Positions 1-64,000 of a DNA stretch of 64,000 nucleotides are shown one piece after another. The position numbers and the translations under genes are program-made. Below the pieces are notes generated by a model. It was not told the DNA's origin and searched no databases. It was given only the letters and a program-made list of their open reading frames with translations. Origin of the DNA: Octopus vulgaris (lineage: Eukaryota); assembly GCA_951406725.2 (NCBI GenBank), contig OX597814.1, positions 151,714,001 to 151,778,000 of the forward strand, read 5' to 3'. Numbering within the stretch: the first letter of the stretch is position 1; the number at the start of each line of letters is the position of its first letter.

Positions 1-163
1 GATTGCATTGACCCCAGAACAAAACTTGTGTTTATTTTGTCGACCCCAAAAGGATGAAAGGCAAAGTCAACCTCGGCGGAATTTGACCTCAGCACGTACA
101 GACGGATGAAATGCTGCTAAGCATTTTTACCGGCGCGGTAACGATTCTGTCAGTTCGCCGCCA
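1..163 (-). mobile_element. tRNA-derived SINE with Nin/Deu-like core, partial
   Basis: Reverse complement reads GGCGGCGAACTGACAGAATCGTT...TCAAATTCCGCCGAGGTTGACTTTGCCTTTCATCCTTTTGGGGTCGAC, the same family as copies at 5770, 28785, 29900, 40070, 53077 and 57470. Confidence 0.8.
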
Positions 164-273
164 TACACAACAACAACAACCACAATAACAACGATAATGA
201 TGATTATGATGATGATAATAATGGTGATGGTGATGATGATGAGGAGGAGGAGGAAGAGGATATCTTCTATATA

Positions 274-330
<57 letters not shown>

Positions 331-435
331 ATATATACACTAAGGTTTAAAAAAAATTGATAGCGTTCCCTTCATCATATACGCAGTCATCAACATTCTG
401 TGAAAATGTCTTATTGATGTGTTGGGTTTCTTTCA

Positions 436-521
436 TTCTCTGATGAGAAGATTGCATTGTTTTACATAATTTTATTCCTTCTGGAGTAAAACCAATGTTT
501 ACTTCGAAACATATGTCAGAA
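436..521 (+). ncRNA. Minimal type-I hammerhead ribozyme motif
   Basis: Stem I TTCT/AGAA, core CTGATGA (440-446), stem II GAAG...CTTC, then GAAA-C-ATAT-GTC. The paralogous copy at ~45963-46050 (-) has CTGGTGA and GAAAT. Confidence 0.65.
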
Positions 522-553
522 GTAAGATTTGAATAACACCTGCGTTTAACTCC

Positions 554-622
<69 letters not shown>

Positions 623-633
623 TTATCTATCTA

Positions 634-706
<73 letters not shown>

Positions 707-729
707 ATATGTATATACATACATATATG

Positions 730-778
<49 letters not shown>

Positions 779-1011
779 ATGTATATATATATATGTATAT
801 ATGACTGACTTCTTTCAGTTTCTGTTTTCCAAATCCACTCACAAGATTTTGGTTGGCCTGAGGCTATACTAGAAGACACTCGCCCAAGGTGCCACGCAGT
901 GGGACTGAACCCGGAACCATGTAGTTGGGAAGCAATTTCTTTACCTAAGCCTGCATTATATATTAAATGAATGTTATGTATTAAATAAACAAATAATATT
1001 TACTATTGCAG

Positions 1012-1274
1012 GCACAAATAAGTTCTGTTCCAATCTACTCCAGTATGAAGCATCGAAATTTGCGGTCATATACCAAGGCCCTGTGCGGAGCTTTTGCTCT
1101 CGCTACGTTCTTTTACATGCTGATGGGAGTCTTTGGATCATTGTCGTTCGGCTCTGAAGTGCACAGTGATATCCTCCTTTCATACAAAAACCCAGACGTA
1201 CCAGTATTGATAGCAGTCATCCTACTTGCTGTCAAGGGAATTAGCAGCTACACAATTATATTCTTTCCAGGAAG
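1012..1274 (+). CDS. SLC38A7-like: SLC38A7/SNAT7-like amino-acid transporter, copy A, internal exon (end of TM6 to TM8)
   Basis: ttgcag| acceptor, AG|gtatgt donor. AQISSVPIYSSM...GSLSFGSEVHSDILLSY...SSYTIIFFPGR aligns with SLC38A7 CHVSSVPVFNSM...GFLTFGAAVDPDVLLSY...TSYPILHFCGR. Confidence 0.9.
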
Positions 1275-1510
1275 GTATGTATATGCATAAGTTTGTGTAA
1301 GCGTGCATGCATGCGTGTGTGTCTGTGTGCATGTGTCTGTGTGTCTGTGTGTAAGTGTGTGCTTGTGTGTGTGTGTGTGTGTGCGTGCGCGCGCATGTGT
1401 GTATGCGTGACTTTATGAGTGTATTCTTATATCTTTTCTTCTGGAAAGGAGACAGTGCTCATGACTCTTTACAGGGTCTCCGAGGTTTTATTTGTGAATT
1501 AAGGCTGTCA

Positions 1511-2432
1511 TTGGTTTCATGTTAAGAAAAGTAGAAAAATATCCTGACGTCTTAACAGTTTTTCAAGCCGATCACATGGAGAAAGATGTTCGCCTCCATT
1601 TTGGAAAACACAGCCTCATTTAGTTCTGTCTCGAGAAAGGACTCGTACACAAGGCCATGATCACGGACGCCAACGGAGTTGCAAAGACGTATATCGGAAT
1701 GACGGACAGCTCGTTCAAGGAAACGTATACACAATACCCGGCGTCATTCAGAGACAAAAGAAACATGCAACATCCCTGTCAGATATTGTATGGACATTGA
1801 AAGAAGGTGCGATAAGCAACCCACAGATAGAATGAAAAATTATTGCTAAAGCAAAAAATGCAGAGGACGGGGTACCACTTATGAATTCTGTATTACTGAA
1901 AAACTGAACACTAGGGTTTAAATTTTCTCAGATAACATCCTAAACATTAGGGATAAAACCTTCGCTCCCTGCATACACAAACAATATTATACACTCAAAT
2001 ACTTCAAAGAAGAGTTTTTATCTATGACAGTGATTCCACCAGGATAGCCCCTTTATTGAACGTGAAATCTGAACACATATGGCACACAAACTCCACACAC
2101 AGAAAAAATACGCCCCAATGACGAACTACCTCAGCATACAAGTATAAGAATACCACAGCCAGAGCAAAAACAAAATAAGAGAAGCAAATTGACCCCACAA
2201 CAGTTCACCCAAAAGACAGATCCAAGGGTGACAAACATATAAAAGATGCCACCCAAGAGTAACGTCTCTTGATCTATTGTTTTACTCACGAGAACTTACA
2301 AGAAACTCCGCGAAGTAAACGAAGCTTTTTTTTCAAAACGGAGGTGAATACCTTTCTCAATGCAGCCGGCTTGAAAAATTGTTAAGACACTAGGATATCT
2401 TCTTACATTTCTTAACATGGAAATGAAACCCA
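1511..2432 (+). mobile_element. Degenerate Penelope-like element fragment (GIY-YIG region) with inverted terminal segments
   Basis: KTYIGMTDSSFKETY around 1684-1730 matches the PLE YIGxT..FK motif. 1511-1610 is an imperfect inverted repeat of 2330-2432. Mostly shared with 41700-42470. Confidence 0.6.
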
Positions 2433-2434
2433 TG

Positions 2435-3243
<809 letters not shown>

Positions 3244-3641
3244 TATGCAAATATTATTTTAAAAACATTTCTTTTAATATAAGTATGCAAATATTCTTTT
3301 AAAAAAACTTTTCTTTTAATTTTTCCAGCATTTAATTTTGACACCTTGGGTAAGTGTCTTTTATTATAGCTGACCAAAAGCCTTGTGAGGGGATATGGTA
3401 GACAGAAACTGAAATAAGCCCGTCGTATATATGTGTGTGTGTGTTCATTTGTCATCGCACCATCGCTTGACAACCGATGTTGGCGTGTTTACGTCCCAGT
3501 AACTTAGCAGTTCAACAAAAGACATCGATAGAATAACTACTAGCCTTACAAAGGTCGATTTGTTTTACAGAAGGCGGTGCTGTAGCATGGCCGCAGTCAA
3601 ATAACTGAAACAAGTAAAAGAATATATATATTAATTCTTAC

Positions 3642-3685
<44 letters not shown>

Positions 3686-4084
3686 ATATTTCATTCAATG
3701 CTGCTCTCTGAGCCTCTAGTTGTTTAATTCCAGCTTCACCAAGCTTTCTGCACACCAGCAAATATGCTATTTGCCCTTTTTATGTATAAGAACAACTGTT
3801 ACTATGGGCTATGAACGACTGATTTATTGTCCGTAACTGATGAAACGTAACGACGCCCGATGACATCACTCATAGCCCAATGATGTATTTTCACACATAT
3901 AGTCTATGAAAAGAATTTTCTTGTGACTGTTTCCGCAGCGAAAGTTCTTATCATGTCCAAGTGTATACGAACTTGTACGATATGATTGTACACACTAATA
4001 TTACATTCACCGTTGCTATGTGCCCCTTTAATTTATGTATTATATGCGTGTGTAACTTCTAAAAATATACATACATACATATAC

Positions 4085-4147
<63 letters not shown>

Positions 4148-4204
4148 AGATCGCTAGCCACTACGCATTCTTTATTTTCTTTCCTTGTTTCTTTCTGTGT
4201 TCCT

Positions 4205-4400
4205 TTTTGTGGAAGAGCGTAGGTTCAGAGGGCGGCAGCTCTTCAATGCTCTGCCAAAACAATTGAGAAATTTACACGATATAGATGTGGAAGTCTTCAA
4301 AAAGAAACTGGACACTCTCTTATCCACAATACCAGACGAACTAATGGCTCGACATGAGGTACAGTTGAGCGAAGCAGTGCCAAATTCCCTCATACACTAG
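4205..4400 (+). mobile_element. 3' end of a CR1/L2-group LINE ORF2
   Basis: RGRQLFNALPKQLRN...FKKKLDTLL is the typical C-terminal motif of this LINE group. Confidence 0.6.
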
Positions 4401-4539
4401 ATGGGCTATCGACAATTTTAATGGACGTGAGGAACCACGGAAGGATTCTGGAGAGGGTACAAAAATAAAGAGTGAACAAAATGAGAGTGGTGCTCCAGCA
4501 TGAACACAGCAACCTAACAGAAACACATAAAAGAATGAA

Positions 4540-4604
<65 letters not shown>

Positions 4605-4911
4605 TTTATTTAAAGCAGCAGAAAATTCAACAAAACCTGTTACTCTGAGTTTCCCGTTGCCGTTCATCAGACAGTTTTGTATATGTATATATATATATAT
4701 ATATGCATATATAAGTATATATATATATGTATATATATATGTATATATATATTTATATATATACATATATATATATATATGTATATATATATATGTGTAT
4801 ATATATATGTCTATATATATATGTGTATGTATATATGTATATATATGTATATATATATATGTATATATATATATGTGTATATATATATGTCTATATATAT
4901 ATGTGTATGTA

Positions 4912-4972
<61 letters not shown>

Positions 4973-5767
4973 AATTTTTGAAGTGGAATAAGTGTTCACT
5001 TAGCATGTTTTGGAAGTTGTTAATATTATTATTGCTGATAGGACTATATTTTGCTAAATAAAACATATATTTAATTGACGAGACTTGTAAGCATTCCTAG
5101 AAAACGATATGTTTTGGCCAAAACGACTTATCGATACAGGAAGTTCTACTTGTGAAATGAAACTCATATAAGTAGACATGGTTGACTGAAAGCTTGCTGC
5201 TGTACTGATTTGTAAGTCTTTACTTACAAATAGCTGTTTTGTAGGAGTATTTTTCTGTGCCGGTTGAGAAAATTATTTATGTATATCACTCTGTTCAACA
5301 TTTAACAGAGCTCTCTGGTTCAATGGAGGAAGCAATACTTTCTGAAAAACAACATAAAATATAACTTTAAAAAAATCTGTAATTCGATTGAGCCATTTTA
5401 ATCCTAATGTAAATATTTTGTTTTAGTTTGTATGTAACTGAAATTTAATAACGGAATAAATTACGTTAAATTTTAGATTAACAAACCTTAATGGTCAAGG
5501 CAATAAAATGAAGTTACATTATATTTTCTGGTCAGATCAATAGTTATGGTGCGTTACCTAATGGTTCACGATCATAAAATCGTGCATTCAGTGTCAGAGT
5601 GGACGGAGTGTGATGCCCTTGAGCAAGTCGTTCTCTCGATCTCTCTGCAGTAGTCACATTGTGTATGCGTTGCTGAGTCAAATGTGAGAGTGTCGAGATG
5701 GTATCTATATCTGCTCACGATTCCACAGGCACCTAAAACAGTTAGCGAAAGCATGGTACATGTTGCC

Positions 5768-5998
5768 AGACGGCGAGCTGGCAGAAACGTTAGCACGCCG
5801 GATGAAATGCTTAGCGGTATTTCGTCTGTCGTTACGTTCTGAGTTCAAATTCCGCCGAGGTTGACTTTTCCTTTCATCCTTTCGGGTCGATAAATTAAGT
5901 ACCGGTTCCGCACTGGGGTCGATGTAATTGACTTAATATCTATGTTTGTCCTTGTTTGTCCCCTCTATGTTTAGCCCCTTGTGGGTAATAAAGAAATA
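5768..5998 (+). mobile_element. Full-length tRNA-derived Nin-domain SINE
   Basis: A box TGGCAGAAACG, B box GAGTTCAAATTCC, Nin-like CCTTTCATCCTTTCGGGTCGATAAA. GGTACATGTT is duplicated on both sides. Mirror copy at ~40070-40300. Confidence 0.85.
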
Positions 5999-6178
5999 GG
6001 TACATGTTACTATACTCGATCGTGGGCAATGGCTGGCTTTAGAATTTAGAATGATATAATTGAAATTTAAGAGTGGGCTAAGAATTACCTTATCAAAAAG
6101 GTTGTTTTTTTCTGGGTTTTTTTTTTGCATTTTCAATAATCAGTTAGAAGTTCCTATAACCCTTTTAGTATTTTTCAG

Positions 6179-6378
6179 ATCTGCTGTCCGGAGCTTATGG
6201 TGTCAATACTGGCAATTTTCCGATGAAGAAACAGAACGAAAAGAAAATATTCATACTATCGTAATTACATCGTTCTGGATCGCTTCTAATACTTTGATGG
6301 CTATGTTATTATCAAATATTAGATATTTTATCTCATTTTTGGGACCATTCGCCTCTACCCTTACGTTTATACTCCCAG
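6179..6378 (+). CDS. SLC38A7-like: SLC38A7-like copy A, penultimate exon (TM9-TM10)
   Basis: tttttcag| acceptor, phase 2 continues the previous exon. RSAVRSLW...FISFLGPFASTLTFILP, then G|gtatgt donor. 200 nt, same as copy B. Confidence 0.9.
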
Positions 6379-7884
6379 GTATGTCTGGCTTCCAAATATT
6401 TTATTTGTATCTTACCGAAAAAGTTGTCTAAAATATCCTAAAGCAATTCTTTGCCAATTTTTAACATCTTGTGATACAGTATTAATTCTAGAAAGCACCA
6501 GACAAGCTATAGCGCATTTCAGTGGTGTTATGAAAGAGATTCTGAGTTTTTGTCAAAATGTAAGAAAATATAAAATTGTGCAGAATATTCAGAAACCAAA
6601 TTATATTCAACCCTAAATTACTGTTAATAAATTCAATGCGTTATTCTGTTGATGCATTTCGGCCATGCATCTGCATTCATGCAGGAAAGCCACTGTGGAA
6701 AAAATTAGGTTCTACCGAAACTGGAAATCAGATTGTTGGATTCAGAGCCCAAAGTGATAACCATTACACCATAGAATCAGTTTTATAGCTAAATTCAAAT
6801 TAAATTCGTCATACAGTTAGCATATTTGCTGCAAACTTGATTTCATACACCAACTTGTATTAAAATCACTAACTAGCGAGAGAGCTTCTACGTGATCGCT
6901 TACTCTACTAGAAATAGCAGCCAAATTTTTCATAAGCCACACTCTGCGGCCTGAAATAAATATATTGAATAATGCAGTTCCTATACAAAAACACGATATT
7001 ATCATTTTTGGAGCACCTTTAATCAAAAGTCTTCTTCGTTAGTGCTGAACAGAATCTAAAATCAAGAACAACACAGAAAGCACAGCAACTATTTTTCTCG
7101 TTCATAAAGCACAAATCTCACATCCTCTATCACATAATCCACATACATACATAGTGGTGGAAATCAACTGCTCGGCAGATGTTAACATGAAGCTAATGAT
7201 CAGAGAAAAAGAAAATACCTACGCTGAACTATTGGGAAATCTACAGTTACTCTACGCAGATTACAAGTTCACAATGATACCTATAATTATTGGGGTGCTA
7301 AGATAGGTAACACACTGCGTATGTACCAATCCTGAGAAATTAAGCTTCTATAATCAGAAAGGAGAAAGCTGATTCGAAGACTACAGATCCAAGCCATCAC
7401 TGGAACTATGAGTCTGTAAAACTTTCCAGAAGTTTATCTGTTAAATATTTATGTTCGTGTCTAGACATGCTCATATGTCTGAGAATACACACATAAAACA
7501 AAATATACAAATTTGCACATGTACTGACTCCAAATACTGCACATGTACGCATACACATGCAGAGATACCCTGTTGATGTTCAAATTTCAGTGAATGAGCT
7601 TTGGCTCTAGGTTAAAAACCGGATTTTTTTCTATTAACAAGAAATCTTGAAATATACTGAATTATGACAGACAAACAGATAGACATAGAGCTACTAAATA
7701 CCTTATGATAAAGCTACTAAATAGATTATCAAAGAATACTGGTGTCCATTAAAAGAAAATTACTACTTATCCAAGATGGTAAATTGGCAAGATTTTAAAA
7801 CGAATCACCTTGCAATATTCATTTCAGCTCTTTGCCTTCTGTAGCCTACTTGGGTGTAGTTTGTTATCTTGTTTCACATCACCA

Positions 7885-10110
7885 AAGAGGCAGTAGGAAA
7901 GACAAACAACACTAAAAATATAGGAGACACTAACATATTGACATATATAGGAGGAGTTGTAGTTACTAGAAGATTAGATATTCTACAAGGAAAGATTAGA
8001 AAAGAGCAAATGTGAAAAAGGAGATTACAAAATAAAGTGAATATTTTAAGACAAGATCTGAGTAGAATAGAAGCCTGGAAACTGAATATTCTAGGAAACA
8101 CAAGATTTAAATCTCTTGAGAAAAGATACTTACTCAAAGAGAAAGGATTTGGAACGCTCATAGAAGAGGTGAAACAACGTATCATAGCAGTAGCAGATAA
8201 GCTTTCCAGATATCAGAAAAGAATAGATCAGTATCAACAGAATATATTATTTGAGACAGACCAGAGTAGATTTTATAACTAAATGAATAATGGAGAAGAA
8301 AGTACTGAAAATGAGAAATATAATATAGAAGAAGCTAGAACCTTCTGGAGTAATATTTGGAGATGCAATATGGTTTTAAAAAAGTGAGGGCAGAAGTAGT
8401 GAGTAAGAAGCAGCAGCCAGATCTAAGACTAACTATTGCATTAATGAGTAAAGTATTAGGAAAAATGCCGAAATGGAAGGGCCTAGGACCAGATTTAGTT
8501 CAAGGGTACTGGTTAAAGAAATTTAGTAGTTTACATGGGAGGCTGAGGAAACAACTTCAGTATTGCCTTAATGTAAGAATAATACCAGATTGGATGACCA
8601 GAGGAAGAACAATACTCCTTATGAAAGATAAAAGCTAAGGTAATATAGCAAGCAATTATAGACCAATCCCTAGCTTACCATTAGTGTTGAAGCTGTTGAC
8701 AGGAATGCTTTCAGAAACCATTTACGAGCTCCTTGGTAACAAGACTTTACAGCCAAAAGAACAGAAAGGTTACAGGAAGAAGGCTAGAAGAACGTATGGT
8801 CAATGAAGCAATTCGAAATGAAATAAAAGCTAGAAAGAACAATAGCATGGGACGACTACAAGAACGCTTATGACATGATCTCACACTCATGTATAAATAA
8901 ATGTTTGAGTATATTCAGCAAAGCAAACAACATAAGAGAATTAATTAGCTTTAGCATGAAGAAATGGAAAGTAAATCTCTACTCAGTTTTAAGAAAGATT
9001 AATATCGAGAGGAATTTTCCAAGGAGACTCGTTATCCTCTTTAATATTTGTCTTATGTTTGATCCTTCTGAGTTTAGTATTAAGGAAGGCAAAGGCAAGG
9101 CATCAGTTCAGAAATAGTAAGGCAAAAACTAACCATTTGTTCTACATGGATGATCTGAAGCTTTTTAGTAAGAATGTAAAAGGGATAGATTCCTTAATAC
9201 AGACTGTAACATTCTTCAGCAAAGATATAGGCATGGATTTTGGCATGGATAAGTGTGCAATATTAGTCATGAAAAGGGGACATGTAGTCAACAGTGACGT
9301 ATCCAATTACCAGATGGTCAGACATTAAAATCATTAAAAGTGTTATAAGTATCTAGGAATATTAAAATCTGACATAGTACTAACTATAGAAATGAAAATG
9401 AAAATGAAAATGAAAATTGAAGAGTATATCAGAAGGGTAAGGAAGCACTAAGGACTAACTAGACAAAGGCCAAGATGGACAAAAGTCAAGTAGATTTCCA
9501 ATGTAGTTTATGCAAATCAATAGAGGAAAGCGTTACTCATATAGTAAGCGAATGTAGTATGCTGGCACAGAACGAATACAGAAAAGACATGACAACACTG
9601 AGAGTTATGTAGAAAGCTTGGATCTGACCATACTGATGAATGGTATAAACACGAACCTAATAAACTACTAGAAAGTCAGAAATATAAGGTGTTGTGGGAC
9701 TTTAACATTCAGACTGAAGAGTAGTAGAAGTTACAAAGCCTAATTTCGTAGTAGTAGATAAAGAGAATAGAATATGCCAGATAATTGACTTTACAGTCTC
9801 AAATGATGAAAAATTCAATGAGAGGTATAGAAAAAGCAGGAAAGTAGCAGGACCTAGCCATAGAATTACAGAAACTATGGAAAGTGCGAGTAAAATGCAT
9901 CCCAGTAGTTATAGGTGCATTAGGGACTATCTCTTAAGTTTTCAACAGATGGATAAAGGAATTAGAGATAAAACCTAATTTAGTACAGTTCCAGAAAACA
10001 GTGTTATTAGGAATGGCGAGGATGGTTAGGAGGGTTATTGGCATTTAAGGTTACCTGTTGTAGTTCGATGTTAGGAATTTTTCTTTGCTAACAGTCTAAT
10101 CTGTTGTGTG

Positions 10111-10172
<62 letters not shown>
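7885..10172 (+). mobile_element. Degenerate Dong/R4-clade non-LTR retrotransposon with (TAA)n tail
   Basis: Frameshifted RT (GPDLVQGYWLKK, LFYMDDLKLF), CCHC knuckle near 9500-9560, VLWDFNIQT endonuclease region, ends in (TAA)n at 10113-10172. Confidence 0.8.
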
Positions 10173-10173
<1 letters not shown>

Positions 10174-11309
10174 TGTGGGACGAGTTAAGAGAACTGTGGG
10201 GCATGAGGAAGGTAATGGTGATACTGGTGGTAATTGGAGCAATGGGAGCAGTTTCCAAGAGCTTTGAAAAACATACTAAGAATATTGGAACTGCTGCCAA
10301 GCTCGAAGTGGACCATAAGACAGCATTGTTGGGTACAGCTCGCATTCTAAGAAGAGTATTGTCTCTCTTAATCACAGGAGAAGGCACTGCTTGAAACCTT
10401 TGGTGATTTGTTATTGCTTGCTTTCAAGCAAAGAACAACCGTAAATAGAACAGCGAGAATCAAAACAACAACAGCAACAATAATAATAATAATAATAATA
10501 GCATCGTGCTTTCTCTACAACAGGCGAAAAGGCTTAGTATACCCTCTCATTAAGCAATTGGGATTTTTCCGCCTCTATGATCACCGGCATCTTCTTGCAT
10601 TCCTTGAAACAGAAAAATCGGTATGCGATTTATTTCTTCTAGAGAAAATAATAACTAGAATTCCATAAGAATTCCAGTCCTGTTGAGATATGGGTGGATA
10701 ATCTCCTCGAGAATGGCTAATTCTCTTGCCGAATCTCGATGAACCGGTACGTTCTTGACTCGAATTCGAGTCAACCATTTACCCATATAATAGAGAATCT
10801 TTATAAAGGTCTGAGACGTGCAAGTGGCTGTTGCCATTCTTCTGGCTTCTTACTCGTTGCTGCGTATATTTTGGAAGCATTTTTTCTGTTTCTGCGGGAG
10901 TATGGAATTTAAGTTGCCTCTCCTTGCGAGAAGCACATTTATACACAACGTAGAAAGTATAATAGATCCTTCAACACAAGATTTTGCATCAAAAACTTGC
11001 AAAATATGAAAATGCTAAATAAAAGTTAATCCTTTAATATTTGGTAACCTCTGTCTAGATAGAAATTGAAGTTGACGAGTTTCTATATTGATGTCTAAGT
11101 CACAAAAGCAAGGTCTGAAGGCAATAGTAGTTATTTCCTTTAATTCAAAGATAGAATCAAATATGAAACAACACTAACTGACTGAAGACAACAAAAAAAA
11201 AAGTTTAATTATGTTATACTGTGTAATGATTATTATATAAACTTCACTTTTTTTTCTCCCGTGTATTGTAGCTTGATTAATTTTTTTTATGTTTCTGGTT
11301 GACTTTCAG

Positions 11310-11512
11310 CTATCTGCCTCTACCGTTACACCAAAGATAGAGGGAATAAAAAAGAATGGAAATACAATGCAACCATTGGACTTAGTATGTTTTTACTTAT
11401 TTCGGGATTATGTTTTATCGGACTGTCAGTAATTGTCATGGTTTTTGAATATCAGAACGGTGAAAGTAAATCTGTGTCATGTGAGACTCTTTCCAATGTA
11501 ACATATCACTAA
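11310..11512 (+). CDS. SLC38A7-like: SLC38A7-like copy A, terminal exon (TM11 and C-tail)
   Basis: gactttcag| acceptor, phase 1. Reads AICLYRYTKDRGNKKEWKYNATIGLSMFLLISGLCFIGLSVIVMVFEYQNGESKSVSCETLSNVTYH, stop TAA at 11510-11512. Not in the ORF track. Confidence 0.85.
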
Positions 11513-12926
11513 CTGGAAATGATTTCATTTCATTTTTTATATTTTAATCTAGAGAAACTTTCATTGCGATAGTACAAGGTTTTAAAAGAAAACTTAACTA
11601 CTGTGGTCGATTCATTCTTTTAAAAATTCCTCAAGGCGATGCCCCAGCATGGCCGCAGTTTAATGACTAAAACAGGTAAAACATAAAACATAAAAGATGC
11701 TAAATGGGGATAACATAGCTAAATGGGAGGGTACGGAAGTGATTCAAACCGAGTGACACTTTTATGAGGAAGGACTCTTTTATGGGGAAGGACTCTTTTA
11801 TGGGGAAGGACTCTTTTATGGGGATGGCACTTTTGGGTATATTGTATATGCCTGAATATAGGGTCAGGGAGTTTCAAACTCAAAGGCTACCCCGGGTGAC
11901 ACACACTGTAGCTAGGCCACCATTTCTTAATATATTAAGAAAACGAAAGAGGGAGAGTGTGTGTATGAGGGAGAGAGAGTGAGAGGGTGAGAGAGAGAGA
12001 GAGAGAGAAAGAGAGAGTGGGAAAGACGAGTGTAATTTGCGCACCTGTGTAATTTACGCAGGTGATTTTCGGGATAAAAATTATAAAAAAAAGCTTCTAC
12101 TCGTGTAAAATTCGCACCAAAAAGTTTTCAGAATTGCCGCTTTGGCCAGGGGAAAAAGGTTTCCAATTTAGTTGTATTTAGCATCATTTCACTTACTTAT
12201 GGTTAGATTTTATTACATTTTCATCAGATAAAAATAATTTCTGTTTAACAGGTATCACATTAAAAGCTATTAAATTACTAAGAGTTTGTGTTGTTTATAA
12301 TAAACTTTATTTAACATTTCTTGCTCACAGAAATTATGTCCCATCTTTAGCATACTGTTGTGTCTTCTCAAATCACGATCACAGGAAAAGTTGATGATAA
12401 GAATTATCAATAAAAACAAAGATGATAAATACGCACAGGTATTGCAAATTAAATTTAATTACCAATAAACGTCAGCTTGGATGACACTTTATTCAACTGA
12501 CAAATGAAGATGACCGACCAAACTGATTATGTGAACAGAATTCTGATTGGACGAAAGTGTCTTCTTGTCTTAAGCTCTGATTTTCCGCATATTCTTGTCG
12601 GAACATTTGATACGAAGTATCGAAATTTTAATCCCTTTCACATTTACAAAATGTCAAACAAACTTGAAAATTTGTCATTACCGTTTTAGCCGGAAGACCA
12701 AACTCTCAGTTTGGTAGCTCGCTAAAATAAACATCAAAAATCGAAAGGAGAAAATAAACAGCTTTGCAAGGTTTAATTCAATGTTTATTGAAGAAGAAAG
12801 GTGGGAAATTTAAGAAGCGACTTGTATGTACATGTAAACATGTGTTTATGTATTGATATGTGTGTCTCTTCAAGTTGAATATATGACTGTTACTCTGTCG
12901 AAGGTTGTATATATATATATGTATAC

Positions 12927-12957
<31 letters not shown>

Positions 12958-12964
12958 ATTTTAA

Positions 12965-15700
12965 TCCAAACGGGAAACAAAAAAAAACAACAACAATGGA
13001 ACAATTACAGTATTATTATTAATAGGCGCTCAGGAAATGGAAGCAGGGAGGTATGACGTTTCGAGCGGAGCTCTTCGTCGGAAACATAAAGAAGGAAGAG
13101 AGAGGAAAGAAAGATCCCAGAGCGGGCAACAGGGATAGAGAAAAAAACGACTGGTGTTTACGAGTTGCACATGGTGAAAGGCGGATGTTTACGATAACAA
13201 GAGCAAAGTAGGTTTTTAAAGGCAAAAGAGTGGAGACAAGGTTGGTAACGCAACAGATGTGTGTGTATGTGTGAGTGTGTGCGTGTGCGTGTGTGTATGT
13301 GTGTGTGTGAGGCGAGATAAAAAAACAAAAAATATATGTATGTGTTAGTGTGTGCGTCTGTGTGTAGGCGTGTGAGGTAGGGCGAGACAGTGGTCAGCTT
13401 AGCAGACAAGGTCAGTAGTAAGAAAAAGAAGGAAGGAGGAAGGGAGGGAGGGGAAGGGGTGGGGGCGTATGTAGCGTGCCAGCCCTTGTTGAGTAGTAGT
13501 GTGTGTGTGTGTCCAGTGTCGTGGTGGTATTAATGGCAAGTAGATTGAATGTGTGTAAGAGTAATGTATATATTTAAGCAATGTGTGTATATGTGTGCGC
13601 GTGTGTGTAACGAAAAAGGTGGAGGGTTAAGGAAAAAGGACTCCAGCTGAGGGGAAGATGGAAGAGTGGTCCCGCGGAGACGGGCGTGGGAAAACCCAAC
13701 GACACGCGACGGTCCCAGGAACGGGCGGGAGGTCTCGTCGGGTCCAAGAGCGAGGTGCATTCGGCGCGTATGCGTGCGCGAACCGGCGCAAGCGCGTGTG
13801 TGCGCGCGCCTGCGAGTATGCGCGTAAGTATGTATGTGTGTGGATGTGTGAGTGTGTCTGTGTGTATGTCTGGGTGGCAGTGTGTCCGATGAATGTATGT
13901 GAGTATGTGTGTATGTATGTGTGTGCATAGAAGTATGTCCGTGTGTGTGTGTGTGTGTGTATGTGTATGAGTGTGTATGTATGTACGTGTGGGTGTGGGG
14001 AAGTGTGTGTATGTGCATGTGTGTGCGCGTACATACAGGTGTGTGAGTGAGTGTGTGTGTGTGTATGTATGTGTGAGTGTGTATGTATGTGTGTGTAGGA
14101 TGCATGTATGTGTATGGGTGTATGTATGCGTGTGTGTATGTATGTATGTGTACGTGCGTGTGTGTATGCGTGTAGGTGTGCGCGTGTGCATGCATGCATG
14201 CATGTGCGTGTGTGTGTGTGTGTGCATGTGTGTGGGTATATATGTATGTGCGTATATGTGTGTGTATGTGCGTACATGTGTGTGTGTGTATGCATGTGTG
14301 TGTATGTAGGTGTGTAGGCGTGTGTGTATAGGTGTATGTATGTAAGTATGTATGGGTGTGTCCGTGTATGTGTGTGTATGTATGTGTGTATATGTAGGTG
14401 TGTGGGCGTGTGTATATGTGTGTGTATGTAGGTGTGTGGGCGTGTGTATATAGGTGTATGTGTGTATGCCTGGGTGTGTCCGTGCATGTGTGTGTGTGTG
14501 TGTGTATGCATGTGTATGTAGGTGTGTGTGTACGTGTGTAATGTATGTGTGTATGCGTGTGTATGCGTGCGTGTGTGTATGTAGGTGCGTGTGTATGTGT
14601 GTGGGAGTGTAGGTGTGTGTGTGTGCGTGTGCGTGTTTATGTTGGTGTGTGCGTATGTGAGTGTGAGTGTATGGGTGTTTGTCATGCATGTGTGTGCGCG
14701 TGCAGGTGAGTGTGTGTGTAAGTATGTGTGTGTGTATGTTTGTGTGAGTGTGTATGTGTGTATGTCTGTGTGTATGTATGTGCGTATAGGAGTATGTAGG
14801 TATGTGTGTGTGTATGTATATGGGTGTATGTATGTATGTGTGTGTGTGTGCATGTGTATAAGTATATGTGTGTGTGCGTATGTGTGTGTATGTGTATGTG
14901 TGTGTGTTTATGTATGTGTGTATGTATGTATGTAGGCGTGTGTGTGTAGATGTATGTATGTATGGGTGTGTGTCTGTGTGTGTTTGTGTGTGTGTGTAGG
15001 TAGATGTGTGTGTCTGAGTGAGGGTATGGCTGTGTAGGTGTGTGTGTGTATGAATGTAAGTGTGTGTGTATACAAGTGTAATGTATGTATGTAGGTGTGT
15101 GTGTGTGTGTGTATGTGTACGTGTGCGTGTGTATGTGTGTGTGTATGCGTGTGAGTGTGAGTGTATGGGTGTATGTCTGTGTGTGTGTATGTCTGAAGTA
15201 GGTATGTGTGTGTATGTATGTATGTGTGTGTGTGTGCAGGTATGTGTGTGTGTGTATGTGTGTGTGTGAGTGGGTGTGCGTGTATGTATGTGGGTAGGGA
15301 TGCATGCGAGTGTGTGGGCATGTATGCATACATACGCATGCGCACATCCGAAGCAAGCCCACACACACGAAGCGCGCTCACGCACACAACGCACAAGCAG
15401 TACAACGCAAGCCCAAGGGGCCGACCAAGCCCCCAGCGCGCGCCAAGGCGCGCGAGCGCAAAGGCCCTCGAACGCCCCGCTACGCGGGAACCGAGGATCC
15501 ATCAGCCAAAACCGGAAAGCAGAAAGAGGGGGGGCTGCCTGGATGCAAAAAGGTGTATGTGTGTGTGCATTCAGTGTAAGGGTGTGCATGTGTGGGTATG
15601 TATGTATGTATGTGCCTACATGTATGTGTGCATGTGTGTGTGTGTGAAGTATGTACGTGCGGTGTGTGTGTGTGTGAGTGTGTGTGTATGTATGTGCGTA

Positions 15701-15743
<43 letters not shown>

Positions 15744-17072
15744 GTGTGCGTATGTATGTATGTGTGTGTGTATGTGCATGTTGGTTTGTATGTTAGTGTG
15801 TGCTAGTATGTCTGTAAGTGTGTGTGATTAAATGTGTGAATGTATGTACGTAGATGGGTCTACGTATGTGTGTGTGTGCACAGGCGTGTGGGAGGTAGGT
15901 GGGTGTGTGTGTGTGGGAGGTAGGTGGGTGGGTGTGTGCGTGTGGGAGGTAGGTGGGTGGGGGTGTGGGGGTGGTGTGAAAAAAAACAAAAAAAAAAACA
16001 AAAAAAAACGGATCTCTGGAGGAGGGGGCTGTGTTAAGTCCGTGTGGGGTGGTAGTTTGTAGGGTGAAGATGTAGCGTTGCTCCAAGTGGAGCCTGGAAA
16101 GTGGGCGACCATTGTGGGGGCGAGACCAAACACTGAGATGTCATCTAGGGAATGGCCGGCCGAGCGGAAGTGGCGTGCGACGGGAGAAAAAGAGTGTAGG
16201 CGAACGTCCCTCAAGTGTTCAGTGAAACGGTCGGACAACCGGCGTCCCGTCTGTCCTACATATAGCATCCCGCATAGGTTGCATTTAATGCAGTAAATAA
16301 GGCCAGACGAGGTGCACGTAAAAGAGTGCCTAATGCGTACAGTATGCAGGTTGGAGCCGGTGACAGCGGTGGTGTTGGTGATGAAGGGGCAAGTGTTGCA
16401 GCGGGATCTAGAGCAAGGGAATGATCCGTGTGGGGCTGAGGGGGAAGGAGAGAGGGTGCTGTGGACCAGGAGGTCACGCAGATTGCGGGCTCGTTTGAAA
16501 GAGGACAGGGGTGGGTTAGGGAAAATGGGGCGGGTGGTGGGATCAAGCTGGAGGCGATGGAAGGCACGTAGTATCTTGCGACGAAGGGGTAGGGTAGAGG
16601 GGTGGAAAAGGAGGGGGAAGGGGTGCGGTTGGGGGGTGGGCGAGGGGAAGGAGACAGGGCGGTAGTGCGGTCGATGCGACGGGCGCGGGTGAGGGCATCA
16701 GAGAGGAGTATGGGTGGGTAACCTCGGAGTCTGAACATGCGGGACAGGTATTGAGATTGGGTCTCGAAATCCTGGTCGCGGCTGCACAAACGGCGGAGGC
16801 GGAGGAACTGGGAGTAGGGGATGGCTCGTTTGGTGTGGAAGGGGTGGGAGGAAGAGAAGTTGAGATAGAGGTGGGAATCCGTAGGTTTAAAGAAGGCGGT
16901 GGTGGTGAGAGAGCTGGAGGGGTGATCGATGCGGAGAGAGATGTCAAGGAAGTTGACAGAGGTGTTGGAGATGTTGGAGGTGAATTGAAGAGAGGGGTGA
17001 AAGTTGGAAAGGAAAGAGATGAATTGTCAGAGAAGTTCACGGGAAAGGGAGGTGGCACCTACGCAGTCGTCG
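12965..17072 (-). mobile_element. 5'-truncated Penelope-like element (probably Neptune type) with a long CA-rich simple-repeat 3' region
   Basis: RT C-terminus (IPYSQFLRLRRLCSRDQDF...RGYP) and GIY-YIG endonuclease (GLIYCIKCNLCGMLYVGQTGRRLSDRFTEHL) at ~16060-17060, frameshifted. About 2.7 kb of (CA/TACA)n follows, with a hammerhead-like motif near the end. Confidence 0.8.
13055..13081 (-). ncRNA. PLE-type hammerhead-like motif (variant core)
   Basis: Minus strand reads CCGACGA-A-GAGC-TCC-GCTC-GAAAC-GTC, with U4C and an extra A before stem II. Stem I is not evident. Confidence 0.45.
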
Positions 17073-17338
17073 ATATATATATATATATATATATATATTC
17101 AAATAGATAACAATAAAATCAATTCGAATTAAAATTAATCGATTTAAAATTAATTCTATTTAAAAATATAGTCACTCATCAGGCCTAAAATAGCAACAAC
17201 AACAACAACAACAACAATAACAACAATAATAATAATAATAATAATAATAGAATAAATGTACTTAAGTTATACTAATTATCAAATTAATATAGAAAAATAC
17301 GTGTGTTAACTATAAATAATCGAAAAACATTGAATTGA

Positions 17339-17396
<58 letters not shown>

Positions 17397-17454
17397 TATA
17401 TATGTATATATACATACATATATGTATATACATATGTGTGTGTGTGCGTATTAT

Positions 17455-17760
17455 AGCTTCGAGCCGACCAAAGCCTTGTGAGTGGATGTGGTAGACGGAA
17501 ACTGAAAGAAGCCCGTCGTATATATGTAAATGTATATTTATGTGTGTGTATATGTTTGTGTCTGTGTTTGTTCTCCCTCCCACCAACATCGCTTGAGAAC
17601 CGATGCTGGTGTGTTTACGTCCCCGTAACTTAGCGGTTCGGCAAAAGAGACCGATAGAATAAGTACCAGGCTTACAAAGAATATGTCCTGGGGTTGATTT
17701 GCTCGACTAAAAGCGGTGCTCCAGCAAGGCCACAGTCGCATGACTGAAACAAGTAAAAGA
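17455..17760 (+). mobile_element. Second octopus-type SINE family, body and 3' part
   Basis: CCGACCAAAGCCTTGTGAGTGGAT...TTTACGTCCCCGTAACTTAGCGGTTCGGCAAAAGAGACCGATAG...CTCCAGCA..GGCC. Related pieces at 805-950, 3370-3620, 43170-43295 and 46360-46550. Confidence 0.75.
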
Positions 17761-17820
17761 GTATATATATGTATATATACATACATATATGTATGTATGC
17801 ATACATACTTACATACATAC

Positions 17821-17858
<38 letters not shown>

Positions 17859-17965
17859 TTCTATTATGAAATTATGCATCTCCTGTTCTGTTCTTTCGAA
17901 AGTATGAATCCATAAAAATTATAAACATATTGTTTTACAGTAAGTTATTTTCCTCTGAAAAACTA

Positions 17966-19809
17966 CAGTGTCTTGCAAAAGTGTACACCCACCTTGGAAA
18001 CTGGATGTATTTTGTTTATTTTGATATTAATATTTTAAACTCCAATAATTTGTTTTAATAACCAGTTATGTTACACTTTTATTTAATACACAAAATACAT
18101 TTGAAAAATTTAAAACTGATTCTTAACTCTTTAGTGTTTGCATTATTTTGCCAAAATTAATGCCTCTTCATCCACATTGTTTTGAACTAATCATGCTTTA
18201 TCTTGTAGCTATGAGTCTTTGATGAGGTAGCTGTTAATTTTTAAAACGATATTGTAGGGTTGGTGTGAGAGACCAGATCTGGCCAGTTTGAACATAAAAC
18301 AGGCAGAATACTTTTGGCCGGATATGGCTTGTTTAAATGCTAAAGGGTTAAACAAAGATAATTTTGAAAAATTTCTTTTCAAAAGTCTACACTCCCTTTG
18401 GAATGTTTTCAGCTAAGACTTTGTGGATGATCCTGCTGCGTCAGTTACAGCCTGTAGACGCCTCGAGTAGCCTTCCAGGAGCTTGCTGCAGTGGTCTGCT
18501 GTCAGTTTTCGCCATTCTTCATGGCAGAACTTCTCGAGCTGTGTCAGATTGGATAGGGAACGTCGGTGCACAGCCAGCTTTAGATTTCGCTATAGATTTT
18601 CTATAGGATTGAGGTCAGTGATTTTCTTGCTAGCAAACCAAGCTTCAGTGCTTTTTGACACATGCTTGAGGTCGTTATCTTGTTGAAACTTGAAATTGCG
18701 ACCCAAGCGCAGAGCTCTAGCAGACTTCAGCAGGTTTGCCTCCAATATTTCTTGGTACTTGACACTGTCCATGATACCTTGGATGGTTACCAACTCTCCA
18801 GGCCCTGCAGCTGAAAAGCAGCTTCAAAGCATGATCGAGCCACCGCCGTCTTTAAACTGGGGGCGGTGTAACGAGGTTGGTGAGCAGTGCCTTTTTTCCG
18901 CCAAATAACTCGACTTTGGTCTTATCTGACCACAAAATCTTTCGCCACACGGTCATGGAATCATTAATGTGACTTTTGGCAAAGTTTAGCCTAGCTTGCT
19001 TGTGTATAGGCTTCAGAAGGGGCTTTTTTCTAGCTACCCTCCCTTGCAGGCCAGACCAGTGCAATACTCTGGAAATTGCAGATGCATGGACATCTGTCCC
19101 AGTACTGGAAACTGAAGCTTTCAAGTCTTCCAGTGTTGCACTAGGGTTGGAGTTTGCCTCCCGGACCAGTTTTGACTTTGCTTTTCTGGTAAGTTTGCTC
19201 GGTCCCCCAGATCTTGGTAGGGTAGCAGTGGTTTTGTGCACTAACCACTTCTTAACTACAGTTTTAACAGTGCTTATGGGCAATTCTAAAGGTTTTGCAA
19301 TCTTTTTATAGCCATTATTTTCATTGTACTTTTGAATAATAAGGTTTTTAAGTTCCTGAGACAGAGGCTTGCCCATTTTCTTTCCCGAGTTGGAAACCTT
19401 GTGTTTACAGTCAGATTCCAAAGACCAACATACCCAAAAACCATGTGGTGAATGATTTTGTAGGCAGTTAAATCACCTTATATAGCAAAATAACAGACAG
19501 GCCAAGTTTGTTTGTTATGGTAGAACGCACATGTCACTTTTGATTGTTTTGGATTGTATACAAACTATCTGATAACACAGTATAATATCTGGTGGTGGGG
19601 TGTAGACTTTTGCAAAGACATTTTTCTAAGTTAAATGATTTTAAGAATCAGTATGAAATTTTTAAAAGGTAATTTTTATATCAAAGGAAAGTGTGATGGA
19701 TCTGCTTGTTATTTAACAATCATTGGAATTGAAAAAATGTGTTGTTCCTTGTTAAATTATACAAAATATATAAATCTTCAAAGGGGATGTAGACTTTTTC
19801 AAGCCACTG
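17966..19809 (-). mobile_element. Tc1-family DNA transposon (IR/DR type), inactive
   Basis: TA-CAGTGTCTTGCAAAAGTGTACAC at the left end and GTAGACTTTTTCAAGCCACTG-TA at the right. Inner repeats at ~18372-18400 and ~19595-19620. Transposase starts at ATG 19376 with WSD, FQQDND and DLNPIENL motifs, frameshifted and internally deleted. Confidence 0.9.
18127..18347. mobile_element. piggyBac-type MITE nested in the Tc1 element
   Basis: TTAA on both sides (18123-18126, 18348-18351). Termini CTCTTTAGTGTTT and AAATGCTAAAGGG. Confidence 0.65.
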
Positions 19810-20495
19810 TAAGTAACATTTTGATCATTTATTTATATTTATTTGTTTATTTTTTTATGTAAACATTAGTATAGGTAGTAGATAACCGTAATTTTTATAA
19901 AATTGTTTAAAATAAACGAACTTTTGAATAAATAGTTAAGGGACTTTTTGAATGACTTTAGTAAATTTCTATTATAATAATACAATATTTTGATACCATA
20001 TATTTATGGTTATATTTATTTTATCGAAAGTTATTTTCTTAATGAAACTACGTAAATTTTAATTTTTAATTGCATTTTTACTATGGGTGGTTGTAAATAA
20101 TGAATACAGTGTAATTTATAATATGTAAATTATGATACTATGTATTGGCCTTGTGAGGATAAAGTATTAAAAAAATTTTTTTTTTGCTCTTTAGCCATGA
20201 TTAATAGTTTTTGTTTTATAATACTAGTGAGAATAAGGATTTTTCTGAATAAATCGTTTGAATAACATGTATTTTTCCTAATAGTATGGAAGAATAAAAG
20301 GAATTAATTAATAAGGGTGAGAGAATTAGATACTAATTTAATAGTAAATGCTGTATTTGTTTTCCGTGAGAGTTTGGCGCGCTGTTGGTTGGGGCATTTG
20401 AATTATAACGTCCGATGTAATCAATTGAACCGCACGCGTATTTATCGTTATGGTAAAATCTGGCGTGTGATTGAGTGGATTTCATCCAGATAGTC

Positions 20496-20571
20496 TTGGC
20501 TGAAGAGCTACAAATGGATTACTGTAAGTAATATTACATTTAATTCATTAATAGCGAAACAATTGTCCCAA
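20496..20571 (+). ncRNA. Type-I hammerhead ribozyme, unit 1
   Basis: Stem I TTGG/CCAA, core CTGAAGA, extended stem II GCTA..AATGGATTA..TGTAA/TTACA..TAATTCATT..TAGC, then GAAA-C-AATT-GTC with a palindromic stem III. Confidence 0.85.
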
Positions 20572-21029
20572 AATAATCTGTATTTTTGTTATTTTTTATT
20601 TGCCCTGTCCGTGTGAGCTAACAGTCGTACCGGCTTTCATGGGAAACATGTATTTTTCGTGGTTGAAACCTCTTGGATTAACTGGTGCTAGAGTGATCAA
20701 TATAGTGAACACTCTCTTATATTTATTTTGTGAAAATATTATAATATGTTATAAAATATTATAATAATCCAGGTTTCTCGTAGCACTAGGCCACTTGGTG
20801 TGGAATAAATATACTATTAAATTAGTATCTAATTCTCTCACCCTTATTAATTAATTATAATTATGCTGCATTTATTTCTAAATGCTGTATTTGTTTTCCG
20901 TGAGAGTTTGGCGCGCTGTTGGTTGGGGCATTTGAATTATAACGTCCGATGTAATCAATTGAACCGCACGCGTATTTATCGTTATGGTAAAATCTGGCGT
21001 GTGATTGAGTGGATTTCATCCAGATAGTC

Positions 21030-21105
21030 TTGGCTGAAGAGCTACAAATGGATTACTGTAAGTAATATTACATTTAATTCATTAATAGCGAAACAATTGT
21101 CCCAA
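21030..21105 (+). ncRNA. Type-I hammerhead ribozyme, unit 2
   Basis: Same sequence as 20496-20571, offset +534. Confidence 0.85.
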
Positions 21106-21563
21106 AATAATCTGTATTTTTGTTATTTTTTATTTGCCCTGTCCGTGTGAGCTAACAGTCGTACCGGCTTTCATGGGAAACATGTATTTTTCGTGGTTGA
21201 AACCTCTTGGATTAACTGGTGCTAGAGTGATCAATATAGTGAACACTCTCTTATATTTATTTTGTGAAAATATTATAATATGTTATAAAATATTATAATA
21301 ATCCAGGTTTCTCGTAGCACTAGGCCACTTGGTGTGGAATAAATATACTATTAAATTAGTATCTAATTCTCTCACCCTTATTAATTAATTATAATTATGC
21401 TGCATTTATTTCTAAATGCTGTATTTGTTTTCCGTGAGAGTTTGGCGCGCTGTTGGTTGGGGCATTTGAATTATAACGTCCGATGTAATCAATTGAACCG
21501 CACGCGTATTTATCGTTATGGTAAAATCTGGCGTGTGATTGAGTGGATTTCATCCAGATAGTC

Positions 21564-21639
21564 TTGGCTGAAGAGCTACAAATGGATTACTGTAAGTAAT
21601 ATTACATTTAATTCATTAATAGCGAAACAATTGTCCCAA
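21564..21639 (+). ncRNA. Type-I hammerhead ribozyme, unit 3
   Basis: Same sequence as 20496-20571, offset +1068. Confidence 0.85.
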
Positions 21640-21798
21640 AATAATCTGTATTTTTGTTATTTTTTATTTGCCCTGTCCGTGTGAGCTAACAGTCGTACCG
21701 GCTTTCATGGGAAACATGTATTTTTCGTGGTTGAAACCTCTTGGATTAACTGGTGCTAGAGTGATCAATATAGTGAACACTCTCTTATATTTATTTTG

Positions 21799-23510
21799 GG
21801 AAGAATAAAAGGAGATACTTCCTATTTCTTTGAAATGTCCCCAGATGTCTGTGTGAGCACGGAGGATCTACTCAGTAGAATCAGTAGTTACAACCACTTT
21901 AACGACCTCACAGTTTGTGTAGTAGGTAGTATGGTTGTAATCTCACTCTACCCATCTATAGACATAAATTTTTGTTGTAGAAAAATGCCTTGAGATTATC
22001 TGTGAGAGTGAAGTAGAGTTCCGTGAGGAACTGAGCCTCCTCAAACTAAGCTATGACAGTAACTATCTAGACAACCATGACTTTGGTAGATTCTGCCCTA
22101 GGAGGTCACAAAGGGAAAGACCACCTCAGCAGTGAAGAAAAGCACCGCATAGCGCTGGAGTGGTTGGACTAATCCCACCCAAGACCCTGAGAACAACAAT
22201 CAGATGATAAGAATGATTGCATAATACAACAGGGGTTAGCATAAGAATCATCTTGAAGAACCACATAATAACGTTTAACAGAAAACTATACACGCAGGTT
22301 CAAGGGCAGCCATTGGTGTCGGTATAGCTGAGGATGAGGCCGGCCTCTACATGACCTGGTGGGACAGAAAACTTAAACAATCCTTAACAGAACAATCCAC
22401 AACTCTTTTACTTTACTGTAAGTATGTAGACGACATTAAAATTCTAGTTAAGACCAACTCTAGTAACGGTAATGTAGAAACTGAAAGGAACATAATGGAG
22501 AGAATCCAGCATGTAGCTAACTCCATCCACCAAAGAATCAAGGTAACTATAGATTACCCCACTAGGCACTCTGACAATAAACTCCCGGTCTTTGGTTCTG
22601 AACTTTGGTTAGAGATGTGAACAACGGAGTGTAGCTCCTCCACTGCTATTACATGGAACCCATAGCTTCGAAATATGTTGTTCACAAGAACTCAGCTTTG
22701 TCACGCAACATGAAAATCAGCATAATAGTAACAGACTTAGTTAGGATAATGTGTCCCCTCTATGCAGACCCTATGAAGCAAAGAAATATGTACAGAACTT
22801 CATGCACCGCATGCAATTCTCTGAATATGATCAGAAAGACAGGGTTCGGGTATACAGGGGTGCTAGAAAGAAGTTTGATAACATTCTATGTAATTAAACC
22901 AGTGGTGCTTGCCCTAGATATAGAAATAAAGACTGGAATAAAATACAAAGAGTTTATGACAAAGCAAACACGTGGTACAAGACCGACAAATATCAAGGAA
23001 CGATGTTTGTAGAGGCCACAGTTCATGGAAAACTAGCCCGTAGATTTAGGAAAGCTCTGAAGGAGACCAAACTTAACATTAAGATCGTTGAAAAACCAGA
23101 GAGCTCCATCAGATCACAACTATGTAGGACTTACACCTTTGAGAATACCACATGCACTAATGATAACTGCATGGTGTGTAGGATTAACCCTGGCATTAAT
23201 TGTAGAACTAGAAATGTAGTCTACAGCATAAGGCGCATAGAAGGTGCTTGTAAAGACAAAAACATGATATACATAGGCAAGGTAGCGAGGAGCATTGCGG
23301 AAAGACTAAATGAACATTTGAGACAATATGATGACAAAAAACAGTCCTCCATGCTCTACCAACATGCCAAAGACCATCATGGAGGCAACCTGGATCAACT
23401 TGACATCCGCATTTTATCCAAGCACCCGAAGGACACAACACTCAGACAAATACAGGTGTACGTCCTCATAAATGTAACATCCCCAGTAGCAAATAGGAAA
23501 TATACGTAGT
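21799..23510 (+). mobile_element. Degenerate Penelope-like element (RT + GIY-YIG)
   Basis: SMVVISLYPSID and YCKYVDDI (RT), CRTRNVVYSI...IYIGKVARSIAERLNEH (GIY-YIG). Many stops and frameshifts. Confidence 0.85.
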
Positions 23511-23604
23511 AGGTAGTTATACCCCTATACCCACACTTTATATAAATATATACTGAATAGTTAGCGGGCTGTGTGCATGTGTGTGTATATATGCGTATAT
23601 ATGC

Positions 23605-23650
<46 letters not shown>

Positions 23651-23739
23651 TATGTATGTATATATATGCGTGTGTATATATATATATATATATATACACA
23701 CGTGTATATATACATATTAGAGGGAAACCACTATGTGAG

Positions 23740-25260
23740 TACCCTTATGTTAGAAGTATGGACCGCATAGCGCAATTTTCTACCGCTATTGGAATGAAAT
23801 TTGTGAGTTCAAATGTGTTTATTTGACAATAAGACGCAGAACAATTGTGTCCTTCTCTGAAAACCTAAAAGTGAACGGCTTGACAATAAAACCTCTATAG
23901 TCATGTGTCAATTATATGTATCTTGATCAAGATGAGAATGTCAGACATAATGGACCCATAAATAAGGGTCAAAAAGCATATTGTCAACGGTTGTAAGGAG
24001 AAAGTATCAAGGACACACAAGAACTGCTCCAAGAGTTATCAAATGCAACTACTCTCCTCATACCACCAAAATAGCCTCAACATTTTTGCTAAGCTACCGC
24101 CCAATTGCCTGACAGAACATCATTGACAAATTATACACTGGGTGCTAGTGTATCCTTGCAGGATCATTTTACCAACAACAACATTATAACGCCTGAGAAT
24201 GCTAGAAGAAAGAAGGTGTGTGGATGTATACAGCAGCAATTAATTAACAAAATGCTCCATGGAAAAAAAAACAATAAAAATCGCAGGAACTTAACTGTGG
24301 TGTGCCTAAACTACCAGAAACTTTTGATAGTATAGCACATGGAAGGATTATCGAGGCTTTACAGTTAGCCAACGTTTCACAGCCACTAGTGAGTGCTATT
24401 GAACGTCAGGCCAAAACTTCGTACATCACTTTGCTCCTTAGGAGTAATAAGGAACAAATCGAGTCGGACTATCGGGTTGATAGACAGTCGCGGTAGCTCT
24501 TGGTCCTTTCATTAAACTCTCTATCATACCTGCTCACAAAACACTGACTATGGAAATTGATCAAAAAGTATCTCCTATCCTTTCTTTGTTAACGAGCTGA
24601 AGCTATAAGGGACAAATAGTAACCATATAAAAAACAACTGTACCGCATAGCACAATTTTCTTCCGATATTGGAATGAAATGTGTGAGTTCAAATGTGTTT
24701 ATTTGACTATAAGACGTGGAACAATTGTGTCCTCCTCTGAAAGCCTAATAGTGAACGGCTTGACAATAAAACCTCTATAGTCATGTGACAATTATATGTA
24801 TCTTGATCAAGATGAGAATGTCAGACATAATGGACCCATAAGAATATTGCCAACACCTTTATAATGCCTATTTTCACGCCTATGTCTGGTCTTCTGAACT
24901 GGTCAGCAGAAGCACCCAATGAGATAGATGTACGAACTTCTACTAAATGGAGATGAAGATAGGCTATGCTTCCCATGCAAGGATGGTAGCGGTGTCTCAA
25001 ATCTGTACTAATGTCATATGAAGCACGTATTTTGACACTGAAACAACTTCATCAGATGAAGAAGGCCAGTAACTATCTTTCCCAAGTTTGTGACTGCGAA
25101 ACCCAAAACGTTAGACTAGCTAATGAATTTGAGTTATGAAATAACAACTGATACATGTCTCTCCCAAGGCGCATAGGTAAAATCTATTTATCAGAACAGA
25201 ATAAAAATGAGGACCAGTTCAATAAGAAGATAGCACATGAGTACTTGCCATGAAAAGTAC
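23740..25260 (+). mobile_element. Highly decayed Dong/R4-like LINE fragments with an internal duplication
   Basis: NYQKLFDSIAH-like and FVNELKL-like RT remnants. 23760-23960 is repeated at 24640-24840. Confidence 0.6.
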
Positions 25261-25269
25261 AGCCATAGA

Positions 25270-25309
25270 AAGTAAGCAAGTAAGTAAGTAAGCAAGTAAG
25301 TAAGCAAGC

Positions 25310-25340
<31 letters not shown>

Positions 25341-25530
25341 CAAGTAAGTAAGCAAGCACGCAAGCAAGCAAGCACGCAAGTAAGTAAGTAAGCACGCAAG
25401 CAAGTAAGCAAGCAAGCAAGCAAGCAAGTAAGCAAGCAAGTAAGTAAGCAAGCAAGTAAGCAAGCAAGCAAGTAAGCAAGTAAGCAAGCAAGCAAGCAAG
25501 TAAGCAAGAAAGCAAGTAAGCAAGCAAGTA

Positions 25531-25564
<34 letters not shown>

Positions 25565-25785
25565 GAAGCAAGCAAGTAAGTAAGTAAGTAAGCAAGCAAG
25601 CAAGCAAGTAAGTAAGTAAGTAAGCAAGCAAGTAAGTAAGTATATAAGTAAGTAAGAAAATAAGTAAGTAAGTATGCAAGCAAGCAAGTAAGTAAGTAAG
25701 CAAGCAAGGAAGCAAGCAAGCAAGCAAGTAAGTAAGCAAGCAAGTAAGCAAGCAAGCAAGTAAGCAAGTAAGTAAGTAAGTAAGC

Positions 25786-25816
<31 letters not shown>

Positions 25817-25915
25817 CAAGTTAGTAAGTAAGCAAGTTAGTAAGTAAGCAAGTAAGTAAGCAAGTTAGTAAGTAAGCAAGTAAGTAAGTAAGTAAGCAAG
25901 TTAGTAAGTAAGTAA
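25270..25915. repeat. Compound (AAGT/AAGC)n microsatellite
   Basis: About 650 bp of mixed tetramers seen directly. Confidence 0.95.
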
Positions 25916-26119
25916 TGGCTAAACTTGGGATTTTGGTGAGTGAACACAACTCTTTAATTCATATGCTACAAATGATCAAGATATCTGGACATTAAACATC
26001 TGCAAGACCTTCCTAATATCTAAAGGATAGTGTTTAAAATAGGTTGCTTTCCTTCACCCCTTGTTACCAAGTAAGGGTCCAGTCAAAATGTATTCTAACG
26101 TAAAAAGAGAAAGGGAAAA

Positions 26120-29100
26120 TACATACATACATACGCAATTTGCTGCGACACAGTTTCCATCTACCTAATTTTACACAAGGCATTTGTAAGATGTAATCTA
26201 TGGTAGACAACAGTTGTGCAAGGTATGACACAGTGGGTCGATCGGGAACCATGTAGTTTGAAGTTAACTCCATAACCACAATTATTCTTCTATCCTGTAG
26301 AATATGAAACAATATTTACTTGCTGTAAGGAAAGTTTCTATTCAAAAAAACGAAATATATCAGATAAATATAGACACTCACTTCAGAATTGCTTGATGCC
26401 TTTAAACATGATATGATCAATAAAAGTAACTGCCTTTTTCTCAGCATTTACTGTGAAGGTCTCCTGATAATGGGGTACATATAAGTGATTTGCTATTATA
26501 CACTTTTCTTAATATCTGTGCTTGTTCGAGTCCCATTTACTTGCGTTCAAAATGAGTCCCATCATTACGAGACACCCTCCCTGTGTGGGACTATTTTACA
26601 CAGAAGCTTTTCTGTTAAAGTGTGTTGGTGTGGTTTGAAAAAGATGGCCGACAGAGTAGGGTAATACTCATTGGCTTGTCTTTACGCAGTTGTTGTTGCT
26701 TATCCCCAATTCAGCCCAGTTCAAACAAATCTATGATTAGATTAATGCCATGTTGCTGCTTTAGCGTGCGGTCTACCGCAGTATTTGTGGTCCAGGTTGT
26801 CAAATGACCTGGTCTAAGTTAAGAATGGGGTTGGGATTTAGGGTTGTGCTAGAGTTTTGGATTAGGGTTAGGGTTTAGGGTCAGTTAGAGTTAGAGATTT
26901 GGGTTACAGTTACGGTTTACTGTTAGAGTTAACGTTAGGGTTAGACTTCACGCATAAAGTATATATGTCCAGGTAGACCGCATGCTAAAAAGGTGCCAAT
27001 GACATTTCAGTCGCGATCTCCTGGCCTTTTAGAAATATGTAGGGCTACAATATCCAAAATATTATTTCCTTATTTAATTTGGTAAAATGTGGTTAGGTGC
27101 AGAATAATCTACTTTTCTAATAGGTCATGTGACCACGTAGAGCTTCTCTGTTGAACTTTGAGGCAGCTATTTACTGTGTTTAAATATATATTGAAAACTT
27201 TAAAACGTTTCTCTACTAAAATAACTGCAATGTCTATAGATATTAGACCCAAACAAATACTTAGATATTATCTTATTATGATATCCATTTCTTATATAGC
27301 ACAGAATAGACTGAAGATATGACTATATATGACTATGAATGCTGAAATAAAAGAATATCACATCTCTATGCTTTTAAACATCTATATTTTTATCATTTCA
27401 TTTTAGATTGTGAGTGGTCTTAATGTTAATTGTGGCATATACCTCCGATAAAACCCAAATATCAAGTTTTCAAGATATTATATTAGTTTTCTACGGAAAG
27501 AAAATTCGTGCGTTGTCATCTGTAACTATCCTTCTTAAATTGTATTTTTACTGCGTTACTTCATTAGTATTGACTGGGGACCAAATAGAAAAATGTAAGT
27601 AAATGTTATAATTTATAGTTTTTTTTTAATGAACAGACCATTGGGTGATATAATTTCTTTAAAAGTTTTCAGAAGTTTTATTTTGATTGGACTGTAGCGT
27701 GTGGTTTGACAGGACTTGGTGGTAGTTAATATACATATTTATTGCCACAATTGTACGGGGTTTCATGAAAAACAGACAGCGTCAAATTATAAAAAAGTCC
27801 TCATGATTAAACTGATTTGCACACTGCTGCAAAAACGTATGGCGTTGATTCTTCATCATCTCCGTGCTGGTATATAGCTGTGAAAATAGCTATTAGGAAA
27901 ATCGCGCTGGTTTGAGTATGGAAATGTGAGAACAGCCTAAGAGGTAAATTTGTCTACGACTGAAGCGAGGGAAGACCGAATTGTTTCTGGTCAAAATCGT
28001 ACCGAAATTGGTGTCTTATAAAGCCGTCGCTATAGGAATTTTCTACAATTACCACGTGAACACTTGACCCCCATTAACTGAAAACGGGGTATACATACAT
28101 GATTAAAGCGAGAATCACATGCGACCGAACATGAAAAGGAAAATGAAATCAACCGCCATTGGACCGACTTTTACTTTATGAAGAAGTGCGTGCAGAAAGT
28201 CCATTTCATATTTAGTTTCTTTGAAGCAATAATTTCAGTTCAACCGCAGATTCGTTTTTAAGACATATTGCATTAACTCTGTAGATAATAAAATCATAAG
28301 ATTTCAATCCCATACCCATTTCGATCTAAGCTGATTCTTTTCAGGATGATGTAGAATTTCAAACCATTTATAAGAATTGAGGTAGATACAGAAAGACATT
28401 GAACCTTTTTTTTTCTCTCTCTGTCTTAAAGTAGAAGTATAAATAGAGTGAAAGGATAAGAGCATAGCAGGATTTTCTTTTTCCCCGCTATAGGCTTTAG
28501 CGGCGATTCAGTTATTGCAGTATCGGGTAAACATCTTGATTGAGCACGCATTCTCTTATTTTATTTGGTAATAAATGCATAGAGAACGAATTTTAAAATG
28601 TGTTTGCGGGAATTGTGCAAAGCAAGTTGTTACATTGAAAGTGTCAACCGAAGGTTATGTTTTGACTCTGCGTAGTGAGATATAGTTTGTTATTTTCTTT
28701 TTATATATTTTTTCTTCGCGTTCTTTATCATACGAAGTACTCCATTTATTATCGGTCGCTTTTACTTTCATTATTACTAACCAGAGGACGGCAGCGAGTA
28801 GCGGAATCGTTATCACGCCGGGCAAAATGCTTAGCGGCATTTCGTCCGTCTTTACGGTCTGAGTTCAAACTCCGCCGAAGTTGACTTTGCCTTTGATCCT
28901 TTAGGGGTCAATAAATTAAATACCAGTTACGCACTGAGGTCAATGTAATCGACTAGACCCCCTCCTCTCAAATTTCAGACCTTGTACTTAAAGTAGAAAG
29001 GATTATTAATAAACCGAGGTCAGGCGGCGAGCTGGCAAAATCGTTAGCAAGATACTTAGCTTGCCTTTACGTCTTTGCATTGATTGAAACTGCAATTGCA

Positions 29101-32100
29101 TTTGAATTACCAATGATCATTCTAATCTGCATATATCTCGTTGCGCACTGCTGCTATGATCTATATTTCCGGTCATGTGTCTATCAGATTGTCGGGTATG
29201 CGTTTTACATTGATTTTAATGCTCTCCTTGAAGAAAGGTCTTTTCTTTTTGAAAGCCTTGCATCTTCTTCAAATAGGTTTCAGCTTTTAGGGTAAAGACC
29301 AATTTATTATCGCTAATCAATGATTTTCTTATTGCATCTTGTAACCAAATGAAAAATGACTAATATTTCCTCCAAACTTTGCTTTTGTTACGATATTTAT
29401 TCAAACTCCAAAAATTCCCTGTCAACACATGGCTATGATGTTCACCCACTACTCTTACTTATGATCAGAGATGCACATATTGTCCGGCACTAATAGACAT
29501 GCTCAAGTAGTTAAGGTTAAGCAAATGAGCAGCAAATCTGTGGTATTAAGCAGAATATTTGCTATAAAGAGATTTCTGCTCAGCAACTCAATGCTGACCC
29601 TGTCTGAAATGTTATAGAAAATAAGTCAGTTTCAAAGTGTTGATGTGCAGGCCACAAATGCAAAGTTTGAAGATAATAGTAGTCATTTCCTTTGATTTCT
29701 AGACAGAAGCAGATAGGAAATAACACTTACTGACCAAAGACAAAAAAGAGGCAAAATTTTCGTTACATAGTGCTATTTGCCGCTTGCTAGTGTTTTCAGG
29801 AAAAGATTTGAGAATATTTAATACAGAACAAACAAACAAACAAAATTATATCTATATACCATCAGAATATTTGTAATATTGATTTCAAATTTTGGCACAA
29901 GGCCAGAAATTTCAGAGCGAGACAGATTGCTGATTACATCGACCCCAGTGTTCAACTGGTACTTACTTTCTTGTCCTCGAAACTATGAGAAACAAAGTCA
30001 ACCGCGGCGTTGTTTGAACTCAGAACACAAAGACAGATGAAATGCCGCTAAGCCTTTTTGTGAGGCGTGCTAACATTTCTGCCAGTTCGGCACTTTAAGA
30101 GTATTTATAATATTAAAGATGGTTGAATTGAATACAAACTAGAATATGAATAAATTCTGAAATTGCATTCTAAAATGTCTACTTAACAAAACGGTTAATC
30201 CCGAAAAAAAAATGTGATGTTTAAACAATTTACCTTTCTTTAAATTTTTTTGCTTTTGTTTCATTTTTATCTTTATTTATGTATTTATTCACTTATAATT
30301 TTCATCAACCGTGACTTTTACTGCAATCAACAAGTATGGTATACACGAAGAGAGTTTATAACAGTAATTATTACGATAATCATCTTACCATTAAACTTTC
30401 AAAAATTTACTAACTATCTGAAATATGTCAGGTTAATTGTACAATACATTCTCATTTCGTATTTTATTTCTTAGAAAAAGATTATTGTTGTTGTTTTATG
30501 GCAAAAAAAAAAAAACCGACTGAGATTTTGTAATTACACAAACCTTTTATTTTATTAAACTTTACCATTTGGTACGTTCAGGAATCTCTTTTACAAATAT
30601 TAATTGGGCTAACTTTTACCCTGAACAAACAAGCTCCATTTATTATCAGTGGTCGTACTTAATTTATCTGCTATAAAACGCAAGAAGGCAATAATAACTA
30701 TAACTTAACCCCTAATTCTGCGTTATAAAACAAATTGCATTGACGCCTGCAATGTCTGTAACAAACATTTCGCACTACCATTCTGAAAGTAGTTAGAAAT
30801 CGAGTTATGTGTTTAAAATTAAACTAAAAACAAGGGATCGGAGCGGAAATATCTAAAGCTAACACCACACGTTTTATGTTACAGAAAGCACATTTGTTAT
30901 AAACTAACCACGGATCGCAACCTCAGTTCGAACGCTCTCGTATTTAGTAGTATCAACGATGACTGAACTAGAGAGAAAAACAAAAATATAGAAAACATTT
31001 TCGTATTCAGATAGAACTATGATAATATTAAAAGAATACAGTAGCTTTTGAGAATAATATTTTATTAAATCCGTTGTTTCCTGAGGATCATATATAAGGA
31101 TTGTTGGAGAATTGAATTCAAAGTTTGAATCTTTTTCGATGGGCATCACAGGTAGAACACCAAAATTATGAAGGTCTAGAGAAAGACGAATGTGTTGTTG
31201 GTTTTGATGCAGGCCTCTACATTTGTCCCCATACCTTTTTCTTAATAGCTTTCCTTTATTGTATTTCCTTCTTCTATCCTCATTTACAAGCAAGGCTACA
31301 ATTACATCTTCCTCTGGTGCCCACTGAAAGACAAGATCGAGAAACTTTTCACTTTTCCCTCCTCAAAATAATTATATTTATCGAAACAGATTGCATAATT
31401 TACAATTAACAAGTGCTGTACTTGTATTCTTAAAAAATTAGTAAAATACAAAGCAGAATTTAAGCCCAGATTTTCTTTCAAATAAATGAAGATCTTTTTT
31501 ATATTTATTATAGTACTGTCGGTACTGCAGCATTTCTGTATGTCAGCTTATTGGTTTTTGTGAAATATACACAAACGCCGTAAGTTCTCCACTTCTTATA
31601 TGCTCACTAACATTGTTCAATTCTTTTCCTTTCGTTAATCAAAATAATTGTTTTAGCAAATTTTTTGTAACTTGTCAGGTTATCAGAAATAAAAGAACAG
31701 GAGCTTATAATACAACATTAGTACTTCGATTTGGTTCATAGCTAGATTCCTCCAAGACAACACCTATTCAACATAATTCCATAAGAAATCAGCGTCAACG
31801 TAATTACTGCACAAAAATTCGACACTACTCAATATAATTATACAATGCTCGGATATAGATCTAGTGTTTATTGTACGGTTTCCTTTTTCTGTGCACATTT
31901 CAGGCAGTTTCGGTTGGCAGCATTCTTTTTAAACTTTATTCTGAAATGGCAATGCTAGACTAGATTTTGAGAAAAGTGCTTATCCACCCTGGCTGGCTCG
32001 AATAATGTCGATTTGTAGAATCTATGGCATGAAATAGCAGACGTATCACCATTTGCTTGATTGGTAGAAAGCTGTCCGTTCCTGGTAGCGACAAATGCCC

Positions 32101-33300
32101 AATATTGACCTTCACTTGATCCAGACAGCAGATCAATGAAAGAAATTAATTGTGGAAAGACATGCCCAACGAATTCTAGCAACAGCTGTTCACTGTCCAA
32201 GAACCTCTATAGTGTAGACAGCTTACGCTCTGAATGTAGATACCTCACGCTCTGAGCGTATGACTCCAAATGGATCAGACTGGTGGCCATGAACCTCCGA
32301 AACGGCACCAAAACTAGCTACACTGAGAAGAGCCACTGAGTGTTATCGAAAGCTATGAATTGATGCCAGGGGATCTGAGACCTACTGGAGCAAGTTATAT
32401 TATTCAGCTTTGCAACAGTGAAAAGCATGAGGTGGAGGTGGTTGTGAATAAATCTGATGGAAATAGCACAAGTCTGGGCGCTTCTAGCTACACCAAGTAC
32501 GACAAGCGTCAGTCTCTTCGCGAGCACTGCCCTGCACTAACTCTCAAAACTCTACACGCAGCAGAGCTATGGATCGGATGCTATCCACGATGTTTCCTTT
32601 GCTTGTGTCCTTCCTCTGTAACACTACACCTTGTCAGTCAACGTATCAGAGAATGTTCCCAGTTTTCAGCGTCATGGTAAACGTCTACGAAGTGTATGAC
32701 ACATACCCATAAAGCTCACTGAGATGAACATTCAAACCAGATTTAATTCTCATAGTGTTACGCATCTCTAACCGTTTCTTATATACTGTTATCGTTCCTC
32801 TACTGCCAACAACTGTGAAAAGCTATCGAGTTGGTATTAAACCCGTTATCTCCGATCCGTTGTTATCTCTAAGCAGCCAGGAATTGTTCTAAAAAATGCA
32901 CACATCTTCCTAGAATCGAATAGCACGTGCCGACAGCTATTCATCAAAATGGGAAGTTATTTTAACTCCGTGCCTTTTCTATTCAAACGCATTGAATGAT
33001 TTGCTTACATCTGTGTCTAAAACCACACGACTTAGCTTTGGAATCGCAATCTCCATGTTTCGCATCAAAGAAATAGTCAAAAGCTATCTTTGTCGTTGGT
33101 ATGCATGTCGCAATACAAATAGTGTTTTCCAATCTGACTACTTTACATCTCTAATATATATGCTCTTTATTATTATTCTGATATATCCTGGCAATGAAAT
33201 TTCGGAGTCAGAGAAATCTGAGTCAAAGGGAAGAGATAGGTGTGCGTACGCAAGTGAGTACTCATACGTGAGTATGTTTGTGTATGAGTGTGTACATGAA
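26120..33300 (+). pseudogene. SLC38A7-like copy C, 5'-half pseudogene (inverted paralog of 52950-58990)
   Basis: The TM1 exon is deleted at ~26452. Exon 27407-27594 has an 11-nt frameshifting deletion. Exon 30293-30431 has its acceptor AG changed to AC. Exon 31514-31579 lacks 27 nt. No downstream exons found. Confidence 0.85.
26760..26989. mobile_element. MITE-like element with internal degenerate TTAGGG repeats
   Basis: 18-bp terminal inverted repeats TTTAGCGTGCGGTCTACC / GGTAGACCGCATGCTAAA (17/18 match). Interior rich in TTAGGG/TTAGAG. Confidence 0.6.
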
Positions 33301-33316
33301 TGTACGTATGGGTATG

Positions 33317-33368
<52 letters not shown>

Positions 33369-33448
33369 TATTTATGTATATTTCTATGTAAAATGCAAAA
33401 TAAAAAATGTATTTGAGTTTAACCGTTGCCTGTGAAAATAGAGACATG

Positions 33449-33497
<49 letters not shown>

Positions 33498-33658
33498 AGA
33501 TGGATAAACTTATATATGTGTAGACTGTAAGATTATACGTATATATGTGTGTGTATATGTGTTTATATGATCGTGTGTGCTTGCACATATGTATAGGTAA
33601 GTTTATATTTGCATGTATGTATCTAAGATATATTTATTCACCGTTAGGAGTTGAAAGG

Positions 33659-33729
<71 letters not shown>

Positions 33730-34632
33730 CTTTCGACAGAATAACAGATATACATACAACATGAAGAGACACACATATCAATACATAAACACATGTTTAC
33801 ATGTACATACAAGTCGCTTCTTAAATTTCCCACCTTTCTTCTTTAATAAACATTGAATTAAATTTGCAAAGCTGTTTATTTTCTCCTTTCGATTTTTAAT
33901 GTTTATTTTAGCGGGTTACCTAACTGTGAGTTTGGTCTTCCGGCTAAAACGGTTATGACAAATTTTAAAGTTTGTTTGACATTTTGTAAGTGTGAAAGGG
34001 ATTAAAATTTCGATACTCCGTATCAAATGTTCCGACAAGAATATGCGGAAAATCAAAGCTTAAGACAAGAAGACACTTTCGTCCAATCAGAATTCTGTTT
34101 ACATAATCAGTTTGGTCGGTCATCTTCATTTGTCAGTTGAATAAAGTGTCATCCAAGCTGTAATTAATCCAATTGGTAATTAAATTTAATTTGCAATACC
34201 TGTGCGTATTTATCATCTTTGTTTTTATTGATAATTCTTATCATCAACTTTTCCTGTGATCGTGATTTGAGAAGACACAACAATATGCTAAAGATGGGAC
34301 ATAATTTTTGTGAGCAAGAAATGTAAAATAAAGTTTATTATAAACAACACAAATTCTTTGTAATTTAATAGCTTTTAATGTGATACCTGTTAAACAGAAA
34401 TTATTTTTACCTGATGAAAATGTAATAAAATGTAATCATAAGTAAGTGAAATGATGCTAAATACAACTAAATTGGAAACCTTTTTCTCCTGGCCAAAGCG
34501 GCAATTCTGAAAACTTTTTGGTGCGAATTTTACACGAGTAGAAGCTTTTTTTTAAACAATTTTTTATCCCGAAAATCACCTGCATAAATTACACAGGTGC
34601 GCAAATTACACTCGTCTAATAATATAGTCTTT

Positions 34633-34671
<39 letters not shown>

Positions 34672-35105
34672 TCTCACTTTCTCTCTCTCTCATACACACA
34701 CTCCCCCTCTTTCGTTTTCTCAATATATTAAGAAATGGTGGCCTAGCTACAGTGTGTCCCACCCGGGGTAGCCTTTGAGTTTGAAACTCCCTGACCCTAT
34801 ATTCAGGCATATACAATATACCCAAAAGTGCCATCCTCATAAAAGAATCCTTCCCCATAAAAGAGTCCTTCCTCATAAAAGTGTCACTCGGTTTGAATCC
34901 CCTCCGTGCCCTCCCATTTAGCTATGTTATCCCCATTTAGCATCTTTATGTTTTATGTTTTACTTGTTTTAGTCATTAAACTGCGGCCATGCTGGGGCAC
35001 AAACTTGGGGAATTTTTAAACGAATGAATCGACCGCAGTAGTTATGTGTTCTTTTAGAATCTTGTGCTTATTCTATCGCTATGAAAGTTTCTCTAGATTA
35101 AAATA

Positions 35106-35359
35106 TTATAAAAATTGAAATGAAATCATTTCCAGATAGGGATATGTTACAGTGGAAATGAATTCTGTGGACTTTGAAAAAGTCTCACATAACGAAGATT
35201 TACTTTTAAAATTCTGATATTCAAAAAATATGGCAATTAATGATAGTCCGACAAAAAATAATCCCGAAATAATAAAAAAAATACAAAGTCCAATGGTTGC
35301 ATTGTATTTCCAGTCTTTTTTATTCCCTCTATCTTTGGTGTAACGGTAGAGGCAGATAG
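35106..35359 (-). CDS. SLC38A7-like: SLC38A7-like copy B, terminal exon
   Basis: Reads AICLYRYTKDRGNKKDWKYNATIGLCIFFIISGLFFVGLSLIAIFFEYQNFKSKSSLCETFSKSTEFISTVTYPYLEMISFQFL, stop TAA at 35108-35106. Canonical acceptor. Confidence 0.85.
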
Positions 35360-35864
35360 CTGAAAGTCAACCAGAAACAAAAAAAATTAATCAAGCTACA
35401 ATACACGGGAGAAAAAAATGTGAAGTTTATATAATAATCATTACACAGTATAACATAATTAAACTTTTTTTTTGTTGTCTTCAGTCAGTTAGTGTTGTTT
35501 CATATTTGCTTCTATCTTTGAATTAAAGGAAATAACTACTATTGCCTTCAGACCTTGCTTTTGTGACTTAGACATCAATATAGAAACTCGTCAACTTCAA
35601 TTTCTATCTAGACAGGGGTTACCAAATATTAAAGGATTAACTTTTATTTAGTATTTTCATATTTTGCAAAGTTTTGATGCAAAATCTTGTGTTGAAGGAT
35701 CTATTATACTTTCTACGTTGTGTATAAATGTGCTTCTCGCAAGGAGAGGCAACTTAAATTTCATACTCCCGCAGAAACAGAGAAAATGCTTCCAAAATAT
35801 ACGCATCAACGAGTAAGAAGCCATAAGAATGGCAACAGCCACTTGCACGTCTCATTATAAAGAT

Positions 35865-37320
35865 TACTATTTCTGAACTGATGCCTTGCCTTTGCCTTCC
35901 TTAATACTAAACTGAGAAGGATCAAACATAAGACAAATATTAAAGAGGATAACGAGTCTCCTTGGAAAATTCCTCTCTTGATATTAATCTTTCCTAAAAC
36001 TTAGTAGAGATCTACTTTCCATTTCTTCATGCTAAAGCTAATTAATTCTCTTATGTTGTTTGCTTTGCTGAATATACTCAAACATTTATTTAAACATGAG
36101 TGTGAGATCATGTCATAAGCGTTCTTGTAATCTTTCCATGCTATTGTTCTTTCTAGCTTTTATTTCATTTCGAATTGCTTCATGGATCATACGTTCTTCT
36201 AGCCTTCTTCCTGTAACCTTTCTGTTCTGGCAGTTAAGTCTTGTTACCAAGGAGCACGTAAATGCTTTCTGAAAGCATTCCAGTCAACAGCTTCAACACT
36301 AATGGTAAGCAAGTGATTGGCCTATAATTGCTTGCTGTATTACCTTAGCTTTTATCTTTCATAAGGAGTATTGTTCTTCCTCTGGTCATCCAATCTGGTA
36401 TTATTCTTACATTAAGGCAATACTGAAGTTGTTCCCTCAGCCTCCCATGTAAACTACTAAATTTCTTTAACCAGTACCCTTCAACTAAATCTGGTCCTAG
36501 GCCCTTCCACTTTGGCATTTTTCCTAATACTTTACTCATGAATGCACTAGTTAGTCTTATATCTGGCTGCTGCTTCTTACTCACTACTTCTGCCCTCACT
36601 TTTTAAAACCATATTGCATCTCCAAATATTACTCCAGAAGGTTCTAGCTTCTTCTATATTATATTTCTCATTTTCAGTACTTTCTTCTCCATTATTCATT
36701 TAGTTATAAAATCTACTCTGGTCTGTCTCAAATAATCTATTCTGTTGATACTGATCTATTCTTTTCTGATATCTGGAAAGCTTATCTGCTATTGCTATGA
36801 TGCGTTGCTTCACCTCTTCTATGACTGTTCCAAATCCTTTCTCTTTGAGTAAGTATCTTTTCTCAAGAGAAGATTTAAATCTTGTGTTTTCTAGATTATT
36901 CAGTTTCCAGGCTTCTATTCTACTCAGATCTTGTCTTAAAGTCTTCACTTTATTTTGTAATCTCCTTTTTCACATTTGCTCTTTTCTATCTTTCCTTGTA
37001 GAATATCTAATCTTCTAGTAACTACAACCCCTCCTGTATATATCAATAAGTTAGTGTTTCCTATATTTTCAGCGTTGTTATTTGTCTTTCCTACTGCCTG
37101 GTTTTCTTTTCCCGGTTCTTTTGTGATCTCTTCCACCGTTAATTCTATCATCCACTTTCTTCTCCTAATAGCATTAGTTTGATCTGCTAGTCTCTACTCA
37201 GTCACTTTAAATATACCCTTCTCTACCCAAAGTGTTGACATCCATTTTATATAACCCCTTCTTTTACGTTCATTTTCTAAGTAGCATTGCATCATTATCC
37301 TGTTTTCTTCCCTGATCCAC
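35865..37320 (-). mobile_element. Paralogous copy of the decayed Dong/R4 LINE
   Basis: ORFs 36345-36599 and 36700-36948 match 8357-8638 and 8037-8282. Confidence 0.8.
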
Positions 37321-39677
37321 ATCAACTCGAAGATGGCGAGCTGACAGTCGTTTCCAGGTCGGATCAAATGCTTAGTGCAATTTCTTCCGTCTCTTTATGT
37401 TCTGAGTTCGGATGCAACTGAGTTACTACTTTGTATTTCATCCTTTTGGAGCCTATAAAATAGGTATTTGTTGAGCATACTGAGTTTAATGTTATCGACA
37501 ACTCCACCTCCCCTAATATACTTGGCCTTGTGCCAAAATTTGAAACTTTAATTAATCATCTAGGTTATCAGTAAGTGAACTTAAAACTGGCGCTCAGTTG
37601 ATTACGGCGATGCGGGTTTCTGTTGATCTTATCAAAAGAAAAGCCTGCTTTCATGAAATTAACTTGCAAGTGGCTGAGTACTCCACAGACACGTACACCA
37701 TTAACGTAGTTCTCAGGGAGATTCAGAGTGACATAGGACATGGCAATGTTGGCTCTTCGAAATACACGAACTATTAATTTTTGCCAGTTGAGTGGACTGG
37801 AACAACATGAAATAAAGTGTCTTACTCAAAGGCATAATAGACCGCCAGGTATCGAACTCAAGACCTTACGATTTTGAGCAGACTACCCTAACTGCTTAAC
37901 CACGCGCCTTCACAAGTTAACTAATTAAGCATTTAACGAATCGATTGCATGACCAATCGTTGGATAAGTCAATCAGTTGGTTTGTTAGAGTCTTTCCGTT
38001 GCCATTTGCAATGTCATCGATAAAGTCCTCGTCGTTCCAGGTCTAGTCAGGAGACAAAGCTCTACTTATGGCCCTTTATAGAGCCTTCGACACCGATGGT
38101 AGTGAGTACGGGTGGTAACTTCAAACTGGAGACGTGTTCTGAATGTCTGCAACAGAGGGAATCCCACCAGAAGCTCTTAAGGTGCCGTATGGTGATGCTA
38201 AACAAGATAACAAGATAACTACACCCAAGTAGGCTACAGAAGGCAAAGAGCTGAAATGAGCATTGCAAAGTGATTCGTTTTAAAATCTTGCCAATTTACC
38301 ATCTTGGATAAGTAATATTTTTTTTTAATGGACACCAGTATTCTTTGATAATGTATTTAGTAGCTCTATGTCTATCTGTTTGTCTGTCATAATTCAGTTT
38401 ATTTCAAGATTTCTTGTTAATAGAAAAAAAGCCGGTTTTTAACCTAGAGCCAAAGCTCATTCACTGAAATTTGAACATCAACAGGGTATTTCTGCATGTG
38501 TATGCGTACATGTGCAGTATTTGGAGTCAGTACATGTGCAGATTTGTATATTTTGTTTTATGTGTGTATTCTCAGACATATAATTGCATGTCTAGACATG
38601 AACAAAGATATTTAACTGATAAACTTCTGGACAGTTTTACAGACTCATAGTTCCAGTGATGGCTTGGATCTGTAGTCTTCGAATCAGCTTTCTCCTTTCT
38701 GATTATAGAAGCTTAATTTCTCAAGATTGGTACATACGCAGTGTGTTACCTATCTTAGCGCCCCAATAATTATAGGTATCATTGTGAACTTGTAATCTGC
38801 GTAGAGTAACTGTAGATTTCCCAATAGTTCAGCGTAGGTATTTTCTTTTTCTCTGATCATTAGCTTCATGTTAACATCTGCCGAGCAGTTGATTTCCACC
38901 ACTATGTATGTATGTGGAGTCTGTGATAGAGGATGTGAGATTTGTGCTTTATGAACGAGAAAAATAGTAGCTGTGCTTTCTGTGTTGTTCTTGATTTTAG
39001 ATTCTGTTCAGCACTAACGAAGAAGACCTTTGATTAAAGGTGCTCCAAAAATGATAATATTGTGGTTTTGTATAGGAACTGCATTATTCAATATATTTAT
39101 TTCAGGCCGCAGAGTGTGGCTTATGAAAAATTTGGCTGCTATTTCTAGTAGAGTAAGCGATCACGTAGAAGCTCTCTCGCTAGTTAGTGATTTTAATACA
39201 AGTTGGTGTATGAAATCAAGTTTGCAGCAGATATGCTAACTGTATGACGAATTTAATTTGAATTTAGTTATAAATCTGATTCTATGGTGTAATGGTTATC
39301 ACTTTGGGCTCTGAATCCAACAATCTGATTTCCAGTTTCGGTAGAACCTAATTTTTTCCACAGCGGCTTTCCTGCATGAGTGCAGATGCATGGCCGAAAT
39401 GCATCAAAAGAATAACGCATTGAATTTATTAACACTAATTTGGGGTTGAATATAATTTGGTTTCTGAATATTCTGCACAATTTTATATTTTCTTACACTT
39501 TGACAAAATCTCAGAAACTCTTTCATAACATCACTGAAATACGCTATAGCTTGTCTGGTGCTTTCTAGAATTAATACTGTATCACAAGATGTTAAAAATT
39601 GGCAAAGAATTGCTTTAGGATATTTTAGACAAATTTTTCGGTAAGATACAAATAAAATATTTGGAAGCCAGACATAC

Positions 39678-39877
39678 CTGGGAGTATAAACGTAAGGGTA
39701 GTGGTGAATGGTCCCAAAAATGAGATAAAATATCTAATATTTGATAAAAATATAGCCATCAAAGTATTAGAGGCAATCCAAAATGATGTAATTACGATAG
39801 TATGAATATTTTCTTTTCGTTCTGTTTCTTCATCGGAAAATTGCCAGTATTGACACCATAAGCTCCGGACAGCAGAT
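39678..39877 (-). CDS. SLC38A7-like: SLC38A7-like copy B, penultimate exon
   Basis: 200 nt with AG/GT sites. RSAVRSLW...LMAIFLSNIRYFISFLGPFTTTLTFILP. Confidence 0.9.
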
Positions 39878-40922
39878 CTGAAAAATACCTAAAGTGTTAT
39901 AGGAACTTCTAACTGATTATTGAAAATGCAAAAAAAAAAAAAAACCCAGAAAAAAACAACCTTTTTGATAAGGTAATTCTTAGCCCACTCTTAAATTTCA
40001 ATTATATCATTCTAAATTCTAAAGCCAGCCATTGCCCACGATCGAGTATGGTTTGGTAACATGTACCTATTTCTTTATTACCCTCAAGGGGCTAAACATA
40101 GAGGGGACAAACAAGGACAAATATAGGTATTAAGTCGATTACATCGACCCCAGTGCGGAACCGGTACTTAATTTATCGACTCGAAAGGATGAAAGGAAAA
40201 GTCAACCTCGGCGGAATTTGAACTCAGAACGTAACGTCAGACGAAATACCGCTAAGCATTTCATCCGGTGTGCTAACGTTTCTGCCAGCTCGCCGTTTGG
40301 CAACATGTACCATGCTTTCGCTAACTGTTTTAGGTGCCTGTGGAGTCGTGAGCAGATATAGATACCATCTCGACACTCTCACATTTGACTCAGCAACGCA
40401 TACACAATGTGACTACTGCAGAGAGATCGAGAGAACGACTTGCTCAAGGACATAACACTCCGTCCACTCTGACACTGAATGCACAGTATTATGATCGTGA
40501 ACCATTAGGTAACGCACCATAACTACTGGTCTGACCAGAAAATATAATGTAACTTCATTTTATTGCCTTGACCATTAAGGTTTGTTAATCTAAAATTTAA
40601 CGTAATTCATTCCGTTATCAAATTTCAGTTACATACAAACTAAAACAAAATATTTACTTTAGGATAAAAATGGCTCAATCGAATTACAGATTTTTTAAAA
40701 GTTATATTTTATGTTGTTTTCCTGAAAGTATTGCTTCCTCGATTGAACCAGAAAGCTCTGTTAAATGTGAACGGATGATATACATAAATAATTTTCTCAA
40801 CCAGCACAGAAAAATACTCCCACAAAACAGCTATTTGTAAGTACAGACTTGCAAATCAGTCAACCATGTCTACTTATATGAGTTTCATTTCACAAGTAGA
40901 ACGAAATCATAACAATGTTTTG

Positions 40923-40960
40923 AGAAATTTGAAAAGTTAAACACGAAACCGGTAATTTCT
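40923..40960 (+). ncRNA. Minimal hammerhead motif, U3:A8 variant
   Basis: Stem I AGAAAT/ATTTCT, core TTGAAAA, 2-bp stem II GT..AC, then GAAA-C-CG-GTA. Confidence 0.55.
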
Positions 40961-41078
40961 TCAAAAACTATGTCACTGTATGAAAAAAATTTATAACATT
41001 CTTCTGACATAATGACTCAAATATATATTTTTTAACCTTTTAAAACAAGCCTTCTGTAGTTTTTTTCACTTTTTACTA

Positions 41079-41136
<58 letters not shown>

Positions 41137-41137
41137 C

Positions 41138-41200
<63 letters not shown>

Positions 41201-41457
41201 TATATATATACATCTAATATAGGATAAAAAATCTTTTCAAAACAAATTTCATCAAAGTGGCAACATATTAAAATACCATTAAAGGAGAAAATTATAAACA
41301 ATTTATAAGCAAGGGCAACAGAAAAAAAGATTTCTATGCCAAAATGCTGAGAATAGACTTTAAACCGTCAATCACATTACAATATACATTCACCATAAAT
41401 ACACGTCGTGCTGAAATCGAGAAAGTAAGCTAAAAGAGTCTTTTTTAAAATTCATTA

Positions 41458-41516
41458 TCTCTATATTGAATCAATTTCGGGATTAATCCCACGGATTTTT
41501 CCCACTTCAGTAGAGA
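41458..41516 (-). ncRNA. Hammerhead motif, A9U variant, inside a ~490-bp element next to a TA tract (41210-41700)
   Basis: Minus strand: stem I TCTCTA/TAGAGA, core CTGAAGT, stem II GGGA...TCCC, then GAA-ATTGA-T-TCAAT-A (AUA triplet). Confidence 0.65.
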
Positions 41517-42540
41517 ATGCGATAAGAAATAAATGAAATACTTACAAGCACCCATGGGAAAAAGCAGAAGCAAGAGTCATGTGTACACATAAGTACCCCA
41601 GTTATATCTAAATGTTAAATTCTTTAGCAAGCGTCACGAACCACAACTTTTAGTGGTTACCAGTCCCGAAGTCAATGGTAATAAATTTACTTTTAATATA
41701 GGATGTTACTCTTGGGTGGCATCTTTTATGTTTGTCGCCCTTGGATCTGTCTTTTGGGCGAACTGTTGTGGGGTCAATTTGTTTCTCTTATTTTGTTTTT
41801 GCTCTGGCTCTGGTATTCTTATACTTGTATGCTGAGGTAGTTCGTCATTGGGGCGTATTTTTTCTGAGTGGAGTTTGTGTGCTATGTGTGTTCAGATTTC
41901 ACGTTCAATAAAGAGGCTATCCTGTTAGAATCATTGTCACAGATAGTAACTCTTCTTTGAAGTATTTGAGTGTATAATATTGTTTGTGTATGCAGGGAGC
42001 GTAGGTTTTATCCCTAATGTTTAGGATGTTATCTAAGAAAATTTAAGCCCTAGTGTTCAGTTTTTCAGTAATACAGAGTTCATAAGTGGCACCCCGTCCT
42101 CTGTATTTTTTGGCTTTAGCAATAATTTTTCATTCTATCTGTGGGTTGTTTATCCCAACTTCTTTCAATGTCCATACCATATCTGAGAGGGATGTTGCAT
42201 GTTTTTTTTCATTTTTGTCTGAATAATGCCAGGTATTGTGTATACCTTTCCTTGAACGAGCTGTTCGTCATTCCGATATACGTTTTTGCAACTCCGTTGG
42301 GGTCCGTGATCATGGCCTTGTGTACGAGTTCTTTCTCGAGACTGAACTAAATGAGGCTGTGTTTTCCAAAATGGAGACGAACACCTTTCTCCGTGTGATC
42401 GGCTTGAAAAACTGTTAAGACGTCAGGATATTTTCCTACTTTTCTTAACATGAAACCAATGACAGCCTTAATTCACAAATAAATAAATTATATCCATCAA
42501 TTCAACGTTGGGCACTCATTATCATCGTTTGATATTTACG

Positions 42541-42572
<32 letters not shown>

Positions 42573-42587
42573 TATATATATTTATAT

Positions 42588-42669
<82 letters not shown>

Positions 42670-42848
42670 GAACCTCGGAGATTCCGTAGAGTCCAGACGA
42701 AAAGATATAAAAATACACTCATAGAGTCACGCATACACACATGGACACACACACACACACACACACATACACACACATCCGCGCGTGCACACACACACAC
42801 ACACACACGCATGCATGCACGCGCACACAAACTTATGCATATACATAC

Positions 42849-43111
42849 CTTCCCGGAAATAATACAATTGTGTAGCTGCTAATTCCCTTGACAACAAGTA
42901 GGATGACTGCTATCAATACTGATACGTCTGGGTTTTTGTATGAAAGGAGGATATCACTGTGCACATGAGATCCGAACGTCAATGATCCACAGATTCCCAA
43001 CAGCATGTAAAAGAACGTAGCGAAAGCAATAGCTACGCACAGGACCTTGGAATATGACCGCAAATTTCGATGCTTCATACTGTAGTAGATTGGAACAGAA
43101 CTCACTTGTGC
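42849..43111 (-). CDS. SLC38A7-like: SLC38A7-like copy B, exon (end of TM6 to TM8)
   Basis: 263 nt, same phases as copy A. AQVSSVPIYYSM...SSYTIVLFPGR. Confidence 0.9.
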
Positions 43112-43293
43112 CTGCAATAGTAAATATTATTTGTTTATTTAATATATTCATTTAATATATAATACAGTCGTAGGTAAGAAGCTTGCTTCCCAATCACATG
43201 GTTCCGGTTTCAGTCACACTGAATGGCACCTCGGGCAAGTGTCTTCTAGTATAGCCTCAGGCCGACCAAAATCTTGTGAGAAACTGAAAGAAG

Positions 43294-43336
<43 letters not shown>

Positions 43337-44149
43337 CATAACAATGAGGCCTTCAGCACCATACTACAAAGCATAGCCCTACTAAAGGGAGACCCAAAGA
43401 TGAACCGGATCCTCGAAACACACACCATCATTAAAAGTAAACAGCAACCAAAATCCTTGAAAAGGATTTTAACCCAAGCTAAACTGCACTCAACATCAAC
43501 CACAAAACCAGCAGTTAGAAAATGTGGAAGGCCCAACTGCGGAATCTGTGTCATCTTGATAGAAGGTTCAGAATTTATACTAGAACAAGGCCATCAGTTC
43601 ACCATTAGAGCAAACTTCACCTGCGCATCAGAAAACTTAATTTACGTCTTAACATGCGCAGGCTGCAATAGGCAGTATATAGGCCATACAAAAAATAGCT
43701 TACGTAACAGGATGGCGGTGCATAAATCACAAATTAGAAACCCTGAATACCGGAAAATACCGGTCAGCGGACACATAGATAGATGTGCTGGAAATGTAAA
43801 TCCGAAATTTACAACTTACCCGCTTTATAAATTCAGTGACAGCGTAACCTTCACGCAACGCCAAAATAAAGAACTGTATTTCATCAAAAAATTTAGACCA
43901 AGTTTGAACACCCTGGGCCAGGAATATTAAAACAAAACATTGGTCCTCCGAAAAGGAGAAGCGAAATTCTACCACGGCCGCTGCCTTAAACAGTCACTCA
44001 CACTTACAGAGATATGTCTTAGGGAAAGGGAAAAAAATTTATAAAAAGATCTCTACGAGCAGATCTAATCCTGATTCGTCAAGAAACTGATGACCTATTA
44101 CCTCAGTGGGCAAGCTATTGTCACCCTGCTTGGTCGGTTTCCACACACG

Positions 44150-44700
44150 ATACAGCTAAGGGTCAGACCCGATTCTGATTGGTTAAAACATTGATGACGT
44201 CTCGTTCTGCTGGACTAGCCACCTAACGGGACGATTGGTCAAAACATTGATGACGTCTCGTTCCGCTGGACTAGCCACCTAACAGGTTACAGTCATGGGT
44301 CAGATCTAATACAGCTATAGGTCAGACCCGATTCTGATTGGTCAAAACATTGATGACGTCTCGTTCTGCTGGACTAGCCACCTAACGAGATGATTGGTCA
44401 AAACATTGATGACGTCCCGTTCTGCTGGACTAGCCACCTAGCGAGATGATTGGTCAAAACATTGATGACGTCTCTTTCCGCTTGACTAGCCACCTAACAG
44501 GATACAGTCATGGATCAGATCTAATTTCAATCCGTCAAAAACAAGGATGACGCATTTCTTCCGTGGCCAAACTGTCGTTCTGCTTGGTTGGTTTCCTAAC
44601 AGGATATATTCGTTAAGACTGAGTTTTGATTGGTTGGGAACTATATGACGTCAGTGAAAAATGCAAGTGAGACAGCTAAGCTGAGCTGATATAAACCAAA
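44150..44700 (+). promoter_or_regulatory. Tandem CCAAT/CRE-like repeat array and putative PLE promoter
   Basis: Five copies of GATTGGTCAAAACATTGATGACGTC...GACTAGCCACCTA, then ATTGG, TGACGTCA (44646-44653) and TATAAA (44690-44695). Confidence 0.55.
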
Positions 44701-44991
44701 TTCACAAAAACTATACGAACAGACACCAACCAAAAATCATTACAGTTGCTCCCATTGGAACACAAGGTAAAATCTAAAATGAATTCCTCGCTTTTTCAAG
44801 AACATGAATCTTTTATATTTGACTCTATTGAATGCATATCACCACTATGAACTACTACATCATACTCTTTAAACATATAGCATGGACTCGCTTTACTATA
44901 TATGAATTTTTTATGTTTGACTCTATTGAATATTACGTATGAAATATTTTATATTTGATAGCATGAACTATCTTTTTTATATATAATTTTT

Positions 44992-45031
44992 TTGATAAGG
45001 TTCGTCATTTCAAGAACCGAAACATGTTAAA
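44992..45031 (+). ncRNA. Hammerhead motif, U3:A8 variant, in the PLE pseudo-LTR
   Basis: TTGATAA-GGTTC...GAACC-GAAA-C-AT-GTT. Stem I is weak. Confidence 0.5.
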
Positions 45032-45133
45032 TAAATAATGTATATATAAAAATTAAAATTTGTCTAATATAGCAGCATTTTCAAACTTCAATTTTTACAA
45101 ATATATACCCACTCGTATACGAGCTAATCTTAT

Positions 45134-45204
<71 letters not shown>

Positions 45205-45208
<4 letters not shown>

Positions 45209-45665
45209 GAAACAAGTAAAAGAGTAAAAGAGTAAAAGAGTATATATCAAATGAAATAAAATGAAAAACAGGACACAAAGGATGTCGCGGTACACATGTT
45301 TCGAGCTTTATAGAACAACTTATTCTTACATCAATGCGTAATCGACATAACAGATAGTTAAAAACCCTCTTCAGCCGCATGCAATTGCTACACCAAAGAC
45401 TTGTATCACATTATGAAGGGTTTGAGAAAGGTTTGTGATACAATTCTTTGGTGTAGCAATTGCATGCGGCTGAAGAGGGTTTTTGAACTATCTGTTATGT
45501 CGATTACGCATTGATGTAAGAATAAGTTGTTCTATAAAGCTCGGAACATATGTACCGCGACATCCTTTGTGTCCTGTTTTTCATTTTATTTCATTTGATA
45601 CATATATCCTCTCACCTATGCTACTAGCTGGCATATACAGGTGCTTACATTTATCAAGTATTCAC
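45205..45665. mobile_element. Fold-back hammerhead element between (TA)n tracts
   Basis: 45240-45410 is the inverse of 45435-45605, and each arm carries a hammerhead motif. Confidence 0.75.
45287..45378 (-). ncRNA. Type-I hammerhead ribozyme motif (canonical core)
   Basis: Stem I GCGG/CCGC, core CTGAAGA, stem II GGGTTT...AAGCTC, then GAAA-C-ATGT-GTA. The mirror copy 45466-45558 (+) has GGAA instead of GAAA. Confidence 0.75.
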
Positions 45666-45773
45666 TCTGAATTTATATATATATATATATCTAGCTAGCT
45701 AGATATATATATATATATCTAGCTAGCTAGCTAGATAGATAGATAGATAGATAGACAGGCAGACAGACAGACA

Positions 45774-45920
<147 letters not shown>

Positions 45921-46599
45921 ATAGATAAATGGAGTTAAACAAAGTTGTTATTCAAATATTTTTACTTCTGACATATATTTCGAAGTAAACATTGGTATTA
46001 TTCCAGAAGGAATAAAACTATGTAAAACAATGCAATCTTCTCACCAGGGAATGAAAGAAACCCAATACATCAATAAGACATTTTCACAGAATGTGATGAC
46101 TGCGTATATGATGAAGGGAACTCTATCAATTTAAACAAAAACTTAGTATATACATAATTTTTTACAACTATAAATAAGTTGTGTCTTATTTATAGTTGTA
46201 AAAAAATTATTACCTTTGTATGGTATTTATTCCCATGCTGGCCACTTGATAATATCGATATTTTAATATCGATATTATCCTTATTTATATATATATATAT
46301 AATATTATATATATATTATATATTTATATATATGTATGTATATATTTATGTGTCTGTGTTTGTCCGCCACCATCACTTGACCACCGATGTCAGTATGTTT
46401 ACGTCCCCGTAACCTAGCGGTTCGGCAAATGAAACCGATAGAATAAGTACTAGGCTTACAAAAAGTAAGTTCTGGGGACGATTTGTTCGACTAAAGGCGG
46501 TGCTCCAGCTTGCCCACAGTGAAAATGACTGAAACGAGTATAAGAATAAATGAATAAAAATCCATAATATACTAACCATAGGCAGCATACCTCCACATG

Positions 46600-47210
46600 T
46601 GCTTCCCGCCGACTTTGTTGCCTCATAACTTCCAGAAAAATATGTTTTTGTATGAAATCTTCAACAAATACGCTTCAGATGATGTGGATTTCGATTATAT
46701 CAGAATTTATTGTTAAAAAAAAACATTTTCGTAGGTTGGAAGAGGAATCTCGGAAAATTCACACAACTCCACTGTTTTCCCTCACAACTTTTAGAAAAAT
46801 AGGTACTTCTTAATGAAATTCTATTCAAATGCCTTTCAGAGTGTTTAGATTGCGGTTTTATAGGAATTTAATATGAAATACAAAATTGGTGGCCTCATAC
46901 ACGTACATAATAACAAACTTCATATTGACATAATGACAAACCTCATAACTGGAAATTTCGAAAGAAATTTTCTTTTTCGTATTAACTTTAGGCATTTGCA
47001 GAAGATTTTCTTTAAAAATATTCATTTTTCCGAAGGTTATGAGGAAACAGATCGACTCGGGAGAAGTTTCCGAAACTCCTACTCCAACCTTAGAACTATA
47101 TTTTGAGCACAAGTTCTAATATAATCTACGTCTTCTGAAGCGTATTTGTAGCACATTTCATTGAAAAATAACTTTTTTTCTGGATGTTATAAAACAAACA
47201 AATTTGATGG
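46600..47210. mobile_element. Non-autonomous DNA-transposon-like element with long imperfect inverted repeats
   Basis: 46625-46690 (ATAACTTCCAGAAAAA...ACAAATACGCTTCAGA) is inverted at 47122-47190. Confidence 0.5.
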
Positions 47211-48277
47211 AAGTATGACTCATGAGCTACAAAATTATAGTTGATGCTTTTGTTGCAGTTGTCTACAGTGTTGCTGTTGTCATTGTAGTTTGTTTACTAC
47301 GTGACAGCTATGAAAACCCTCACATCACCCAGATATGATCGCAATTAAAAAACTGAATCAGATTAAAAAAAAAAAATTACTATCATATTATACAATATGC
47401 TGTTTCTCTTTTTAAAAACTGTAATGTATGATCGGAAAAAATATAGGCTGCTTTTGCAAGCAAGTCACGCGACCTCGACTCGTTGATGTACCTTCATGTA
47501 GTCTTGCTATTCTGATGTCGAGTATTCCAATGACCATAGGACTAGTAAGCTATGATTACCTAACGTAGACTATGAGTTACTCAATAGCCATAATGTGACA
47601 ATACCCCCATATAATATACATATATAAGCTATGATAGTTGTTTAACTTCTTGGTTAATACTGATCGAGCAGTCCCACGAATACACACACACACACACACA
47701 CATACATACACACATGCATGCACACCTATGCATATACACACAGACAGACACACATATGCATGTTTGTATGCACATCTATATGTATGTATATGTGTGCGCG
47801 TTTCACTGTATACGAAGTGTACATTTGTGCGCGCGCGTGCTTTTCTTCTCGATAGAGTTTCATGTTAATGTTTCCGAGGACATCTTTTTGTCTTACCTGA
47901 AACTGAAGTTATCCGTCTGTTTTGTTTTTGACTTTAGCCTTATGTTTATATCTTATTTTTTAATTTTTTTTTTCTTTTGTAGGAAGGGTAGCAATGAGAG
48001 CAGTAATGTTCTCTAGGCCACAATGGGTGAATGCCTATTGCTAAAACTATGAATAACTATGTAGTTTTCATTTCTTTTTGACTCTCCCTTAGTATTCGAA
48101 AATGTAAACATCCTTTTCATTGCAAAAGTGCTACTGTATTCGCCAACTGGACAGACAAACGAACATCGCAAGAAAACTTTAAAACTTTAATATAATACCC
48201 AAATACATAAACACGCCCTTTATTGCAACAACACTATTGAATTCAGAAATTCAAAAATTCAACGGCATGAATATCAG

Positions 48278-48318
<41 letters not shown>

Positions 48319-48321
48319 GTA

Positions 48322-48408
<87 letters not shown>

Positions 48409-48411
48409 ATG

Positions 48412-48444
<33 letters not shown>

Positions 48445-48929
48445 GCGTGAGTGTGTATATATATTATTATTGTTTTTGTTTCTTCAACTAGTAATTACAA
48501 ATAGATCAGGTTGAATTTCTTCTTTTCAAGGCAGCGCTCTGAACGGCCACCGGTAGTGGTAAACACATTTGACCTCTGCTGACCCAAATACGCGAAGATT
48601 CTTTTGTCTCTATGACTGACCTCTCCGCCATCTGCCGAATCTGTTTATAGACCTGCAGAATATGATCTATTCACCAAACTGCTACCCAACTATTAGTGAT
48701 GTCGATAATGATAAAAATAAAAAAATAAAAATATGCTGCAGCTGCTGATACTAAATACTACTAATACTACAACTACTACTATTATGATAACACAGGTATC
48801 TGAGGCCCATCTACTACTCTTACCACTACTCCACCCCTGCTACTGTTGCTGTTGCTGCAACCACTGCTGCTACTACACATAAAAACAATAATATCAGTGA
48901 TATCAGTGATGATAATGATAATAATAGTA

Positions 48930-50000
48930 ATGAAAGGAAACGGGTGGAGCCTCATCCTCATGGGCTGATTAATGATGATTTAGCGATAGAGTCACAATAA
49001 AAACACTGGTAATTGCGCAACATGATAATTGTTACCTCATATGAGTGTCAATGAAAAAACAAAATATTGTGAATAACGGTGGTAATGAAACTGAAGCCAA
49101 TGATAGTGACAGTGTTACACTCGGTAGGCTCAGAGATTCTGGTCCGGATTCAACCTGTCGATATCCACATCTACGCCACACACGGCGTAGATGGAGCAAG
49201 CAAATTAACGCTGTGGACATGGAGTGTTACTACCTGAGCAGCCCGGTAGATGAAAATGGTGCTCAAATTAGGGGTTACCGACAACATATGTATGATCGTT
49301 GGAGAGAAAAGGGATTGTTTCAATTCACGGAACAGAGACTATGTGATCAAGCTAGAGTAATAAGAAAAAAATGTTGGTTCATAGAAGTAGAGCTCGAAGC
49401 TATCAAAAGACGGGACATGGAATACAGCAGCAGAGATAACAATGAAAATACAGTTCTTACTAATAAGAGTAATCTCATAGCACGGGAAAGAAGCAGTGGT
49501 TGTTTACTTGATGAGAGACATAGATGATCCAAAAGAAGATAATAAAGCTAATAGCGACATGACAGATGAACAAAAGACAATCTACGACAGAATAAAAGTA
49601 AGACCACAGGGGAACGATAGCGACATTATTTGCAACCTTAAAAATGTTGATCGATGAAAATTGAACCAAGAAACGAAAGCTGTCAATGAAATTCTGAAAT
49701 ACATCAGAAGAAACAACATCACAGAAACAATTTGATCAAGGCAGCAAATATTGTTGTAGCAGAAAATGTGGGTGCTGATGTCAAGAAAAAGAAATATAAT
49801 GGGTGTGACAAAAGAAAAAAGATCCATGGTGGAAAAGAAGAATACAGGCAAGGTTATAATGTTCTCGAAGGAAATCTATGTGTTAGGCAAAAAAGAGAAA
49901 GGGGAGCTTAAATGTGAACAAAAATACAAGGCGCTGAAAAGGAAGGGTCTGAAAGTGGAAGTAATGGAGGAACTGAAACATTATTTTGTATTGTTGAAAA
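48930..50000 (+). mobile_element. 5' portion of a decayed Dong/R4 LINE
   Basis: RRRWSKQIN..MECYYLS...GYRQHMY..W....FTEQRLCDQARVI is the N-terminal motif of this clade. Confidence 0.7.
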
Positions 50001-50032
50001 TGAAAAGTCCTACGGTCATCGATGACCTATTC

Positions 50033-50067
<35 letters not shown>

Positions 50068-50091
50068 CTTCTTCTTCTTCTTCTTCTTCTT

Positions 50092-50122
<31 letters not shown>

Positions 50123-50270
50123 GTAGTAGTATGTTTGATTTTTGCTTTGTATTTGTACAAGTTGGCAAATCTCGCCCAGAGACCTCAAGAGATAAGTTAG
50201 AAGTTCGTGTTGGTGTTATGCCTAGGACGTCATGTATTTGGTTTTGTACATAATGTTGTTCTTGAGAATG

Positions 50271-50397
<127 letters not shown>

Positions 50398-50426
50398 GAG
50401 AGCAGCGAATGCCATCAAAGTGGCAC

Positions 50427-50489
<63 letters not shown>

Positions 50490-50490
<1 letters not shown>

Positions 50491-52365
50491 TAGTTTTATT
50501 TTTATAGCGTGCTTTCACTTCACTACCGAGCACAGCTCTGTGTGCCTTGGGTATGTGTTGTGATTTGTTGTGATGCTCTGATGGTTATTGTATGGAAAGT
50601 GTTCTGCGTAGGATGTGTGCAGTGCCTAGTAGTGCAATTTTCTGTATGTTATATGTGTTTGTAAGTCCTGGTGTTTTTGTTATGTATTTGTCTGAATATT
50701 TTTTTATCATGCCTAATGCACCTACTATGATAGGAATTGTTTCTGTTTTCAGATTCCACATTCTAGTTATCTCTATTTCCAGGTCTTTGTATTTTGAGAG
50801 TTTCTCCATTTCTTTTAGAGACACGTTGTCATCAGCCGGTATTGATACATCAATTAGAAAGCATTTTTTTCTTCATGATCTCTGACAACTATATCTGGTC
50901 TGTTGGCCTTAATTTCTCTATCTGTGTGTATCGGCATATCCCAGAGTATGGTTGCTTTCTCGTTTTCTGTGACCTTTTCTGGTGTGTGCCTATACCATCT
51001 TTTTTCTGTTGTTATTCCATAATGTTGGCATAGCTTCCAATGTATGTAGGTTCCAACTCTGTCATGTCTGTGAATATATTCCTTCTTAGCCAAGACTGGG
51101 CAGCTAGAGATAATATGATTTATTGTTTCTTGTCCATCTCCACATATTCTGCAGTTACTTGTAATATTTCTTTTCATCACATGTTTTTGGTAATTTCTGG
51201 TGGGGAGGCTTTGGTCTTGTGCTGCAATTAAAAATCCCTCTGTTTCTGCTTTGAGTCCTGAGCTTCTCAACCATTGCTGGGATTTTTCTTTGTCTATTTC
51301 TTTTGCGTTTAGTTTAGTCCAGTATTTACCATGAAGGGGCTTTTCTTGCCATCGTTTTATCATGGTTCGTTGCTGTTCTATTTTTAGTTTGGATTTCATT
51401 TGTTTTATAGCTTTTGTTGTTTCTTCATCTTCTTCTTCTTCTTCATGTTTATTAGGTGGTATGATTTCTTGTTTGTATTTGTCAGCTTCCTTAAATACTG
51501 AGAACAGTTTTTTGTTTTGCTCGTGTTTTGCCGCTATCTGGATCAGTTTTCCTTCCTTCTGAAGTAGATATTTTTGCAGTCCTATGGTGGTTATTTTATA
51601 GTAGTTTTCCAGCTGTATAAGGCCTCTACCACCTTCTATACGTTGTATATATAGTCTTTCTATGTCAGATTTTGGGTGATGCATCCTAGATCCTGTCATT
51701 ATTTTTCTTGTTTTCCTATCTATTTTGGTCAGTTCATTTCGTGTCCAGTTAAGGATATTGTAGCTGTAACTTATAACTGGGACAGCTAAAGTGTTGATAC
51801 CTATTATCTTGTTTTTAGCATTGAGCTCTGTGTTTAGTATTGATCTAACTCGTCTATAATATTCTTTTTTTATTTTCTCTTTCATTTGTGTGTGTTGTGT
51901 CTTATCTAGTTCATGGATTCCTAAGTATTTGTAAGTTTGGCTTTGGTCTAATTCTTTTATTTTATTGGTTTTTATCTAGTGTGATGTTGCTACTCTTAAC
52001 TAGTTTTCCTCTTTTCAGGGTTACTTTGGCGCATTTTTCTAATCCAAATTTCATATCTATTTCTTTGGTAAATCCATGAACTGTCTTTAATAGTGTTTCC
52101 GGCTGTTTGTCATTTGCAGCGTATAGTTTTAGGTCATCCATATATAAAAGGTGGCTGATCGTTTTGCCGTAACATTTATATCCGCATCCAGTTCTATTTA
52201 GCATATCAGATAGAGGTGACAGTGCCAAGCAGAAAAGGAGTGGAGAGAGCGTGTCTCCCTGGAATATTCCTCTTCTAATGGGGATGTCTTTGGTTTTCAT
52301 GAGTCCCTCTTTTGTTTGGAGGTGTAGGACTGTTTGCCATTTATTCATAGAGTGCTCTATGAATT
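50490..52365 (-). mobile_element. 5'-truncated, relatively young Dong/R4 LINE in a (TAA)n tract
   Basis: RGIFQGDTLSP and HLLYMDDLKLY (RT), CRICGDGQETINHIISSC knuckle, RPDIVV...KLSKY restriction-like endonuclease. Frameshifted near 51900 and 50855. (TAA)n on both sides. Confidence 0.9.
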
Positions 52366-52371
52366 TTATGA

Positions 52372-52431
<60 letters not shown>

Positions 52432-52665
52432 CATTATTATTATTTCTAATAAAGGCACAAGGCCTGAAATTTTCAGAGAGGGGACTAGTTGATCATATCG
52501 ACTCCAGTGTTTCACTGGTACTTAATTTATTGACCTCATGAGGATGAAAGGTAAAGCCGACCTTAGTGGGATTTGAAAAATACTGCAAGAAATTAATTGC
52601 GACCCTCTAACGATTCGGTCAGCACGACTCACATATACATTGTAATAACAAAGATAGTATCTTAC

Positions 52666-52723
52666 CTCGTAGCAAACCAAAACATCTATAATGAAATATA
52701 TGATAGCTTTGCTGCGTTCATGT
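52666..52723 (-). CDS. SLC38A7-like: SLC38A7-like copy B, 58-nt exon (TM6)
   Basis: ttccacag| ... GAG|gtaag. Phases 2 and 0 fit the neighbouring exons. HERSKAIIYFIIDVLVCYE has the same 19-codon span as SLC38A7 PASWMAVFNAMPTICFGFQ. Confidence 0.75.
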
Positions 52724-53076
52724 CTGTGGAAACAAGTAAATAAATAACAACATTAAAAATAAATCAAAAATATATAATAATAATTGTCAACATATTTACA
52801 AAGCTGGGAAAGGAAGAGTCGAGTATATCGACCAAATATTTTATTTATCGATCTCTGAAGAATGAAAGGTAAAGTTGACTCCAGTGGTGGTTCACATACT
52901 CGATACCACTATCCACTTCGGGGCCTTCTACATAGAGTAGAGAGCACTTACATGCGTGTAATTGCTCTTACATACGCAAACATATCACTTCCCCTTCTCT
53001 CAGATTTTCTGACACCGAAATTTCATTGTCAGGATATATCAGAGTAACAATAAAGCACATATATGTTAGAGGGCGA

Positions 53077-53303
53077 GGCGGCGAGCTGGCAGAAGCGATA
53101 GCGCGCCGGGCGAAATGCTTAGCGGTATTTCGTCTGTCATTACGTTCTGAGTTCAAATTCCGCCGAGGTCGACTTTGCCTTTCATCCTTTCGGGGTTGAT
53201 AAATAAAGTACCAGTTTGGCATTGGGGTCGATGTAATCGACTTCGTCCCTTTGCTTGTTCCCTCTATGTTTAGCCCCTTGTGGGCAATAAAGAAATATAT
53301 ATA
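53077..53303 (+). mobile_element. Young full-length Nin-domain SINE with TSD
   Basis: TTAGAGGGCGA at 53066-53076 and 53304-53314. Absent at the paralogous site in copy C. Confidence 0.9.
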
Positions 53304-54643
53304 TTAGAGGGCGACAAAGATAACTTTTGACTATTTATTCGATGCGGAACATGGAGATTGCTATTCCAAAGATAATTCGTGTAGTTTTAGATACAGGTGT
53401 GAACAAATCATTCGATATGTTCGGATAGAAAGGGCGCGCAGTGAAACTAAATCCTCATTTTGATGAACAGCTGTCGGTAGGTACTATTCTGGGAAGTTGT
53501 GTACATTTTTAGAACAGTTCCCGACCACTTAGGAATAGCAATGGATCAGAGATAATGGGTCTCGTACCAACTCCATAACTTTTCGCAGTTGTTGGCAGTA
53601 GAGAAGCGATAACTGTATGTAAGAAACGGTTAGAGATGGGTAACATTGCGAGGGGCAAATATTCTGCTTTACATCGTCATCGCAATGGGCTTTATGGGTA
53701 CGTGTCACACACTTCGTAGACGTTTACCATGACGCTGAAAACTGGGAACATTCTCTGATACGTTGACTGACAAGGTGTGGTGTTACAGAGGAAGGACACA
53801 AGCAAAGGAAACATCGTGGACAGCATCTGATCCATAGCTCTGCTGCGTGTAGAATTTTGAGAGTTAGTGCAGGGCAGTGCTCGCGAAGAGACTGATGCTT
53901 GTCGTACTTGGTGTAGCTAGAAGCGCACAGACTTGTGCTATTTCCAGTAGATTTATTCACAACCACCTCCACCTCATGCCAGTCATCGTTGCGAAATTGG
54001 CTAAAATAAAACTTGCTCTAGTGGGGCTCAAATACCTTGGCATCAATTCAAAGCTTTCGGTAATACTTAGTGGCTCTTCTCAGTGTAGCTAGTTTCGACA
54101 TCATTTCAGAGGATGGATTTCATCAATCTATAGTAAAAACTGCTCTGTAGTCAGGATAAATGGCCACATGTGTGATCCATTAGGAATCATGCCCAATCAG
54201 CCAGAGAGTGAAGCACGTATAGGGGTTCCTGGATAGTGAACATCTGTTGTTACAGTTTGATAGGCACGTCTTTTCACAGTTGATCTCTTTCATTGAACTG
54301 CTGTCCCGGATCAAGTGAAGGTCAATATTGGGTATCTCCTTGCCTAGCATTGCCATTTCGGAATAAAGTCTAAAAGCTGCCGAAGCTGCATGAAATGTGC
54401 ACAGAACAAGGAAACAGTTCAATACACACTAGATCTATATCTCTGCGTTGTAAAATTATATTGAAAATTGTAAAGATCTAGTTATGTACCATATCGCAGC
54501 ACTAATGTTGTATTTTAAATTCCAGTTGTTATATTTCTAATAACCTGACAAGTTACAAAAAATTTGCTAAAACAATTATTTTGATTAACGAAAGGAAAAG
54601 AATTGAACAATGTTACTGAGCATATAAGAAGTGGAGAACTTAC

Positions 54644-54736
54644 GACGTCTTAACTGGACTAGAAGGTGAATGTGTTTGTGTATATTTCACAAACACCAAT
54701 AAGCTGACATACAGAAATGCTGCAGTACCGACAGTA
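54644..54736 (-). CDS. SLC38A7-like: SLC38A7-like copy B, exon (TM5)
   Basis: atag| ... TC|gtaagt, 93 nt. STVGTAAFLYVSLLVFVKYTQTHSPSSPVKTS. Confidence 0.85.
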
Positions 54737-55083
54737 CTATAATGAATTGAAAAAAATCATTTATTTGAAAGAAATTCAGTAAAGTATATTTTAATTGTAA
54801 ATTATGTAATCTGTTTCGATAAGTGTAATTATTTTGAACAGTGAAAAGTGTAAAGTTTCTAGATCTTTTCTTTAAGTGGGCACCAGAGGAAGATGTAATT
54901 GTAGCCTTGCTTGTAAATGAGGATAGAAGAAGGAAATACAATAAAGAAAAGCTGATAAGAATAAGGGGACAAATGTAGAGGCCTACATCCAAACCAACAA
55001 CACATTCGTCTTTCTTCATAATTTTGGTATTCTAACTGCGAATTAAATTCTCCGATCATCATTCCTAATATGTCTTTCTCTGG

Positions 55084-55144
<61 letters not shown>

Positions 55145-55154
55145 ATATATATAT

Positions 55155-55818
55155 ATTAATAGTTATCGCCATACTAATATGGCAGTCTTATAAATATAAG
55201 ACTAAAGCTGTCGCTGATTAGCTCCAAGAGGCCACCGCCTCAAGCTAGCTATTTGACACACGAACCTGCGTCCATTACAAACCTCCGAACAAGGGAGGTC
55301 AGCTGCTTCATCCTGCCAGTCAGACAACTACAGACATGTTTCAGGATTGTTGCCCCTTATGAATGCAGCGTAGTCAGACTTGCAGGTATCGCTACTGATC
55401 GTCCCAGTTCGAAGGCTTTATTCACCTAGTTTCAGTGGAATACATCCACTTGTTTTCAATATTAGAAATATTAAAATTACTAAGTCTCTCTAAAGGAGAT
55501 TACGGCAGCGTTACTGGAAATTAATAGTTATCGATATACTACGCTGCATTGATAAGGGGCAACAACCCTGAAACATGTCTGTAGCTGTCTGACTGACAGG
55601 ATGAAGCGGCTGACCTCCCTTGTTAGAAGGTTTGTAGTGGACGCAGGTTCGTGTGTCAAATAGCTAGCTTGAGGTGGTGGCCTCTTGGAGCTAATCAGCG
55701 ATAGCTTTAGTCTTATATTTATAAAACTGCCATATTAGTATGGCGATAACTATTAATTTCCAGTAACGCTGCCGTAATCTCCTTTAGAGAGACTTAGTAA
55801 TTTTAATATTTCTAATAT
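55155..55818. mobile_element. Fold-back dimer of a ~365-nt hammerhead element in (TA)n
   Basis: ATTAATAGTTATCG at 55155 and 55520 defines the unit. 55155-55373 is inverted at 55539-55757 and 55456-55535 is inverted at 55745-55818. Confidence 0.8.
55543..55585 (+). ncRNA. Hammerhead motif, U3:A8 variant
   Basis: Stem I GCTGCA/TGTAGC, core TTGATAA, stem II GGGG/CCCT, then GAAA-C-AT-GTC. The mirror copy 55327-55369 (-) has TTCATAA. Confidence 0.75.
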
Positions 55819-55849
55819 ATATATGTATGTATATAATCAAATATAATCA

Positions 55850-56460
55850 AAATAAGCAACAAGGTAATGCAGTACGATCATTTCATGCAACTACATTTAA
55901 TTGAACAATGCAATCATTACATACATTTAAAATGTAGAGCAATCTTCTGCTGCACAAAGACATAGAATTTAATTAAATTAGAACAGATGAACACATTAGT
56001 ATAAGTATACCTAAAATCTTCAAGATGTTAAAAAGATAGACAAAGAACATGTATCTACTTCAGCATAGAAGTTACTAAAATTATCAAGAAGTCTCTGCCT
56101 GCAACTGATTTTTGTCTTTATGAGGTCATTTTTAATTTATAGATTAGTTTATCAAATCCCTTGTATATATAAGGCTGAGAAAACAGAGAACAGTATCTGT
56201 TAGGGGTAGGGCTGAGGGAAAAGACAGACATTCTAGTTGTTATAGTCATAAAAAATGTTCTTTGTCCTTAATTTCTTGTAGATTTTAGATATAATTATAC
56301 TAATGTATCCATCTGTTCTAATTTAATTAAATTCCATGTCTTTGTGCAGCAGAAGATTGCTCTACATTTGAAATTGATGTAATGATTGCATTGTTCAATT
56401 AAATGGCGTTGCATGAAACGATCGTACTGCATTGCATCTGGATATCTTTGTTGCTTATTT
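55850..56460. mobile_element. Fold-back element with U4A hammerhead-like motifs in both arms
   Basis: 55850-55990 is the inverse of 56308-56460. 56345-56431 (+) reads TGCAG-CAGAAGA-TTGC...GCAT-GAAA-C-GATC-GTA-CTGCA. Mirror copy at 55868-55954. Confidence 0.6.
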
Positions 56461-56650
56461 TAATTTTAATCACATTACTTTGAAATTGTATGGATAATTG
56501 GATAATACCGTACTAAATTCTGTTACCTTGACTTAAGTACCATATTCATCTGACTATATACATACATACATACATACATACATACATACATACATACATA
56601 CATACATACATACATACATACATACATACATACATACATACATACATACA

Positions 56651-56682
<32 letters not shown>

Positions 56683-57271
56683 ATAAGCATTATTAATCTT
56701 AACAACCACCAAAATTAACTGTATTCTTTTAATATTATCATAGTTCTATCTGAATACGAAAATGTTTTCTATATTTTTGTTTTTCTCTCTAGTTCAGTCA
56801 TCGTTGATACTACTAAATACGAGAGCGTTCGAACTGAGGTTGCGATCCGTGGTTAGTTTATAACGAATGTGCTTTCTGTGACATAAAAAGTGTTTTGTGT
56901 TAGCATTAGATATTTCCGCTCCAGTCCCTTGGTTTTTGTTTTATTTTAAACATATACCTCGATTTCTATTTTCAGAATAGCAGTGCGAAATGTTTGTTAC
57001 AGACATTGCGGGCTTCAATGCAATTTGTTTTATATCGCAGAATTAGGGGTTAAGTTATAGTTATTATTGACTTCTTGCGTTTTATAGCAGATAAATTAAG
57101 TACGGCCACAGATATATGGAGCTCGTTTGTGAACGTGCCAAATGATAAAGTTTAATGAAAAAAATCGTTTAATTTCAAAATTTCAGTGGTTTTTTTTTTT
57201 CTTGTCATAAATCAACAACAATGATCTTTATCTAAGAAATATCTGAAATGAGAATATATTGTACAACTAAC

Positions 57272-57410
57272 CTGATATATTTCAGATAGTTAATAAATTT
57301 TTGAAAACAAAATGGTAGGAGGATTATCGTAATAATTACTGTTACGAACTCTCTTCGTGTATACCATACATGATGATTGCAGTAAAAGTTATGGTCGAGG
57401 AAAATGGTAA
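57272..57410 (-). CDS. SLC38A7-like: SLC38A7-like copy B, exon (TM4)
   Basis: 139 nt, phases 1 and 2. VWYTRREFVTVIITIILLPFCFQKFINYLKYIS aligns with SLC38A7 [34 protein letters not shown]. Confidence 0.9.
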
Positions 57411-57615
57411 CTGAAACAAGACAAAAGGAAAGTCTTTAAAGAAAGGTAAGTTGGTTAAACATGAAATTATCGACCTGAAAGGATGAAAGGCAAAATCGAC
57501 CTCTACGCAATTTGAACTCAGGACGTCAAGGAAGTGAAGAAATGTCGCTATGCATTTTGTCTAACACGCACATGAGTCAGCCAACTCGCCGATGTAAATT
57601 ATAATTTTTACTTAC

Positions 57616-57814
57616 ATTCTTCTATTTGGTCACCAATCAATACCATTAAACTGGTGCAGTAAAAATATAAACTAAGAAAGATAATTACAGATGTCAACGC
57701 ACGACTTTTCTCTCCATAGAAATCAAACAAAATATCTTGATAACTTGATCTTTGGGTTTTATCTGAGGCATATGCTACAATTAACATTGAAATGAACGAA
57801 AGAACACCAAGAAT
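57616..57814 (-). CDS. SLC38A7-like: SLC38A7-like copy B, exon (TM2-TM3)
   Basis: 199 nt. IVAYASD...SYQDIL...YFYCTSLMVLIGDQ aligns with ILAYCSQ...TYQEVV...FGTCIAFLIIIGDQ. Confidence 0.9.
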
Positions 57815-58506
57815 CTGAAATGAAATGATAAAAGGAAAATACGTATTTAAAAACATAGAGATGTGATATTCTTTTATTTCAACATTCATCATCTTTAAAC
57901 TCGTAAGTTCGTACAGTCTCTTTAACCACGTAATCTTCATTATATTCCGTGCAATGTGAGAAATTGATATCACAATAAGATAATATCTAAGTATTTGTTT
58001 GGGTCAAATATCTATAGACATTGCAGTTATTTAGCAGAGAAACATTTTAAAGTTTGCTATATATATTTAGACACAGTAAAAATGATTTTAGAAATAACTG
58101 CCTCAAACTACAACGGAACAGGCTCTATGTGGTTACGCGACCTTATTAGAAAAGTAGCTTAGTCTTCACTTAATCATATTCTACCAAATTAAATAAGGAA
58201 ATAATATTTATGTGTATTAATACAAAAGGATGAAATATAAAATTGAACTTGGCGATCAAATATTTTGATCGTCCGTTCTCAGCTGCATTTCTGCACCACA
58301 AATGCATGAATAAAATACACAAACAGCTCATTGATATGAAATACAGGGTGGGTGTCTCATAATGATGGGGCACATTTTGAACGCAAGTAAATAGAACTGG
58401 AACAAGCTCAGATATTAAGGAAAGTGTATAATAGTAGATCACTTATATGTGCCCCATTATTATGAGACCTTGTATTTGTACACGAAGAAACAGAAAATAT
58501 ACTTAC

Positions 58507-58628
58507 GCAATGAATGCTGATGGCTAACGCTAAATTGTCTACTTGTTGATATGCTTCAGGAAGATTTATTATACCAATACCTACTGTTGCATTGACTAAA
58601 AGAAAACCAACAGTACACTTCGTAGATT
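58507..58628 (-). CDS. SLC38A7-like: SLC38A7-like copy B, first visible exon (TM1)
   Basis: tttcag| ... TGC|gtaagt. FLLVNATVGIGIINLPEAY aligns with FIVVNACLGAGLLNFPAAF. It starts in phase 1, so an upstream exon is required. Confidence 0.9.
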
Positions 58629-59002
58629 CTGAAATAAATACACAATAAAGTAAATACTGAGAAAAAGGCAATTACTTTTATTCATCATATCATGTGGAAA
58701 TGCATAAAGCAATTCTGAAATCAGTGTTTATATATATATATAGCAGACATATTTCGCTTTTCGAATTGAAATTTCTCCTACAACGAGTAAATGTGGTTTA
58801 TATTCCATAGGATAGAAGAATAGTTGTGGTTATGGAGTTAATTCGAACTACATTCGATCACCACTGAGTCATACATTGCGCGACTGTGGTCTACTATAGA
58901 TTACATCCAACAAATGACGTGTGTAAAATTAGGTAGGCGGAAACTGTATGTATGTATGTATGTATGTATGTATGTATGTATGTATGTATGTATGTATGTA
59001 TG

Positions 59003-59555
59003 TGTAACGGGAACTCGTTGCTTCTTTACACTTTTTGGGGTGCAACTTGGGTGCAACACAATTTCCTTTCTTTTTGTTTCTAGAAACTACCAGTCAGGAA
59101 CGAAAAGCAAGTTTAGAAATATATAATTCTTTATTCTCTTATACAAAAATGAAACACGATGGTATACTGGTATCCATTCTTACAACAATTCAACCGCAAT
59201 AGATAGGTTAAATCCCAAGCGTCTGGGCCAGGAGAATAGGTTGATCACACGTATGAAAATACATCCTTTCTCTTCGATCGCTGTGCCTCAAGTCTTAGCG
59301 TCCAGAGACAGCGGAGAAAAATTGGTCTGCAACAATCTCGTATGAAAGGCGTTCTGCTACTCCTGTCTCTCTGTACCCCTTTGTTAAGGGAACCTCCCTC
59401 GCCTATCAACTAATGCCACATCAGCATTTCCTTCTTCAGTGCTTCGCGCATGCGCGAGAGGGCACTTCCCTTCTGCCTTTCCAGAAGGCTCCAAACCAGC
59501 ACACGCACACTGAAGAGGACGTTGCGCGCGCGCACTGTTGTATAACGTCACTACA
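59003..59555 (-). repeat. 3' LTR of the Gypsy element
   Basis: Minus strand TGTAG...TTACA termini, preceded by polypurine tract GAGGGGGAG. AATAAA near 59130. Abuts (TATG)n. Confidence 0.75.
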
Positions 59556-59768
59556 AAAGCTCCCCCTCGAGTGCGTAAGCACGAAACAAAATTCCTTGTA
59601 GTGACTTTAAAACTCAAGGTGGATACCAGATAACCAAAATAGCACACAATATGACAAATCAAGGCAGAATTTACAATATAAACAAGAATGCACCGAAAGG
59701 AAAAAGGAGAAAAAAATACTCAAATGAACAAAGTTCAATAAGTATTGTAACTGTCACAATTGAGAATG

Positions 59769-60660
59769 TCAAATATAAATAGTTTTTGAAAGTTTTTTCG
59801 GCCAGTGAACAGTTCTGCCTGACCTCGTAACATAAGGTTTGTTCGAGGCAGGCTGCGACGACGAAGGTGGTGTTGATAAAGGTGCATGTGTAAATGGTGG
59901 TGTTGTCAAAGGTGCATGTGTGAATGGTGGTGTTGTCAAAGGTGCATGTGAAGGTTCAACGATGGTTGTGGCAGTGGGGTCATCAAAAGATGTGGACACC
60001 TCAAAATATGCCCTTTTAAGACGATCTACGGAGACGGTCTCCGAACGACCGTTAATTTCAAATTTGAATACCTTCGGCGTGCGAGAAATCACACGAAAAG
60101 GTCCTTTATAAGGAGAAACAAGAGGTCCTTTGACAGAATCATCACGAATAAAAACATGCGTCCAAGAATCAAGATCTGATGGCACATTAGAAGGAGGATT
60201 TTGGTGTCGAGGGTCCACAGGAGGAAGGGCAGAAAAATATCTGCGTAGTTGAGCAACATAAGACTCTAAATTAAGAGACTGTGACTTGTCTGGCACCAAC
60301 ATCGTACCAGGCAATGCCAGTGTGGTACCATACAAGAGCTCAGTAGACGAAAAACCAAGGTCTGCTTTAATCGCAGTCCGACATCCAAGCAGGACGATAG
60401 GTAGAAATTCAGTCCACGACTGTGGATTCGGCGAGGCACGCTCCACCATCCCATTAGAAGCGGGGTGGTAACTAGTGGTGCGTATATGATGCATCTCCAG
60501 GATTCGTGATAACTCACGAAACAAGGCAGACTCGAATTGTCGACCACGATCTGTGGTTAAACTGGACGGTACACCATACCTAGAAATCCAATTAGACACG
60601 AAAGCTTTCGCAACAGTTTCAGCAGAAATGTCTGCTATAGGAATAGCTTCCGGCCAGCGT
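59769..60660 (-). pseudogene. Gypsy integrase core and C-terminus, frameshifted from pol
   Basis: [28 protein letters not shown] motif SPYKGPFRV, and a 30-nt tandem repeat (HAPLT/STPP x3). Confidence 0.9.
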
Positions 60661-62940
60661 GAAAAGCGAACAAGTTAAAATGTATGAGAACCCGCGACTC
60701 ACAGGCCATGGTCCAACCAAATCAAGGTGGACATGGCGAAAACGGGCTTCAGGAGAAAAAAACTGTCCAAGTGGAGCACGAACGTGTCTATGGACTTTAG
60801 CACTCTGGCACCTCAAACAAGAGCGTGACCAAGAGGTAATTGATCGTCGCATATTGGGCCAGAAGAACCGAGCAGTAACAAGCTTTACTGTGGCAGAGAT
60901 ACCTGGATGTGACAGTGAATGAAGAGCATCAAACACAGAACGTTGATGTTTCTCAGGTACTAATGGTCTAGGTGAACCGGTAGAGACGTCACAAAGAATA
61001 GAGCCTTCTGCTGAAGGGAGCGGTCGGTAGGCAAACTTACAGTTAATAAACTTAGGCGAAGTTAAATCCAACTCCTCTAAAGGTGGTTGATCCTGCGAAA
61101 TAGCAGTTAAGTCAATTGCTGCAGGAGAGGAAATGGAATTGACAGGGAGTCTAGAGAGAGCATCAGCAGGGACGTTCTCCTTCCCTGGCACATGCCTAAT
61201 ATCACTTGTAAATTGAGAAATATAGTCCAGGTGACGGAAAGCACGAGGAGAGAGTTTATCCGTTTTAGAAGATAGTGCAAAGGTAAGGGGCTTGTGATCA
61301 GTATAAATCACAAACTTTCGTCCCTCGAGCTGGTGCTGAAAATGCTGAACTGACAGATAGATCGCTAGTAACTCTCGATCAAAAGTACTACATCTGCGTT
61401 CAGCTGGCTTTAGCTGGCAAGAGAAAAAAGCCAAAGGTTTAACTTCACCCTCTACGGTGTGCTGCAAAACAGCGCCAACTGCAGAATCTGATGCGTCCAC
61501 AGATAAAGTAAGTCGAGCATCAGGAGCCGGATGTGCTAAAACAGGGACTGAAGCTAGTTCCTTTTTAACTAACTCAAAGGCAGACAGTGCTTCAGCTGAA
61601 AGAGTAAGACGGGCGTCCTTTTTAGAATTGCCCTTTAGCATCTGCGTTAAAGGAAACAACTTGTCCGCACACCGATCTATGAAACGTCGATAGAAATTAA
61701 CTATACCCAAAAAATGGCGAAGTTGACGCAAAGAAGAAGGTGGTGCGATGCGCTGAATAGCATCGACTTTAGACGAGAGTGGTTTGATTCCTCTCGAATC
61801 AATATAATGACCGAGAAAATTAAGAGATGGTTGCCCAAAAACACACTTGTCTGGATTAATGCAAACACCATAGTCGCGAAGACGCTGAAAAAGCTGAGAC
61901 AAGTGCAGGAGATGATTCTCATGCGTATTACTTGCGATGAGAATATCATTGACATACGCGAAAACAAAATCAAGTCCACGAACAACTTCATCTATAAAAC
62001 GTTGGAACGTACTAGTAGCGTTCCTCAAACCAAAACTCATAAATAAAAATTCGAAACAGCCAAAAGGAGTGGTAATTGCCGTTTTAGGAACATCGTTTGG
62101 GTTGACCGGTATTTGATGGTAGGCACGTATCAGGTCAACCTTAGAAAAAATGGTACAGCCATGAAGCTTTGCTGAAAAGTCGTTGAGATTCCTAATTGAA
62201 TATCTGTCCGGAATCGTCACAGAATTTAGACGCCGATAATCTCCCACCGGGCGAAAATCTGTATCCCCTTTTCGAACTAAATGAAGGGGTGATGCCCATG
62301 GACTGGTGGATGGGTGTATCAGACCGAGCTGAAGCATATGCTCAAACTCAGCCCTAGCAGTTTTAATTCGGTCAGGTGCAAGACGCCGTGGTCGCGAAAA
62401 AACAGGCGGTCCAGTTGTTGTAATAAAATGGAGTGTCGAGTGTAATGGCTTTGCCACTTTAAAGGTAACATCAAGTAGCTCTGGAAAAGAGGCCAAAAGA
62501 GAGTGAAAAACGTCTCCAGATGTAGAAACAAAAAATGTCGGACTAAGAGCTGAATCGGTAGATTCTCTGGTCGGCGTGGAGAGTGTAGTCGAAGTATCGA
62601 CTAGCCTCCGACGTCTGACATCTACCAATAAATCAAAATTACTTAGAAAATCCGCACCTAAAATAGGATGCTGAATGTCAGCAATGATAAAAACCCATTG
62701 AAAATCTCGACGAAGATTAATGTCAAGGCGTAAAGAGATCTGACCGAATGTGGCTATTGGTGACGAATCAATAGCGTGCAATGTAACGTTAGATCGTTTT
62801 GGCCTGTCGGTTGTGAGACGCAAAGGCCAAATGCTGCAACAAGAACCAGTGTCCACCATGAAGTTTTTCTTCGACACTTGATCCTTGACGAAAAATGCCC
62901 GATAACTAGAAAATGATGTGGAGGAAGTTGACGTACTCAA
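60619..62940 (-). CDS. pol: Gypsy pol (protease, RT, RNase H, integrase zinc finger)
   Basis: VDTGS, DYRRLN, YVND (instead of YVDD), VDASD, YTDHKPL, and HSLSHPG...CLRC. Confidence 0.9.
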
Positions 62941-62951
62941 ATTCTCCGAAG

Positions 62952-63680
62952 CTAGTTTAAAGGTTTATAGGTGCATGGCTGTATGCACTTATGCGCTTTC
63001 TCTCCATTATTGGAGTGATACCAACACAGTCCGGACTTTGACTGTGTGGAACATGACGATGAACGGCTGCGACTCCGCGATCTTGAAAATCGCTTGCCAT
63101 CGCGACACATCGCGTCCATCCTTTTGGTGAGACTTTCTATTTGTTTAGAAAGTCCCTCAATCGAGGCTGAGGAAGCTTGTGAACAGACACAAACAGACCG
63201 TGACGATGGCTGAACGGCAAATTCAACCATTTTATCAGCCATTGTTGCTATCTGGTCCACGGTATTTGACTCTAAAGCGGTTGCCAAAACAGTTTGTATA
63301 TAGGCGGGCAACCTTGAAAAAAAAATTTTCCGAAGGAGAGGAGCGTCTGCAGCTTTACCGCTCAACTCTCTTAGTCTTCGCAAAAATTCAGAAGGAGTCC
63401 TATCTCCCAACTCCTCATCCGCCATTAATTCATTGAAGCGACTTTCCTCGCTTCTAGTGTTTCTCTTTTCCACTTCTAATTTAACAGACGCATAAGTGGC
63501 GTCTGGGCCAGGATCTGTGATAAGATCTCTGGCTGTAGATGCAAGTTGAGGAGGCATACAACCATACAGGATTTGCAACTGCTGCTGGGGAGAAACATTA
63601 TGTGCACAAAATTGTGCCTCTAGCTGTGCAAACCACAGTGTGGCATCACCTGTGAAAGTAGGTAATGAATTTAGAGACAT
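62952..63680 (-). CDS. gag: Gypsy gag
   Basis: WFAQLEAQF, LGDRTPSEFLRRLR and C-terminal CWYH..GEKAHKCIQPC. Confidence 0.9.
   Translation of the reverse strand: MSLNSLPTFTGDATLWFAQLEAQFCAHNVSPQQQLQILYGCMPPQLASTARDLITDPGPDATYASVKLEVEKRNTRSEESRFNELMADEELGDRTPSEFLRRLRELSGKAADAPLLRKIFFSRLPAYIQTVLATALESNTVDQIATMADKMVEFAVQPSSRSVCVCSQASSASIEGLSKQIESLTKRMDAMCRDGKRFSRSRSRSRSSSCSTQSKSGLCWYHSNNGEKAHKCIQPCTYKPLN
62955..62961 (-). other. -1 ribosomal frameshift heptamer T TTA AAC
   Basis: Lies immediately before the gag TAG, and the -1 frame is the pol frame. Confidence 0.75.
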
Positions 63681-64000
63681 TTTGTAGTTTTTTTACTTTT
63701 AGATGACTCTGTCAAATGGGAAGGTAAACTGACAACGAATCAACGTTGAACAGACGCAACAAGGAAAAGGGGAAAAAAAGACCAGCAATTGAACCAATAA
63801 AAATTTTTATATGTGCAATTTACAAAAAAGAATGTGTTTTTTTTTTGTTTTGTACTGTGTGCACAGAGAATAAAAAATTCTTTTTTTTATATTTTTACCA
63901 ACCTTCGCCGCGTCTAAAACAATTTTTTTAAAAAAATGTATTTTAAACTGTCTCTTCTTAAGTTTGACTGCCTGTTATGCTTGGTCACGGATCGCACTAA

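Follow-up and report, generated by a model that had tools for sequence, protein, structure and literature searches.

The block of tandem units at 20288-21813 of the window, the whole 64-kb stretch of Octopus vulgaris DNA that was analysed, is probably a young non-LTR retrozyme with its outer ends at two fixed sites of the unit, inserted by a borrowed Penelope-type RT-endonuclease, both 3' ends of the broken target copying one circular 534-nt RNA. The parts of this reading differ in strength: there is little doubt about a two-site, two-primer origin of the insertions, and a helper enzyme of Penelope type is highly likely. The element itself is of a known kind, while the record left by its insertion is undescribed; the circle, the cleavage and the helper enzyme are what we infer.

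The identity of the 534-bp units, claimed in a preliminary description of this DNA, is borne out by perfect identity at a period of 534 over 1454 nt (20345-21798, or 2.72 units), there being no mismatch between positions i and i + 534 from 20345 to 21264. No ORF of at least 80 aa was found across the insertion. The window contains exactly two copies of a 15-mer, one at 20288-20302 and the other at 21799-21813, and the repeat extends no further. The host repeat has five paralogues (L082, L083, L085 and two in L086) in which this 15-mer is single copy and the left flank runs straight into the right flank; the paralogues L084 and L087 have a deletion at the insertion site. The five empty sites confirm that the 15-bp duplication at 20288/21799 is a genuine target-site duplication (TSD), as had been proposed. 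The inverted piece of about 44 nt, also seen earlier, is the exact reverse complement of phases 467-510 (phases being offsets within the unit at 20346-20879), and phases 511-533 (23 nt) are missing at the inversion junction, where the arms overlap by 2 nt. A perfect 2.72-mer inside an exact 15-bp TSD supports the earlier suggestion of a single recent retro-insertion. Both outer ends coincide with sites that are fixed in the family, A at phase 510 and B at 385, with primer-template pairing of 1 nt at A and 0 at B. The target is complex rather than (TA)n, and the locus is valuable for lying outside (TA)n, since neither the stagger of 15 nt nor either primer junction is ambiguous there.

Table 1. 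Features of the insertion and its surroundings, in coordinates of the 64-kb window
Feature	Position	Strand	Basis
TSD left copy, 15 bp; top-strand 3' end is the putative arm A primer	20288..20302	+	single copy at 5 paralogous empty sites
Arm A, 44 nt, phases 467-510 sense on minus strand; outer end at family-fixed site A	20303..20346	-	
Head-to-head junction overlap, 2 nt, common to both arms	20345..20346	.	
Arm B, 1454 nt: 2.72 identical units of 534 bp, ending on the outside at phase 385, the family-fixed site B	20345..21798	+	
Type-I hammerhead copy 1; predicted cut after 20567	20494..20573	+	sequence, fold, core conservation, stem I covariation
Type-I hammerhead copy 2; predicted cut after 21101	21028..21107	+	identical to copy 1
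Type-I hammerhead copy 3; predicted cut after 21635	21562..21641	+	identical to copy 1
Predicted 534-nt monomer between two cuts (candidate circle)	20568..21101; second 21102-21635	+	inference; fold
Internal copy of site B, phases 379-386, 3' of one hairpin and 5' of another	20724..20731; again 21258-21265	+	family ends, fold
Internal copy of site A, phases 504-515, true start probably 510	20849..20860; again 21383-21394	+	family ends
TSD right copy; bottom-strand 3' end is the putative arm B primer	21799..21813	+	empty sites
Host: old AT-rich interspersed repeat, target of the insertion; resumes to ~21828	19830..20287	.	not homologous to unit
Bystander outside the insertion: decayed, 5'-truncated Penelope-like ORF with RT motifs and GIY-YIG; family ~80% identical	21826..23510	+	

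The units carry a predicted self-cutting type-I hammerhead. Every unit contains CUGAAGA, stem II, GAAA, a 2-bp stem III with a palindromic loop, and GUC, which ends at 20567, 21101 and 21635. An Rfam search gave no hammerhead match at the gathering score, nor at E ≤ 10, and the call therefore rests on the core, its conservation and covariation. The core is invariant in approximately 86-92 loci, save for N7 and two U4C loci, and stem I in relatives has changes on both sides, with a covariation score of 0.31 that was reached in none of 500 shuffles; the canonical hammerhead with palindromic stem III previously noted in each unit is upheld on these grounds. The 101-nt hammerhead region folds with a z of -2.7; for the 534-nt monomer the folding energy is -157.7 kcal/mol (z -7.8), while the global fold of the predicted circle gains no support from covariation along its full length (17 kept, 23 broken, 16 unpaired). 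Among Xenopus retrozyme dimers, eight of nine failed to cleave, according to the available part of bioRxiv 10.64898/2026.07.22.740005.

The preliminary description had proposed a genome search tabulating copies, start phases and TSDs, and this finds a family of hundreds with ends at A and B. Genome-wide there are at least 855 exact A-ends joined to TA, at least 421 exact B-ends and at least 1547 internal read-throughs, all of them floors, and the young copies of this small non-coding element number roughly a thousand or more. Only about a tenth of it was sampled, as 38 best-hit loci and 80 A-ends taken in position order (L177 and L179, duplicates of L113, were dropped and C2:2546 was left out; L044, of low quality and adjoining an N run, is excluded from haplotype counts, and L146 and L163 from some junction counts). 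The outer ends lie at AT-rich positions inside the unit and have two fixed phases, A at approximately 510-514 (range 504-515) and B at approximately 384 (379-386). Head-to-head arrangement is found in 28 of the 38 best-hit loci, with one A (504-515) and one B (381-386) in 24 of these 28 and the same site at both outer ends in none. From the position-ordered A-ends a second arm was recovered in 52, ending at 379-386 in 47 of the 51 parsed; BLAST detected none in the remaining 28 of the 80 insertions, several of which have a B stub of 10-25 nt. Relatives at 72-91% identity keep the rule in three of four inverted loci, the B end of the fourth, L249, being unclear. In 12/51 both arms are longer than one unit. 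The best-hit loci have TA flanks in 33/38 and 36/38, and as targets are mostly (TA)n, TSDs are unreadable at most loci; a TSD of at least 14 nt is nevertheless present at 12 of 116, compared with 1-3 in shuffled pairings.

These observations can be arranged into a reaction in which a genomic multimer would be transcribed and cut by its hammerheads, predicted from sequence, conservation and covariation, into 534-nt monomers for ligation. A staggered double-strand cut would be made, typically in (TA)n and in a complex site at the 20288 locus, where the observed TSD places the cuts in the two strands 15 nt apart. One strand would prime at approximately phase 510 and the other at approximately 384-385, with 0-4 nt of pairing, giving the fixed ends and the one-of-each pattern that are observed. 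On the putative circle, each RT would roll across the ribozyme junction for 0.05-12.6 laps, the observed range of arm lengths. Repair would join the two cDNA 3' ends, often via the 2-6 nt overlap seen at junctions, and, once joined, each would template the second strand of the other. An overlap of at least 2 nt is present in 26 of 36 insert-free joins (18% expected), and bases that are extra or could not be parsed are found at 30 of 66 junctions. Inner phases lie no more than 30 nt apart in 20 of 76 (8.6 expected), mainly with short arms, an excess that the model leaves unexplained.

The nature of the template can be addressed through the haplotypes of the copies. The arms of one insertion are identical in 43 of 65 cases, differing by a median of 0% compared with 2.4% to other loci, and laps within one arm likewise differ by a median of 0% against 1.9% (93 arms), while 72 full-length loci represent 55 haplotypes. 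Of the private alleles, each confined to a single locus among 116, 26 are fixed in every pass or every pass but one, 15 of them in both arms; at four or more passes, 52 private alleles are single, 10 intermediate and 19 fixed, though with roughly one copy in ten sampled, 'private' alleles may have unsampled donors. Stops do not accumulate at the cut site, where 2 of 49 arms stop in 272-312 nt and 6 of 130 inner ends lie at 215-230 (3.9 expected), and errors at the cut junction are few in 325 passes. One haplotype extending across units and arms, together with passage of the ribozyme cut without stopping, favours a single circular monomer, which seems a fairly probable template on this sequence evidence. 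The circle postulated in the preliminary description is thus favoured by the family haplotypes; the identical units at one locus, on which it had been based, are insufficient evidence for a circle. No A>G excess over T>C, a mark of RNA editing, is found in the family (16/30, 5/14, 7/17).

Some loci depart from this pattern. Among 67 multi-pass loci, a variant is limited to part of the laps in approximately 9, and two loci (L164 and L168) are mosaics, which implies that unit-level exchange or multimeric templates occur. In L063 the GUC is destroyed in lap 2 of both arms and is wild type on either side, which fits a dimer circle; a search for clean period-2 or period-4 lap patterns found L063 only, and L164 in part. 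No clean case of an array singleton fixed in a daughter was found in the sampled loci, where there are three weak candidates. The most credible alternative, though an unlikely one, is the same two-site, two-primer reaction with a linear template, namely uncleaved multimeric transcripts from a homogeneous donor array; each primer would have its own RNA, or a single RNA would serve both with strand displacement. Such a template fits L063 and the two mosaics, makes passage of the cut site trivial if it was never cut, and agrees with the available part of PMC11167929, in which the Poseidon_Ac enzyme PAc uses unprocessed RNA in vitro, prefers it uncleaved and does not need the ribozyme. It nevertheless requires a separate homogeneous donor for most of the 55 haplotypes and leaves the fixation of new alleles in every unit unexplained, 19 private alleles being fixed and 10 intermediate. 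Arrays could moreover only shrink, yet the haplotype of the 20288-21813 locus includes 12.5-unit arms elsewhere, and the conservation of the hammerhead core also tells against it.

It is considerably less plausible that the RT jumped repeatedly from the 5' end of a cleaved linear monomer to its own 3' end, a route that would dispense with a ligase and predicts the same homogeneity and shared arms; stops and indels at 222/223 are not in excess over the 325 passes, and jumps between molecules would yield mosaics, which are rare. Marginally less probable again is the model of bioRxiv 10.64898/2026.07.22.740005, as given in its available part, applied here as insertion of a monomer or dimer with later expansion and homogenisation by unequal crossing-over or gene conversion. 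Adjacent laps at times share a variant (L051, L064, L067, L183), and L164 has a partial four-unit pattern, but 15 private alleles are fixed across the inversion, intermediates are scarce, near-identical young copies with intact TSDs already have multi-unit arms, and the present locus is a perfect 2.72-mer within its exact TSD.

In the L1 twin priming reported by Ostertag and Kazazian in 2001, RT is said to start at the RNA 3' end, with a second primer annealing at random within the RNA and the first cDNA stopping beside it to leave a small deletion. Such a process, or fold-back self-priming, is largely refuted by the junction statistics and has a very low probability here. The insertions share with L1 the priming of both target strands, the TSD and microhomology at the inversion junction, and of the earlier twin-priming reading the 23-nt gap stands, so that the 20288 locus taken by itself would fit. 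However, both sites are internal and fixed across the family, the second not being random, there is no poly(A), and both arms copy the same template positions, overlapping by more than 50 nt in 37/51. Nor does the junction lie beside the second primer: inner ends adjoin the other priming site in 2/51 and 0/51 (4.4 expected each), and in a larger set in 5/76 and 3/76 (6.5 expected). Self-priming has been proposed for Penelope inversions (available part of PMC3846280), and near-palindromic junctions are in excess among short arms, but in 46/76 the length of arm B exceeds what a fold-back copy of arm A could give, and here it measures 1454 nt against 44. Arms of many units, and inner junctions that do not abut the other site, indicate that the 44-nt piece is a short first-strand arm rather than a 5' inversion of L1 type; the absence of 23 nt is a coincidence. 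Least probable of all is an assembly artefact, or a unit that is the pseudo-LTR of the adjacent Penelope ORF, despite units that are 100% identical and an ORF starting ~13 nt past the TSD, because hundreds of loci have their own haplotypes and unit numbers, the ORF is decayed, its 11 paralogues lack a unit match, and the empty site lies within the host repeat.

The two-site rule is also visible in an active Hydra-type PLE of this genome, whose ends are fixed at two points separated by 67 nt, one of each being present in 15 of 17 head-to-head copies. Between the unit and the pLTR of this element there is no homology, the score of 27 lying within the range of shuffles (up to 34), and none was found either in 20 loci of the neighbouring PLE family, save at the 20288-21813 locus itself, or in 20 loci of a third PLE family. 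No ORF is attached to an arm in the 80 position-ordered insertions or the 38 best-hit loci, and these copies are therefore not the pseudo-LTR of an ORF-bearing Penelope element; pseudo-LTRs in every case would have refuted the preliminary description. Several candidate relatives were rejected. Pattern hits with a shorter stem II (1 and 10) were considered as pLTRs, but where they match the unit they represent diverged copies of the retrozyme; in L254 a fragment of a Hydra-like ORF is ~500 nt off, beyond a TA tract; the decayed adjacent ORF has paralogues with other upstream sequence; and the host repeat, as an old relative of the unit, scores no higher than shuffles in 5/5.

The assignment to non-LTR retrozymes, also made earlier, is supported by tandem non-coding type-I hammerhead units and a TSD above 4 bp. 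In the available part of PMC7229834, metazoan non-LTR retrozymes have these features, along with a short palindromic stem III, PLE co-occurrence and a GC content below 50% (33% here); the 534-nt unit exceeds the 170-400 nt given there and falls inside the 51-972 nt of bioRxiv 10.64898/2026.07.22.740005. Both sources propose RT on a circle as a model, and the latter ascribes retrozyme tandems to local amplification; head-to-head multimeric arms, two fixed sites and monomer-template haplotypes are not described for retrozymes in the available parts of either. Unlike known retrozymes, this one has no cognate pLTR among the three PLE families sampled. A close parallel is Poseidon_Ac, whose enzyme, as characterised in the available part of PMC11167929, cuts and extends both strands at AT-rich targets from two internal RT start sites defining the tail, with little primer-template homology (0-4 nt of pairing here) and as a predicted dimer. 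In contrast, the retrozyme has no ORF, and its sites are 130 nt apart compared with a PLE tail of 30-40 nt; in that part of the source the strands were seen not to differ in start site, and no connection is drawn from the two sites to inversions or circles. Inverted 5' copies of PLEs are similarly head-to-head, with a tail at one end only and (TA)n targeting, and the available parts of PMC8557442 and PMC3846280 explain the tail by endonuclease resolution and the inversion by self-priming on an antisense template, whereas the family described here indicates two primers from the target, each with a fixed site of its own.

For the way in which retrozyme multimers enter genomes, and for the inversion and one-sided tail of PLE insertions, the literature offers, in the parts available, a circle model without a genomic test, unequal crossing-over, endonuclease resolution and self-priming (PMC7229834; bioRxiv 10.64898/2026.07.22.740005; PMC8557442; PMC3846280). 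The family yields predictions that can be counted: two exclusive start sites, both arms from one molecule and no stop at the ribozyme junction. The 534-nt unit is a defined substrate for the existing PAc-type assay, and an RT rolling on circles and writing multi-kilobase inserts from both break ends would be of interest to genome engineers. The balance tilts slightly towards a general rule, whereby Penelope-type enzymes would carry out a two-primer reaction on one RNA, each cut strand having its own fixed start site, and a ribozyme-made circle would turn this into independent rolling RTs whose cDNAs complete each other. If true, the two-primer rule would explain the inverted ends, the one-sided tail and the second-strand synthesis of PLEs, and the arrays would document directly, in genomic DNA, that a natural circular RNA undergoes rolling-circle reverse transcription in the germ line of an animal.

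Comparison of the window with itself reveals a flawless 534-bp periodic array of 2.72 units at 20345-21798, which is absent from the TRF list because the period limit of that program is 500. A 15-mer with only two copies in the whole window, at 20288 and 21799, flanks the insertion, and 20303-20346 reproduces phases 467-510 of the unit (20346-20879) exactly, in reverse complement. At the head-to-head junction of these two arms, phases 511-533 are absent and there is a 2-nt overlap. In five paralogous stretches of the adjacent AT-rich repeat the 15-mer is present once, spanning the left-to-right flank; hence the target site duplication asserted in the preliminary description is real, and the target was this host repeat. 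Two further paralogous loci are deleted at the insertion site.

Features around the insertion and a young Penelope-like element (PLE) elsewhere in the genome
Feature	Position	Strand	Remarks
Tc1-like (Tc1/mariner) transposon	~17964-19811		left of insertion; inverted ends; Pfam HTH_Tnp_Tc3_2
Tc1/mariner transposase fragment	18852-19472	minus	
Old AT-rich repeat	between Tc1-like transposon and insertion		target (host) of insertion
Decayed Penelope-like ORF	right of insertion		RT motifs; GIY-YIG match slightly below cut-off
Another young PLE family	16256-17026; fetched loci L257-L276	minus (window)	96-98% identical; open frames as long as 927 aa
tRNA-like matches, identical pair	6707-6778; 39278-39349	minus; plus	Rfam 40.3 bits; possibly SINE heads
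Young tandem repeat	44150-44498		56 bp; higher-order unit 159 bp
Young Hydra-type PLE	fetched loci L199, 2004-5773 (G000:C1:140938003-140941772), and L201-L246		very young family

The genome search for the unit proposed in the preliminary description returned at least 243 matches on many chromosomes, from 40 of 844 candidates scored, with 98-100% identity among those listed. In the 38 best-hit loci fetched from these, a choice favouring long arrays, the outer ends cluster at two phases, A and B. The layout is head-to-head in 28 of the 38, with one A end (504-515) and one B end (381-386) in 24; three others (L044, L054 and L061) end near these phases and one (L037) is off, while the same site is found at both ends in none of the 28. 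The ten uninverted loci end at A (5), B (4) or phase 489 (1), and TA-rich flanks are present at 33/38 and 36/38 on the two sides. Exact patterns matched internal read-throughs 1547 times and ends adjoining TA 855 times for A and 421 times for B; all three counts are floors. Because of the bias towards long arrays, a position-ordered sample of 80 insertions was also drawn (all 72 A-ends listed for one sequence, C1, plus 10 from the list of 28 for another, C2, minus two duplicates). A second arm is present in 52, ending at 379-386 in 47 of the 51 parsed; the other four end at 402 and 404 (BLAST run-ons), 384 on longer sequence, and 326. One junction shared by L113, L177 and L179, at three places on C1, represents a segmental duplication. 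The window locus, with A at 510 and B at 385, has the same architecture, and its 44-nt piece is therefore a short arm primed at A; the primer pairs with the template by one base at A and none at B. At TA targets A appears to shift to 514, since the final four bases are the same as in the target.

Every unit contains a type-I hammerhead with CUGAAGA, a long stem II, GAAA, and a 2-pair stem III with a palindromic loop; the first has its GUC at 20565-20567, and stem I carries an outer extension. As Rfam makes no hammerhead call on the unit, the assignment rests on family data. The core is invariant across ~86-92 loci, apart from position N7 and two U4C loci. In eight aligned relatives, few and related, with identity down to ~70%, both-sided changes occur at 7 of 17 pairs, six in stem I and its extension; none of the 500 shuffles and none of the slid controls reached this covariation. 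The perfect units, conserved core and stem I covariation uphold the earlier identification of a multimeric hammerhead retrozyme. Older subfamilies of ~70% identity (L247, L250, L253 and L254) have a shorter stem II and a compensatory stem I; site B is the same in all four, as is site A in L247. The U4C change, at phase 156, is found in L144 and in L168; the latter is one of two mosaic arrays, an association that suggests weaker cleavage together with a multimeric template.

Across 93 arms, the median divergence between laps of one arm is 0%, compared with 1.9% to other loci. Of 65 loci, 43 have two identical arms (median 0% vs 2.4% to other loci); 55 haplotypes exist among 72 full-length loci. 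Twenty-six alleles are confined to one of 116 loci and fixed there in every pass or with a single exception, 15 of them in both arms. Where there are at least four passes, private alleles are single in 52 cases, intermediate in 10 and fixed in 19. This homogeneity and fixation is the pattern given by a monomer bottleneck. The ribozyme site was passed by 49 of 80 A arms without enrichment of stops nearby, and variants within phases 221-225 occur in only three loci among 325 passes. The arms of one insertion were probably copied from one molecule, and the circular template envisaged in the preliminary description is likely, given the haplotype homogeneity and lack of stop enrichment. The main rival remains a linear uncleaved multimer, because a variant is common to some laps in ~9 of 67 multi-pass loci, L164 and L168 are mosaic, and no clean parent-daughter fixation was found among the sampled loci, which amount to roughly one in ten of the family. 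L063 has lost the GUC in the second lap of each arm, between wild-type laps; either a circle formed by a dimer or two rounds of copying from a linear donor would give this result. There was no A>G bias. A poly(T) run at phase ~173 varies in length from lap to lap in L152 and L164, as if through independent slippage in each lap, or assembly error.

The inversion had initially been read as twin priming. In the L1-type process, the inner end of one arm adjoins the primer of the other. Inner ends abut the other priming site in 2/51 and 0/51 cases (4.4 expected), or 5/76 and 3/76 when pooled (6.5 expected). Furthermore, in 12 of 51 loci each arm is longer than one unit, and over 50 nt of template were copied by both in 37 of 51. 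L1-type twin priming is consequently rejected; in 46 of 76 cases, a fold-back origin of arm B from arm A is excluded as well. Overlaps of at least 2 nt are found at 26 of 36 insert-free junctions (18% expected), and extra or unparsed bases at 30 of 66. Inner phases lie within 30 nt of each other in 20 of 76 loci (8.6 expected), and in 7 of 48 where an arm is longer than one unit (5.5 expected); the excess among short arms has no explanation under the model.

That copies might always be the pseudo-LTR of an ORF-bearing Penelope element, raised earlier as an objection, is not borne out, no ORF being joined to an arm in the 80 position-ordered and 38 best-hit loci. The adjacent Penelope-like ORF is a bystander rather than the parent of the unit, since its 11 paralogues have different upstream sequence and no unit match, and its family is old (best other matches 83-84% amino-acid identity). 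In L260, from the family at 16256-17026, a short stretch and poly(T) come after the ORF in place of a hammerhead match; a related subfamily has frames of 1008 aa.

Retrozymes, and the proposal that primed circles are copied by RT, feature in passages of PMC7229834 and PMC4209133, while the available part of a 2026 preprint (bioRxiv 10.64898/2026.07.22.740005) connects retrozymes with PLEs and suggests that the tandems are amplified locally. Passages of PMC11167929 describe extension on both strands, two internal starts giving the tail, and do not mention circles. The explanations of PLE inversions and one-sided tails in sections of PMC8557442 and PMC3846280 differ from the two-site priming proposed here. 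Neither exclusive two-site priming nor haplotype evidence for a circular template was found in the search results, which covered openly accessible literature without supplements.

The Hydra-type PLE has intact 717-aa frames of 99-100% identity, with RWK, DKT and CxCX5C motifs that agree with the Hydra clade as described in part of PMC8557442. Its pseudo-LTR contains a minimal hammerhead with a CCGAAGA core. Neither this pseudo-LTR nor two further sampled PLE families show homology to the unit that would mark one of them as the helper of the retrozyme. Copies of the Hydra-type element terminate at two fixed positions separated by 67 nt, with one of each kind in 15 of 17 head-to-head copies (only the ends being read in four long ones); the other two are irregular, and none has the same end twice. 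The full mechanism proposed is considered reasonably probable. The feature in the window is a real insertion of a non-LTR retrozyme that moved in Penelope fashion, and the one-of-each rule common to it and the Hydra-type PLE links this architecture to PLE enzymes.
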